Program-made: the position numbers and the translations under genes
The notes under the pieces: generated by a model
What the model was told of the DNA's origin: nothing
The model's database searches: none
What the model saw: only the letters and a program-made list of their open reading frames with translations
Part shown: positions 1 through 64,000 of the stretch, piece by piece
Numbering within the stretch: the first letter of the stretch is position 1
How the letters are laid out: each line of letters opens with the position of its first letter
Assembly: GCA_020248405.1 (NCBI GenBank)
Contig: JADCHQ010000033.1
Location: 2,791-66,790, forward strand
DNA from: Rhodocyclaceae bacterium
GTDB taxonomy: Bacteria; Pseudomonadota; Gammaproteobacteria; Burkholderiales; Ga0077523
Direction of reading: 5' to 3'
DNA length: 64,000 nt

Positions 1-3000
1 CATTGTTGATGGCCTCACCTAGAAAGGTCACCGGCTTAGAAGTGTTAATCGAACCGTCCGCATTCTTTTCAAACTTGCACCGCTCGTTCCCTCTTCCGCA
101 CAGCAAATCCAGGTCCACCCGCGTTCCGGCAATCTTGCGGCCGTCGCCGTTGACCCCCGCGCTCTCGCCGCTCAGATTGCTGAACAGGGGGTTGCCGACT
201 TTGTCCACCACCCCCGGGAACTTCAGTGAATCCTCGACCATGAGATCGCGCATCTTCTCGGCGGCGGTGGAGAGGGCTTCCTTGGTGATCATGCTGCCGG
301 CGTTGCCGGTGAGGGCGCTGGCGAGGATGTTCAAGGCGCGCTCCTGCATGTTCACATCCTTGATGGCTTTCTCGGTCTGGGCCTGTTCTTCGGGCGTGCT
401 GGCGTTGCGGACCAATTGTCGCAGGGCCGCGCGCTGGCTGGCGGCGAACTGGGTGATGGCTTGACTGGCCTCCAACCCGAAGCGCTGGGTGATCACCACC
501 TGCGCATCGAGTTCCTTCTGCACCCGCTCGGCATCGAAGACGGGCGCGAGGCCAGTGGCGGCATCGCCGGTGCGCGCGCCGCGATTGCCGGCGATCCCGC
601 TGATGGCGGCCTGGGTGAGGCTCGCGGCCCCGCCGTCCTGCCGGGCCAGCCCTGAACTGGAGCCAGCGGTTGCCAGGTTCACCGCCACGCTCTCCCCGTA
701 AAACCCCGCCCGGTTCGCCACGTCCTGCACGCTGAGCGCGCCGGAGTCGAAGCGGTTGCGCTGCCCGGCCACCGCCGGCTCGCTGCTGGTGATGGCCCCG
801 CCGCGCAGGGTGGTGGTGCCGGCGACCTGCACGCTGAAGCCGCCATCGCCGGCGGCGAGGCCGCTTTGTTCGTTGACGCTGGCGAAGTCGCTGTTGATGC
901 GCCCGCGGGCGAGGTTCAGGCTCCCCCCGGGGGTGGGGCCGAGGGTGAGGCTGCCACCGGTGGCGCTCTGGCGGCTCTGGTAGGTGCTGGTGTCTTGCAG
1001 GCTCTCGATCAGCAGGTTGCCCGCCACGGTGGCCTCGACGCGATTGGCCCCGAGCAGGGCGCCGCGCACGGTGGTGTCGCCGCCGCTGTCCAGGCGCAGG
1101 GTGAGGCCCTCCAGGCGGGTGGCGCTCCAGGAGAGATCGTCGCCCGCGGCGCTGCCGCGGCTGGTGGAGCCGGCGAGGGTGAGGCCGGGACCGGCGCCGC
1201 CACCCAGGGCGATGCCCACGCCCACGGCGGCGCTGGAGCCGCGGCTGGTGCTGCTGAGGCTGGCCTGGTTGGCGGCGCCCAGCAGCGCGATGCTGTCCTC
1301 GGCCGAGAGGCGCAGCGCCTCGCCGGCGCGCAGCGTGGAGCCGCGTACGGTGATGTCTCCGCTCGCCCCCGTGGCGCGAATATCAATATCACCCCCCGCC
1401 GCCACGGTGGACCCGGCGGCGCGGTCGCTGGTCTGCAGGCTCGCGCTGCTGCTCTGGCTGCCGCCGAGGCTGATGCTCAGGTTAATCCCCCCGGCCTGGC
1501 CGGGGTTGGCGCGGAAGGCCTGCGCGCCGTCGCGGGCCGCCAGGGCGGTGCTGGCCGCCGCCAGGGCCTTCATGCGCCCGTCGCGGGTGTCGGCCGCTGC
1601 CGCGCCCATCTGCTGGGCGGTCTGCACGGCGTTCACCACCGGGTTGGTGAGCGCCAGGGTGAGGCCGCTCTGGCGGGAGCGCGTCTCGGTCTGCTGGCGG
1701 CTGGTCTCGCGGGCTTCGAGGATGTCCACGCGCTGGGCCTCGATGGCGATGTCGCCGCCGGGGGCGAGCAGGTGGCTGCCCACCTGGGTGTAGGCCCCGC
1801 CGGCGCGGATGGTCACGTTACCGGCGAGGCTGCCCACGGTGGCGGGGGCGGCGGTGGTGAAGCTCGCCTGCTGGTCCAGGCTGAACTGCTGGCGGCCCAG
1901 GGTGAGGGAGAGGCCGCCGCCGCTGAACAGCCCGCTGCGGCTGGTGGCGCTGAAGCTCGACTCGGTGCGCGTGTTCTGCCCCGCGCGGAGGGTGATGTCG
2001 CCCGCGGCGCCGAGGCTCACCTCGCGATCGGCGAGGACGTTGGAGGCGGTGATCTCCAGGCCCTGGCCGGCGCCGATGGCAATGCGCGCCCCGCCCAGCT
2101 CGCTGGCCACGGCGGTGGTGAGCGAGGTGCTGCTGCGCTGGGTGGTGGAACTGGAACCCAGGCCCAGGAAGCCGCCGCGGGAGCGGCTGTAGCTGGCGGT
2201 CTGCATGTCGAAGCTGCTCTGGCCGGCCTGGATGGCGATGCTGCCCTGGGTGGCGCTCAGGTCGAGGGCGTCCGCCGCCTGGAGCCGCGCGGCGCGCAGC
2301 TCCATGTCCCCGCGCGAGAGCAGGGTGAGCGAACCGGCGGCGCTGATGTCGCTGCCGGCGTCCTGGCTAGTGTTCGCTCGCGCGTAGTTGCGGCTGTCGC
2401 GGGTGACATCGAGGCTGCTGGTGAGGCGCACGGTGTCCAGGGTGAGGCTGCCATCGGATTGCAGCTGGCTGATGCCCGTGCCGGCATTGCGGATCTGCGC
2501 CGCGGTGAGGGTGAGGGCGCCACCGGCGGAGGCCAGCAGCGAGCCTGCCGGGCCGCTCACGTACAGGCCGGCCACGCGATCGAGCTGCCGGGAGGCGAAT
2601 ACACCGTTGCCCGCCGCCCCGGCGCCCTGGGCGGTGGTGCTGGTGATGGACAGCGCCCCGTCGGCGCGCACCGCCAGGCCGGTGACGGCGGCCACGCGGC
2701 CGCCATCGATGGAGAGGTCTTGCCGCGCATTGAGCAGCACCGCATCGCCTTGCACCAGGCCGCTGTTGCGGATGTCGCCCGCGCCGATGTTGAGCAGGCG
2801 CCGACCGGCGATGGTGCCGCTGTTGTTCAGGGTGCCCTGCAGGGCGAGGCTGATGTCGCTGGCGCTGATCAGGGCGCCGGTGGCCTGCGCGCCGCCGAAC
2901 AGTGCGCCGCTGGCATCCAGATCGCCCGGCCGGGGGGCGAGATACACCTGGGGGACGAGGGCGGTGGTGGTGGTGCCGTCGGGCAGTTGCACCGTGCGGC

Positions 3001-6000
3001 TTACCAGCCACACCACGTCGCTGGTGAGTTGCGCCACTTGCTGGGCGGACAGGGCGATGCCGGGGCGCAACTGCTGGGCCTTGGCGAGGGTGGCGCCCGC
3101 ATTCATGAGGGCGCGGTACTGCTGCTCGTCGCTGCGATAGTCGCCCAGGAACCGGTAGCCGGTGAGCGCGGCCACCTGGTCGCGGATGAGGCGTTGCTCG
3201 TAGAAGCCATCGCCGAGGCGCTTTTCGGTCAAGGCCGGGTCGGCTCCCAGCGCCGAGAGCATGTAGTCGCTGGACAGCCACTGGCGGTAGCTGGCGAAGC
3301 GGGGATCGGTTTCCACCACATAGCGGGCGTTGCTGCCGGGGTCGATCCTGAACAGGCTGCTGTTGGGCAGGACAAGCGCCGGGGCAGGTTGGGGGGAGAG
3401 GGTGGGAGTGCTCAAGGCGCCGGAGCCGGAGTCGGCCTGGCCAGGACCTTGGACGGAGGCGTCAAGGCTCTGGCTGTCGAGGGCCAGCGTTGGGGTCAGG
3501 GAATTACCGCTACTGGCACCGGGCAGGGCACCGGTGGCCGGCAGCGCCGCGATCATCAACCCGCTGCCGGAAGGCGCGGCGTTCTGCTCGAACCGCAAGA
3601 CCGGCAGGGGGACTTCGCGGGCGATAGTTTCCTGGTAGGGGCTTGAAATCCAGCCATAAACGGCATCGCATTTCCATCTCCACCTGTGCCAACCGCACTC
3701 TTCGCCAACCTGGCCCCACTGATTGACGGTACCGCTTCGAAGTGTAGGAGCTTCAACTGTTGTCGACTGGTTGCTCAGCGCGTCCGCTTGAGCGGAGATG
3801 GCGCCCCCCACAACAATCTGGCTGTCTTGATTGAGGCCTGATCCGGTGAGCGTGAGTTGCAGATTACCGCCGACACTGATGACGCCAGGGCGGCTTAGGG
3901 TGACTTGAACGGCTTGCACCGTCTCGGTGTATTGGCGATAAAGCTCGGAACTCAACCAATGCGTCACCTGGGTCTGTGTTTGCGGCACCAGTGTCCAGCT
4001 AAGGTGCTCGTTCGTGTTCTGCAGCCTACCGGTAGCCAGAGCCATATTGCCCAGGCTTTCGAGAGTGGCACTGTGGTTGTTCAGGCTCTGTGAATTGGCG
4101 CTGCCGCCGATGATCGCCCGGTTGCTGGAATCCAGCGCCCCGCTCAGGGCCATGTCCCCGGCGCTGAACATGAGCGCGCCTTCGCGGTTGAGGATGCTCT
4201 GTGCGCCCACGTCAAGCCGCTCGCGTGCAGCGATGGTGGCCGCACTGGTTTGGCCGCTTATGGTTTCCTCCCGGTTGGTGAGGCTATGCGCGGCGATGGC
4301 GATGAAGTTGCCGAAGATGCGGCCGGTGCCAAGGTTATCCAGGGTCTGGCTGTTGATGCGGGCATGGATGCCGTCCACAAGGCCGCGGTTGGTGATGGTG
4401 CCGCTGCTGTTCTGCGTGGTGTCCAGCAAGGTGACGCCACGACTGAGCAGCTCGCCGCTGGTTCGGTTGTCAATGTGGTTTGCGCGCACCATGAGATCCT
4501 GCCCGGCCTGCCACTGCCCGGCGTTCTGGAATGTGCCCCCGTGGAGTTGGAGGCTCAGGTCGCCCCCGGCGCGAATCTGCTGGCCACTGGCGCTGATCAT
4601 GTCACCCACCAGGTCGAGTGCCATGGCGCCACCGCTTTGCGCGGTGCCGTCCGCGCCCAGGCTCCTGGCAGTGATGCTCAGGATGCTGTTGGCGGGACTC
4701 GTGTCGTTGTTGGCCACGATGACGCCGCTGCTGTTGCCGATGGCAAGGGCGCGCTGGTTTGGCGTGGAGGCAGTGTCCTGAAGGGTGAGGGTGCGCTTGG
4801 CGCTGAGGGTGCCGCGCGTGTTGGTGATGGCAGTGGAGGCAATGATGGCGAGGTCGCGTTCCGCGAGCGCTTGCCCGTCGGTGTTGTTCACGGCGCCGGC
4901 GCGCAGGGACAGATCCATACCGACAATCCCCTGGCTGCTGGTGCTGGTCTGGCTGTTGTCGATGGTGGCGCCGTTCAGGCTGACCCCGACGTTGGATTGA
5001 ATCAGCCCACTGACATTGCCAATGCCGGCGCTGGTGGCGAGGTTCATGTCCCCTTGGGCCAGGATTCGTCCACGGGTGTTGGTGAGATCAGCATCGCGAG
5101 CGTCGACGGACAGGCTGGCAGCCGCCGCCAACAATCCGTCGGTGTTGTTCACCCCATTGGTTGTGATGCTCAAACTGCCAGCCTTCGATGCTGCAGTGCC
5201 TGCGGCGTTGTCCAGGGCCCCGGCAGCCGTGAGGCTGATATCGCCCCGGGTTACCACGCGGGCCGCACGGATGCTTAGGGTGCCCGTTGCAGCGATGGCG
5301 GCACTGTGGGCGCTGGTTTCGCTGCCGTTGAGGTTGATGCCAACCCCGCCCAGGATAATGTCGCCGGTGGCGAGGTTTGTGCCCGCGGCGCGCAGATCGC
5401 CAGTGGTGGTGATCTGTAGCGCGGGACCACCGGGATCAAAGACCTTTAGGCTGCCATCGGCATTGAGCCCGGCGGCCAGGGTGCCAGAGCTCTCGAGGCT
5501 GCCGGCATGCACGCTGAGATTACCTGCGGCGGCCACGGAGCCGGTGCTCGTGAGCGACTGGGCAAGGGTGAAGTTGGCATCGGTGCCGGCGTAGACGGCA
5601 CCGGCCAGGTTGGTGTGGTTGCCAGCCGTGACACTGATGCTGCCCACAGTGATGAGTTCGGCGTGGCCGGTGCTGAAGGCGCCCGTGGTGGTGATGCTGG
5701 CGCTGTAGGCAACGGTTTCGCTGCCGGTGAGGTTGATGCTCGCGCCGCTCAGGGTCACGGCGCCAGCGGCGAGGTTGCGGCCGGTGGCCTTGAGGGCACT
5801 GGTGGCGGTTATCGTCAGCGCCGCCCCGTTCGCGGCGAAGGCCTTCAGGCTGCCATCGGCATTGAGCCCCGCAGCCAGGGTGCCGGTGCTGTCGAGGCCG
5901 CTGGCCTCGATGGTGAGATTGCCCGCGGCGGCGATACGTCCGCTATTGATCAGCGTGTCGCTTGCGCCAATGCCCGCGTTGCCGGCCGACTGAAGCTCTC

Positions 6001-7762
6001 CCGCGTTTACGAAGCGCTGCACATTCACCGCAAGAGCATCCTGCGTGTAGACCTGCGCTCCCTGGGATTGAAGGTATTCGGTGCCGCCAAAGCTGGCGGT
6101 GTTAGCCAGCAGGGCGCCGCCGGTCAGGGTCACAGTGCTGGTGAGTACCGAAAGATCCTGGGTTAGCAGCGTGCCGCTGCTGGTTTCAAAACGCTGGCCG
6201 CTGACTTGCACGGTTTGGGCGCGCATGTTGCCCGCATTGGTCAGGGATTCAGTGGCGCTCAGATGAAGCGCGCCGGCAGCGGCGATGGTGGCGGCGGCCT
6301 GATTGAGCAAGGAGCCGCTAATGCTGACGAGACCGTCAGCCAGGGTAGCGGGCGCGGGGGTTGAATCCGAAGAAGGTGCGGGCGGGACAGGAGCCGGAGC
6401 TGGGGAGGGCGAGGTCTGCACGGCACCCATGGCGGCGCCGGAGGCATTGGTAAGGGCGGCGGCACTTACACGCAAGGCCTGACCGCCGCTTTGCCAGATA
6501 TCGCCGCTGTTGGACAGGCTCGCCACCCTCACGTCCAGGCGCTGGGCGTTGATCCGGCCGCTGTTGGACAGATCGCTGGCACGAAGATTGGCCTCAAGTC
6601 CCGCGCGAACGCTACCGCTAATGTCGATTACGGAGCGGTGGGCTTCCGCGCCGGCATGGAGAAAGACATTGCCCGCTGCCGTGATGCTGCCGCTATGGGT
6701 CTGCGCCTGCGCGGTTTGCACCCGGACATTCCCCTGACGAGCCTCGATCTGGCCAGTGGACGAAAGCCATCCGTTGGCGTCGATATGCACGTCGCCCACA
6801 CTGGCGCTTAGGGTGCCGTGATGGCGCACGCCCAGACCAGCTTCGGTGCCGATCAGGGCAATCTTGCCGGCGTACATGCCGCCGAGCTGGCTTACGTCAA
6901 GCGCAAGAACCGGTGTGCTGCCACTGGCGGTGCCGGTGGCCTGGGCCCGCACGGTGGTTTGGTCGGCGCTGACGGTGTTCGTGCCAGATACCACCTGGAG
7001 GTGCTGCGCATGAATGGCAGCGTTCACCTCGATGGCCCTTGCCAGGATGCCGGTGTAATCGGTGAGCCGGGCATCCAGGCCGGCGCCATCGATGCGGATG
7101 GTGCCCCGCTCCACCCGATAAGTCTCCAGACTGCTGCCGCTGAAGACTGGTGTGCCGGTGGTGAGCGTGGCGCGGCTCGCGTTGATGAAACCCGCGCCGT
7201 CCACGTTGATGCCGGCGGGGTTGGCAACGATGACTTCGGCGCGCTGGCCCGCCACCTCGATGAAGCCCCTGATGTAGCTGGGGTTGCTGCTGTTGACTTC
7301 ATTGACGATGACGCGGGCTTCTCCGCGCGCGAGCCACGGATTGCCCTGCACCCAGCCGCCAAGCGCGGTTTGCACGTTGATGCGGCTGTTGTTGAGCACC
7401 GCACCGGGTGTACCCACGTCGAACTGCTGGTAGGTATTGCGGCTCACGCCCGCGGCGCTCGGGGTCTGGATGTTCACCAGCGGCACGTCGTTGGGCGTGC
7501 TGAGCACCGTGGGGCGCTCGCCGCTGGGGGCCCCAGGGTCGGCCACGATCTGGGCCTGAACCAGCGCGCTGGCAAGCAACCCCATGCCGGTGGCGAGCCG
7601 TGTGGCCGTGCGCAGGAGCGACCGGGGTGTCCCAGAAAGGCGGCTAGCGCCCTTGGCGGCCGGTACTCCATCGCCCTTGCCGCAGCGCCCCGCGTTCTCG
7701 GCCGTCACCATGATGCAGCCGCGGGCGGCATTGAAGACAAGTCGATAGATTCCCTTGTTCAT
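1..7762 (-). CDS. cdiA: TpsA exoprotein of the CdiA / filamentous-haemagglutinin family; 5' part only (about 2587 codons), C-terminal tip lies beyond the left window edge
   Basis: Absent from the ORF track because there is no stop in the window. Manual minus-strand translation from ATG 7762 (GGAGA a few nt upstream) gives MNKGIYRLVFNAARGCIMVTAEN..., an ESPR-type signal. TPS-domain motifs follow: NIQTPSAAGVSRNTYQQFDV and EVIVANPAGINVDGAGFINASRATLTTG. Then come kilobases of G/A/S/T/N/L-rich FHA-type repeats and the conserved block SSLFRIDPGSNARYVVETDPRFASYRQWLSSDYML..KRLGDGFYEQRLIRDQV (nt ~3100-3350). A pretoxin-like VQKELDAQVVITQRFG.. segment lies near nt 300-600. I spot-checked the frame as stop-free at 2-121, 3241-3340, 3602-3781, 7201-7230 and 7553-7762. 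It is still open at nt 2. Confidence 0.85.
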   Translation of the reverse strand, partial: MNKGIYRLVFNAARGCIMVTAENAGRCGKGDGVPAAKGASRLSGTPRSLLRTATRLATGMGLLASALVQAQIVADPGAPSGERPTVLSTPNDVPLVNIQTPSAAGVSRNTYQQFDVGTPGAVLNNSRINVQTALGGWVQGNPWLARGEARVIVNEVNSSNPSYIRGFIEVAGQRAEVIVANPAGINVDGAGFINASRATLTTGTPVFSGSSLETYRVERGTIRIDGAGLDARLTDYTGILARAIEVNAAIHAQHLQVVSGTNTVSADQTTVRAQATGTASGSTPVLALDVSQLGGMYAGKIALIGTEAGLGVRHHGTLSASVGDVHIDANGWLSSTGQIEARQGNVRVQTAQAQTHSGSITAAGNVFLHAGAEAHRSVIDISGSVRAGLEANLRASDLSNSGRINAQRLDVRVASLSNSGDIWQSGGQALRVSAAALTNASGAAMGAVQTSPSPAPAPVPPAPSSDSTPAPATLADGLVSISGSLLNQAAATIAAAGALHLSATESLTNAGNMRAQTVQVSGQRFETSSGTLLTQDLSVLTSTVTLTGGALLANTASFGGTEYLQSQGAQVYTQDALAVNVQRFVNAGELQSAGNAGIGASDTLINSGRIAAAGNLTIEASGLDSTGTLAAGLNADGSLKAFAANGAALTITATSALKATGRNLAAGAVTLSGASINLTGSETVAYSASITTTGAFSTGHAELITVGSISVTAGNHTNLAGAVYAGTDANFTLAQSLTSTGSVAAAGNLSVHAGSLESSGTLAAGLNADGSLKVFDPGGPALQITTTGDLRAAGTNLATGDIILGGVGINLNGSETSAHSAAIAATGTLSIRAARVVTRGDISLTAAGALDNAAGTAASKAGSLSITTNGVNNTDGLLAAAASLSVDARDADLTNTRGRILAQGDMNLATSAGIGNVSGLIQSNVGVSLNGATIDNSQTSTSSQGIVGMDLSLRAGAVNNTDGQALAERDLAIIASTAITNTRGTLSAKRTLTLQDTASTPNQRALAIGNSSGVIVANNDTSPANSILSITARSLGADGTAQSGGAMALDLVGDMISASGQQIRAGGDLSLQLHGGTFQNAGQWQAGQDLMVRANHIDNRTSGELLSRGVTLLDTTQNSSGTITNRGLVDGIHARINSQTLDNLGTGRIFGNFIAIAAHSLTNREETISGQTSAATIAARERLDVGAQSILNREGALMFSAGDMALSGALDSSNRAIIGGSANSQSLNNHSATLESLGNMALATGRLQNTNEHLSWTLVPQTQTQVTHWLSSELYRQYTETVQAVQVTLSRPGVISVGGNLQLTLTGSGLNQDSQIVVGGAISAQADALSNQSTTVEAPTLRSGTVNQWGQVGEECGWHRWRWKCDAVYGWISSPYQETIAREVPLPVLRFEQNAAPSGSGLMIAALPATGALPGASSGNSLTPTLALDSQSLDASVQGPGQADSGSGALSTPTLSPQPAPALVLPNSSLFRIDPGSNARYVVETDPRFASYRQWLSSDYMLSALGADPALTEKRLGDGFYEQRLIRDQVAALTGYRFLGDYRSDEQQYRALMNAGATLAKAQQLRPGIALSAQQVAQLTSDVVWLVSRTVQLPDGTTTTALVPQVYLAPRPGDLDASGALFGGAQATGALISASDISLALQGTLNNSGTIAGRRLLNIGAGDIRNSGLVQGDAVLLNARQDLSIDGGRVAAVTGLAVRADGALSITSTTAQGAGAAGNGVFASRQLDRVAGLYVSGPAGSLLASAGGALTLTAAQIRNAGTGISQLQSDGSLTLDTVRLTSSLDVTRDSRNYARANTSQDAGSDISAAGSLTLLSRGDMELRAARLQAADALDLSATQGSIAIQAGQSSFDMQTASYSRSRGGFLGLGSSSTTQRSSTSLTTAVASELGGARIAIGAGQGLEITASNVLADREVSLGAAGDITLRAGQNTRTESSFSATSRSGLFSGGGLSLTLGRQQFSLDQQASFTTAAPATVGSLAGNVTIRAGGAYTQVGSHLLAPGGDIAIEAQRVDILEARETSRQQTETRSRQSGLTLALTNPVVNAVQTAQQMGAAAADTRDGRMKALAAASTALAARDGAQAFRANPGQAGGINLSISLGGSQSSSASLQTSDRAAGSTVAAGGDIDIRATGASGDITVRGSTLRAGEALRLSAEDSIALLGAANQASLSSTSRGSSAAVGVGIALGGGAGPGLTLAGSTSRGSAAGDDLSWSATRLEGLTLRLDSGGDTTVRGALLGANRVEATVAGNLLIESLQDTSTYQSRQSATGGSLTLGPTPGGSLNLARGRINSDFASVNEQSGLAAGDGGFSVQVAGTTTLRGGAITSSEPAVAGQRNRFDSGALSVQDVANRAGFYGESVAVNLATAGSSSGLARQDGGAASLTQAAISGIAGNRGARTGDAATGLAPVFDAERVQKELDAQVVITQRFGLEASQAITQFAASQRAALRQLVRNASTPEEQAQTEKAIKDVNMQERALNILASALTGNAGSMITKEALSTAAEKMRDLMVEDSLKFPGVVDKVGNPLFSNLSGESAGVNGDGRKIAGTRVDLDLLCGRGNERCKFEKNADGSINTSKPVTFLGEAINN
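5315..5960 (-). repeat. In-frame tandem duplication inside the cdiA FHA-repeat region, period 399 nt (133 codons)
   Basis: GGTTTCGCTGCC occurs at 5315 and again at 5714. The exact 23-mer AGGCTGCCATCGGCATTGAGCCC occurs at 5448 and 5847. The ~250 nt around each copy align by eye with most positions identical. The encoded peptides are ..TLAAGLNADGSLKVF.. and ..TLAAGLNADGSLKAF.. Confidence 0.8.
7130..7510 (-). other. TPS (haemagglutination-activity type) secretion domain of the CdiA-like protein; approximate bounds
   Basis: Motifs present: VLSTPNDVPLVNIQTPSAAGVSRNTYQQFDVGTPGAVLNNS, GNPWLARGEARVIVNEVNSSNPSYIRGFIEVAGQRAEVIVANPAGINVDGAGFINASRATLTTG. The NPxGI motif sits at nt 7208-7222. Confidence 0.75.
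7553..7762 (-). other. Extended signal peptide (ESPR plus n/h/c regions) of the CdiA-like protein
   Basis: The sequence reads MNKGIYRLVFNAARGCIMVTAEN...RTATRLATGMGLLASALVQA / QIVADP. The MNKxxYRxxxN start is the extended signal peptide region seen on TpsA and autotransporter precursors. The cleavage position is my estimate. Confidence 0.7.
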
Positions 7763-7777
7763 GTTTCGGTGTCTCCG

Positions 7778-8302
7778 TCAGGCCATTATCGGGCGTTGCC
7801 GCCTGAATTCCATGGCGTTTGCGCGCGAGCAGCCGGTCCTGCGCCAAATCATCAGCTTCTGCCCGGACCAGCGGCTGCGGGGGCTCAGGCTTCTTGCGCT
7901 TCGTTCCGAAAACAGGTCTTGAATCGTGCGGCGCAGCGTCGCCTCGAAGCCGTTGGGCGCGATGGGGTGAATCAGCCACAGGTGGTCGCCGAAATGCTAC
8001 GCCTTAGGCGGCAACGGCATGGAAGGGTCGCGGACATACTGCCTCTCGAATACGGCGCTCAGGTTCGCATAGGAGAGCCACAATCGCAGCTTCCCCGTTC
8101 CTTGCCCATCCTCGCTGGATACCAACACCTCGCAGCCCGCCGCCTGAGGCTGCAGAACGAGCTGATTGAGTTGCCGCAGTGCAAAGTTCTTCACCTTCGG
8201 TGCCTGCATGGCCAGCCAGACAACGGCACCGAACGCCGCCGTGGCCTCCATCGTGCTGCGGCCCGTGGCTGGGGCGTGGATGAGATAGCCCATGCCTGTC
8301 AT
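7778..8302 (-). pseudogene. cdiC: HlyC/CyaC-family toxin-activating lysine acyltransferase (CdiC-like), interrupted by an in-frame TAG at 7997-7999
   Basis: Track ORF 7997..8302 (101 aa) stops at TAG. The same frame continues HFGDHLWLIHPIAPNGFEATLRRTIQDLF... to TGA 7778-7780. The joined 174-codon product aligns by eye along its whole length with E. coli HlyC. Matching blocks are FGAVVWL..AP..N versus GHVSWLW.SP..N, LSYANLS versus CSWANLS, and GDHLWLIHPIAPNG versus GDRKWFIDWIAPFG. The TAG falls where HlyC has Trp (..AEDWTSGD..). Confidence 0.75.
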
Positions 8303-8323
8303 CTGGAATCTTCCGGTAGTCCG

Positions 8324-10078
8324 CTAGAAGGTTGCGTTGAAACTGAACCCGGCCACCATGTCAGCCGTAACGAACCCCGGCGGCTTGGCGAGCGGACGGC
8401 CAGCGAAGACTTCGTAGGCGACCCACTTGAAGGTTCCGCGTACCCCAATCGCGGCGCCGCTGAGGCTGGTGCCCGTGAGCCCCGTGGTGCTTGGGCCGCC
8501 CACCTGGCCATGGTCAAGCGCAATGAAGATGTCCTGTCCAAGGCCAGAAAGGGCCCAGCTCAGTTCGTTGCGCGCCAGCCAGCCGCGGTCGCCCAGGAGC
8601 AGCCGTTCGCCATCGAAGCCGCGTACGCTGTACCGGCTGCCAATGGCGAAGCGGTCTTGCGGCACCAGGGGCGTGCCGTTCCATTGCGCGCGCAACTCCG
8701 AACCAAAGCGGAGCCGTTGCCCGCCAAGGGCGAATGGCACCCCCAACTGCAACTGGGAGAAGGTGATTCGCGGCTGTGACGTGCCTTCTCCGAAAGCCTC
8801 CTCCGGCGCTGGTATGGAGCCCATGGCACCGGTACCTGCCCGGTAGCCGAGAGTCAGGTCAAGAGTCACGGCGCGAAGGAACCGGCGGTGGTTGGTCGAG
8901 ACCTCCCACCCTGCCATACGGCGGCGTTGCACTTCGATTTCGGTGTCGTCGATGAAGTTGGCGGATTCGCGTGCCCAAAAGCGCAAGGCAAGCCCTGTCT
9001 TGCTCATCGCATCGCGGTGCACGATGCGAGAAAGCCGCACGTCGTTGTTGCGGCTTTGACCGCTGTAGAGGTAGGTCTGGCTGGCGCCCACCACGGACTG
9101 GCGGTAGCGGCTCTCGCTGGCGCTGAACGCCAGGAGCCAGTAACCAAAGGGGATGGAATAGTGGACGATATGGCCGTTGGTGCCTCCGTCGCCCGCGGCG
9201 TTGGCAAGGTCGCGGTTAAGGCTGACGTAGAACAGGTCGCTCGACGTCCACCAGTTGTCGTAGGAGAGGGTGAGATAGCCCTGGTACCTGCCTGTGGTGG
9301 GAATGCCCGAATCGTCGGCGGACAGGCTCAGGCGAAGGGGGAAGCGCTGCTTCCAGGCAATGACCACGTCGCTCTCACCGGGCTTTGCGTTGTTGCCCTC
9401 GGCGGGGACGATGCGCAGGTCAGCCTCGATTGTGGGAACCCGCTTGAAGTTCTCGAGCGCCTGCTCCAGGTCGCGCAGGTTGAGTAGGTCGCCCGGCTTC
9501 GCCGGAATCGCGTTCCAGTGGCTGGCACGCATATCGGGTGGGTCCGCGAAGCGGATCGCCCGAATCCGCCCCGGCAACACCGTGAGCGTGAGCATGCCGG
9601 TGGAGAGATCCTGCGGTTGGGCCAGAACACGCGTAGTGACGAACCCGCGTGCAACGATGGCGTTTTGCACCCGGCGCATGAGTTCGTTGATGCCGCGGGC
9701 GCCGAGGCAACGGCCGCGGGCAGCATCGGCCGAGCTATCGCCCGCCGTGTCCACTGCGCCCAGGGACCACGCAAAGCGCTGCGAATCGTCCCCTGCGAGC
9801 TGGATTCGCTCGATGACGAAGCACGGTTGCTCTGGCGCCAAGCGGTATGTGGGGGCGGGTTCCTCCCGCTTGAGGAACACATCGGCGGAGGGCTGCTGCT
9901 GCTCTCGCAGAGCACGTTCGCGTTCCTGCTGCCGGAGAAACTCCTGGTCGGCTGCGCCCGGCGAGACTGTTTGGGCACGGGCGCCGCCAGAGCAAACACT
10001 CGCCGCGAGCAGCAAGCTCGCCAGTCGAAGAACTCTCCTTTGAAGTGCGAGCCCCCAGCCTGGCCGCGATGCCAGCAC
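8324..10078 (-). CDS. cdiB: TpsB outer-membrane transporter of the ShlB/FhaC/HecB/CdiB family (POTRA domains plus beta-barrel)
   Basis: The track ORF is 8324..10321. It has ShlB-type sequence throughout (..CFVIERIQLAGD.., ..LTLTVLPGRIRAIRF.., ..RYSVRGFDGE..) and ends ..AGFSFNATF with a terminal aromatic residue. The only signal-peptide-like segment (RRVLRLASLLLAASVCSGGARA/QT) begins ~90 codons in. I therefore propose GTG 10078 as the start. The upstream 81 codons are Cys/Trp-rich and AT-richer, and are probably leader. The start is uncertain. Confidence 0.85.
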   Translation of the reverse strand: MLASRPGWGLALQRRVLRLASLLLAASVCSGGARAQTVSPGAADQEFLRQQERERALREQQQPSADVFLKREEPAPTYRLAPEQPCFVIERIQLAGDDSQRFAWSLGAVDTAGDSSADAARGRCLGARGINELMRRVQNAIVARGFVTTRVLAQPQDLSTGMLTLTVLPGRIRAIRFADPPDMRASHWNAIPAKPGDLLNLRDLEQALENFKRVPTIEADLRIVPAEGNNAKPGESDVVIAWKQRFPLRLSLSADDSGIPTTGRYQGYLTLSYDNWWTSSDLFYVSLNRDLANAAGDGGTNGHIVHYSIPFGYWLLAFSASESRYRQSVVGASQTYLYSGQSRNNDVRLSRIVHRDAMSKTGLALRFWARESANFIDDTEIEVQRRRMAGWEVSTNHRRFLRAVTLDLTLGYRAGTGAMGSIPAPEEAFGEGTSQPRITFSQLQLGVPFALGGQRLRFGSELRAQWNGTPLVPQDRFAIGSRYSVRGFDGERLLLGDRGWLARNELSWALSGLGQDIFIALDHGQVGGPSTTGLTGTSLSGAAIGVRGTFKWVAYEVFAGRPLAKPPGFVTADMVAGFSFNATF

Positions 10079-10432
10079 GGGTGCACGAGGAAACCAGGCG
10101 CGGATGCGCGGCTCCCTACTCAGCCCACGCTGCTGGTGTTCGGGGAACTTGCCCAGCGAGTCTGGACTGCCTGGCGCTCGCTCGCAAAGACACGTCTCAC
10201 ACCAGCCCTCTCCGTGGAAGCCGGGAAGGGGCTGACAAACTGACTCCAGATTTCCGGTGAGACGTTCCATTGCCAACCCAAAGCGGATGAGGGATCGCAA
10301 ACAAGGCGGAACCGTCTCCACCGCGAATACAAAACGGTCGGGTCAGGCCATCCGCCTTCATTGAACTTAACGTTCGATGCGCGGAACCGGAAAAAGCTAG
10401 ATACACCTCACTGCCCTACAACTCAACCCCCG

Positions 10433-11944
10433 TCACTGCCCCCGCAACAACGGAAACAGAATCACATCCCGGATGCTCGGGCTGTCGGTGAGCAGCATCA
10501 CCAGGCGGTCGATGCCGATGCCCTCGCCCGCCGTGGGGGGCAGGCCCTGTTCCAGGGCGCGGATGTAGTCGGCGTCGTAGTACATGGCCTCTTCGTCGCC
10601 GGCTTCCTTGGCGGCGGCCTGGGCGCGGAAGCGGGCGGCCTGGTCTTCGGGGTCGTTCAGCTCCGAGAAGCCGTTGGCCATTTCGCGGCCGGTGATGAAC
10701 AGCTCGAAGCGGTCGGTGACGGCCGGGTTGGTGTCGCTGGCGCGGGCCAGGGGGGAGACGTCGGTGGGGTGGGCCACGATGAAGGTGGGCTGGATGAGCT
10801 TGTCTTCGGTGGTGTGCTCGAAGAGCTTGAGCTGCAGCACGCCCACGCCGTCGGTGGGGAATACTTCCTCGTCAAAGGGGGCAAGGGCCACGCGCAGGTA
10901 CTCGGGTTTGGCCAGCCCGTGCAGCGGGTAGCGGGGGTTGTAGCGGTTTATGGCCTCGGCCATGGTAAGGCGGTCGAAGGGCTTGCCCAGGTCGATGGGG
11001 GTGCCCTGGTAGCTCACCAGGGTGGTGCCCAGCACGCGCTGCGCCACTTCGCGCAACAGCGTTTCGGTGAGGTCCATCAGGTAGTCATAGTCCTGGTAGG
11101 CCTCGTAGAACTCCAGCATGGTGAACTCGGGGTTGTGGCGGGTGGAGATGCCCTCGTTCCGGAAGTTGCGGTTGATCTCGAACACCTTCTCGAAGCCGCC
11201 CACCACCAGGCGCTTGAGATACAGCTCCGGCGCGATGCGCAGGTACAGCTCCATGTCCAGCGCGTTGTGGTGGGTGACGAAGGGCCGCGCCGAGGCGCCG
11301 CCCGGGATGGCCTGCATCATGGGCGTTTCCACCTCCAGGTAGCCGCGCGCCACGAAGAATTCGCGGATGGCCTGCACGATGCGCGAGCGGTGCTCGAACA
11401 CGCGCCGCGAGTCGGGGTTGGTGATCAGGTCCAGGTGGCGGTTGCGGTATTTCTGCTCCTGGTCGGTCAGGCCGTGGAATTTTTCCGGCAGCGGGCGCAG
11501 CGCCTTGGCCAGCAGGCGGATGCTCTGGGCCTTGACGGTAAGCTCGCCTGTGCGGGTGCGAAACAGGGTGCCCTCCACGCCCAGGATGTCGCCCAGGTCC
11601 CAGTGCTTGAAGGCCTCGTGGGCTTCGGCGCCTACCTGGTCGGTCTGCACGTACACCTGGATGCGCCCGCTCATGTCCTGCAGGGTTGCGAAGCTCGCCT
11701 TGCCCATGATGCGCTTGAGCATCATGCGGCCGGCCACCTGCACGCGCACGGCGCGGGGCTCGAGGGTGGCGTTGTCCTCGGCGCCGTGGGCGGCGTGCAG
11801 GTCGGCCGCCAGGGCGTCGCGGCGGAAGTCGTTGGGGAAGGGGTTGCCGGCCTCGCGCAGGGCGCGCAGCTTGGCGCGGCGCTCTTCCACGATCTGGTTG
11901 GTGTCGCCCTCGGGCGCGGGGGCGGGCTGCTGGGGTTCGGTCAT
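10433..11944 (-). CDS. lysS: Lysine--tRNA ligase (class II)
   Basis: Track ORF 10433..12007. Diagnostic sequence includes [34 protein letters not shown]-like [16 protein letters not shown] and [12 protein letters not shown]. The likely start is the internal ATG 11944 (MTEPQQ..), just after the prfB stop. Confidence 0.95.
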
Positions 11945-11957
11945 GGCGGGGGAGGGC

Positions 11958-13062
11958 TCAGACGCCCTGCTTGAGGCTGGCGGTGATGAAGTTGTCCAGG
12001 TCGCCATCGAGCACGGCCTGGGTGTTGCCCACTTCCACGTTGGTGCGCAGGTCCTTGATGCGGGACTGGTCCAGCACGTAGGAGCGTATCTGGTGGCCCC
12101 AGCCGATGTCGGTCTTGGAGTCTTCCAGGGCCTGCTTTTCTTCGTTGCGCTTGCGCAGTTCCAGCTCGTAGAGCCGGGCCTTGAGCATGGCCATGGCCTC
12201 GGCGCGGTTGCGGTGCTGGGAGCGGTCGTTCTGGCACTGCACCACGATGCCGGTGGGGATGTGGGTGATGCGGATGGCCGAGTCGGTCTTGTTCACGTGC
12301 TGGCCGCCCGCGCCGCTGGCGCGGAAGGTGTCCACGCGCAGATCGGCGGGGTTGATGTCCACTTCGATGGAGTCGTCCACCTCGGGGTAGACGAACACGC
12401 TGGCAAACGAGGTGTGGCGGCGGGCGTTGGAATCGAAGGGCGACTTGCGCACCAGCCGGTGCACGCCGGTTTCGGTGCGCAGCGTGCCGAAGGCGTAATC
12501 GCCGCTCACCTTGATGCTGGCGCTCTTGATGCCGGCCACTTCGCCGGGAGATTCTTCCAGCAGCTCCACGGCGAAGCCGCGGCGCTCGCAGAACTTGAGG
12601 TACATGCGCTCCAGCATGGCGGCCCAGTCCTGCGCTTCGGTGCCACCCGAGCCCGCCTGGATGTCGATGAAACAGGCGTTGGGGTCCATGGGGTTGGAAA
12701 ACATGCGGCGGAATTCCAGGTCCGCCACCAGTTTTTCGATGCCGCCGGCGTCGGTTTCCACCGCTTCAAGGGTGGCGTCATCGCCATCGCCCTTGCCCAG
12801 CTCGAACAGCTCGGCGCCATCCCTGAGCCCCGCGTCGATGTGCTCGAGCGTGACCACCACCGCTTCCAGCGCTTTTTTTTCCTTGCCCAGGTCCTGGGCT
12901 CGCTTGGGGTCGTCCCAGACCTTGGGATCCTCCACCAGGCGCGAGACTTCGCTCAGCCGGCCCTTCTTGGCATCGAAGTCAAAGATACCTCCGGAGTTCA
13001 GCGGCCCGGCGGCCCAGGTCTTCGAGGTGCGCGGCGATGGCGTTGAGGCGTTCGGCTTCCAT
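11958..13062 (-). CDS. prfB: Peptide chain release factor 2, made by a programmed +1 frameshift
   Basis: The track shows only the downstream frame (11958..12935), which carries the SPF and GGQ motifs ([39 protein letters not shown]). The upstream frame from ATG 13062 reads [27 protein letters not shown] then TGA. Shifting +1 continues [22 protein letters not shown]. Confidence 0.95.
12978..12993 (-). promoter_or_regulatory. prfB +1 frameshift site: CGG AGG TAT CTT TGA C (SD-like GGAGG, slippery CUU, in-frame UGA)
   Basis: The minus strand reads ..CTCCGGAGGTATCTTTGACTTCGAT... This is the canonical RF2 autoregulatory recoding signal. Confidence 0.9.
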
Positions 13063-13127
13063 GATGGGGTGCTCGGGCGGCTATAAGGAAGCAGCCGATT
13101 GTACCGGAAGGGGTAGCGGCGCGGCCT

Positions 13128-14387
13128 TCACGCCAGCAGCCATGCGCCCGCGGCGATGCCCGCCGCCACTGCCGCCAGCGGCAGGGTGCAACGCCTGCCC
13201 AGAGCAGGCCCGCCAGCAGTGAACACCACGCCCAGCTTGAAGGCCAGGTTGGCCAGCAGCGCCAGCGCCACCACCGTGGCCACGGCGCCGGGTTCGAGCT
13301 GCCCCAGGTGGTGCAGGCGCATGGCCGACAGGGTGATGGCGTCCACGTCGGTGGCGCCGGAGGCCAGGGCCACGGCGTACAGGCCCGCCTGTCCCGCCAC
13401 GTGGTTGAGCCACGCGGCCAGCAGCAGCACCACGGCGTACAGGGCGCCGAAGGTGAGCGAGGCGCGCAGTTCGGTGGGGTTGCCCAGGGGCAGGGCCGGC
13501 GCCGCGGTGCCGCGCGCTGTGGCCCGCCAGGACGGCAGGGCGCCGGCGATGCCCGCCAGGGCGCCGCAGCCCAGCACCGGCAGCACGGTGGGCGCAAGGC
13601 TGGGCGCCACCACCGCGGTGACCACCGCCAGCCGCACCAGCACCACCAGGTTGGCGATGACGATGACGGTGGCGGCGAGCGGTTCGAGGGCTGCATCGCG
13701 CTTGCCGTGGCGGGCGTACACCAGGGTGGTGGCGGTGCTCGAGACCAGCCCGCCGAACAGCCCGGCGAGCCGCGCGCCCAGGTGCTGCCCGGCAATGCGA
13801 AACGCCACATAGCCCGCCAGGGATACGCCCGACACCAGCACCACCATGAGCCAGGCCTGGCGAAGGTTGAGCGCGTCGTAGGGCCCCAGGGGCCGGTCGG
13901 GCAGCACCGGCAGCACCACGAAGGTGAGCACGGCGAATTGCAGGATGGAAATGAGTTCCTGCCGCTCGAGGCCCAGGGTGAGGGTGCGCAGTTCGGTCTT
14001 GAAGGCCAGCAGCACCGTGGCGGCGATGGCGGCCATTACCGCCAGGGTGGCGAGCCCGTACCACACCAGCGTGGCCAGGGTGAAGCACACCAGCCCCGCC
14101 ACGATGGTGGTGGCGCCTGGGTCGGACTGGCCGTTGTCGTCGCGGAACTGGGCGCCGATGAGCAGCGCGCCCACCAGCACCAGGCCCACGGCGGGCAGCC
14201 ACTGGGCGCCGCTTTTCTCACCCAGCAGCGCCAGCGTGACGCCGAACAGGGCGATGAGCGCGAAGGTGCGCAGGCCCGCCTTGGCGCTGGGATTGCGCTC
14301 GCGCTCCATGCCCATGAGCAGGCCGATGGCCAGCGCCGTGGCCATGCGCAGGGCCTCGTCCACCACGGCGGTTCGCAGCCAGTCCAT
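13128..14387 (-). CDS. Integral membrane protein, MgtC/SapB-like N-terminus fused to a DUF4010-type region
   Basis: 419-aa ORF that is highly hydrophobic throughout. The N-terminus ALAIGLLMGMERE..AGLRTFALIALFG is the MgtC-family signature. Confidence 0.7.
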   Translation of the reverse strand: MDWLRTAVVDEALRMATALAIGLLMGMERERNPSAKAGLRTFALIALFGVTLALLGEKSGAQWLPAVGLVLVGALLIGAQFRDDNGQSDPGATTIVAGLVCFTLATLVWYGLATLAVMAAIAATVLLAFKTELRTLTLGLERQELISILQFAVLTFVVLPVLPDRPLGPYDALNLRQAWLMVVLVSGVSLAGYVAFRIAGQHLGARLAGLFGGLVSSTATTLVYARHGKRDAALEPLAATVIVIANLVVLVRLAVVTAVVAPSLAPTVLPVLGCGALAGIAGALPSWRATARGTAAPALPLGNPTELRASLTFGALYAVVLLLAAWLNHVAGQAGLYAVALASGATDVDAITLSAMRLHHLGQLEPGAVATVVALALLANLAFKLGVVFTAGGPALGRRCTLPLAAVAAGIAAGAWLLA

Positions 14388-14631
14388 GGCGGAAGTGTAG
14401 CGGCGAAGCCCGGGGGCGGCATTGCGGCCGCGGCGGGTAGCGCGGCACGGCCTGTCTCCCGCCGCTACCCGGGCCCGCGTACCGCGGTTCCGATGACGAT
14501 CCGGTGTTTTCGCTCGTCAGCTTCGTTGGCATGCAGCGGATCGCCCCATCGGAGGCACTGCATCGCATCCAGTGCCCGAGCAACGTCTGACGGGCGACGC
14601 CGTCATCCAGCGATGGCGAACACCCCAGCGC

Positions 14632-16377
14632 TCAGCCGCCCGCCGACTGCCAGTGGTCCAGGTTGAGCTGCACGCTGCGCTGGCCGCTCCACTCGTTCAC
14701 CTCCAGCCGGTAGGCGGCGCGGATGCGCGAGGGCAGCGGGCCGGACTGGCCAAACAGCATGGCGCCCACGGTGGGCCCGCCATCGCGGCGCAGCCGCAGG
14801 CGCAGGTGGCCACCGCCCACCACGCGCTGCTCGGCCACCTCGAATTCGTCGTCGAACAGGGGGGGCGCGAAGGCCTGGCCCCACACTTGGTCGCGCAGCG
14901 CCTCGGCCAGAGGAAAGTCGAGCTGGGCGGGATCGAGCGTGCCGTCGGTTTCGAGCACGCGCTCCAGATCGGCAGGGTCCATGAGCTCGCGTACCGTCGC
15001 CTTGAAGGCGGCGGCGAAGGCGGGCAGGTGGGCGGGCTTCAGGCTGGCGCCGGCGGCGGCGGCGTGGCCGCCGAAGGCCGCCAGCAGGCCGGGGTTGCGT
15101 CGGTCGGTGAGGTCCAGGGCATCGCGCAGGTGCAGGCCGCGAATGGAGCGGCCCGAGCCCTTCAGGAGCCCGTCGGGGCCGTCGGCAAAGCACAGCGCCG
15201 GCCGGTGGCAGCGGTCCTTTACCCGCGAGGCCAGCAAGCCCACCACGCCCGGGTGCCACTGCGGGTCGTGCAGCACCAGGGCGGCGTGCTCGCCCAGGGG
15301 CATCTCGTCCAGCCGGGCGAAGGCCTCGGCCTGCATGCGCACTTCGATGACGCGCCGCTCGCGGTTGAGGCCGTCCAGCTGCTGCGCCAGGGGGCGGGCG
15401 GTGGCCAGGTCCGGCGCCGTGAGGCAGGCGATACCCCGGGACATGTCGTCCAGGCGACCGGCGGCGTTGATGCGCGGCCCGAGCACGAACCCCAGGTCCC
15501 AGGCAGCCAGGGTGCCGGGGGCGCGGCCGGCCGCCTCCAGCAGCGCCAGCAGCCCGGGGCGGGCGCGGCCGGCGCGCAGGCGGCGCAGCCCCTGGGCCAC
15601 GAGGATGCGGTTGTTGCGGTCCAGGGGCACCACGTCGGCCACGGTGCCCACGGCCACCAGGTCCAGCAGCGCGGCCAGGTTGGGCTCCGGGGCCGCGGCA
15701 AAGGCGCCTCGGCGGCGCAACTCGGCGCGCAAGGCCAGCAACACGTAGAACAGCACCCCCACGCCCGCCAGGCACTTGCTGGGGAAGGCACAGCCGGGCT
15801 GGTTGGGGTTGACGATGCACTGGGCGTCGGGCAGTTGCGCACCCGGGAGGTGGTGGTCGGTGACCAGCACGCGCATGCCGCGGCGGTTGGCGTCCGCCAC
15901 GCCTTCGAGGCTGGCGATGCCGTTGTCCACGGTGATGATGATGTGGGGCCGGCGCTCGGCCGCCAGGGCCACCAGGGGCGGTGTCAGCCCATAGCCCATC
16001 TCGAAGCGGTTGGGCACCAGATGGTCCACCTGGGCGCCGAAGGCGCGCAGCGCCAGCAGCCCCACGGCGGCGGCGGTGGCGCCGTCGGCATCGTAGTCGC
16101 CCACGATGAGCAGGCGCTGGCGCGCGGCGATGGCCTCGGCCAGCAGGCCGGCCATGGCTTCGGCGTTGCGCAGGGCCGACACCGGCAGCAGGGCATCGAG
16201 GCCGGTGTCCAGGTCGCGGGTATCGGCCACGCCCCGGGCGGCAAACAGCCGCGCCAGCACCGGGTCCACGCCCGCAGCCTCAAGGGCCTGTCGCGCAGGG
16301 TCGGAAATGGCGCGGCGACGCAGGCGAGGGGGATCGGTCGGGGCAGGCATGGGCCGGGTCAGGCTGTGCTCCAGCAC
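14632..16377 (-). CDS. recJ: Single-stranded-DNA-specific exonuclease RecJ
   Basis: DHH-family motifs are present: [35 protein letters not shown]. Length is 581 aa. The start could instead be ATG 16350. Confidence 0.9.
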
Positions 16378-16465
16378 TCAAGTCGGCCTCGGCACAACCG
16401 ATATTAGCCCGGGAGAGCAGTTCAAGTCGCCCGTTACAGACTCCCGAGGCCCGAGGAAAATTTCC

Positions 16466-17668
16466 ATGATTCCAAAAACTTATCGAATCTCCACCCAGGC
16501 CTGCGGCACTGCCTTCGCCATGCCGGCCCTGTCCGCCGTGGTGGCTGCGCTGCTGGCGTGGTTCGTGGCCGCGCCCCCATCCGATGCGCGCGGCGCCGAG
16601 CCCCTGGTGCTTCTATTGGCGCTGGGCGCGGTGGCGGGCGCCCTGTGCGGTGGCGCCGCCTGGGTTCTGCTGTCGCGTCAACTGGCGCCTCTGGCCCGCC
16701 TCGCCGAGGCGAAGGATGCGCTCGCCGCGGGCCAGAGCGACGACCACGGGCTGGCCTCGCGGCAGGATGAAGTGGGCGAGCTTGCCCGCACCCTGATGCA
16801 CCTGTCGCAGCGCGCGGCAAACATGAGTGCCAGCTTGAACCAGGTTGCCGGTAGCGTCCGCGCGGCGGTCTCCCAGGTTCGGGACGATTGGATGGCCGTT
16901 CGCGAGGGCTCCCAGCGCCAGAGCGATGCTGCCGGGCGGGTGGGTTCGTCCCTGCGCGCAGTGAGCGAAAGTCTTCTGGCCGCTGGCGACAATGCCCGTG
17001 ATTCCCAACGCCTGTCCCGCCGCACGTCCGAACTGTCCGCCCATGGCGAGTCGGTGGTGCGTCGCACGGCCGACGAGATTGGCCGCGTTGCCGGCGCCGT
17101 GCGCGATGCCGCTGGGTCCATCGGCGGGCTGAATCGCCGTTCCGAGGAAATCACGCGCGTGGTGAAGGTGATCAAGGACATTGCCGACCAGACCAATTTG
17201 CTGGCCCTCAATGCCGCCATCGAGGCGGCGCGCGCCGGCGAGCAGGGCCGTGGCTTTGCCGTGGTGGCCGACGAGGTGCGCAAGCTGGCCGAGCGCACCT
17301 CCACCGCCACCGTGGAAATCGGCGGCATGATCGACGCCATTCAGGCGGAAACGCGCCAGGCGGTGGGCGGCATGGAAGCAAGCAGCGCTCAGGTGGAGGA
17401 GGGCGTGCGGCTCGCCCGCGAGGCTGCCGAATCGCTCTCGGGCATTCTGGAGGCTGCCGGCGAGACGCTGGTGAAGACCGGCGAAATCGTGGCCGCGCTG
17501 GATGAACAGAATGCCGCCAGCGGCGAGATTGCGCGCAACGTGGAGCAGATTGCTGCCATGGCCGACAACAACGGCTCGGCGGCGGTGCATGGCCATGGCT
17601 CGGTGCAGGCCCTCGAAACGGTCGCGGGCGAACTGGCGAGCCTGACCGAGAGCGCCCTTACCGCCTGA
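16466..17668 (+). CDS. Methyl-accepting chemotaxis protein, small: two TM segments, HAMP-like linker, MA domain
   Basis: The signalling-domain core is [40 protein letters not shown]. Track ORF 16106..17668 overlaps recJ, so I take the internal ATG 16466 (MIPKTYRIS..) as the start. Confidence 0.85.
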
Positions 17669-17686
17669 GCGCAGGCCTGCGATCGG

Positions 17687-18709
17687 TCATTGGGGCAGGG
17701 CCGAGGCGGCGGCCGCCAGGGACATGGGCCGGCGCCAGAAATGGCGCGATGAGCCGCTGCTCAGCGCCGCTACCAGGCCAGTGCGTGCGCCGAAGCCGGC
17801 CACTTGCAGAGCGTGCAACTTGCGCGAGCGGAGTTGCGCCAGGGCGGGCGCCAGCCAGTCCTGATCCAGTCGGCGCAGGGCCTCCTGCCAGCCTGCCACG
17901 TCACCCTGGTGGGCCGCCTCGCGGGCTTGTTCCCATTGCACCCATGTGGCCTGCGTGGCGCCTTGCCAGCGGGCAGGCAAGTCTTCCACAGCCATGCCGG
18001 CGCGCAGCGCCAGACCGCGCAGCACGTCGTCACCGCCGAGCAATCGCGCGGCAGGGGCCGCCCGGGCCTGGGGCTCGACCGCGCCGCCCCAGATCCACAG
18101 GCTGTTGATGGGCAGGCGGCCGGCCTGTTCCCGGGCCTCGTTGACGGGGTGCTCGTGCAACAGCATTTGTGCTTCGTTGAGGCGCCTGCGCCACACGCGG
18201 GCTTGCGGTCCCGCGGGCAGCAGCGGCGCCACCGAGCGTCCATGGGCGGCGGGTGTGGGCACGGTGTCCAGGGCCACCGGGGCGGGCAGCCGAATCAGCC
18301 ACGCGTCGGGGCGTGGCGCTTCCAGGCGCAGACCCTCGGGTGCGAAGAAGGCGTTGAGGGTGGCGAGCAGCCCCTCGGCTTCGTGCCACGCGAGGTCGCC
18401 GGGAGCGGGCCTTGAGAGGAACAGGTCGGTGCCACGCGCCTGCAGGTGCACGGGATCGGCGCGCAGCCACCCATGCTCATCGGGCAGACTTCCCAGGCCG
18501 CGCACACTCGCCGCAGCCAGTCCTGCCGGGTGGGCCGGCTCGGCGCCGAAGGCCCCCAGCAGCCACTGCCACTGGCCCGTGGACACCAGCGCATGTGTGC
18601 CGCGGCCGAGCACGCGTTCGAGCGCCGGTAAGCGCAGGCCGGCCATGGGCCGGGAATCGGCGCGGTCGGGCCAGAACAGGTCGGGAACCAGTAACGTGAG
18701 GCGAGTCAT
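17687..18709 (-). CDS. Conserved hypothetical protein (~341 aa), function unknown
   Basis: Track ORF 17687..18784. The likely start is the internal ATG giving MTRLTLLVPDLFWPD... Amino-acid composition looks coding. I recognise no diagnostic motif. Confidence 0.55.
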   Translation of the reverse strand: MTRLTLLVPDLFWPDRADSRPMAGLRLPALERVLGRGTHALVSTGQWQWLLGAFGAEPAHPAGLAAASVRGLGSLPDEHGWLRADPVHLQARGTDLFLSRPAPGDLAWHEAEGLLATLNAFFAPEGLRLEAPRPDAWLIRLPAPVALDTVPTPAAHGRSVAPLLPAGPQARVWRRRLNEAQMLLHEHPVNEAREQAGRLPINSLWIWGGAVEPQARAAPAARLLGGDDVLRGLALRAGMAVEDLPARWQGATQATWVQWEQAREAAHQGDVAGWQEALRRLDQDWLAPALAQLRSRKLHALQVAGFGARTGLVAALSSGSSRHFWRRPMSLAAAASALPQ

Positions 18710-18906
18710 GGGCGAGCGCACACAGGGCGCAGACGATAGCCCATCGGGCCCCGCGTGGGCATGGGGGGGCGTGCTCTGGCACAATCGCGGCGCCTGCAGC
18801 CGTGTCTGCTGGCGTTTCGCCCGGGTGATGGGGCAGCCTGCGCCTGCCGTGCCGGGTTCCTCTCCCCGGCTGTTCCGGTCAATCCTGGTCTCCTGAACGT
18901 CATCGC

Positions 18907-20151
18907 GTGCTTCCCTTCGAGTACTCCATCGGTCTGCGCTACACCCGGGCCAAGCGACGCAACCGCTTCATTTCGGTGATCTCCATCATCTCCATCGCCG
19001 GCATGGCGGTGGGCATCTGGGCGCTGATCGTGGTGTTGTCGGTGATGAACGGTTTTCAGACGGAAATCCGCACCCGCATACTGAGTGCCGCCTCGCACGT
19101 GCAGGTGATGGGTTTCGATGGGCCGCTGAAGGACTGGAATACGCTGGCGGCGGGCGTGGCGCGCCATCCCCAGGTGCGGGGGGCGGCGCCCTTCGTCGAC
19201 GGCCAGGGATTGTTCTCCAGCGGTGATCGCGTGCAGGGGGGGTTGTTGCGCGGCATCGTGCCCGAGCTGGAAGACCGGGTCTCGGAGATTGCCAGCCACA
19301 TGGTGCGCGGGTCGCTCAAGGATCTGCGCCCGGGCGAGTTCGGCGTGGTGCTGGGCGTCGAACTGGCGCGCAGCCTCGGGGTGCGCCAGGACGACCGCGT
19401 GACGGTGATCATCCCCCAGGGACAGGTGACCGCGGCCGGGCTGCTGCCGCGCATCCGGCAGTTTCGCGTGGCGGGCATCTTCGAGATCGGCATGTACGAG
19501 TACGACGCCTCGCTCGCGCTGGTGCACATGGCGGATGCGCAGAAGCTCTACCGCCTGGGCGAGGGTGTGAGCGGGCTGCGCCTTAAGCTTGCCGATCCTT
19601 TCGAGGCGCCGCGGGTGACGCGCGAGCTGGTGAACAGCCTGCGCGGCGACGTGTTCGCCAGCGACTGGACGCGCAGCCACGGCAACCTGTTTCGCGCCGT
19701 TCAGATCGAGAAGCGCATGATGTTCATCATCCTCACGCTGATCGTGCTTGTGGCGGCCTTCAACATCGTCTCCACGCTGGTGATGGCGGTGGGCGAGAAG
19801 CAGGCCGACATCGCCATCCTGCGCACCCTCGGCGCTTCGCCGGGCAGCATCATGAAGATCTTCGTGGTGCAGGGCTGGCTGATCGGCGTGGCGGGCACGT
19901 TGCTGGGCGTCAGCGCAGGCGTGCTCACGGCGGTGAACATCGACGTGATCGTGCCCTTCATCGAGCGGTTGCTGGGCGTGGAGTTCATGGCCAAGGACGT
20001 CTACCAGATCTCGGAATTGCCCTCGGAGGTTCATGGGATCGACGTGGCGCTGGTGGCGGTGATGTCGCTCATCCTGGGGCTGGTGGCCACGCTGTATCCG
20101 AGCTGGAAAGCCTCGCGCACCAATCCCGCGGCGGCACTGCGCTATGAATGA
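18907..20151 (+). CDS. lolC: Lipoprotein-releasing ABC transporter permease (LolC/LolE family)
   Basis: Starts [36 protein letters not shown]. It has an FtsX-type C-terminal domain and is followed by lolD with an 8-nt overlap. Confidence 0.9.
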
Positions 20152-20836
20152 GCCCAACGCCGCTGCGGTGCTGCGCGCCCGGGGGCTTCGCAAGGTCTAC
20201 GACGAAGGTCCGTCGCCGGTGGAGGTGCTGCGTGGCGTGGACCTGGAGGTGCACCCGGGGGAGAGCGTGGCCATCGTGGGCGCATCGGGCTCGGGCAAGA
20301 GCACGCTGCTGCATCTGCTGGGCGGGCTGGACAAGGCCAGCGGCGGCGGCATCGAACTTCTGGGCCGCGCGGCCGCGGCGTTGTCGCCCAAGGCCCTGGG
20401 CGAGCTGCGCAACCGCGCGCTGGGCTTCGTGTACCAGTTCCATCACTTGCTGCCGGAGTTCACCGCGCTCGAGAACGTGGCCATGCCGCTGGACATCCGC
20501 CGCGTGCCGGGGCGCGAGGCGCGCGAGGCAGCGCGCCAGATGCTCGAGCGGGTGGGCCTCGGCGCCCGGCTGGGACATGTGCCCGGCGAGCTGTCGGGCG
20601 GCGAGCGGCAACGCGCGGCGCTGGCGCGCGCGCTGGTGACGCGCCCCGCCTGCGTGCTGGCCGACGAGCCCACCGGCAACCTCGACCGCCACAACGCCGC
20701 CAGCGTCATGGAGCTGATGCTGGAACTGAATCGCGACCTGGGTACTGCCCTGGTGATCGTGACCCACGACCTGGCCATCGCGGCGCGCATGCAGCGCACC
20801 CTGCGTCTCGAAGACGGCCTGCTGGTGGCGGCGTGA
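20144..20836 (+). CDS. lolD: Lipoprotein-releasing ABC transporter ATP-binding protein
   Basis: Walker A is [11 protein letters not shown]. The ABC signature is [15 protein letters not shown] and Walker B is [11 protein letters not shown]. Confidence 0.92.
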
Positions 20837-20961
20837 TCGACGCGCACGCCGGTCGCGGGCAAAGTCGCACCCATCGCCTTCGTGGCGGTGCGCCACACCG
20901 GGCGCTTCGCCCGTCAACGTTCGCCGGCCGTTACCCGCCGGCTCTGATCGAGGAATCATTC

Positions 20962-21639
20962 ATGTTCGTCAAGAAGCTCCGGCCGATCGCGGCTGCTGCC
21001 CTGGTTTTTGCGTGCGGCGCCAACGTTGCCGCCCAGGATCTCAAGTCCGACGAGGACAAGACGCTCTATGCGCTTGGCCTGGCCATGGGACGCCAGCTCC
21101 AGACCCTCGAGCTGTCGCCCGAGCAGGCAGAGTTCGTGAAGCGCGGCCTGAGTGACGTGATCGCAGGCCGCAAGCCCGCGGTGGAACTGGAGGCTTACCA
21201 GCAGAAGGTGCAGGCCTTCGCCAACGGCCGCCGTCTGGCCCAGGCCGACAAGGCTGCCGGGGCCGGCCGTGCCTTTGCGGATAAGGCCGCCAAGGAGAAG
21301 GGCGCCGTGAAGACCGACAGCGGCCTCGTCTTTCTGTCCCTCAAGGATGGCGGCGGCGCCGCGCCCAAGGCCACCGACCGGGTGAAGGTTCACTACCGCG
21401 GCACCCTCACCGATGGCCGTGAGTTTGATTCGAGCTATGCGCGCAACGAGCCCGCAGAGTTCCCCCTGAACGGCGTGATTCCCTGCTGGACCGAGGGCCT
21501 GCAGCGCATGAAGGCCGGGGGTAAGGCGAAGCTGGTGTGTCCGCCCGACATCGCCTACGGCGACCGTGGCGCGGGCAACGTGATTCCGCCCAAGGCGACG
21601 CTGGTGTTCGAGGTGGAACTGCTGGAAGTGGCCAAGTAG
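20962..21639 (+). CDS. Periplasmic FKBP-type peptidyl-prolyl cis-trans isomerase (FkpA/FklB-like)
   Basis: Internal ATG of track ORF 20833..21639. The signal peptide is MFVKKLRPIAAAALVFACGANVAA. The FKBP core is VKVHYRGTLTDGREFDSSYARNEPAEFPLNGVIPCWTEGLQ..LVFEVELLEV. Confidence 0.88.
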   Translation: MFVKKLRPIAAAALVFACGANVAAQDLKSDEDKTLYALGLAMGRQLQTLELSPEQAEFVKRGLSDVIAGRKPAVELEAYQQKVQAFANGRRLAQADKAAGAGRAFADKAAKEKGAVKTDSGLVFLSLKDGGGAAPKATDRVKVHYRGTLTDGREFDSSYARNEPAEFPLNGVIPCWTEGLQRMKAGGKAKLVCPPDIAYGDRGAGNVIPPKATLVFEVELLEVAK

Positions 21640-21687
21640 CCGCAGGCTCTCCTGCCCCCGCCCCTGGATATGGCCCGGGGCGGCCGG

Positions 21688-22242
21688 TCAGGAGGTGCGC
21701 ATGGCCCGGTTGCGCCGGCGGCGGCGCCAGGCAAGCATCACATACACCCGCCAGCCTGCAAGCGCCGCCACGTAGCCCAGGGCGGCGAGCAGCACGGCGA
21801 GCAACACTAGGCCCACCACGAAGGGTTTCCCCATGGCGCCCATCCACGCCAGCAGCGCCGGAATCCACTGCGAAAGACCGCCGCTGAGCGTGAGCACGGC
21901 GTCGGGCATGGTTTGCCCGGAGACGCCCGTCACGAGGGCGCCGAGCTTGTAGGCCGCCAGGTACAGGGGCAAGATGGTCACCGGGTTGGTGTACCAGGTG
22001 GCTGCCACCGCCACCGGCAAGTTCACTCGCAGCAGCACTGCCAGCAACGCCGCGCACAGCATCTGCACCGGGCCGGGAATCAATCCCGCGAACAAGCCGG
22101 CGGCAAGCCCGCCGGCCACCGAGCGGCGGTGCAGGTGCCACAGATTGTGATGGTGCAGCGCTGAGCCGAAAATGGCCACGAACCGGTTCTCACGAACCGA
22201 CTGATGGCTGGGCAGGAATTTGCGGAACAGCTTGCGCGGCAT
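21688..22242 (-). CDS. DUF2062-family membrane protein
   Basis: 184 aa. The N-terminus reads LHHHNLWHLHRRSVAGGLAAGLFAGLIPGP. It is divergent from comEC, a common pairing. Confidence 0.7.
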   Translation of the reverse strand: MPRKLFRKFLPSHQSVRENRFVAIFGSALHHHNLWHLHRRSVAGGLAAGLFAGLIPGPVQMLCAALLAVLLRVNLPVAVAATWYTNPVTILPLYLAAYKLGALVTGVSGQTMPDAVLTLSGGLSQWIPALLAWMGAMGKPFVVGLVLLAVLLAALGYVAALAGWRVYVMLAWRRRRRNRAMRTS

Positions 22243-22329
22243 GGATTACCAGCCCTCGGTTCGGACGTTGTGTTGCAGACCGGTGGAGGCGGGAATCGTT
22301 CCTGTCCCCGGGGCGCGCTGGGACGTTTC

Positions 22330-24675
22330 ATGGGGGCTTGGCAGGCTGCAGCTTTCGCGGGTGGTGCGTGGTGGCTGCAGCAGCAGCCTGCCCTGCCGGG
22401 CGCCGGGCCCTTGGTGCTGGCGGTTGCGCTGGCGGGGCTGGCGCTGGGCTGGCGCGGCGGCGCCACTGGGCCCTGGCGCCGGGCCGCGGGCGCGCTGGCT
22501 TTGGCGGCCTGGGCCGCGGGCGGGTTTGGCTGGGCCGCCGTGTTCGCCCAGCAGCGCCTGGCTGACGCCCTTGACCCGCGGCTGGAGGGCCGTGACCTGC
22601 CGGTGATCGGTGTGGTCACCAGTCTGCCGCAGCGCACCGCCCGCGGCTGGCGGTTCCGCTTCCGTGTGGAGCGGGTGGCCGACGGCTCCAGCGGTGTGCC
22701 GCGGCAACTGGTGCTCAACTGGTATGACCCGCAGGAGGGTGAAGTGCTCGCCGACGAGGCGCCGCTGCGCCCTGCCGAGCGCTGGCGCTTGACGGTGCGC
22801 CTGCACCGTCCCCACGGCAGTGCCAACCCCCACGGGTTCGATGCCGAGCAGCGTGCCCTGGCCCAGGGCATTCGCGCCGCGGGCTATGTGCGGCCGGGGA
22901 TGCGCGAGCGGCTGGCGCAGCGGGTGTGGCAGGCTGCGCCGCTGGTGGAGCGGGCGCGCCACGCGCTGCGCGAGCGTATGGCCCGGGCCACCGCGGGACT
23001 AAACCAGGGCGGCGTGCTGATCGCGCTCGCCTTGGGTGACCAGGCGGCCATCTCCAACGCCCAGTGGCAGGTGTTCACCCGCACCGGCGTCAATCACCTC
23101 ATGAGTATCTCCGGCCTGCACGTCACCATGCTGGCGGGGCTCGTGGCCGCCTGCGCCGGGTGGGCGTGGCGGCGCCTGCCTCGCCGGGCCGGCGGCTGGA
23201 CCCGCGGCGATGTGGCGCTGCTGGTGGGCCTCGTCACGGCGTTTGGCTACGCCCTGCTGGCCGGCTTCGAGGTGCCGGCGCAGCGCACGGTGCTGATGCT
23301 GGCGGTGGTGGCGGCGGCCCACTGGCTGCGACTTGGCGTCGGCGCTGGCACGGTGTTGGGCGGTGCGCTCGTGGCGGTGGTGGCCATGGACCCCATGGCC
23401 GTGGTGGCGCCGGGGTTCTGGCTGTCCTTTGGGGCGGTGGGCGCCATGATGCTGGCGGTGGAGGCACACGCGGGCCGCTGGGGGTGGCTGGTGATGTGGA
23501 GCCGGGTGCAGTGGGTGCTGTTCGTGGCGCTGGCGCCGCCGTTGCTGGTGCTGTTTCAGCAGGTGTCGCTGGTGGCGCCCCTGGCCAATGCGCTGGCGGT
23601 GCCGGTGGTGAGCTTCGTGGTAGTGCCCTTGTCACTGCTGCTGGCGGTGGTGCCCGTGCCGGCCGTGGCATGGCTTGCGCATCTGCCCATGGATTTGGTG
23701 GCGCGGGCCCTGGGGGGGCTGGCCGCCTTGCCCGCGGCGGTATGGTGGCAGCATGCGCCGCCTGCCTGGAGCGTGGCGCTGGCCCTGGCAGGTGCGGCGT
23801 GGCTGCTGGCACCGCGGGGTTTTCCGGCCCGTGCCCTGGCAGCGGTGCTGTTTGCGCCCATGCTGCTGCTCACCCCGCCGCCGCCCGCACCCGGCGAGGC
23901 ACGCCTCACCGTGCTGGACGTGGGGCAAGGGCTTGCGGTGGTGGTGCGTACCGCCTCCTATGCGCTGGTGTTCGATGCCGGTCCTGCCTGGAGCCCGGAG
24001 GCGGGCAGCGGCGATCGCATCGTGGCGCCGTTTTTGCGCGGCGAGGGTGTGCGGCGCGTGGATGCGCTGTTTCTGAGCCATGACGATCTCGACCACGTGG
24101 GCGGTGCGCCGGGCTTGCTGGCCTCGGTGCCGGTGAGCACGGTGTATGCCTCGCTGCCCGGCGCCCTGCCGGCGCCGGCCGCCATGGAGGGCGCACAGCG
24201 CTGCGTGGCGGGCATGGCCTGGACCGTGGACGGCGTGCGCTTCGAGGTGCTGCACCCCGACCCCGAGTTTTTGTTGCGCGCCAGCGTGCGCGACAACGAT
24301 CGCAGTTGCGTGCTGCGGGTGGTGACGGCCCATGGGCGCGCGCTGCTGGCGGCGGACGTGGAGAAGGGCGCCGAGGCGCGCATGGTGCGCGCCGGTGCGC
24401 CGCTTGCGGCGGAGGTGCTGGTGGTGCCCCATCACGGCAGCGGCACGTCCTCCATGCCCGGCTTCGTGGCGGCGGTGGCGCCGCGCATTGCCATTGTCTC
24501 GGCGGGATGGCGCAACCGCTTCGGGCATCCCAAGGCGGAGGTGGTGGCGCGTTACCATGCGGCCGGTGCGCGCCTGCTGCGCACCGACGACTCGGGCGCC
24601 ATCACCGTGCACCTGGGGCCGGGCGGGCCGCGGGTGAGCCGCTGGCGCGAGCAGCGCCGTCGCTACTGGCAGTGA
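22330..24675 (+). CDS. comEC: DNA internalisation-related competence protein ComEC/Rec2
   Basis: It has a polytopic membrane core (..FTRTGVNHLMSISGLHVTMLAG..) and a C-terminal metallo-beta-lactamase-like domain (LTVLDVGQGLAVVV.., LFLSHDDLDHVGG). Start taken at ATG 22330 to avoid overlapping the divergent gene. Confidence 0.88.
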   Translation: MGAWQAAAFAGGAWWLQQQPALPGAGPLVLAVALAGLALGWRGGATGPWRRAAGALALAAWAAGGFGWAAVFAQQRLADALDPRLEGRDLPVIGVVTSLPQRTARGWRFRFRVERVADGSSGVPRQLVLNWYDPQEGEVLADEAPLRPAERWRLTVRLHRPHGSANPHGFDAEQRALAQGIRAAGYVRPGMRERLAQRVWQAAPLVERARHALRERMARATAGLNQGGVLIALALGDQAAISNAQWQVFTRTGVNHLMSISGLHVTMLAGLVAACAGWAWRRLPRRAGGWTRGDVALLVGLVTAFGYALLAGFEVPAQRTVLMLAVVAAAHWLRLGVGAGTVLGGALVAVVAMDPMAVVAPGFWLSFGAVGAMMLAVEAHAGRWGWLVMWSRVQWVLFVALAPPLLVLFQQVSLVAPLANALAVPVVSFVVVPLSLLLAVVPVPAVAWLAHLPMDLVARALGGLAALPAAVWWQHAPPAWSVALALAGAAWLLAPRGFPARALAAVLFAPMLLLTPPPPAPGEARLTVLDVGQGLAVVVRTASYALVFDAGPAWSPEAGSGDRIVAPFLRGEGVRRVDALFLSHDDLDHVGGAPGLLASVPVSTVYASLPGALPAPAAMEGAQRCVAGMAWTVDGVRFEVLHPDPEFLLRASVRDNDRSCVLRVVTAHGRALLAADVEKGAEARMVRAGAPLAAEVLVVPHHGSGTSSMPGFVAAVAPRIAIVSAGWRNRFGHPKAEVVARYHAAGARLLRTDDSGAITVHLGPGGPRVSRWREQRRRYWQ

Positions 24676-24682
24676 ATCCATC

Positions 24683-26824
24683 ATGACCGAAGCCATGCAG
24701 GCCGATGCCCCCGCGCTGTTGGGGCGCTGGTGCGCCCTGGGGGCGCGGGTCAGCGCCGCCGACGAGGCGCGCGTGGCGGTGGCGCTCGCGCTGCTGCAGC
24801 AGACGCCGGGCGCTGGTCTGGTGCGCGCCCTGGACACGGCTGCGTTGCTGGCTGCGCTGCGCCTGGACGGCGATGCGCTGGTGGCGGCGCTGCTGGCCGG
24901 CGAGGCCGGTGCGAGCCTGCCGGCGCGCGTGTTGTTCGAGCGCTTCGGCCCTTCGGTGGGCGCGCTGGTGGAGGGGGCGGCGCGCATGCAGCGCATCCAG
25001 GCGCTGCGGGCCGGATTGGAGCCGGGGCGCGGCGGCGACCGTGCGCCGCAACTGGAAGCGCTGCGCAAGATGCTGCTGGCCATGGTGCAGGACGTGCGGG
25101 TGGTGCTCATCAAACTGGCCGCGGAGGTGGTGCGCTTGCGCGAGGTGGCGCGTGGCGGCACCGCCGGCGAGCAACTGGAGGCGGCCCGCGAAACCTTCGA
25201 ACTGACGGCGCCGCTGGCCAACCGCCTGGGCGTCTGGCAGCTCAAGTGGGAGCTGGAGGACTTGGCGCTGCGTTGCCGCGACCCCGGCAGCTACCGGGCC
25301 ATCGCCCGGGCGCTGGATGGCAAGCGCGCCGACCGCGAGGCCTTCATCGCGCAGGTGGCTGGCGCGTTGCGCGAGGCGCTGGCGCGCGCTGGCGTCGTCG
25401 CGGAAGTGGCCGGCAGACCCAAGCACATCTACAGCATCTGGAAGAAGATGCAGGGCAAGGCGCTGGCCTTCGAGGCATTGTTCGATGTGCGCGCGGTGCG
25501 CGTGCTGGTGGAGGACGTGAAGGACTGCTACAGCGCCCTGGGCGTGGTGCACGACCTGTGGACGCCCATCGCCAGCGAGTTCGACGATTACATCGCCCGG
25601 CCCAAGCCCAATGGTTACCGCTCCCTGCATACCGCCGTGCTGGGTCCGGAGAACAAAACGCTCGAGGTGCAGATTCGCACCCGGGAGATGCACCAGGCCA
25701 GCGAACTGGGCGTGGCAGCCCACTGGCGCTACAAGGAAGGCGGCGGCGATCCGCGCCTGGATGAGCGCATCGGGTGGTTGCGCCAGATCCTTCAGTGGCG
25801 TCAGGACATGGACGCTCAGGGGCCTGCGGCAGGCGTGCGTGCGGCCGTGTTTCAGGACACGGTCTACGTGCTCACCCCCCAGGGCCGGGTGGTGGCGTTG
25901 CCGCGCGGTGCCACGCCGGTGGACTTTGCCTACTACGTGCATACCGATCTGGGGCACCGCTGCCGGGGCGCCAAGGTCGATGGTGTCATCGTGCCCCTGA
26001 CTCACTGCCTGGAAAGCGGCCAGCGGGTGGAGATCATCGCGGCGCGGGAGGGTGGCCCCAGCCGCGATTGGCTCAACGGGGCGCTCGGGTTGCTGGGCAG
26101 CGCGCGGGCCCGCGCCAAGGTGCGCCAGTGGTTCCACGCCGAGCACCTGCGGCAGGCGCTTGCCCAGGGGCGGGCGCTGCTGGAGCGGGAAGTGCACCGC
26201 CTCGGGGTGGCGCCGCCGTCGCTCGAAGCCCTGTCCCAGGGGTTGGGGCGGGCCGGCGTGGAGGACATGCTCGCGGCCCTGGCCCGGGGCGAACTGGGGC
26301 CGCGCGACCTTCAGGCGGTGTTGCGGCCCGGCGAGCGCGGCGCGCCGGTGGCGGCGGCGCCCCGCGCGCCATCGGCCGGCACGGGCGCTGGCAACGGCGT
26401 GCTGGTGGTGGGCATGGACCGGCTGCTGACGCAGTTGGCGCGTTGCTGCAAACCGGCGCCCCCCGATGCCATCGTGGGTTTCGTCACCCGCGGCCGGGGT
26501 GTGAGCGTGCACCGCCAGTCATGCCCCAGCGTGCTGCGCCAGCCCGCCGAGCGGCGCCTGGCGGCTCAATGGGGCGCATCGCCTGCAGGCGGCCGCTACC
26601 TGGTGGATCTGGAAGTGACGGGCGTGGCGGGTGCGGGGCTCACGAGGGCCGTTACCGAGGCCCTGGGGCGCGAGCGTGTGCCGGTATCCGCGCTCACGGG
26701 CCGCGAGCGCACGGGCCTGGCCCGTCTGGCGCTGACGGTGGAAGTGGGCGGCGGCGAGCACCTGGAACGGGTGCTCGCCGCGCTGGAGGCGCTGCCCGGG
26801 GTGTCGGCCGTCAGGCGTCGCTGA
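24683..26824 (+). CDS. relA: RelA/SpoT-family (p)ppGpp synthetase, RelA-like with a degenerate N-terminal hydrolase region
   Basis: The synthetase core is GRPKHIYSIWKKMQGK..YRSLHTAVLGPENKTLEVQIRTREMHQASELGVAAHWRYKEG. It also has a TGS region (VYVLTPQGRVVALPRGATPVDFAY) and a C-terminal ACT-like domain. Confidence 0.88.
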   Translation: MTEAMQADAPALLGRWCALGARVSAADEARVAVALALLQQTPGAGLVRALDTAALLAALRLDGDALVAALLAGEAGASLPARVLFERFGPSVGALVEGAARMQRIQALRAGLEPGRGGDRAPQLEALRKMLLAMVQDVRVVLIKLAAEVVRLREVARGGTAGEQLEAARETFELTAPLANRLGVWQLKWELEDLALRCRDPGSYRAIARALDGKRADREAFIAQVAGALREALARAGVVAEVAGRPKHIYSIWKKMQGKALAFEALFDVRAVRVLVEDVKDCYSALGVVHDLWTPIASEFDDYIARPKPNGYRSLHTAVLGPENKTLEVQIRTREMHQASELGVAAHWRYKEGGGDPRLDERIGWLRQILQWRQDMDAQGPAAGVRAAVFQDTVYVLTPQGRVVALPRGATPVDFAYYVHTDLGHRCRGAKVDGVIVPLTHCLESGQRVEIIAAREGGPSRDWLNGALGLLGSARARAKVRQWFHAEHLRQALAQGRALLEREVHRLGVAPPSLEALSQGLGRAGVEDMLAALARGELGPRDLQAVLRPGERGAPVAAAPRAPSAGTGAGNGVLVVGMDRLLTQLARCCKPAPPDAIVGFVTRGRGVSVHRQSCPSVLRQPAERRLAAQWGASPAGGRYLVDLEVTGVAGAGLTRAVTEALGRERVPVSALTGRERTGLARLALTVEVGGGEHLERVLAALEALPGVSAVRRR

Positions 26825-27034
26825 CGCTTTCCGCCGCCGCGCCCAAAGCCCCTGTGGCTCGTGGCCCGCGCGCAAGGTGCTGGCCCCACAGGAAAAGCTC
26901 GCTCGGCCCCCGGCTGTCGAGATAAACGGCCTAAAGAACTCTCCTGCGGGGTCGTTACCGGGGGTGTTTCCCAGCGGGGACGGGTGGCAGCAGCCATCCA
27001 ACCGCCGCCGGGAGCCCAAGAGCGCAAACATTCC

Positions 27035-28204
27035 ATGCCCGCCCGAAACCGTTCGATCGCATCTCTCCACTGGGCGCCTCTGGCGCTGGCTTCACTCTCC
27101 ATCCTTATCTCCCTGCCCGTGTCCGGATGGCGCGGCTGGGCGGGGGTATTGCTGGCTGCCGCCGGCATGGGGCTCGCATGGGCCTGGCATGGCTGGCAGC
27201 GCGCAGCCGCTGCCGCCGCCCGGGAGGCGCTTCTGGAAGCCACCAGCGCCGAGGCGGCCAGCCGCCTGGACCAACAGGGCGCCAGCATGCTGGGCGACGC
27301 CGCACGGGAGCAGGCCGATACGGCGCGCGAGGAACTGCGTCGCGCCACCGGACTGCTCGCCGAGGCAATCGGGGGGCTGGTGGCGAGCTTCAACGACATG
27401 GCCGGCCAGACCCGGCGCCAGCAGGAGCTTGCGCTGCTCATCATGGCCGACGAGAGCACCGGTCAGTCGGGCGTGGCGGCCGGCTTCCAGGCCTTTGTCA
27501 CCAGCGCCTCGGCGACCCTGCAGCACTTCGTGGACGCCGTGATCAATGCCTCAAAGTCGGCGGTGTTGCTAGTGGAGGAAATGGAGAAGCTCAACGGACA
27601 CATGGATGCCGTCAACGGCATCCTGGAGGAAATCGAGGCCATCTCCAAGCAGACCAACCTGCTGGCGCTCAATGCCGCCATCGAGGCGGCCCGTGCGGGA
27701 GAGGCCGGCCGCGGCTTCGCCGTGGTGGCCTACGAGGTGCGCAACCTCTCCAACCGTACCGGGAGCTTCAGCCGCCAGATTCGCGAGCGCATGGTGATCA
27801 TGGGCGATTCCGTGCGCGGCGTGGAAGAGGTGATCCACGACATGGCGTCCCACGACATGGTGGTGGCGCTCAACGAGAAGCACCGCGTGGATACCACCAT
27901 GGTGAGGCTCGCCTCCATGAACGAGCGCATCGACAGCTCCGTGGAGGAGATGTCGCGCATCTCGACGCAGGTGGGCGAGGCCGTGGATCGTGCGGTCTCT
28001 TCGCTGCAGTTCCAGGACTTGCTGTCGCAGCTTCTCGGGCAGGTGGAGCGGCGAACGACCGTGCTTGGAGACATGGCCGCCGCGGGTGGCGCCGCGAGCT
28101 CCTCCGCAACGGTGAACGACCTAGTGGAGCGGGCGCGCCAGGTTTCAGCCCGCAGCCCGGTGGCCCAGTCCAGCATGAGCACGGGCGCGGTGGAGCTGTT
28201 CTGA
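27035..28204 (+). CDS. Methyl-accepting chemotaxis protein: two adjacent TM segments, no obvious periplasmic sensor or HAMP domain
   Basis: Internal ATG of track ORF 26861..28204 ([24 protein letters not shown]..). The MA core is [40 protein letters not shown]. It is the first gene of the che cluster. Confidence 0.85.
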
Positions 28205-28267
28205 CCATGGCTGCGCCGAGCCTCATCGCGTTACTTCCCTATTTCATTTTTTTCCGGAGCCAATGAA

Positions 28268-28633
28268 ATGTCCAAGACCGTCCTCGCCGTGGACGATTCC
28301 GCGTCAATCCGCAACATGGTCGCGTTCACCTTGAAGAGCGCAGGCTACGAAGTGATCGAGGCGGCGGATGGCCAGGAGGGCCTCGAAAAGGCCAAGGCCA
28401 ACAAGGTGAATCTCGTGCTCACCGACCAGAACATGCCGCGTATGGACGGGCTGACCCTGGTGAAGCACCTGCGCGCCATGCCGGGCTACTCGGCAGCGCC
28501 CATCCTGATGCTGACCACCGAATCCTCGGACGATATGAAGGCAAAGGGCCGCGCGGCAGGGGCGACAGGCTGGCTCGTGAAGCCCTTCGATCCGCCGCGT
28601 CTGCTGGAAGTGGTTCGCAAGGTGATCGGTTGA
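28268..28633 (+). CDS. cheY: Chemotaxis response regulator CheY
   Basis: 121-aa receiver-only protein: LAVDDSASIRN.., ..LVLTDQNMPRMDG.., ..GWLVKPF. Confidence 0.92.
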   Translation: MSKTVLAVDDSASIRNMVAFTLKSAGYEVIEAADGQEGLEKAKANKVNLVLTDQNMPRMDGLTLVKHLRAMPGYSAAPILMLTTESSDDMKAKGRAAGATGWLVKPFDPPRLLEVVRKVIG

Positions 28634-28664
28634 AACCGGCGCGTCGATCAAGGAAACCCCTGTC

Positions 28665-30854
28665 ATGAGCATCGATCTGAGCCAGTTCCACACCGTGTTC
28701 TTCGACGAGGCGGCCGAGCATCTTGCCGCCATGGAGTCGAAGCTTCTCGAGCTCGACTTGGGCAACCCGGACCTGGAGGACCTGAACGCCATCTTCCGTT
28801 CAGCCCACTCCATCAAGGGCGGTGCGGGCACCTTCGGCTTCAGTGACATGACGGAAATAACGCACGTGGCCGAGACGCTGCTCGATCATCTGCGCCATGG
28901 GGAACTCGCGCCGACGCGCGACATGGTGGATGCGTTGTTGGCAGCCAAGGACGTGATCCAGGCCCAACTGCAAGCCCACCAGGCGGGGAGCCCCCTGCCC
29001 GCCGATGCGGTGGAGCAGGTGAAGGCACGGCTCGCGGCATTCTCGGGCACTGCGGCGGCGCCTGCTCCCGCGGCCAAAGCGCAGGCAGCGCTCAAGCCGC
29101 TCGGCGACGTGGAGATACGCTTTCACGCGCCAGCCGATGATGCCGCCGCCCCCGATTTGCTGGCGACTTTGGGTGGCTTCGGAGAGGTGGAAGTGGTGGC
29201 TCGTGAGCCGCTGGGCAAGCGGCGCCGCCGCGAGACCGTGCCCAATTGGCATCTGGTGCTGCGCAATACCGCTGCCGAGGACGCGGAGATCCGCGCGCTC
29301 GTGGATTTCGTGATGTCGCCCTCCAACATTTCCCTGAGCCGCCCGCAGGCGGGTACCGAGCTTGCCGGACCCGGCAGCGACGAGGATGCGGGGTGGGGGT
29401 TGTTTGAGCCGGAACCGGCGCCCGTGGGCGCCGCGCCGGTGGCGGCGGCTGCCGGCACGCCCGAGGACGAGGCCACGGCGGGCTTCGGATTTTTCGGCGA
29501 CGCGCCGGGAGCGCTGGCACCCGCCCAGGGGCAGCAGGTGGTCGATGGTGCTGCCGCGGAGGTGGACCGTGCCCCCGGGCGGCGCGCCACGGACAAGCGC
29601 GACTTCGTGTCGGGCCCGGCGGGACGGCGCGAGTACGACCGGGTGCTGGTGGCCTCGGGTGGTGGCGATGCGTCATCCATCCGCGTGAGCGTGGAGAAGG
29701 TGGATCAGCTCATCAATCTGGTGGGCGAGCTGGTCATCACCCAGTCGATCCTGGCCCAGGCCGCCGGGGGGGCGGATTTGGCCCGCCAGGAAACGTTGCG
29801 GGCCGGTATCGATCAGCTGGCGCGCAATAGCCGCGATTTGCAGGAAGCGGTCATGTCCATTCGCATGCTGCCCATTGCCTTCGTGTTCAGCCGCTTCCCC
29901 CGCGTGGTGCGCGACTTGGCTGCCAAGCTGGGCAAGGCGGTGGAACTGGTGACCGTGGGCGAGCAGACCGAGCTGGACAAGGGCGTGATCGAGAAGCTGG
30001 CGGATCCCCTCACCCATTTGGTGAGAAACAGTCTCGACCATGGGCTGGAGACCTCCGAGCAACGGATCGCGGCAGGCAAGCCAGCCACGGGCACGGTGAC
30101 TCTGCGCGCCGGCCATCAGGGCGGCAGCATCGTGATCGAAGTGATCGACGACGGGCGTGGCCTGGACCGTGCCCGGATCCTCGCGAAAGCCCGCGAGCGC
30201 GGCATGCGGGTCGACGACGCCATGTCCGACGCCGAGGTGTTTGCGCTGGTGTTCGAGCCGGGCTTCTCCACCGCCGCCGAGATAACGGACGTTTCCGGGC
30301 GAGGCGTGGGCATGGACGTGGTGCGCCGGAACATCCAGTCCATGGGCGGCAGGGTGGAGATTGCCAGCCGTCCGGGCCAGGGCTCGTCCATCACGATCCG
30401 GCTGCCGCTCACGCTGGCGATCCTGGACGGTATTTCCGTGTCGGTGGGTGAGGAGCTGTTCATCGTTCCGCTCACCGCCATCGTGGAATCGCTGCAGCCC
30501 GCTGCCACCGATATTCGCTCGGTGGCCGGACAGGGCGAGGTGATGCAGGTGCGCGGCGAGTACCTGCCTGTGGTGCGGTTGCACCAGGTCATGGGTCTCA
30601 CGCCGCGCGAGCACGAATACCACCGGGGGATCATGGTGATCACGGAGGCCCATGGCGGGCGTATCGCCCTGTTCGTGGACGCGCTGGTGGGCCAGCACCA
30701 GGTGGTGATCAAGAGTCTGGAGAGCAACTACCGCAAGGTCCGCGGCATATCCGCCGCAACCATCATGGGCGACGGCAAGGTGGCCATGATTTTGGATGCG
30801 GGCGAACTGGTCCGAATGGGAACCAGTGCGCCTGCGCTGGCCAGGGCCGCCTGA
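28665..30854 (+). CDS. cheA: Chemotaxis histidine kinase CheA
   Basis: Hpt domain with HSIKGGAGTFG. The HATPase region has DPLTHLVRNSLDHG, DDGRGLD and GRGVGMDVV. A C-terminal CheW-like domain is present. Confidence 0.93.
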   Translation: MSIDLSQFHTVFFDEAAEHLAAMESKLLELDLGNPDLEDLNAIFRSAHSIKGGAGTFGFSDMTEITHVAETLLDHLRHGELAPTRDMVDALLAAKDVIQAQLQAHQAGSPLPADAVEQVKARLAAFSGTAAAPAPAAKAQAALKPLGDVEIRFHAPADDAAAPDLLATLGGFGEVEVVAREPLGKRRRRETVPNWHLVLRNTAAEDAEIRALVDFVMSPSNISLSRPQAGTELAGPGSDEDAGWGLFEPEPAPVGAAPVAAAAGTPEDEATAGFGFFGDAPGALAPAQGQQVVDGAAAEVDRAPGRRATDKRDFVSGPAGRREYDRVLVASGGGDASSIRVSVEKVDQLINLVGELVITQSILAQAAGGADLARQETLRAGIDQLARNSRDLQEAVMSIRMLPIAFVFSRFPRVVRDLAAKLGKAVELVTVGEQTELDKGVIEKLADPLTHLVRNSLDHGLETSEQRIAAGKPATGTVTLRAGHQGGSIVIEVIDDGRGLDRARILAKARERGMRVDDAMSDAEVFALVFEPGFSTAAEITDVSGRGVGMDVVRRNIQSMGGRVEIASRPGQGSSITIRLPLTLAILDGISVSVGEELFIVPLTAIVESLQPAATDIRSVAGQGEVMQVRGEYLPVVRLHQVMGLTPREHEYHRGIMVITEAHGGRIALFVDALVGQHQVVIKSLESNYRKVRGISAATIMGDGKVAMILDAGELVRMGTSAPALARAA

Positions 30855-30897
30855 CCCAGGCACCTGGCCTTAGTCCGTTCAACGAGAGGGAGATGCA

Positions 30898-33693
30898 GTG
30901 ATGACTACCCGAAATAGCAGTTCCGGCCGCGGTTTCCGGCTGATGCACAAGTTCGCGCTGATTGGCGTGTTCGTCCTCGGGCCGCTGGTGGTGGCCACGT
31001 ACATGCTGTCCTCCAGCCTGGAGGAGGGCATCGTTTTCGCCGAGCAGGAGCTGGTGGGCTCACGCTATCAGGCCAAGGTGCGCGCGGTGGTGGAACCGCT
31101 GCAAGCGCATCGAGGCGCTACGGTAGCCATCCGGCGCGGCGAGCAGGGTTTCGAAGCGGCCCGCGACACAGCCCGCAGCGCCCTCGACCAGGCCATGGCA
31201 GCGCTGGTTGCCGAGGACGCCGCGCTGGGAGCGCGGCTCGATACGGGCGATCGCGTCTCCAAGCTGGCGGGACGCGTCTCTGAACTCAAGGCGCTGCCGG
31301 CCACGGGGTCGCCGGAGGAGGCCTTCCGCCTGCACTCCGATGTGGTGAGACAGACGCTTGCCCTCATGGATCACGTCAGCAACACGTCGCTGCTGGCGCT
31401 CGACCCGGACGCCGACAGCTATCACACCATCAACCTCTACACGGTGAGCCTGCCGAGGATGGCGGAAAAGGCAGCCCAGATGCGCGCCGCGGCGGTGTCG
31501 GCGGCCCTGAAGGGTCGCCTGGATACCCAGGAGCGCTACGATCTGGGGCAGGCCGTCGGTGCGGCACAGGGCTTGCGGGAAGCGGCCGATAGCTCCCTGA
31601 CCCAGGCTGCTCTGGCGAACAATGCTCTGCACGAACCTCTGGATAGATCCGCGAACGGCTTGCGCACCAACATGGATGCGTTTGCCCGCATGGTGGAGGA
31701 GGACATCGTCAAGGCTGGACGTATCACCGTAAAGCCAACCGTGGTGTTCGACACCGGTACTGCCGCGGTCACCGCCAGCTGGAAACTGTTTGATGCGGCC
31801 TTGCCGGCCGCCGACGGGTTGCTGGAGGCGCGGGTGGCGCGTCTGAGCAGCCGGAAGTGGACCATCCTGTCCACGGTGGCCATTGCCGCGCTGCTGGGCA
31901 TTGCCCTCACCGTGTTCATGCTGGCCCGGGGCGTGTTGCGGCCCCTGCGCCAGAGCATGACCTTCGCCGGCGCCATTGCCGACGGCAAGCTGGACAACGA
32001 GGTGGCGGTTCGCGGTAGCGACGAACTGTCGGAACTGCTGCACGCCCTGGTGCGCATGCAGACGGACCTGCGCACCCGCATCGAGGCCGAACGCATTGCG
32101 GCCACCGAGAACGCCCGCATCGCCATCGCCCTGGAAAACGCTTCCACCAACGTGATGATCGTGGACGGCGAGGGTGTCATTCGCTACGTGAACGCGGCCC
32201 TCACGGCGATGATGACGGCCAACGAGGCCGAAATCCGCAAGGACGTGCCGGGCTTCCGCGTGCAAGGCCTGGTGGGACGGGCTTTCGAGGAGTATTGCAA
32301 CGTGGCGCAGCACGGCAACCTGCTCTCAAACCTGAAGGGAACCCAGCGCTCCAGCCTGCGGGTGGGCGCCTGTCATTTCGACCTGGTGGCGAGCCCGGTG
32401 CTGGATGGCAACGGCGTGCGCATCGGTTCGGTGGTGGAGTGGAACGACCGCACCCGCGAAGTGCAGGCCGAGACGGAAATCGCCACCACCGTGGCGGCTG
32501 TGGCCAACGGCGACTTCAGCACCCGCATCGAATTGGAAGGCAAGCAGGGCTTTTTCCGGCAGGTGGCAGAGGGCATGAACCGTGTTGCCGACGCTACGGA
32601 GCAGGGACTTACCGAGGTGAACCGGGTGATGTCGGCCCTGGCCCAGGGCGACTTGACCCAGCGCGTGAACGGCGACTTCCAAGGCGCCTTCGCCGCGCTG
32701 CAGAATGACTCCAACGCCTCCACGGAACGCTTGCACGAGCTGCTGAACCAGATCCGCCAGTCGGCCGATGCCATCACAACCGCGTCGAAGGAGATCGCCG
32801 CGGGCAACTCCGATCTGTCGCAGCGCACCGAGGAGCAGGCCTCCAGCCTTGAAGAAACCGCCAGCTCCATGGAAGAGCTAACCTCCACGGTGAAGCAAAA
32901 CGCCGAGAACGCCAAGCAGGCCAACCAGCTTGCCATCGGCGCCTCGGATGTGGCGGTGAGGGGGGGCGACGTGGTGGCCGAGGTGGTGACCACCATGCAG
33001 GGCATCAACGAGAGCGCCCGCAAGATCGTGGACATCATCTCGGTGATCGACGGCATCGCCTTCCAGACCAACATCCTGGCCCTTAACGCCGCGGTAGAAG
33101 CGGCGCGGGCGGGTGAACAGGGACGGGGTTTTGCCGTGGTGGCCACGGAAGTACGAAACCTCGCCCAGCGCTCGGCTGCTGCTGCGAAGGAAATCAAGAC
33201 CTTGATTTCCGATTCGGTCAGCAAGGTGGAGTCTGGCAGCCGCCTCGTGGACCAGGCCGGGCAGACCATGCAGGAGATCGTGGGGTCGGTGAAGCGCGTG
33301 ACCGACATCATGAGCGAGATCACTGCGGCGTCGGTGGAGCAAAGCGCCGGTATCGAGCAGGTCAACCAGGCTGTCACGCAGATGGACGAGGTGACGCAGC
33401 AGAACGCCGCGCTGGTGGAACAAGCTGCCGCGGCGGCCGAAAGTCTCGAAGAACAGGCCCAGTCTCTGGCTCGGGCGTGCTCGGTGTTCCATCTTGCCGA
33501 TGGGGAGACGCTCAAAAGCGAGCCCGTGAAGGCGGCAGTACCCGACTTTGCGGAGCGACGCGGTGCGAATCGCGCCCGCAACGTGGAGCGTCTGCCGGCC
33601 AAGCGCGCGGCGGGCAAGGTCTCCGCGGGCGGGGCTGCCGATCGTGAGCCAGTGGCTCCCACGGGCACTGGCGATGACTGGGCAAGTTTCTGA
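30898..33693 (+). CDS. Methyl-accepting chemotaxis protein with a large periplasmic domain, HAMP, PAS and MA domains, and a C-terminal xWxxF tail
   Basis: It has one N-terminal TM segment and a second TM near codon 320. The PAS-like segment is [31 protein letters not shown]. The MA core is [40 protein letters not shown]. The protein ends GTGDDWASF. The start could be ATG 30901. Confidence 0.9.
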
Positions 33694-33777
33694 AAAACCG
33701 CGTTCCAGGGACGCCCGTCGGGGCGTCCCGCCGCCGGCCAGGCGGAAGGTCTAGTCACACTTCAAGGAGCAGCACTC

Positions 33778-34287
33778 ATGAACGCGCAGAACGGCCTGGA
33801 CAGATCCGCTCCTGGTGCGCAGTTGCAAGCGATGGAGGGAAGGGAGTTTCTGACCTTTCGCCTTGGCGCCGAGGAGTACGGCATCGAGATTCTCAAGGTG
33901 CAGGAGATCCGCGGATACGATGCCGTGACACGGCTCGCTAACGCGCCTGAATTCATCAAGGGCGTGATCAACCTTCGAGGGGTGATCGTGCCGATCGTCG
34001 ATTTGCGCATCAAGTTCGGCGTGGCCGAGCCGGTGTATGACCAGTTCACGGTGGTGATCGTGCTCAACGTGGGCGGCCGTGTGGTGGGTGCCGTGGTGGA
34101 TAGCGTCTCGGACGTTCTCACCCTGGAACCCGACCAGATGCGGGCGGCGCCGCAGTTTTCGTCGAGTTTCGACACGAGCCACCTGACGGGGCTCGCGTCG
34201 CTGGACGAGCGCATGCTCATCCTGGTGGATATCGAGCGCTTGATGTTGTCGGCCGACATGGCGCTCATCGACGGACCGGTGCACTGA
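33778..34287 (+). CDS. cheW: Chemotaxis coupling protein CheW
   Basis: Diagnostic sequence: [46 protein letters not shown]. Confidence 0.92.
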
Positions 34288-34288
34288 G

Positions 34289-35182
34289 GTGGCCAGGGCG
34301 AGCCGGGAATCTGCCCCCGCGCCCTCCATGACTGGCGCGGAGGAGGGCCAGCGCGAGTTCCAGTACACGGCGGCTGACTTCGAGCGGGTTCGCGCCCTCA
34401 TTCATCGGCGCGCTGGAATCTCGCTGTCCGTGCAGAAGGCCGACATGGTCTACAGCCGGCTCGCGCGCCGGCTGCGCTCTCTTGGGTTAAAGCGCTTTTG
34501 CGACTATCTCGATGCGCTCGAGACGGATTCCGGCCCTGAGTGGGAGGCGTTCACGAACTCGCTGACCACCAACCTGACAGCCTTTTTTCGAGAGGCGCAT
34601 CACTTCCCGGTGCTGTCGGAGCACCTGCTCGCGCGCCGCGGTTCCGGGCGTCTCATGCTCTGGTGCTGCGCCGCTTCCACTGGTGAGGAACCCTATTCCA
34701 TCGCCATGACGGCGGTGGAGGCCTTTGGCGGTTTCGATGCGCCGGTTTCCATCCTGGCGACCGATGTGGACACCCAGGTGCTGCGCAAGGCCGAGGCGGG
34801 GGTGTACACGGCGGAGCGGTTGGAGCGCATGCCCGAGCATCAGAAGCAGCGGTTTTTCCTCCGCGGTACGGGCGCCCAGACCGGGATGGTTCGGGTACGC
34901 CCGGAGCTGCAGCGCATGGTGACCTTCCGGGCGCTCAACCTGCTCGATTCGAGCTGGCCGTTGCGCGGACCCTTCGATGCGATCTTCTGCCGCAACGTGA
35001 TGATCTACTTCGACAAGGCAACCCAGGCGGGCATTCTGCGACGGTTTGCGCCGCTGCTCAGGTCCGATGGACTCCTGTTCGTGGGGCACTCGGAAAGCCT
35101 GTTTCACGTGGCGGACGCATTCAAGCTGCGAGGCAAGACCGTTTACGAGCGCTGCTTGGGGAGGGGCCGCGATGCCGCGTGA
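34289..35182 (+). CDS. cheR: Chemotaxis protein methyltransferase CheR
   Basis: Diagnostic sequence: FTNSLTTNLTAFFREAHHF, WCCAASTGEEPYSIAM, IFCRNVMIYFD. Confidence 0.92.
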   Translation: MARASRESAPAPSMTGAEEGQREFQYTAADFERVRALIHRRAGISLSVQKADMVYSRLARRLRSLGLKRFCDYLDALETDSGPEWEAFTNSLTTNLTAFFREAHHFPVLSEHLLARRGSGRLMLWCCAASTGEEPYSIAMTAVEAFGGFDAPVSILATDVDTQVLRKAEAGVYTAERLERMPEHQKQRFFLRGTGAQTGMVRVRPELQRMVTFRALNLLDSSWPLRGPFDAIFCRNVMIYFDKATQAGILRRFAPLLRSDGLLFVGHSESLFHVADAFKLRGKTVYERCLGRGRDAA

Positions 35183-35789
35183 CGCGAAGGCGTTCGATCC
35201 GCATCTCGCGACGGCGCTGTATACCGAGCGCACGTTTGGTTGCGACGCGGTGAAGGTGCTGCCCGGCGAGTATTACGTGAGCGACCAGGACATGGCGCTG
35301 GTGACCACGCTGGGTTCCTGCGTGTCGGCCTGTATTCGGGACGTACGCACGGGCTTGGGCGGCATGAATCATTTCATGCTGCCGGACACGGCCGAGGGAT
35401 CCGACCCGGCCGCGGCGTCGGCGCGCTATGGCACCTTTGCCATGGAATTGCTCATCAACGAACTTCTCAAGCGCGGCGCGCGGCGTGAGTCGCTGGAAGC
35501 CAAGGTGTTCGGCGGCGGCAATGTCCTTGCAGGAATGACGCGGGTGAACGTGGGGGAACGCAATGCCCGGTTCGTGCTGCAGTTCCTGCAGGTGGAGCGC
35601 ATCCGGGTGGCGGCGCGTGACCTGCTCGATGAGTTTCCGAGAAAGGTCTACTTCTTTCCTGCAAAAGGACGAGTCCTGGTGAAGAAGCTGCGCACAACCC
35701 AGTACCACGTGTTGATCGACCGCGAAAACAGCTATCTGCGGGAACTGGCGCGGGGCGGGCCGGCCGGTGACGTGGAGTTGTTCTCATGA
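35172..35789 (+). CDS. cheD: Chemoreceptor glutamine deamidase CheD
   Basis: Internal ATG of track ORF 35046..35789. Diagnostic sequence is [37 protein letters not shown]. It overlaps the cheR stop. Confidence 0.9.
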
Positions 35790-36883
35790 ACGCGCCAGTG
35801 GCAGCCGCGCGGCAGATACGCGTCCTGGTGGTGGACGACTCGGCGCTGGTGCGACGGGTGCTGCGGGAGCTGATCGAGCATGAGCCTGACATGAAAGTGG
35901 TGGGTGCGGCGCCGGATCCGCTGGTGGCGCGGGAGATGATTCGCGCCCTGTCCCCTGATGTGATCACGCTGGACGTGGAAATGCCGCGCATGGACGGGCT
36001 GGAGTTTCTCGAACGCCTGATGCGCCTGAGGCCCATGCCGGTGATCATGGTTTCTTCCATCACGGAGCGGGGTTCGGAGGCGGCGTTGCGGGCACTGGAG
36101 CTGGGCGCAGTGGATTTCGTTGCCAAGCCCAAGCTCGACATCGCCGGCGGGTTGCGCGAGTACGGCCAGGAGATCACGGAGAAAATTCGTGCGGCATCCA
36201 CGGCGCGGGTGCGCCGGGCACCTCCCCGGCTGGATGTGGGCCCGGCGTTGAGCGTGGACGCCGTGCTTGCGGCACAGCCACGCAAGGTGCTGGGTACCGA
36301 GAAGGTGTTGGCGGTGGGCGCAAGCACCGGGGGCACGGAGGCCATCCTGGAGGTGTTGGCGGCACTGCCGCCAGACTGTCCGGGGGTGGTGGTGACACAA
36401 CACATGCCACAGGCTTTCACCCGTTCTTTCGCTGCGCGCCTGGATTCCCTGTGCCGCATTCGGGTGAAGGAAGCCGAGGGCGGTGAGCGCGTGTTGCCGG
36501 GGCATGCCTATGTGGCCCCGGGCAACGCCCACCTGCTGTTGGAGCGAAGCGGCGCCAATTACGTGGTCAGGCTGTCCGACGGCCCGCCGGTGAATCGTCA
36601 CCGGCCCGCCGTGGACGTGCTGTTCCGGTCGGTGGCCAATGCCGCCGGGCGCAATGCCATTGGCGTTCTTCTCACCGGCATGGGGAAGGACGGCGCCGCG
36701 GGAATGTTGGAATTGAAGCAGGCCGGCGCCTGGACCATTGCCCAGGACGAGGCGAGCTGCGTGGTCTATGGCATGCCGCGCGAGGCGGTGGCTCTGGGGG
36801 CGGTGGAGGAGTCGGTTCCCCTGGATTTCATCGCCAGGCGAGTGCTGGAGAAGGTCGGGCGGGACCGTGCCGTGCGGGTTTGA
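35786..36883 (+). CDS. cheB: Protein-glutamate methylesterase/glutaminase CheB
   Basis: The receiver domain has [11 protein letters not shown] and [12 protein letters not shown]. The esterase domain has GASTGGTEA and VTQHMP. It overlaps cheD by 4 nt. Confidence 0.93.
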
Positions 36884-36949
36884 AGCCGGTCATCGCCAGG
36901 GCTGTTCCGAGGGAATTCGAACTCACGTTTCTCAGAAAAGGACGTTTTC

Positions 36950-37255
36950 ATGAACACTCAAATTGCCCATACCAACGGCAAGTCCGTCATTCGCCTTGCA
37001 GGCCGATTCGACTTCAATGCCCACCGCACCTTTCGCGATGCCTACGAGCCGCAGCTGCGCGACGCGCAGGTGCGAGAGTTGGAGGTTGACCTGGGTCAGG
37101 TGGATTACCTGGATAGCTCCGCCCTTGGCATGTTACTGATCCTGAAAGAAAAAGCAGCTGCCAGCGCCAAGGCGGTGGCGCTTGCAAATTGCCGCGGGAC
37201 GGTGCGGCAGGTATTGGACATCGCCAACTTCGGCAAGCTTTTCCGCATGGACTGA
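36950..37255 (+). CDS. STAS-domain protein (anti-sigma-factor antagonist / SpoIIAA-like)
   Basis: 101 aa with ..LEVDLGQVDYLDSSALGMLLILKEK... It is the last gene of the che cluster and is followed by a terminator. Confidence 0.75.
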   Translation: MNTQIAHTNGKSVIRLAGRFDFNAHRTFRDAYEPQLRDAQVRELEVDLGQVDYLDSSALGMLLILKEKAAASAKAVALANCRGTVRQVLDIANFGKLFRMD

Positions 37256-37295
37256 CGGGCGGGGGCCTCGCGGCAGGCGCAGTGGAGCCGCGGCG

Positions 37296-37324
37296 AAGGC
37301 CGGGTTGGAGGCCGCGGCCTTTTC
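37296..37324 (+). terminator. Rho-independent terminator after the che cluster
   Basis: AAGGCCG (37296-37302) pairs with CGGCCTT (37315-37321). The hairpin is followed by TTTC. Confidence 0.55.
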
Positions 37325-37346
37325 GGCTATATTCGCACCTCTTTTC

Positions 37347-37423
37347 AGGCGCGTAGCTCAGCTGGTTAGAGCACCACCTTGACATGGTGGGGGTCGTTGG
37401 TTCGAGTCCAATCGCGCCTACCA
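37347..37423 (+). tRNA. tRNA-Val (anticodon GAC)
   Basis: The cloverleaf folds by hand. The acceptor stem is AGGCGCG/CGCGCCT, the anticodon stem is CCACC/GGTGG, and the loop is TTGACAT. The T-arm is GTTGG TTCGAGT CCAAT. A 3' CCA is encoded. Confidence 0.9.
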
Positions 37424-37507
37424 ACAAACCCGAAATCAGTTTGAAGCCCTCGTTGAGGTGCCGCCGGATGCTGCCCGTGGCCGCGTTCGGGGCCTCGTGA
37501 CAATGCC

Positions 37508-39424
37508 ATGCTCAAGGTTCGATTGCCCGATGGGGCGACGCGCGAGTTTCCTGGTCCCGTGACCGTTGCGGCACTCGCCGCGTCCATTGGTCCGGGTCTT
37601 GCTAAGGCCGCCTTGGCCGGGCGGGTGAACGGTCGTCTCGTGGACCTCTCCCACGTGATCGATGCCGACGCCGAAGTGGCCATCGTCACTGCTCGTGACG
37701 CCCAGGGCGTGGAGGTGCTGCGGCATTCCACGGCGCACCTGCTTGCGCACGCCGTAAAACAGCTTTACCCCGAGGCACAGGTCACCATCGGCCCGGTGAT
37801 CGACAACGGTTTCTACTACGACTTCTCTTATCAGCGTCCATTTACCCCGGACGACCTGGCAGCTATCGAGGATCGGATGGCGCAGCTCGCGCAGCAGGAT
37901 ATTCCTGTGCATCGCGAGCAATGGTCGCGCAACGACGCGGTGCGTTTTTTTCGAGAGCAGGGGGAGCATTACAAGGCTGAAATCATCGATTCCATCCCCG
38001 AGGCGGAGCCCCTTTCACTGTACCGCCAGGACGACTTCATCGATCTCTGTCGCGGGCCCCACGTGCCCTCCACGGGCCGCCTGCGGATTTTCAAGCTCAT
38101 GAAGGTCGCCGGAGCTTACTGGCGAGGGGACGCCCGAAACGAGATGCTCCAGCGCATCTACGGAACTGCCTGGGGCGATCGCAAGGAGCTCGATGCCTAT
38201 CTGCACATGCTGGAAGAGGCCGACAAGCGCGACCACCGCAAGATCGGCAGGCAGCTGGATCTCTTCCACGTGCAGGACGAGGCGCCCGGAATGGTGTTCT
38301 GGCACCCCCACGGCTGGACGCTCTGGCAGCAGATCGAGCAGTACATGCGTCGCGTGCTGTCGGCCGCAGGCTATCAGGAAGTCCGCACGCCCATGGTGAT
38401 GGATCGGGTGCTTTGGGAGAAGTCCGGGCACTGGGAAAACTACCGCGAGCACATGTTCACCACGGCCTCTGAAAACCGCGACTACGCGGTGAAGCCGATG
38501 AACTGCCCCGGGCATGTCCAGATTTTCAATCAGGGCCTCCGGAGTTACCGGGACCTGCCCCTGCGGCTCGCGGAGTTTGGTTCCTGCCACCGCAACGAGC
38601 CCTCGGGCGCGTTGCACGGCATCATGCGGGTTCGGGCCTTCACCCAGGATGACGCGCACATTTTCTGCCGCGAAGACCAGGTGCAGCAGGAGGCGGCGGA
38701 CTTCATCGATCTCTTGCAGCGTGTGTACAGCGATTTCGGTTTTCAGGACATCCTGGTGAAGCTTTCCACCCGCCCAGCAAAACGCATTGGCGAGGATGCC
38801 ACTTGGGACCGGGCTGAAGCGGCCCTGCGTGCAGCGCTGGACGGGAAGGCTCTGGCCTGGGACCTCAATCCGGGAGAGGGTGCCTTCTACGGCCCGAAGA
38901 TCGAGTTCTCCCTCAAGGATTCCATCGGCAGGGTGTGGCAATGCGGCACCCTGCAACTCGATTTCGCGCTCCCCGGGCGCTTGGGCGCCGAGTTCATTGA
39001 CGAGGACAACACCCGCAAGGTGCCGGTCATGTTGCATCGGGCCATCCTGGGGTCGCTGGAACGTTTTATCGGCATCCTCGTCGAGAACCATGCAGGCGCC
39101 ATGCCGCTGTGGCTCTCCCCGGTTCAGGTGGTGGTCATGAACATCTCGGAGGCCCAGTCGGCCTACGCCAACCGCGTGGCCGCTGCCCTCAAAGGGGCTG
39201 GGTTGCGCGTAAGGTGCGACTTGAGAAACGAGAAAATTAACTATAAGATTCGGGAACATAGTTTGCAGAAGCTGCCCTTTCAGGTCATCGTCGGTGACAA
39301 GGAAGTGGCGGCAAACCAAGTAGCCGTGCGTGTGCGCGGGGGGCGAGACCTCGGGGCGATGAGCATCCAAGATCTTCTCGACATACTCCGCAAGGAGCTC
39401 CCGCTGTCGACGAGTGCGGCCTGA
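37508..39424 (+). CDS. thrS: Threonine--tRNA ligase
   Basis: 638 aa. It starts MLKVRLPDG (TGS domain). The class II core has [14 protein letters not shown] and [16 protein letters not shown]. Confidence 0.95.
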
Positions 39425-39451
39425 TTTCTGATTGTTTTAGGAGTTAACCCG

Positions 39452-39973
39452 ATCGTTCAGGAACGTGAGTTGCGGATCAACGGCGAGATTTCTTCGCCGG
39501 AGGTCCGTCTGGTCGGCGCCAATGGCGAGCCGATAGGAGTGGTGAGTCTTGGCGAGGCCAACCGGCTTGCCGAAGAGGCGGAGCTGGATCTGGTGGAAAT
39601 AGCGCCCACGGCCCAGCCGCCGGTGGTGCGGATCATGGACTTCGGCAAGTTCAAGTATTCCGAAGCAAAACGCCGGCATGAAGCCAAGCTCAAGCAAAAA
39701 CAGATTCAGGTCAAGGAGATCAAGTTTCGGCCTGGCACCGATGAGGGTGATTACCAGATTAAGTTGCGCAATTTGATCCGCTTCCTTCAGGAAGGGGACA
39801 AGACCAAGGTGACGTTGCGGTTCCGCGGTCGGGAAATGGCCCACCAGGAGTTTGGTGTGCGACTGCTGGAGAGGGTCAAGGGAGATCTCGATCCTTTCGG
39901 AGTGGTGGAGCAGTTTCCGAAACTGGAGGGCCGACAGATGGTGATGGTGCTGGCCCCGAAACGGAAAGCTTAG
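39452..39973 (+). CDS. infC: Translation initiation factor IF-3, non-AUG start (AUC 39452 preferred; AUU 39431 is the alternative)
   Basis: Track ORF 39470..39973 begins RINGEI.., which is internal to IF-3. The same frame is open back to the thrS stop. TAGGAG at 39438-39443 sits 8 nt before ATC 39452, giving (M)[12 protein letters not shown].. The conserved core is [32 protein letters not shown]. Confidence 0.85.
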
Positions 39974-40091
39974 AGTTTTGCAGTTCCAGGCACGGCTGGC
40001 CCCGTGCCTGCCATAAGTGATGTCCGGGCCGCCAAGTGCGGTCTCCGTCTGACCGACGCCCGGCGTCATGTTCCAAGAAAGGAGTCGGCCC

Positions 40092-40289
40092 ATGCCGAAG
40101 ATGAAGACGAAAAGCGGGGCGGCAAAGCGCTTCCGCGCCCAGGGCAGCGGTGGCATCAAGCGCACCAAGGCATTTCTGCGCCACATCCTGACCAAGAAGA
40201 CCACCAAGCGCAAGCGCGGCATGCGTGGCATGGTCCAGGTGCATGACACGAACGAGAAGTCCGTGCGTGCCATGATGCCTTACGCCTGA
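40092..40289 (+). CDS. rpmI: 50S ribosomal protein L35
   Basis: Internal ATG of track ORF 40068..40289, giving [24 protein letters not shown]. Confidence 0.93.
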
Positions 40290-40302
40290 CGGGAGAGTCG
40301 CC

Positions 40303-40662
40303 ATGCCAAGAGTCAAGCGGGGAGTTACGGCGCACGCCCGCCACAAGAAAGTTCTCGATCAGGCCAAGGGATTCCGCGGCCGCCGCAAGAATGTTTACCG
40401 CATCGCCAAGCAGGCGGTGATGCGGGCTGGACAGTACGCGTACCGGGATCGCCGCAACCGCAAGCGTGATTTCCGCGCTCTGTGGATCGCGCGCATCAAC
40501 GCGGCGGCGCGCGAGCTCGGCCTCACCTACAGCACCTTCATGAACGGTCTCAAGAAGGCTGCTATCGAGGTGGACCGCAAGGTGCTGGCCGATCTGGCCG
40601 TATTCGAACGGCCGGCCTTCGAGCAACTCGCGCAGCAGGCCCGGACGGCCCTGGGCCGTTAG
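40303..40662 (+). CDS. rplT: 50S ribosomal protein L20
   Basis: Starts [39 protein letters not shown]. Confidence 0.95.
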
Positions 40663-40684
40663 CGGCGTACGGTGTTACACAAAA

Positions 40685-40710
40685 AAAGGGGGCCTCGTGC
40701 CTCCTTTTTT
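40685..40710 (+). terminator. Rho-independent terminator between rplT and pheS
   Basis: AAAGGGGGC (40685-40693) pairs with GCCTCCTTT (40699-40707). That gives 9 bp including one G-T pair, with loop CTCGT. An A-run precedes it and a T-run follows it, so it could act in both directions. Confidence 0.8.
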
Positions 40711-40735
40711 GTTGAGTCACTTTATTGGTGGATAA

Positions 40736-41755
40736 ATGAGCCCTGATCTGGAAGCGATCGTCGCCGAGGCCCGAAGCGCGTTCGCGGTGGTCAGCGACCC
40801 GGCGGCGCTGGAACAGGTCAAGGCGCGCTTTCTCGGCAAATCGGGCGTCATTCCCCACCTGCTCAAGGGATTGGGCGGGCTTGCGCCCGAGGAGCGTCGC
40901 GAGTCGGGCGCGCGCATCAATGCGGCGAAGTCCGAGGTCGAGTTGCTGCTGGCGGCTCGGCGCGAAGCCATCGCGGAAGAGACCATGCAGTCGCGGCTTC
41001 GTGAGGAGTCGCTGGATATGACATTGCCCGGGCGAGGCCGGGGGCGCGGCAGCGTGCATCCCGTGATGCTCACGTGGCGGCGCGTTGAATCGATCTTCCG
41101 CTCCGTGGGCTTCGATGTGGCCGACGGACCCGAGATCGAGACCGACTGGCACAACTTCACGGCTCTCAACAATCCCCTCGACCATCCCGCCAGGTCCATG
41201 CAGGACACGTTCTATGTCGATGTCGAGGACGAGCAGGGATTGCCGCTGCTGCTTCGCACCCACACGAGTCCCATGCAGGTGCGCTATGCCCGAGGCCATA
41301 CGCCACCCATCAAGGTAATCGCGCCGGGGCGCACTTACCGGGTGGACAGCGATGCGACGCACTCGCCCATGTTCCATCAGGTGGAAGGGCTGTGGATCGG
41401 TGAGAACGTCAGCTTCGCCGACCTCAAAGGGGTGTACACCGACTTCCTGCACCGCTTCTTCGAGACCGACCGGCTCGAGGTGCGATTCCGGCCTTCCTAT
41501 TTTCCCTTCACCGAGCCCTCCGCGGAAATCGACATGAAGTTTTCCAGTGGCCCTCTGGCAGGCCGTTGGCTGGAGATTTCCGGCTCGGGTCAGGTGCATC
41601 CGGCGGTAGTGCGCAACTTCGGCCTCGATGCGGAGCGTCACATCGGGTTTGCCTTCGGTTCGGGGCTGGAGCGACTCACCATGCTGCGCTATGGCGTCCA
41701 GGATCTGCGCTTGTTCTTCGAGGGCGATCTGCGCTTCCTGCGCCAATTCGCCTGA
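40736..41755 (+). CDS. pheS: Phenylalanine--tRNA ligase alpha subunit
   Basis: Diagnostic sequence: [37 protein letters not shown]. Confidence 0.95.
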
Positions 41756-41767
41756 AGGAGAGGACCC

Positions 41768-44185
41768 ATGCAATTTGGAGAACGCTGGCTTCGCGCACTG
41801 GTGGACACGGACCTGCCGCTGGAGGAGCTGGCGCACCGCCTCACCATGGTGGGTCTGGAGGTTGAGGAAATCCTGCCTGTGGCCCCGCCACTCGATGGCG
41901 TGGTGGTGGGCCGGGTGCTGTCGGTGGCGCCCCACCCACAGGCCGATCGCCTGAAGGTGTGTAGCGTGGATGCCGGTCAGCGCGCGCCGCTTAGCATCGT
42001 GTGCGGTGCGCCAAACGTGAGCGCCGGCATGATGGCGCCCGTGGCGTTGGTGGGCGCGCGCCTGCCGCCAGGCGACAACGGCGCGCCGCTGCTCATCACC
42101 CAGGCGCTGGTGCGCGGGGTGGCCAGCCAGGGGATGCTGTGCTCGGCGCGCGAACTGGGGCTGTCCGCCGACCATGGGGGGCTGCTGGTGCTCGACGCGG
42201 CATTGCCTGTTGGCGTTCCCCTAACCGAGGCCCTTGGGCTTGACGACCGCGTGGTGGTGCTCAAGCTCACCCCGAACCGGGCCGATTGTCTCTGCCTGGT
42301 GGGCGTGGCGCGGGAGGCGGCCGCCATTTGCGGTGTATCGCCGCGGTTGCCGGTGGTCGCCCCGGTTCCTGCCGCTTTGGAGGACACCCACCCGGTACGC
42401 ATTTCGGCACCAGAGGGCTGTGGCCGGTTCACCGGCCGCGTGATCCGCAGCGTCAATCCGGATGCCCCCACGCCAGCGTGGATGCGCGAGCGGCTTGAAC
42501 GAGCGGGTCAGCGCAGTATTTCCGCGCTGGTGGACGTCACCAATTACGTCATGCTCGAACTAGGCCGTCCGCTGCATGTTTACGACCTGGACCGTTTGAG
42601 TGGCCCCATTGACGTGCGCTTCGCCACAGAGGGCGAGAGCCTCGAATTGCTCAACGAGCAGATGGTGCGCTTGCAACCCGACATGCTGGTGATTGCCGAT
42701 CACAGCGGCCCCATCGGCCTGGCGGGGATCATGGGCGGCAACTCCACCAAGGCCACCAGCGCCACGCGGAACGTGTTTCTGGAGGCGGCTTTTTTTCATC
42801 CTGGCGCCATCTCTGGACGGTCGCGCCGTCTGGGCCTGTCCTCGGACGCTGGTCACCGCTTCGAGCGCGGTGTGGATTTCGACAACAACGTAGCCGGCAT
42901 CGAGCGCGCGACCCAACTCATCCTGGACATCTGCGGCGGCCAGGCGGGGCCGGTGGTGGACCATGTGGCCAGGCTGCCGGTTCGAGCGCCGGTGCGCATG
43001 CGCGTGGAGCGTGCCCGCCGCGTCATCGGCATCGCCATTGCCGAGGCGGAGATGGCGGGGGCTTTTCAGCGGATCGGATTGGAGGCACGGCTGGAGCGCT
43101 CCCCTGACGGCGACGCCTTCGTGGTGACGCCGCCGTCCTGGCGTTTCGACATCGCCATCGAGGAAGACCTGATCGAGGAGGTAGCCCGTAGCCACGGCTT
43201 CGACAACATTCCGGCGCTGCCGCCCGTGGCGCAGTCCGCCATGTTGCCCGAGGCCGAGGGAATGCGCAGCCTCCACGAGGTGCGCGAACGGCTTGCAGCG
43301 CTCGACTATCACGAGGTCATCAACTTCAGTTTCGTGGATGCCGACTGGGAGCGCGATCTTGGTGGCGAATACGCACCCATCGCCGTGCGCAACCCCATCG
43401 CTGCGCAGTTTGCCGTGATGCGCACCACGCTGTTCGGCGGGCTGCTCTCGAACATTCGCCATAACGTCAACCGCAAACTCGCCCGGGTGCGCCTGTTCGA
43501 GATCGGGCGGGTGTTCCTGCGCGACGCGGATGCCGCGGCAGATGATTGGTCGGTTGCGGGCGTGCGGCAACCCGTGCGGGTGGCTGCCGCGGCGCTGGGG
43601 AGCGCGCTTCCCGAGCAATGGGGCGAGCAACCCGGACGGGCCGTGGATGTTTTCGATCTGAAGGGCGATCTGGAAGCCCTCCTGGCGCCCGCGGTAGTGG
43701 CGGTGGAGGGCCAGGCCCACGCAGCATTGCATCCCGGCCGATCGGGCCGCGTCCTCGTGGACGGTGTGCCTAGAGGCTGGATCGGTGAATTGCACCCTCG
43801 CTGGCAGCGTATGTTCGAATTGCCATCGCCGGTGATGTTATTCGAGGTGGATGCGGAGGTGTGTCAGAAAGTCCCCGAGAAGCGTCCAGCGGAGCTGTCG
43901 AGATTTCCCTCGGTTCGCCGCGATCTGGCAGTTTTGGTGGACGAGTCGGTCGCCGTGGGAAGCATTTTGGCCACTCTGCGGGGCTCGTTGCCCGACCGTG
44001 TGGAACAAGTCGAACTGTTCGATGTGTACCGCGGCAAGGGGGTGGCAGAAGGCAGAAAAAGCCTTGCTTTCCGAGTGTTGTTGCAAGATACTCAAAAGAC
44101 TCTCACAGATGCTGAAGTTGACGAAACGATGGACTTGGCCGTTTCCATACTCCAGGATCGCTTCGGCTGCCAGCTTCGGCAGTAA
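41768..44185 (+). CDS. pheT: Phenylalanine--tRNA ligase beta subunit
   Basis: 805 aa. It starts MQFGERWLRALV. It has tRNA-binding, B3/4, B5 and FDX-ACB regions, and sits directly after pheS. Confidence 0.95.
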   Translation: MQFGERWLRALVDTDLPLEELAHRLTMVGLEVEEILPVAPPLDGVVVGRVLSVAPHPQADRLKVCSVDAGQRAPLSIVCGAPNVSAGMMAPVALVGARLPPGDNGAPLLITQALVRGVASQGMLCSARELGLSADHGGLLVLDAALPVGVPLTEALGLDDRVVVLKLTPNRADCLCLVGVAREAAAICGVSPRLPVVAPVPAALEDTHPVRISAPEGCGRFTGRVIRSVNPDAPTPAWMRERLERAGQRSISALVDVTNYVMLELGRPLHVYDLDRLSGPIDVRFATEGESLELLNEQMVRLQPDMLVIADHSGPIGLAGIMGGNSTKATSATRNVFLEAAFFHPGAISGRSRRLGLSSDAGHRFERGVDFDNNVAGIERATQLILDICGGQAGPVVDHVARLPVRAPVRMRVERARRVIGIAIAEAEMAGAFQRIGLEARLERSPDGDAFVVTPPSWRFDIAIEEDLIEEVARSHGFDNIPALPPVAQSAMLPEAEGMRSLHEVRERLAALDYHEVINFSFVDADWERDLGGEYAPIAVRNPIAAQFAVMRTTLFGGLLSNIRHNVNRKLARVRLFEIGRVFLRDADAAADDWSVAGVRQPVRVAAAALGSALPEQWGEQPGRAVDVFDLKGDLEALLAPAVVAVEGQAHAALHPGRSGRVLVDGVPRGWIGELHPRWQRMFELPSPVMLFEVDAEVCQKVPEKRPAELSRFPSVRRDLAVLVDESVAVGSILATLRGSLPDRVEQVELFDVYRGKGVAEGRKSLAFRVLLQDTQKTLTDAEVDETMDLAVSILQDRFGCQLRQ

Positions 44186-44194
44186 GTGGCTGAC

Positions 44195-44506
44195 ATGACC
44201 CTCACCAAGGCCGAACTGGCCGACCTGTTATTCGAAAAGGTCGGACTCAACAAGCGCGAAGCGAAGGACATGGTGGAAACGTTCTTCGAAGAAGTGCGCA
44301 TGGCTCTCGAGAAGGGCGACAGTGTCAAGCTCTCGGGTTTCGGCAACTTTCAATTACGCGACAAGCCTCAGCGACCCGGCCGTAATCCAAAAACCGGCGA
44401 GGAAATCCCCATTACCGCCAGACGGGTGGTCACTTTCCACGCCAGCCAGAAGCTGAAGGCCATGGTGGAGCAGCATTCCCATGGAAACGGCGGCCAGCGT
44501 CAGTAA
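44195..44506 (+). CDS. ihfA: Integration host factor alpha subunit
   Basis: [68 protein letters not shown]. The track ORF starts at GTG 44186. Confidence 0.93.
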
Positions 44507-44840
44507 GGCGCTCCTGCCGCCTATCCCTGCCAAACGCTATTTCACCATTGGCGAGGTGAGCGAATTGTGTGGCGTCAAGCCGCACGTGCTGCGTTACTGG
44601 GAACAGGAGTTCACCCAGCTGAAGCCGGTGAAACGGCGCGGCAACCGGCGCTACTACCAGCACCATGAAGTGCTTCTGATCCGCCGAATCCGCGAGTTGC
44701 TCTACGAGCAGGGCTTTACCATCAACGGAGCGCGTCACCGCCTGGACCAAGCGCAAGTGGAGGCCGCGCCCGACGCCTCCCTGGAGTTGCCTGCCGTGCG
44801 AAGCGAGATCGAGGCGGTCCTCGCGCTGCTGCACCTCTGA
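44481..44840 (+). CDS. MerR-family transcriptional regulator
   Basis: The helix-turn-helix is [25 protein letters not shown]. It is in the usual position downstream of ihfA and overlaps the ihfA 3' end. Confidence 0.8.
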
Positions 44841-44893
44841 GGGGTCTTGGCGCGTTGTGCGTAGTCCGATCCGGCGGCTATAATCTTAGTCTT

Positions 44894-44970
<77 letters not shown>

Positions 44971-44978
44971 GTCATCCC

Positions 44979-45000
44979 GGTGTCTCCTCCCTGAGACACC
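44979..45000 (+). terminator. Hairpin immediately after tRNA-Pro (possible terminator or processing signal)
   Basis: GGTGTCTC (44979-44986) pairs perfectly with GAGACACC (44993-45000), with a 6-nt loop. There is no T-run. Confidence 0.35.
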
Positions 45001-45068
45001 ACGCATCGCGTGGGGGGGCGTTGTGCCCCACTAGCGCGCAACAATCCTAGGCTCACGGCAACGCGCCC

Positions 45069-45812
45069 ATGCGTATCCTGCTCAGCAACGACGACGGGTA
45101 TTTCGCACCGGGGCTCGCCGCGCTTCATGCCGCCATGCTTCCCTTGGGCGAAGTCACCGTGGTGGCGCCGGAGCGCGATCGCAGCGGCGCTAGCAATTCC
45201 CTGACGCTTGACCGTCCGCTCTATGTCCGAACGTCGGCCCAGGGTTTCCGGTATGTAAACGGCACGCCGACCGACTGCGTACACCTCGCGGTAACGGGCC
45301 TCCTGGACCATTTGCCGGATATTGTGGTTTCGGGTGTAAACCATGGCGCCAATATGGGCGACGACACGATCTACTCCGGAACTGTGGCAGCGGCCATGGA
45401 GGGTTTCCTGCTGGGCATCCCCGCCATCGCGGTATCCCTGTCCGGGCGCTCCCACGGAAACTTTGCAGCCGCCGCCGCCGTCGCGGCGCGACTGGTGCAG
45501 CGCTTTTCCCGACGCGCTTTCCCGGAGCCGGCGCTGCTCAACGTAAACGTTCCGGATGTGCCTGAGGATCGATTGGGGCCCCTTGAAGTGACCCGCCTGG
45601 GAAAGCGCCACAAGGCGGAACCTGTGATTCGCTCGCAGAACCCGCGCGGTGATACGGTTTACTGGGTAGGCGCGGCTGGTGATGCCGCCGATGCCGGACC
45701 AGGCACGGACTTCCATGCTGTGGCGCAGGGGCGTGTTTCAGTTACTCCGCTGCAGGTGGATCTCACCCGCTTCGCGCAGGCCGACGCGCTGCGTGGTTGG
45801 CTGGCCGGATAG
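45069..45812 (+). CDS. surE: 5'/3'-nucleotidase SurE
   Basis: Diagnostic sequence: [41 protein letters not shown]. Confidence 0.93.
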
Positions 45813-45862
45813 GCGTCAGTCCGGAGGCTGCGCGGGTGGACTCGCGGCACGAAGGTATAGGC

Positions 45863-46495
45863 ATGACCTCGCAGCGCACCCGGCTGCGCATGGTGGAGCG
45901 TCTGCGCGCCGGTGGTTTGCGTGATGAATTGGTGCTTGCGGCGCTCGCCTCTGTACCCCGCCACCTGTTTGTGGACGAAGCGCTCGCCAGTCGCGCCTAC
46001 GAGGACATCGCGCTGCCTATTGGTTTCGGGCAAACCATCTCTGCGCCGTCGACGGTGGGGCGCATGTTGGAACTGGGGCGTGCAGGGCGGCTGGTGGACC
46101 GTATCCTGGAAATCGGTACCGGCTGCGGATATCAGGCCGCCGTTTTGTCGCGTATTGCCCGCGAGGTACATTCCGTGGAGAGGATTGCAGCCCTCATCGC
46201 AAAGGCTCGTCGTGTACTTCGTGAAGCGCGGGTGACCAACGTTCGTATCAAGCACGCGGATGGAAGCCCGGGGCTGGCCCAGATCGCTCCCTTCGACCTG
46301 ATCGTCATGGCAGCAGCGGCGCCACAGGTGCCGGCGGAGTTGGCCGATCAGTTGTCACCCGGGGGGCGTTTGGTGTTGCCCGTGGGCACACGGGAGCAGC
46401 AACTGGTCTTGGTGGAGCGTACCGGGCGGGGTTTCCAGGAACAACGGCTGGAGGCGGTGAATTTTGTCCCGTTGTTGCCGGGGTTGTCGCGTTGA
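45863..46495 (+). CDS. pcm: Protein-L-isoaspartate O-methyltransferase
   Basis: Internal ATG of track ORF 45797..46495. Diagnostic sequence: [38 protein letters not shown]. Confidence 0.9.
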
Positions 46496-47697
46496 GGCGG
46501 ATTGCGGGTATGGTGGCGCTGCTCGGCTGCGCAGGCTGTGCGGCCATTGTGGGCGAGCCCATCGGCTCGCCGCCCCTGCCGTTGCCGTCACCTCCTCCCC
46601 CCAGGCAGGAGGTCGCGCCTCCGCCCGCGGCTGCCGCTGCACCCGTAGCACCAATGCCCAAATCACGGCGCGTGCGACCGCAGGGCGATACCCGTCCGGA
46701 CAGCTATGTTGTGCAGCGCGGCGACACGCTCTTCGGCATCGCTCTGGATTTTGGGCTCGACTACCGCGAACTGGCAGCGTGGAACAGTATTGCGGATCCA
46801 TCGCGGATTTTCGCCGGCCAGCGCCTGCGGTTGGTGGCACCCGAGGCGCGTGAAGAGCTCCAGGCGCGCGGTGACCCAGCGGTGGCCGGCGCAGGTCAGA
46901 CGCCGATGCCGGCGGCGGCGTCACGCGCGCTCGATGTCCCTGCAGCATCGTCGGGCAGTACACCGCAATCCGGCGCCGTAGATGGCGTACCTATGCTGGG
47001 CGAGCCCCGTGCCGTGACGCTGCCATGGAGCGAAAAGGCGTTGGCGCAACTGGGCGGCGAGGGCGGTGGTGTTGCGGGGGGCATCGCAGGGGAGCGTGCG
47101 CCGGACGGTGTCCCCGCAGCGCGCCCTGAATCCAAGGTCTCTGCCAAGGCAGAGAGTCGAACGGAGGCAAAGGCCGAATCCGGCGGTGATCGGACCGCCG
47201 TTCCGGCAACAGGGCTGCGGCCCTCGACCCCGCGCGTGGACGGCAGTGCTGCCCCGGCCGCTTCAGGCGTACCTTCCAGCGCCAGCGAATCTGTGGCCGC
47301 CAGCGCCTCCCCTGTCGCCGAAGACTGGATTTGGCCGGCCCGCGGTGCATTGGCCTATCGCTTTGGTGGCGCGGGGGCGTTGAAAGGGCTGGGCATTGCC
47401 GGCAAGGCTGGTTCGCCGGTGGTGGCGGCAGCCCCAGGCCGCGTGGTGTACAGCGGGTCTGGACTACGCGGCTATGGCAAGTTGGTGATCATCAAGCACA
47501 GCGAGGAATACCTCACGGTCTACGCCCACAATCAGGCCTTGCTGGTAAAGGAGGGCGAGCAGGTAAAGCGCGGCCAGCGCATTGCCGAGATGGGTGATAG
47601 CGACAGCGAACGGGTGGCTTTGCACTTCGAGTTGCGCCGCTTCGGCCGCCCGGTGGACCCCCTCAGCCAGTTACCGGGTGACCGTCCGCCGTCGTGA
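46492..47697 (+). CDS. nlpD: LysM plus M23 peptidase lipoprotein (NlpD-like)
   Basis: The lipobox is LLGCAGCA. The LysM domain is [27 protein letters not shown]. The M23 domain is [28 protein letters not shown]. Confidence 0.88.
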
Positions 47698-49720
47698 CGC
47701 GCCGTTGCCAGCGGGGCGCTGGCCGGAAGGCGCGCACCCGGTGGCGCAACTCCTCCAGGGCTTCCGGCGCCGCCTCGCGGCCATAGCGCAGTTGCACCAC
47801 CAAGTGCGCCATGCGCCGTACATCGGCCGCATGGGCAGGCAGTGCATTCGCCACCCGCTCGCCGTGGTCCATCGGACCCTCCTGGGGGCGGCGGGCAAGC
47901 CCCAGCGGAGCGAGTTTCGCGGACAGCGTGTTCCAGGCCCGCGTCACTGGATCCGGCGCTGCAATGCGCAGCCGCCGCAGGGTGATCAGCACCAGCACGA
48001 GAACGACCCCGCCCGTGGCCATGGCCAAGGCGGCGGCCAGTCCCTGCCATGAAGCCTTGGGCATGCCCAGGCGCTGGAATAGCTCGCGCTGGCGCTCCGG
48101 GGTGTAGCCCAGAACCCATTGGTTCCAGCCGTTGGCAATGGCGTCCAGAGTGAAGCGAGCACGTTTGAGCAGCGCATTGTCGGTACGCACGAACAGCGGC
48201 AGGCCGCTGTCGGCAGGCACGGCAGCGGCAAGGCCGCCTTCGATGCGCTGAGGCGACACGGCGGCGGTAGGGTCCACGCGCACCCACCCTTCGCCTTGCA
48301 GCCACACTTCTGCCCAGGCGTGCGCTTCGGACTGGCGCACGGTGAGGAACCCTCCCACGGGATTGAGCACCCCGCCTTGATAGCCCGTAACCACCCGGGC
48401 TGGAACGCCTGCTGCACGCATGAGCACCACGAAGCTGGAGGCGAAATGCTCACAGAAGCCGCGCCGCACATCGAACAGAAATTCATCGACGCTGTCTCGT
48501 CCCAGTAGTGGCGGGGCAAGGGTGTAGAAAAAGGGTTGCTCGCCAAACATCCTCAAGGCGCTGGCGACGCGGTTGCGGGGATCAGGGTAGTCCTGACGCC
48601 AGCGCAACCCCAAGGCCAGGGCGCGGGGGTTGTAGTCCGACGGCAGAGCCAGGGCGCGTTGCAGGGTTCGCGGTGATTCTTGCAGGCCGGCGCGATAGGT
48701 GAGCCACGAGCTTGTTTCGTAGCGCATGCGTGCCCGCACCGGCCGCAGTGCGAGCATCTGGTGATCAGCCGTGAGCACGCTGCCCTCCAGGCGCTGGGCC
48801 GGCATGTCCAGGCCGAACAGCCAGCGCGCGTTGTGAGGCTCGAGGGTGACGGTGTAGCGCAGCGGCTCCGAGACGTTGCCCAGAACTGGCGCGGGAGTAG
48901 TGAGCGCCTCGCCGGTCCGCCAGGCCCGTCCGTCGAAATCCCACATCACCGGACCACGCCAGTACAGACGCTTCGCTTCCGGCGCAGGCGAGAGGAAATC
49001 GACCCGAAATGCGACGGCGTCCGACAGGCTGAGGCTGGCCACGCTGCCGGGGGCCATGGTGTCGGACAGCCCCGTCTGGGCAGCGCTCTGCGCGAGGGGC
49101 AAGCCCCACAAAGGGCCTTGCACTCGGGGAAACAGGAGAAACAATACCAGCATGAGCGGTGCAGCCTGGGCGATCATCAGGCCCGCCGTGCGCATCACCT
49201 CGGGCACGGCGGCGCGCCCCGGTTCGCGCTGAAAGGTAAGCAGACAGGCGGTTAGCGCCCAGAGACAGCCCAGCAGGTAGGCGGCCATACCCATGCTTTG
49301 CGAATAAAGGAAACCAGTCACCAGAAGAAAGTAACCCAGCAACACCAGCACATGGGCATCACGCCGGGCGCGCAACTCGAGGGTTTTCAGGCAGGTCATG
49401 AGCAACAGCAGACCCAGCGCGGCATCTCGCCCGTACAGCCGCCCGTAGGAGCTCCAGATGCCCAATGCCGCGGCGGTGGCCAGCAACGCCAGCCACCACG
49501 CCGGGGGCATGCCCATGCCGCGCCACGCAAACAAAGCTCGCAGCCCCAGGACTGAGGCCACGGTGACGCTCACCCAGGCAGGAAACTCGGCCGCGTGCGG
49601 CGCCAACACCAACACCAGCGTGGCCAGCAGCGCCAGCACGCGAGCGGCGTCCAACGTGGCGTCCACGGGCTGGGCGTGGCGGCGCCGCGGCGCACCGGGC
49701 AAGGCATCCGTGGTTGTCAT
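47663..49720 (-). CDS. tgpA: Membrane transglutaminase-like protein (TgpA type; DUF3488 plus transglutaminase core)
   Basis: The N-terminal half is polytopic. The transglutaminase core is RRGFCEHFASSFVVLMRAAGVPARVVTGYQGG..HAWAEVW. Confidence 0.85.
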   Translation of the reverse strand: MTTTDALPGAPRRRHAQPVDATLDAARVLALLATLVLVLAPHAAEFPAWVSVTVASVLGLRALFAWRGMGMPPAWWLALLATAAALGIWSSYGRLYGRDAALGLLLLMTCLKTLELRARRDAHVLVLLGYFLLVTGFLYSQSMGMAAYLLGCLWALTACLLTFQREPGRAAVPEVMRTAGLMIAQAAPLMLVLFLLFPRVQGPLWGLPLAQSAAQTGLSDTMAPGSVASLSLSDAVAFRVDFLSPAPEAKRLYWRGPVMWDFDGRAWRTGEALTTPAPVLGNVSEPLRYTVTLEPHNARWLFGLDMPAQRLEGSVLTADHQMLALRPVRARMRYETSSWLTYRAGLQESPRTLQRALALPSDYNPRALALGLRWRQDYPDPRNRVASALRMFGEQPFFYTLAPPLLGRDSVDEFLFDVRRGFCEHFASSFVVLMRAAGVPARVVTGYQGGVLNPVGGFLTVRQSEAHAWAEVWLQGEGWVRVDPTAAVSPQRIEGGLAAAVPADSGLPLFVRTDNALLKRARFTLDAIANGWNQWVLGYTPERQRELFQRLGMPKASWQGLAAALAMATGGVVLVLVLITLRRLRIAAPDPVTRAWNTLSAKLAPLGLARRPQEGPMDHGERVANALPAHAADVRRMAHLVVQLRYGREAAPEALEELRHRVRAFRPAPRWQRRVTTADGHPVTG

Positions 49721-50673
49721 CCCTTGGGACCCTGCAGGCGATAGAGCGCGAGCGCTTCGAGGCAGCGATTGCAGTGGGGGTGACCCTCACCGGGTGCGAT
49801 TTCGCGGTCAGGAAGCCGCATTCCGTAGGCGTGGCCGGCGGCTTCGGCTGCCAGTACCCAGCGGGTCAGACGGGACAGGCGCGCTTCGTCACCCATGGCC
49901 CGGGGCAACAGCATGAAGTCCAGCCAGAGGTGCTGACCGGTGCGTCCAGCAAACTGCTTGGTGACCAGACGACCGTCGCGAGCGAGGGCCTTCCATGCCA
50001 CGTGGCGCAGCGAATCACCCGGCTGGTAGGTACGCATGCCGGCAAAGTCGTCCGTGCCCCGGCCGCCGGCGCCGGCTTCGCCACTGCCGGGGAGGCGATC
50101 GGGCAGGGGAGCATCGCCGTTTTCGGGCTGCGGCCACACCAGTGCCCGAAGCGGCAGTTCGACCCACGACCAGGCCCGGAACAACCCCAGCGGGTAGGTG
50201 GTGTAAACCCTTATCCGTGGCAGTTTCAGCCAGCCGCGGCGCTGCGTGCCCAGGTGCAGTCGGGCCACACTGCTGCCGCGGGCAGGAATGTCCAGGCTGG
50301 TGGCAAGCGCACCCGCGGTTTCAAGGCGGATGGAGGCGCGAGCCACGCCGGCATTGTTGACCAGCAGCACCTGGAAGACCGCCGCGTCGCCGGCGAACAC
50401 GGGTTCAGTCCGGCCCGCGCTGACTTCCAGTTGGACCAGGTTGCGCCAAGTGTGCAGCATTGCCACCAAGCCGAGCCCGGCCAGCAGGAAGGCGAGGACG
50501 TAGCCCAGACTGAGGTTGTAGTTAATGGAGGCGAGCAGCACGAGGGCGACGGTGAGCGCGAAGAGCAGCCCGAAGCCGGTGGGCAGGATGTATACGCGGC
50601 GCTGCGACAACAGCACCGCACCGGCGGGCACGGCCGGCGCGCTGGCGCCATCGTGGGGCAGTGAGGTTTCCAC
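49717..50673 (-). CDS. DUF58-domain protein
   Basis: Track ORF 49717..50811. GTG 50673 is proposed as the start so that it follows the moxR stop. It has two N-terminal TM segments and then the DUF58 core (..DFAGMRTYQPGDSLRHVAWKA..). Confidence 0.75.
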   Translation of the reverse strand: METSLPHDGASAPAVPAGAVLLSQRRVYILPTGFGLLFALTVALVLLASINYNLSLGYVLAFLLAGLGLVAMLHTWRNLVQLEVSAGRTEPVFAGDAAVFQVLLVNNAGVARASIRLETAGALATSLDIPARGSSVARLHLGTQRRGWLKLPRIRVYTTYPLGLFRAWSWVELPLRALVWPQPENGDAPLPDRLPGSGEAGAGGRGTDDFAGMRTYQPGDSLRHVAWKALARDGRLVTKQFAGRTGQHLWLDFMLLPRAMGDEARLSRLTRWVLAAEAAGHAYGMRLPDREIAPGEGHPHCNRCLEALALYRLQGPKG

Positions 50674-50692
50674 GGCGACGGTGCGCTCCCCC

Positions 50693-51610
50693 TCAGGGAA
50701 TGGCCACCTCGGCGGCGAGTTTGCGCCCCAGATCGGTGCTGCCGAACTGGGGTGCCATGCCAGGGGCGTGGAGGCGGTGTCCCACAACGCTTGGCAGCAC
50801 GGCCTGGACATCCTCGGGCAGCACCGCGCCGCGGCCGTGCATGAAGGCCCAGGCGCGTGCCGCGTTGAGCAGTGCCAGGCCGGCGCGGGGGCTCAGGCCG
50901 GCGCCGAACTCTGGCGCGCGGCGCGAATGGGTGAGGAGGTTCTGCACATAGTCCAGCAGGGCGGCCGCGGTGTGCACCTGACGCACCTCGCCTTGCAGCG
51001 CCACCAGGGCAGCGGGCGTGAGGACCGGCGCGAGGTCGTGGATCAGTGTGCGGCGTTCCTGGCCGGCGAGCAGGGCGCGCTCGGCGGCGGGATCGGGGTA
51101 ACCGAGCTCTATGCGCATGAGAAAGCGGTCGAGCTGGGATTCGGGCAGCGGGAATGTGCCAACGTGAAAGGAGGGATTCTGGGTGGCGATGACGAAAAAC
51201 GGCTCGGGCAGGCTGCGCGTCTGGCCATCGATGGTGACCTGCTGCTCTTCCATGGCCTCCAGGAGTGCGCTCTGCGCCTTGGGCGTGGCGCGATTCACCT
51301 CGTCCGCCAGAACCACCTGGGTGAAAACCGGTCCGGGATGAAAGGTGAACGAACCGGTGTCCCGGTCATACACCGAGGTGCCAAGGATGTCGGCAGGCAG
51401 CAGGTCGCTGGTGAACTGCACGCGCTGAAACTGCAATCCCAGGGTGCGCGCCAGGGCGTGGGCGAGGGTGGTTTTGCCGACGCCGGGCAGGTCTTCGATG
51501 AGCAAGTGGCCCCGGGCCAGAAGGCAGGCAATGGCGAGCTTGAGCTGCGTTTCCTTGCCCAGCACGATCTGGCCGAGGGTGGAAAGCACGGGGCGAATCT
51601 GGGCGTTCAT
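50693..51610 (-). CDS. MoxR-family AAA+ ATPase
   Basis: Internal ATG of track ORF 50693..51763 (MNAQIRPVLSTLGQIVLGKE..). Walker A is EDLPGVGKTTLA and Walker B is VVLADEVNRATPKAQSALLEAMEE. Confidence 0.88.
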   Translation of the reverse strand: MNAQIRPVLSTLGQIVLGKETQLKLAIACLLARGHLLIEDLPGVGKTTLAHALARTLGLQFQRVQFTSDLLPADILGTSVYDRDTGSFTFHPGPVFTQVVLADEVNRATPKAQSALLEAMEEQQVTIDGQTRSLPEPFFVIATQNPSFHVGTFPLPESQLDRFLMRIELGYPDPAAERALLAGQERRTLIHDLAPVLTPAALVALQGEVRQVHTAAALLDYVQNLLTHSRRAPEFGAGLSPRAGLALLNAARAWAFMHGRGAVLPEDVQAVLPSVVGHRLHAPGMAPQFGSTDLGRKLAAEVAIP

Positions 51611-51931
51611 GGTTGGCGGTTTGGCGGCATGAAGGGTGGTAAACCGGTGACAAGAATCTGCCGCGGGGGCGGGGGAGGAATCTACGGTGTGCCCGGGAAG
51701 GATTACTGGTGGTGGCAGGCGACAAATCCGCGGCGCCGTCGAGCAACCGCGCCATTTTGGCAACTGAATGCCGGCACGGTTGACAGGCCATTGGGCCCTG
51801 AGGCAGCACGGCGTTTGGATTGTTCCCCGTGAGTGTTGAATGCAACCAAGCGACCCATTGGTCCAGCGATGTAGGTTGGGGCGGCGGGTGTCACCGGCAA
51901 GGGATCGCTGGCCCGCGCGTTGCGGGTTTGA

Positions 51932-52318
51932 TCAGGGAGCAGGCACGGATTCCACCACCAGCGCCGCGGCCACCTTTCGGCCTTCAGCCAGCAGGATGTT
52001 GTAGGTGCGGCAGGCTGCGCGGGTATCCATGGTTTCAACGCCAATGCGGCGGGCCGAAAGGCCGGCCGTGAGCCTGGGGTGCAGCAGATGCAGCCGCGCA
52101 CCGGTGCCCACCAGGAGAATTTCCATCGGCAGCGCTTCCAGAGCGGCGAAGCTGTCGACCGTCAGATCGGCAGCGGTGCGCGGCGGCCAGGGGTCGATCA
52201 GGCGGTCGGGCAACACCACGAGGCTGGCGACGTGGCGGCGTTGGTTCACCATCACGTAGCCATCGCCGTAGCCCGAGAAGGCGTTCAAGCCTACGAAGCG
52301 GTCGAGATGAAGTTTCAA
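51932..52318 (-). CDS. Mth938-like (DUF498) small protein
   Basis: 128 aa with ..FSGYGDGYVMVNQRRH..ILLVGTGARL..GVETMDTRAACRTYNILLAEGR... Confidence 0.65.
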   Translation of the reverse strand: MKLHLDRFVGLNAFSGYGDGYVMVNQRRHVASLVVLPDRLIDPWPPRTAADLTVDSFAALEALPMEILLVGTGARLHLLHPRLTAGLSARRIGVETMDTRAACRTYNILLAEGRKVAAALVVESVPAP

Positions 52319-52443
52319 AGGGTTCGGGCGCCGGTTTGCCGCTGGTGGAAAAGCTCCCGTAACATTATCACTTCAAGGCACAGTCGCCACGTGTTCCGGG
52401 CCGCTGGCGCGCCTGCCCATCCGCCCCCTCAAGGTAGTGTTAC

Positions 52444-53646
52444 ATGCACGACTTCCCGCGCATCAAGCGCCTCCCGCCCTATGTGTTCAACATCACGGGC
52501 GAGCTCAAGATGGCGGCCCGCCGGCGCGGCGAGGACATCATCGACTTGTCCATGGGCAACCCCGATGGGCCCACGCCCCAGCACATCGTGGACAAGTTGG
52601 TGGAGACGGCGCAGCGTGGCGACACCCACGGGTATTCGGTGTCCAAGGGCGTGCCGCGATTGCGCCGGGCCATCGCCCAGTGGTATCAGCGCCGATTCGC
52701 CGTGGATATTGATCCGGAGCAGGAGGCCATTGTTACCATTGGGTCCAAGGAGGGACTGGCGCACCTGATGCTGGCCACCCTGGATCGTGGTGACACGGTG
52801 CTGGTGCCCAATCCGAGTTACCCGATCCACATCTACGGGGCCATCATCGCCGGGGCGGATATCCGCTCGGTGCGCATGACGCCCGGCACCGACTTCTTCG
52901 AGGAACTGGAGCGCGCCATCCGAGAATCGTTCCCGAAGCCCAAGATGATGATCCTGGGTTTTCCCAGCAACCCCACGGCGCGCTGCGTGGAACTGTCGTT
53001 CTTCGAGCGCGTGGTGGCGCTTGCCCGCCAGCACGGCATTCTTGTGGTGCATGACCTTGCCTACGCGGACATCACCTTCGACGGCTATGTGGCGCCTTCC
53101 ATCATGCAGGTGCCCGGCGCACGCGAGGTGGCGGTGGAGTTCTTCACCATGTCCAAGAGCTACAACATGGCCGGTTGGCGCGTGGGCTTCATGGTGGGCA
53201 ATCGCGAGCTGGTGGCGGCGCTGGCGCGCATCAAGAGCTATCATGACTATGGCACCTTCACCCCGATCCAGGTGGCCGCCATCGTGGCGCTGGAGGGCCC
53301 CCAGGATTGCGTGGAAGAGATTCGCGCCACGTACCAGCGGCGCCGTGATGTGATAGTGCGCGGCCTGCACGAGGCTGGCTGGATGGTGGAGATCCCCAGG
53401 GCTTCCATGTATGTGTGGGCCGAGATCCCCGAGCACTACAGGGCCCGTGGCTCGCTGGAGTTCGCCAAGAAGCTGCTTGCCGAGGCCAAGGTGGCGGCGT
53501 CACCAGGTATCGGATTCGGCGAGTACGGCGATACTCACGTGCGCTTTGCCCTGATCGAGAACGAGGCGCGTATCCGGCAGGCGCTGCGTGGCATCAAGGA
53601 GATGTTTCGCAAGGACGGCTTGCTGCCGCGCGCGGCGGCGGCCTGA
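52444..53646 (+). CDS. alaC: Class I/II aminotransferase, AlaC-type glutamate-pyruvate aminotransferase
   Basis: Near-colinear match by memory to E. coli AlaC: [34 protein letters not shown].., ..[17 protein letters not shown].., ..[13 protein letters not shown]... Confidence 0.88.
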
Positions 53647-53748
53647 GGGTGGCGCAGCTCGCCACGGGTACCGCGCTGGCGATGGCCGGTGCGGGCCTCC
53701 GGCTCCGCGGCCAGCCCTGAACCCGCTTTGTTTTCCGGACTGCATCCC

Positions 53749-55059
53749 ATGACCCCCATTCGCGTAGGTTTGCTCGGCATCGGCACCGTGGGCAGCGGTA
53801 CCTTTCGGGTGCTTGCCCGCAACCAGGAAGAAATCACCCGGCGTGCCGGGCGCGGCATCCGTATCGATGTGGTGGCTGACCGCGACAACGCGCGAGCGCG
53901 GGCCGTTGTGGGCGATGCGGCACGCATCACCGAAGACGCCTTTGCCGTTGTGCGCGATCCCGCCATCGACATCGTGGTAGAACTGATCGGCGGCTACACC
54001 ACGGCCCGGCAGCTCATGATGGAGGCCATTTCCCACGGCAAGCACGTGGTGACGGCCAATAAGGCGCTGCTGGCGCTGCACGGCAATGAGATTTTTCAGC
54101 ACGCCCGGGAAAAGGGCGTGATGGTGGCCTTCGAGGCGGCCGTGGCCGGCGGCATTCCCATCATCAAGGCGCTGCGCGAGGGGCTCACGGCAAATCGCAT
54201 CCAGTGGATTGCCGGGATCATCAACGGCACGTCGAACTTCATCCTCTCGGAGATGCGAGACAAGGGGCTTCCCTTCGACGCCGTGCTGGCCGAGGCCCAG
54301 CGCCTGGGCTATGCCGAGGCCGACCCCACCTTCGACGTCGAGGGCATCGACGCCGCCCACAAGCTCACCATCATGTCGGCCATCGCCTTCGGCATCCCCA
54401 TGCAGTTCGAGCGCGCCTACACCGAGGGCATCGCCGGGCTCACCCGCGAGGACATCCGCTACGCCGAGGACCTGGGCTACCGCATCAAGCTGCTGGGCAT
54501 CACGCGTCGCACCGATCAGGGCATCGAGCTTCGGGTGCATCCCACCCTGATTCCGGCACGGCGCCTGATCGCCAATGTGGAAGGGGTGATGAACGCGGTG
54601 CTGGTGAAGGGCGATGCGGTGGGTGCGACGCTGTACTACGGCGCCGGCGCTGGGGCCGAGCCCACCGCCTCGGCAGTGGTGGCCGATCTGGTGGACGTGA
54701 CCCGCATGCACACGGCCGATCCGGAAAACCGCGTGCCCCATCTCGCCTTTCAACCCGACCAGCTGGCGGACACGCCCATCTTGCCCATGGAGGAGGTGCG
54801 CACCGGCTATTACCTGAGGCTGCGGGCCCTTGACCGGCCGGGCGTGCTGGCCGACATTACCCGAATCCTCGCCGACCACGCCATTTCCATCGACGCCATG
54901 GTGCAAAAGGAACCCGCCGAGGGGGCGAACCAAGCCGAGATCATCCTGCTCACGCACCTCACGCTCGAGGGCGACGTGAATGCCGCCATTTCACGCATCG
55001 AGGGCTTGCCCAGCGTGGTGGGGCGGGTGGTGCGCATCCGTCAGGAAGACCTGAGCTGA
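53749..55059 (+). CDS. hom: Homoserine dehydrogenase
   Basis: Internal ATG of track ORF 53689..55059. The NAD-binding fold is IRVGLLGIGTVGSG. Also present are GIINGTSNFILS and a C-terminal ACT domain. Confidence 0.92.
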   Translation: MTPIRVGLLGIGTVGSGTFRVLARNQEEITRRAGRGIRIDVVADRDNARARAVVGDAARITEDAFAVVRDPAIDIVVELIGGYTTARQLMMEAISHGKHVVTANKALLALHGNEIFQHAREKGVMVAFEAAVAGGIPIIKALREGLTANRIQWIAGIINGTSNFILSEMRDKGLPFDAVLAEAQRLGYAEADPTFDVEGIDAAHKLTIMSAIAFGIPMQFERAYTEGIAGLTREDIRYAEDLGYRIKLLGITRRTDQGIELRVHPTLIPARRLIANVEGVMNAVLVKGDAVGATLYYGAGAGAEPTASAVVADLVDVTRMHTADPENRVPHLAFQPDQLADTPILPMEEVRTGYYLRLRALDRPGVLADITRILADHAISIDAMVQKEPAEGANQAEIILLTHLTLEGDVNAAISRIEGLPSVVGRVVRIRQEDLS

Positions 55060-56519
55060 TGCGCTACGTCTCCACCCGCGGCGCGGCGCGCGCGGCGCCA
55101 CTGGGTTTCACCGACATCCTGTTGGCAGGCCTGGCCGACGACGGCGGCCTGTATGTGCCGCTGGAATACCCGCGCATCACGGCGCTGCAATTGCAGGCAT
55201 GGGCCCGCTTGCCCTATGCCGATCTGGCCTTCGAGGTGCTGTCGCGCTTTGCCGCCGATCTGCCAGCCGATACCTTGCGCGATTTGTGCCGCCGCACCTA
55301 CACGGCGGCGGTGTTCGGCAACGGCCGCGATCCGGCCCGGGCGGCGGAGATCGCGCCGCTGCGGCCGCTGGGCGTGGAGGGCGGCGCGGCGCTGGCGCTG
55401 CTGGAGCTCTCCAACGGCCCCACGCTCGCCTTCAAGGACATGGCCATGCAGCTGCTTGGCCAGCTCTTCGAGCATGTGCTGGGCGCCACCGGGGCCGAAC
55501 TCAACATCCTCGGCGCCACTTCGGGCGATACCGGCAGCGCCGCCGAGTACGCCATGCGCGGCCGCCGAGGCCTGCGGGTGTTCATGCTCACGCCCCACGG
55601 CCGCATGAGCCCGTTTCAGGCAGCGCAGATGTACAGCCTGCGCGAACCCAACATCTTCAACCTGGCCGTGCGCGGTGTGTTCGACGATTGCCAGGACATC
55701 GTCAAGGCGGTGTCGGCAGATGCCGCCTTCAAGGCAGGCCAGCGCATCGGCGCCGTCAACTCCATCAACTGGGCCCGGGTGGTGGCCCAGGTGGTGTACT
55801 ACTTCAAGGGTTATTTCGCTGCCGCGCCACGCATTGGCGATCCCGTGTCCTTCACGGTGCCGTCGGGCAATTTCGGCAACGTGTGCGCCGGGCACATCGC
55901 CCGAATGATGGGTCTGCCGATCCGGGCCCTGGTGTGCGCCACCAACGAGAACGACGTGCTGGACGAGTTCTTCCGCACGGGGGTGTACCGGGTGCGCGGT
56001 GCCGCCGATACCTTCCAGACCAGCTCGCCTTCCATGGATATCTCCAAGGCAAGCAATCTTGAGCGCTTCGTCCACGATGTGGTGGGCGGCGACCCGGCAA
56101 GGCTGGCGGGGCTCTGGCGGCAGGTGGAACACCATGGCGGCTTCACGCTGGATGACGGCGCCATGGCTGCGGTGCGCGAGCGCTTCGGTTTTCGCTCCGG
56201 TTGCAGCAGCCATGCCCACCGCATTGCCACCATCCGCGACGTGGACCAGCGCTATGGCGTGGTGATCGATACCCACACGGCCGACGGCGTGAAGGTGGCG
56301 CGCGAGCATCTGGAGCTTGGCGTTCCCATGGTGGTGCTGGAAACCGCCCAGCCCGCCAAGTTTACCGAGGCGGTGGAGGAGGCGTTGGGACGCCCGGCGC
56401 CGCGCCCGCTGGCCTTCGAGGGCATCGAGCGTCTGCCTCAGCACTTCACGGTGATCGAATCCGATGTCGAGGCGGTGAAGCGTTTCATTGCCGCTCATAC
56501 GGGCATCGTTGCCGCATGA
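55059..56519 (+). CDS. thrC: Threonine synthase (long form)
   Basis: Diagnostic sequence: MRYVSTRG, LELSNGPTLAFKDMAMQLLG, ATSGDTGSAA. Its start overlaps the hom stop (TGATG). Confidence 0.92.
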   Translation: MRYVSTRGAARAAPLGFTDILLAGLADDGGLYVPLEYPRITALQLQAWARLPYADLAFEVLSRFAADLPADTLRDLCRRTYTAAVFGNGRDPARAAEIAPLRPLGVEGGAALALLELSNGPTLAFKDMAMQLLGQLFEHVLGATGAELNILGATSGDTGSAAEYAMRGRRGLRVFMLTPHGRMSPFQAAQMYSLREPNIFNLAVRGVFDDCQDIVKAVSADAAFKAGQRIGAVNSINWARVVAQVVYYFKGYFAAAPRIGDPVSFTVPSGNFGNVCAGHIARMMGLPIRALVCATNENDVLDEFFRTGVYRVRGAADTFQTSSPSMDISKASNLERFVHDVVGGDPARLAGLWRQVEHHGGFTLDDGAMAAVRERFGFRSGCSSHAHRIATIRDVDQRYGVVIDTHTADGVKVAREHLELGVPMVVLETAQPAKFTEAVEEALGRPAPRPLAFEGIERLPQHFTVIESDVEAVKRFIAAHTGIVAA

Positions 56520-57142
56520 GCGGATTCGACGACGCCCGGGCCTTCTGGGACCAGCGTTTCGCGGCCCCGGAATACATCTTCGGCACCGAGTCCAACGCGT
56601 TTCTGGCTGCCCAGGCCCAGCGGCTGTCGCCTGGCATGCGGGTGCTGGATGTGGCCTGTGGCGAAGGACGCAATGCCGTGTGGCTGGCCCGCCAGGGCTG
56701 CCGTGTCACCGCCTTCGACATTTCTCCCTTGGCCCTGGAAAAGGCCCGGCGCCTCGCCGCCCAAGGGAGTGTGGAGGTGGAATTTCACGAGCAGTCGGTG
56801 GATGGCTGGCAATGGCATGGGGGTGCCTTCGACGCGGTGGTGTGCATCTTTATTCAGTTCGCGGAACCGGCGCAGCGCGAGCGTTTGTTCCAGGGGTTCC
56901 ACGACACCCTGGTTCCGGGCGGGCTGGTGCTGCTGCAGGGATACACGCCGAAGCAACTGGAGTACCGCACGGGTGGTCCGGGGCAGCGCTCGCACCTCTA
57001 CACGGCCCACCTGCTGCGCGAGGGATTCGCGCGCTTCGAGCTGCTGGAATTGCGCGAGCACGAGCAGCACCTTGCCGAGGGCAGCAAGCACGTGGGGTTG
57101 TCGGCCCTGGTGGACCTGGTGGCGCGCAAGCGCGCGCCTTGA
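56516..57142 (+). CDS. Class I SAM-dependent methyltransferase
   Basis: Internal ATG of track ORF 56201..57142 (MSGFDDARAFWDQRF). The SAM motif is VLDVACGEGRNAVWLA. Its start overlaps the thrC stop (ATGA). Confidence 0.75.
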   Translation: MSGFDDARAFWDQRFAAPEYIFGTESNAFLAAQAQRLSPGMRVLDVACGEGRNAVWLARQGCRVTAFDISPLALEKARRLAAQGSVEVEFHEQSVDGWQWHGGAFDAVVCIFIQFAEPAQRERLFQGFHDTLVPGGLVLLQGYTPKQLEYRTGGPGQRSHLYTAHLLREGFARFELLELREHEQHLAEGSKHVGLSALVDLVARKRAP

Positions 57143-57169
57143 GGCGGGTGTTGCCGCTGCGGCGCGGCG

Positions 57170-57838
57170 CTACCGGGCGTATTGCGGTAACTGGTGGAGT
57201 CCGTTCAGCACGGTGGCCGGTTCGACCCCCAGGCGGTCGGGCGGCCGGCCGGTGCGATTGAGCCAGAACACCCGCAGTCCGAAGGAGGCAGCGCCCGCGG
57301 CGTCCCAGTAGTTGGCCGACACGAACCCGATGTGCGCGGCGGGCTCTCCGAGGTGGTCCACCGCCAGGCGATACACCGCTGGGGTCGGCTTGAAGCTGCG
57401 CAGGCTGTCCACACTCAAGGTGGCTTGCAGATGGTGATCCAGCCCTGCGTGGCGCACGGCAGCCTCCAGCATGGCCGGCGAGCCGTTGGACAGGATGATC
57501 CGCGGACGCGGTGACAGGGCTTCGAGCGCAGCGTGGGCGTCGGCGAAGGCGGTGAGCGTGCGGTACGCGGCCATGAGGGCTGCCGCCACCGGCGCCTCCA
57601 ACGGCAACCCGAGCGATTCGGCCGCGTGTTCCAGAGCCTGGCGCGTGACGGTTTCGAAGTCGGCATAGCGGCCCATCAGGCTGCGCAGCCAAGTGTATTC
57701 CAGCTGCTTCTGGCGCCACAGGGCCGACAGCTGGGCGCCCTGGCCAGGGAAGTGGCGCTCTGCTTCACCTGCCACCGAGTGGACATCGAGCAGCGTGCCG
57801 TAGGCGTCGAAGATGAAGGCTTTCAGGGGGCTGTTCAT
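57170..57838 (-). CDS. HAD-superfamily hydrolase, type II haloacid dehalogenase-like
   Basis: The N-terminal HAD motif is AFIFDAYGTLLDV. Length is 222 aa. Confidence 0.8.
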   Translation of the reverse strand: MNSPLKAFIFDAYGTLLDVHSVAGEAERHFPGQGAQLSALWRQKQLEYTWLRSLMGRYADFETVTRQALEHAAESLGLPLEAPVAAALMAAYRTLTAFADAHAALEALSPRPRIILSNGSPAMLEAAVRHAGLDHHLQATLSVDSLRSFKPTPAVYRLAVDHLGEPAAHIGFVSANYWDAAGAASFGLRVFWLNRTGRPPDRLGVEPATVLNGLHQLPQYAR

Positions 57839-57867
57839 GATGGACCGGGTCGGTTTGCGTCGGAGGC

Positions 57868-58551
57868 TCAGGGTGTGCCGCCGCGCAGGTTGGCCGGCAC
57901 GGCCTCATGGATGCGCTTGGGCTCGGGCAGGCCGAGCGCGCCCATGATCTGGATGAATTTCTGGCGCGAGCGGCCCGCGAGCCGCGGGTTGGTAGCCTTC
58001 TCCTCGCCAATGGTGGATACGCGCCGGCCCTTGTAGTCGTGGCCAGGGTAGACCAGGGTGTCATCGGGAAGGGTGAAAAGCCGATCCGTGATGCTGTCGT
58101 AGAGCGCTCCGGCATCGCCATTCTGGAAATCGGTGCGACCGCAACCGCCGATCAACAGGGTGTCACCGGTGAGCTGCCGGTCGCGCCAGAGAAAGCAACT
58201 GGAGCCGGGCGTGTGGCCGGGGGTGGCGATGACGCGGATGCGCTCCTGGCCGAACGCGACGCACTCGCCGTCGGAGAGCAAACGGTCGAACCCGCTCGCG
58301 CCACAGTGCAGGCTTACGGGGGTACGCGCGCCGGTGCGCCCGCGCAGGGCCCGCGCGCCGGTGACATGGTCGGCGTGCACGTGGGTTTCGAGGATCCACG
58401 CAAGCTGCAGGCGGTGCTCAGCCAACAGGGCAAGATCGCGCTCCACATGCTCGCGTACGGAGTCCACGATGACGGCCTGCCCGCCGGACGGCTCGCCCAG
58501 CAAGTAGCTGTAGGTGGAGGAGTCGGGGTCGAACAGTTGCCGGAACATCAC
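57868..58551 (-). CDS. MBL-fold persulfide dioxygenase (ETHE1/Blh-like)
   Basis: Diagnostic sequence: MMFRQLFDPDSSTYSYLLGE.., ILETHVHADHVTGA, TPGHTPGS. Confidence 0.8.
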   Translation of the reverse strand: MMFRQLFDPDSSTYSYLLGEPSGGQAVIVDSVREHVERDLALLAEHRLQLAWILETHVHADHVTGARALRGRTGARTPVSLHCGASGFDRLLSDGECVAFGQERIRVIATPGHTPGSSCFLWRDRQLTGDTLLIGGCGRTDFQNGDAGALYDSITDRLFTLPDDTLVYPGHDYKGRRVSTIGEEKATNPRLAGRSRQKFIQIMGALGLPEPKRIHEAVPANLRGGTP

Positions 58552-59138
58552 TGTCCCTCGATGCGTTTCTTCACCGTGATGGCACCACGCACCTGCCCGG
58601 GCGCGTAGCCCACGGCGCGGTCGTGGGGATAGTCTGCCGCGAGGCGATCACGCACCGCCGCCGAGAGGCTTTCCGCGGGTCCGTGGCAGGCCAGGCACAG
58701 GGGTTGGACAGGGATGGCCTTGAGGTAACGGAAATGCCGGCCCTGGGGTTCGTCCACCATCTCGTGGTACTCAATGCTTTCGGGTTTTTCCCCTGCAGCG
58801 GCGCGGCGGTCGAAGTCTGCCAGCACGGCCTGTTCCCAGGCATCGGGCTGTCCGAGCATGGGGTTGCGCGGCTTGAGACTCACCCGCGCCAGACGCAGCC
58901 CTGCCTGGCGTGAAAGCGTGCCGGCAAGCTCGGGGGCCAACTGCCGGCATACCGCCACGGCACCCTCGGGCCCGGCGGCGCCCATTTCGCGACGCAGGGC
59001 TGTTCCCAGCTGCGTGGCGAGCTGCGCCGCCAGGGTGCGAGCTTCATCCAGGGGGGCGTTGTCGGCGGCAGGCGCCGCAGAGCAGGCCAGCACAGTGGCG
59101 CTCAGCAGCGCCAGGCGGGCGGACAGGCTTGGTTTCAC
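58548..59138 (-). CDS. Secreted DUF3365 (Tll0287-like) protein with a c-type haem motif
   Basis: The signal peptide is MKPSLSARLALLSATVLACSAAPA. The CxxCH motif is PLCLACHG. It overlaps the downstream dioxygenase gene by 4 nt. Confidence 0.7.
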   Translation of the reverse strand: MKPSLSARLALLSATVLACSAAPAADNAPLDEARTLAAQLATQLGTALRREMGAAGPEGAVAVCRQLAPELAGTLSRQAGLRLARVSLKPRNPMLGQPDAWEQAVLADFDRRAAAGEKPESIEYHEMVDEPQGRHFRYLKAIPVQPLCLACHGPAESLSAAVRDRLAADYPHDRAVGYAPGQVRGAITVKKRIEGQ

Positions 59139-59218
59139 GAAGGCTCTCCTCGGGGGGCAAGGTCGCAGTGTAGCCGCGCCGCGCGGTCGCCACAGTGACC
59201 GAGGTCACGGTACGGGAG

Positions 59219-59246
59219 TTGAAACGCCGCGGTCGGGCCCCCAGAT
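59219..59246 (+). promoter_or_regulatory. Sigma32 (RpoH)-type heat-shock promoter upstream of clpB
   Basis: TTGAAA (59219-59224), a 14-nt spacer, then CCCCAGAT (59239-59246). The consensus is CTTGAAA N13-15 CCCCATNT. It lies 36 nt before the clpB ATG. Confidence 0.6.
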
Positions 59247-59281
59247 CAGACCATCACTACCGGAACACCGACGAGGGACTC

Positions 59282-61891
<2,610 letters not shown>

Positions 61892-61927
61892 GCAGCGGCG
61901 ACGCCTCGCGAACCTTACGGGGATTCC

Positions 61928-63760
61928 TCAGGCCGCCTGTTCGAACAGCGCCCGGCGCGTCTCGGCCGCGGGCTCTGCCAGCAACTGCTCCATGTCCAGC
62001 ACCAGCACCACGGAGCCATCGCCGGACAGCGTGGCTCCGGCGATGCCCTTGGGCTTGACGTCTTCCAGAGGCTTTATGACCACGTCGTCGCGGCCCACGA
62101 AGCCATCAACGGCGAGTACGAAGTTGCGCAGGCCGCTTTGCATGTGCACTCCATAGGCGGGCGGGCGGGACTGAGGCCAGCCAATCAGGTTGGCCAGGGA
62201 GCGGATCGGCAGCACTTCTTCGCGCACCAGCATGGTGGGCCTGCCAGAGACTTCCTGGACTTCGTCCGGGCGGATGTTGACGATTTCTCTTACCAGCGCA
62301 AGCGGGACGGCGAAGGGCTGCTCGCCCAGCCGGACCACCAGGACGGGGAGGATCGCCAAGGTAAGAGGCAGGGCGATGACAATGGTGGACCCTTGTCCGG
62401 GAACGGATTTGACCTCGATGCGGCCATTGAGCTTGGTGATGTTGGTTTTCACCACGTCCATTCCCACGCCACGGCCGGAGAAGTTGCTGGCAGTGTCCTT
62501 GGTGGAGAATCCCGGCAGAAAGATGAGTTGAAGGGCATGCCGATCGTCCATGCTGGCGGCTGCCTCGGCGTCGATCAGGCCCTTTTCCACAGCTTTGCGG
62601 CGCAGCGCTTCCGGCTTCATGCCGCGCCCGTCATCACTGATTTCGATCATGATGTGATCGCCCAACTGCTGGGCGGACAGGCGAACGGTTGCGGTCTCCG
62701 GTTTTCCGGCGGCTTGCCGCTCCTCCGGCTGTTCAATGCCGTGGTCCACCGCGTTGCGAACGAGGTGGATCAACGGATCGCCCAGTTCCTCGATCATGGT
62801 TTTGTCCAGCTCGGTCTCCTCCCCGGAGAGCACCAGCTCCACGTGCTTGCCGAGTTGACGGGCCATGTCGCGGGCCACGCGCGGGTACTTTTGGAACAGC
62901 CGCCCGATGGGTTGCATGCGGGTTTTCATCACCGCGTTCTGCAAGTCGCCCACGAGCACGTCCAGGTGGCTTACGGCTTCGTCCAGGGAGCGCAGGGTGT
63001 CGGCCCCCGTCTTGCCCGCCAGAAGATCCGTGCGCAGGCAGTTGAGGCGATTTTTTGCAAGGCCGATTTCGCCCGAAAGGTTGAGGACTTGATCGAGACG
63101 AACAGTATCGATGCGAATGGTGGTTTCCTGTGAAACGACGACTCTGTCGGCTTCTCTACGCCCGGCGCGAGCGCCGTCGCTGTCGGGCTGATCGCTCACT
63201 CGCCGGCCCGCTGTTCGCTCCGTCACGGCTCGCACTGCCGGTGTGGTGCTCGCGGTGGATGCGACGCCCGTCACGGATTGCATGAGCGCTTCCCAATCGG
63301 GTTCAGCCGACGCGGGCGCCACGGCTGCCGCGGCGACTGCTGCCGGGGCAGAGACGACGAGCACAGGACTCCCGTCAATGGCGTGTTGAAGGGCGGCGAG
63401 CAGAGCGTCATCAGCAGATGGCGGCATTGCCCCTCTTTCGAGGAACGCGAACATGTCGCGGATCACCATGGTGGCCGACATGATCACGTCAAGCAGATCT
63501 GGCGATAGCGCAAGGGTAGCCTTGCGTAACTGGTCGAAAAGATTTTCGGTGAGGTGGCAAAGCTGGACCAGCTGCTGGACGTTGAGAAATCCGGCGCCTC
63601 CCTTGATGGTGTGAAACCCGCGAAAGATGTCATCGAGCAAGGCGCGGTCGCCCGGGCGCTTCTCCAACTCGACCAGCTTGTTGTCCACCTCGCCCAGCAA
63701 CTCGCCGGCCTCGGTGAGAAAGTCGGCAAGCAGGTCCTCCATGCCGGCAAAGTCGCTCAT
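61928..63760 (-). CDS. cheA: Chemotaxis histidine kinase CheA (second copy, 610 aa)
   Basis: Hpt domain with FHTIKGGAGFL. The HATPase region has DPLIHLVRNAVDHG, DDGRGM and GRGVGMDVV. A C-terminal CheW-like domain is present. Confidence 0.9.
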   Translation of the reverse strand: MSDFAGMEDLLADFLTEAGELLGEVDNKLVELEKRPGDRALLDDIFRGFHTIKGGAGFLNVQQLVQLCHLTENLFDQLRKATLALSPDLLDVIMSATMVIRDMFAFLERGAMPPSADDALLAALQHAIDGSPVLVVSAPAAVAAAAVAPASAEPDWEALMQSVTGVASTASTTPAVRAVTERTAGRRVSDQPDSDGARAGRREADRVVVSQETTIRIDTVRLDQVLNLSGEIGLAKNRLNCLRTDLLAGKTGADTLRSLDEAVSHLDVLVGDLQNAVMKTRMQPIGRLFQKYPRVARDMARQLGKHVELVLSGEETELDKTMIEELGDPLIHLVRNAVDHGIEQPEERQAAGKPETATVRLSAQQLGDHIMIEISDDGRGMKPEALRRKAVEKGLIDAEAAASMDDRHALQLIFLPGFSTKDTASNFSGRGVGMDVVKTNITKLNGRIEVKSVPGQGSTIVIALPLTLAILPVLVVRLGEQPFAVPLALVREIVNIRPDEVQEVSGRPTMLVREEVLPIRSLANLIGWPQSRPPAYGVHMQSGLRNFVLAVDGFVGRDDVVIKPLEDVKPKGIAGATLSGDGSVVLVLDMEQLLAEPAAETRRALFEQAA

Positions 63761-63779
63761 ATATCCTCCCTTGGGCTGC

Positions 63780-64000
63780 TTAGAAGCCGAGGCTTTCCAG
63801 CAGCTCGTCCACCTGCTGCTGGCTGGTCACGACGCCTTGACCCGCGCCGTTTCCGATCACGGGACCAGCAAGGCCCGAGGCGCAAAGTGCCTCGCGGCGA
63901 TCGGCCGGCGCGTGCTCCACCAGTAGTTCCACCAATTGCTTCTCCACCGCGTGAGTCATCTCGGTCATGCGCTTGATCACCTGGCCGGTGAGGTCCTGGA
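63780..64000 (-). CDS. cheZ: CheY-P phosphatase CheZ, C-terminal ~72 codons; the 5' part lies beyond the right edge
   Basis: The frame is open to nt 64000. It reads ..QDLTGQVIKRMTEM.. (CheZ active-site helix signature) and ends ..QQQVDELLESLGF (compare E. coli ..QVDDLLDSLGF). Confidence 0.8.
   Translation of the reverse strand, partial: QDLTGQVIKRMTEMTHAVEKQLVELLVEHAPADRREALCASGLAGPVIGNGAGQGVVTSQQQVDELLESLGF

Follow-up and report, generated by a model that had tools for sequence, protein, structure and literature searches.

We find that the in-frame TAG in a cdiC-like accessory gene of an uncultured, betaproteobacterial freshwater member of the Burkholderiales is very probably a genuine nonsense mutation, which would leave a null allele between cdiB and cdiA in a TPS/CDI locus; judged from sequence comparisons, the species cluster is losing this gene to decay but keeping cdiB and cdiA. 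The window, by which we mean the whole stretch of 64,000 nucleotides that was analysed, holds a transporter gene, an HlyC-family gene and an exoprotein gene in this order on one strand (Table 1). The cdiB-cdiC-cdiA order is that of class IV CDI loci, for instance in E. coli STEC_O31 (Halvorsen et al. 2021, PMC8510554). Like the window gene, class IV CdiC is a HlyC/TAAT-family protein of ~175 aa encoded between cdiB and cdiA; membership of the window CdiA itself in class IV is putative, its receptor-binding region aligning poorly.

The cdiC-like gene has 174 codons (8302..7778, minus strand; start ATG at 8302-8300 from the ORF reading), and translation ends after residue 101 of 174, at a TAG in place of codon 102. 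Past the TAG the frame reads HFGDHLWLIHPIAPNG... up to a TGA at 7780-7778, with no change of frame. The preliminary description had proposed that a CdiC-like acyltransferase is split here exactly at a conserved Trp, by a single G-to-A change (TGG to TAG), and that no start codon close downstream could rescue the C-terminal half. All of this is borne out by our analysis. The Pfam HlyC match runs continuously across the stop and the codon falls in a Trp column of the family alignment. Because close relatives show TGG at exactly this codon, the lesion is one G-to-A change at window position 7998, read on the coding strand. No ATG, GTG or TTG occurs in frame after the TAG until codon 151 of the gene, and we rejected an internal restart on this ground. 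The TAG is thus predicted to remove the invariant S-G-D-R block together with the residue that corresponds to the catalytic Asp and all that follows.

Table 1. Features of the cdiB-cdiC-cdiA region, with positions in the window and the basis of each assignment.
Feature	Position	Strand	Basis
cdiA/tpsA filamentous exoprotein gene; ATG at 7762, 2587 stop-free codons to the window edge (...FLGEAINN)	1..7762	-	ESPR, TPS, Fil_haemagg_2
Aromatic/basic patch GWHRWRWK(1364)CDAVYGW in CdiA, candidate acyl-acceptor region	3650..3694	-	alignment; putative acceptor role after PMC8510554
Shine-Dalgarno-like GGAGA, 9 nt upstream of the cdiA ATG	7772..7776	-	sequence reading; putative function
Untranslated C-terminal remnant of the cdiC-like gene, codons 103-174 and TGA; in frame and family-homologous; carries S104F (7992) and R107H (7983)	7778..7996	-	Pfam HlyC, allele comparison
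42-nt patch with 7 perfectly linked TAG/TGG differences (8024, 8022, 8014, 8010, 7998, 7992, 7983)	7983..8024	-	allele comparison
Premature TAG, codon 102, in place of the Trp of W-x-S-G-D-R; intact alleles have TGG	7997..7999	-	allele and family alignment
N-terminal 101-codon ORF including the premature TAG, cdiC-like (HlyC/TAAT family)	7997..8302	-	protein P0008
Codon 70, Gly (GGG) in the window; every other allele has Trp (TGG)	8093..8095	-	allele comparison
cdiB/tpsB outer-membrane transporter gene, longest ORF 665 aa, GTG start	8324..10321	-	ShlB (2.3e-94), POTRA_2, POTRA_3

The homology of the two halves is recognised most clearly when they are joined. With the Trp restored, the product matched Pfam HlyC (PF02794, cut-off 25 bits) at E = 1e-12 and 48.5 bits, residues 23-143 covering profile positions 1-117 of 127, and the two halves, each taken alone, fell under the cut-off, with 13.9 and 23.4 bits. 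Even so, the C-terminal remnant by itself aligned with profile positions 77-118 at E = 5.9e-5. The preliminary description had left room for the region after the TAG to be unrelated to the acyltransferase family; the match of the 174-codon product to the family HMM spans the stop, and this was not found. The TAG codon aligns with W82 of HlyC and W97 of E. coli CdiC, with which the W-x-S-G-D-R block begins; of the ~80 family-wide representatives in a MAFFT alignment, those that align at this column have Trp with two exceptions. A search of NCBIfam with the joined product gave no match. The profile of the clade matches ApxC (PDB 4WHN) with E = 2.1e-8, and the window gene shares, end to end, 29% identity with an E. 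coli CdiC.

The clade to which the window gene belongs departs from the family at the catalytic residues. Where the catalytic His would stand (H23 of HlyC, H24 of ApxC, H37 of CdiC), the window allele and every close relative have Val37, and more distant members of the clade have A, I, G or T; the position of the catalytic Asp (D93 of ApxC, D107 of CdiC), which in the window lies beyond the TAG, is an invariant His112. In contrast, His and Asp are kept in enterobacterial CdiC and in most other family representatives, and His37 and Asp107 are essential in E. coli CdiC. The non-canonical relatives (P0002, P0004-P0006, P0022, P0025-P0027 and P0029-P0031) include intact members. The window gene has in common with the RTX acyltransferases HlyC, ApxC and CyaC (PF02794) the W-x-S-G-D-R and IAP-x-G blocks, but its partner is a TpsA/CdiA protein where theirs is an RTX toxin, and the window copy stops at residue 101. 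His24 and Asp93 of ApxC are absent from the window clade, and so, probably, are Asn35 and Arg121, for which the mapping of residues is less secure. Thus, of the features expected of a HlyC/TAAT protein, we found the profile match in the window gene, and found neither the catalytic His nor the catalytic Asp nor an open frame of ~170 codons. An AlphaFold2 model of the intact allele, built from a 9-sequence alignment, had a mean pLDDT of 43.6, which is too low for a usable structure.

The preliminary description had offered three explanations for the TAG: a recent pseudogene, a strain-level on/off polymorphism, or an error of sequencing or assembly in one record. Single-base errors do occur, and nothing else speaks for an error. 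The truncated 101-aa product identical to P0008 occurs in 57 contigs and 83 sample blocks, from NCBI MAG records, JGI/IMG, ENA and Logan; at least seven NCBI MAG protein records hold it. TAG was present in 14 of the 14 independently assembled contigs (JGI, ENA, Logan) that were read with a truncated product. Among these are ten contigs (L001-L010) from JGI, ENA and Logan samples, drawn from at least four data sources, which over 6.3 kb share 99.97-99.98% identity with the window, and four more contigs whose truncated products differ slightly. The TAG is, moreover, always linked to six other variants of the same patch. With the same TAG assembled independently in so many metagenomes and MAGs, the third explanation falls away, and we regard an error as having a next to negligible probability.

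The comparison of orthologous loci for TGG versus TAG found both alleles. TGG and an intact 174-codon gene are present in five contigs that are 99.4-99.5% identical to the window (L011, L016-L018 and L022) and in four that are 97-98% identical (L019-L021 and L023), and the TGG contigs share the synteny of a class II aminoacyl-tRNA synthetase, cdiB, the cdiC-like gene and cdiA. Both alleles also occur within single sample series: SRR24363069/070 (TGG) versus SRR24363074/076 (TAG), SRR9302965 versus SRR9302966, and SRR24002806 versus SRR24002807. Since TAG and TGG are found in strains that are 99.5% identical, a recent pseudogene and a strain-level polymorphism are not alternatives but hold together.

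The TAG strains do not form one clone, because the flanks of one of them, L012, have no differences in 2477 nt from those of L016, a TGG strain, but seven differences from the window, which is also TAG. At nt 118 and nt 305 every one of the four combinations was seen, and from these combinations and the identical flanks of L012 and L016 we conclude that the allele segregates in a recombining population. Among the assembled wild lake strains TAG is the common (major) allele, with a ratio of TAG to TGG of about ten to one among the assembled contigs of the 99.5% clade, although contig counts follow strain abundance and assembly success and are no census of allele frequency. In the region of the cdiA signal peptide, six SNPs (7693, 7636, 7610, 7601, 7600 and 7586; 7586-7693, minus strand) set the window and L001-L010 apart from all other strains, TAG and TGG alike; this cluster is probably another short recombination tract.

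The differences between the TAG and TGG alleles are concentrated in one short patch of 42 nt (Table 1). This clustering has a Poisson P of ~6e-13, none of 100000 permutations was as clustered, and divergence elsewhere is ~0.15%. With an outgroup that is 71% identical (L024), W102*, S104F and R107H are derived on the TAG side, and one synonymous change, S94Y and P98L, all three common to the 97% clade, are derived on the TGG side; the seventh difference, a synonymous change at nt 289, is not polarised by the outgroup. None of the TAG-lineage changes shown to be derived is synonymous. S104F and R107H, which affect the same invariant motif, are present in every TAG allele. In addition, W70G is found in the dominant strain (window and L001-L010) and P96Q in another; codon 70 is Trp in all but one outgroup representative of the clade, and W70G is a further lesion inside the TAG lineage. 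Reverting the TAG alone would not give back the conserved protein, because S104F and R107H, and mostly W70G, are present as well.

Two scenarios fit the patch. In one, the 99.5% clade is where the TAG haplotype originated, and the TGG alleles found there are repairs, by a tract of at most 124 nt from a donor of the 97% clade; in the other, the patch with the TAG came in from an older pseudogene outside the sampled strains. No haplotype with S94/P98 and W102 was seen among the alleles compared. Two DNA-pattern scans for intermediate haplotypes gave no match in a metagenome contig collection that evidently does not index the contigs in question. Neither scenario accounts for the three hits within 16 nt: three derived changes (W102*, S104F and R107H) so close together in one motif have a P of ~0.003 under random decay after the stop, and the cluster suggests a multi-base or recombinational origin. 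Template switching from a nearby quasi-repeat found no support, as the window has no second copy of the 24-nt stretch with up to three mismatches allowed.

We compared dN/dS (Nei-Gojobori) of the three genes at two depths. Against the L024 outgroup (dS of cdiC ~1.1), dN/dS is 0.16-0.17 for the cdiC-like gene, 0.18 for cdiB and 0.36-0.37 for cdiA, and from the deep value of 0.16 it follows that the cdiC-like gene was long a working, constrained gene. Within the species cluster, dN/dS is 0.11-0.21 for cdiB and 0.28-0.43 for cdiA, and 1.1-2.75 for the cdiC-like gene, a value above 1 that rests on 2-4 synonymous changes and could in part reflect diversifying selection, not relaxation. The pair L016-L019 has 15 nonsynonymous and 2 synonymous differences in the cdiC-like gene (Nd = 15, Sd = 2; Fisher test versus the flanking genes, p = 0.0008-0.003). 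Indeed, the ORF-intact alleles of the 97-98% clade (L019/L023) have G25R, W75C and I172R, at positions that are invariant in eight outgroup sequences, and therefore an open frame is no guarantee of function. The ORF-intact L019-L023 alleles also carry L76R and L42R. From the dN/dS within the cluster together with the radical changes in intact alleles, constraint on the cdiC-like gene has apparently been released across the species cluster. The gene seems to have been freed from purifying selection in the cluster as a whole, with the TAG as the most visible outcome, and cdiB and cdiA appear, by the same comparisons, to stay constrained and intact.

The start of cdiB is ambiguous: for sister contigs, gene callers give 518, 563 or 648 aa in place of the longest frame of 665 aa, in which the Pfam domains begin only at residue 198. 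CdiB ends in ...FNATF followed by a TAG (8326-8324), 22 nt before the cdiC-like gene; a terminal aromatic residue is typical of outer-membrane barrels. The ATG of cdiA lies 15 nt past the TGA of the cdiC-like gene, and translation of cdiA need not be coupled to that of cdiC, because cdiA has a Shine-Dalgarno-like sequence (GGAGA) of its own. The complete cdiA encodes 2712 aa in sister contigs, and in L041 CdiA extends 125 aa past the ...EAINN of the window edge; no PT-VENN match was found in CdiA with Pfam. In L041 (15681-16688), a 125-aa ORF that overlaps the cdiA stop is followed by a 179-aa ORF. These two ORFs, which gave no match in a Pfam search, may be immunity genes or orphans; no toxin or immunity function was recognised in them or in the last 125 aa of CdiA.

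The CdiA of the window is 32% identical over 1874 aa to CdiA of a cdiC-bearing E. coli locus (L044; E. coli M8, NZ_CP019953.1 3472601-3498891), with the receptor-binding region gapped. The annotation of that E. coli locus gives cdiB and the 5' portion of cdiA as fragments of pseudogenes, with cdiC intact, a pattern of decay opposite to that in the window. Lys1364, in the patch GWHRWRWKCDAVYGW, aligns with a KKK segment of this E. coli protein (YYRIKKKGTDK), which is not the CdiA of STEC4; the sequence of L047 and L048, two outgroup contigs, does not reach the receptor-binding region of CdiA. The Lys1364 patch is identical in TAG and TGG strains, and a co-decay of the candidate acceptor lysine was rejected for this reason.

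The effect of losing CdiC is known from E. coli, where the enzyme attaches 3-hydroxydecanoate to Lys1467 in the receptor-binding domain of CdiA (CdiA-STEC4) and where deletion of cdiC, H37A and D107A each reduce inhibition ~100-fold with export of CdiA unaffected (PMC8510554). The preliminary description had inferred that CdiA would be made unmodified, which presupposes acylation by the intact enzyme; because Val and His stand at two residues that are essential in E. coli CdiC, such acylation is putative in the window clade. Natural loss has also been described (PMC8510554): Salmonella S-1643 has a frameshift, and Rhodoferax is among those that lack the gene. The Salmonella case includes a mutation of cdiB as well, whereas cdiB and cdiA of the window are intact. 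The window is a new example of this already documented loss of cdiC, by ordinary gene decay. In the course of events that we propose, mutation of TGG to TAG would have produced a null cdiC-like allele with no nearby restart, and recombination would have shuffled it against TGG alleles with otherwise identical flanks. CdiB would, by analogy with E. coli, still export CdiA, which would be made without modification or assistance from the accessory protein, and the loss may be tolerated or near neutral, the accessory function having perhaps become dispensable in the lineage already.

Other readings of a real TAG have to be weighed against gene decay. The gene might still be functional, either because readthrough or suppression of the TAG gives the full-length protein or because the 101-aa fragment works by itself; indeed, the frame past the TAG is still open and recognisably homologous, and the truncated ORF is well kept in many strains. 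However, at 65% G+C a stretch of 72 codons without a stop is nothing unusual, the orthologues carry TGG, so that the stop is not conserved, and the invariant residues past it are hit by S104F and R107H, with W70G in the N-terminal part. This organism uses TAG as a normal stop, as the end of the adjacent cdiB shows; the only tRNAs in the window are tRNA-Val and tRNA-Pro, with no tRNA(CUA) suppressor among them, and suppression or reassignment of the code was rejected on these two grounds. No recoding signals, whether repeats or structures, were found around the TAG, and the orthologues with TGG likewise speak against programmed recoding. Low-level natural readthrough of UAG is possible, but we consider a functional gene highly improbable. 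An in-frame stop within a conserved gene is also found ~5 kb away in prfB (release factor 2; 11958-13062, minus strand), which has a canonical programmed +1 frameshift site (ATG at 13062, GGAGG at 12992-12988, CTT at 12984-12982, in-frame TGA at 12981-12979, then C) and of which gene callers give only the downstream part of 325 aa. In prfB, however, the recoding signals are conserved and the stop is kept across bacteria, while the TAG of cdiC is accompanied by no recoding signals and does not occur in orthologues.

That both states occur in nearly identical strains living together would also be expected of a reversible, phase-variable switch of the acyltransferase. But we found no tandem or inverted repeats in 7600-8500 and no homopolymer at or near the TAG, and the lesion is a base substitution with neither a simple-sequence repeat nor an invertible element. 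It is linked to two missense changes in the same motif, such that reversion in a single step would not restore the wild type, and the exchange between alleles resembles short-tract homologous recombination and not a programmed event. A switch is thus exceedingly improbable. Of the on/off polymorphism that had been suggested, the strain-level polymorphism stands and the on/off part does not, since S104F and R107H are linked to the TAG and no switching machinery is present.

The loss could instead be adaptive, with the null allele dominant because it was positively selected, for instance if CdiA without modification has another target range or brings a lower cost or less self-intoxication. The ratio of about ten to one for TAG, the presence of the TAG patch on several flank backgrounds and the three changes on the single most conserved motif can all be read in this way. 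The contig counts, however, track one near-clonal strain (L001-L010, at least 99.97% identical to the window), and the radical changes that have likewise built up in alleles of the 97% clade with an intact ORF fit relaxation better; we take positive selection to be unlikely. A further reading concerns the clade rather than the stop. Wherever the context was seen outside the cluster (L047, L048), the gene of this clade lies between cdiB and cdiA, and since the clade is strongly conserved over deep divergence (dN/dS 0.16) and always found in this place, it must have some function, with canonical catalysis putative. The clade could represent a re-wired, TAAT-like accessory factor of CdiA with another chemistry or a non-enzymatic, chaperone-like role, and the lake species would then be a natural experiment in which that factor has become dispensable and is disappearing from several lineages with the toxin system kept. 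Some TGG alleles may, on this reading, be a dead gene repaired by a recombination tract of at most 124 nt. We hold this account to be rather doubtful, though worth entertaining, and prefer decay of a cdiC-like gene by a genuine nonsense mutation.

The reading of the TAG as a nonsense mutation has a direct consequence for annotation: this copy should be entered as a pseudogene, and not as the 101-aa "hypothetical protein" of the NCBI MAG records, nor as an error to be corrected. Specialist attention is best directed at the Val/His clade and at the odd 42-nt patch, the Val/His "dyad" being a testable lead for the enzymology of TAATs. The null and intact alleles that occur together in near-identical wild strains would provide isogenic-like pairs for examining the role of the accessory protein. 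The locus would be a natural example in which the acyltransferase-family partner of CdiA is dispensable while the exporter and the toxin are kept, in agreement with the observation that deletion of cdiC in E. coli weakens, but does not abolish, contact-dependent inhibition.
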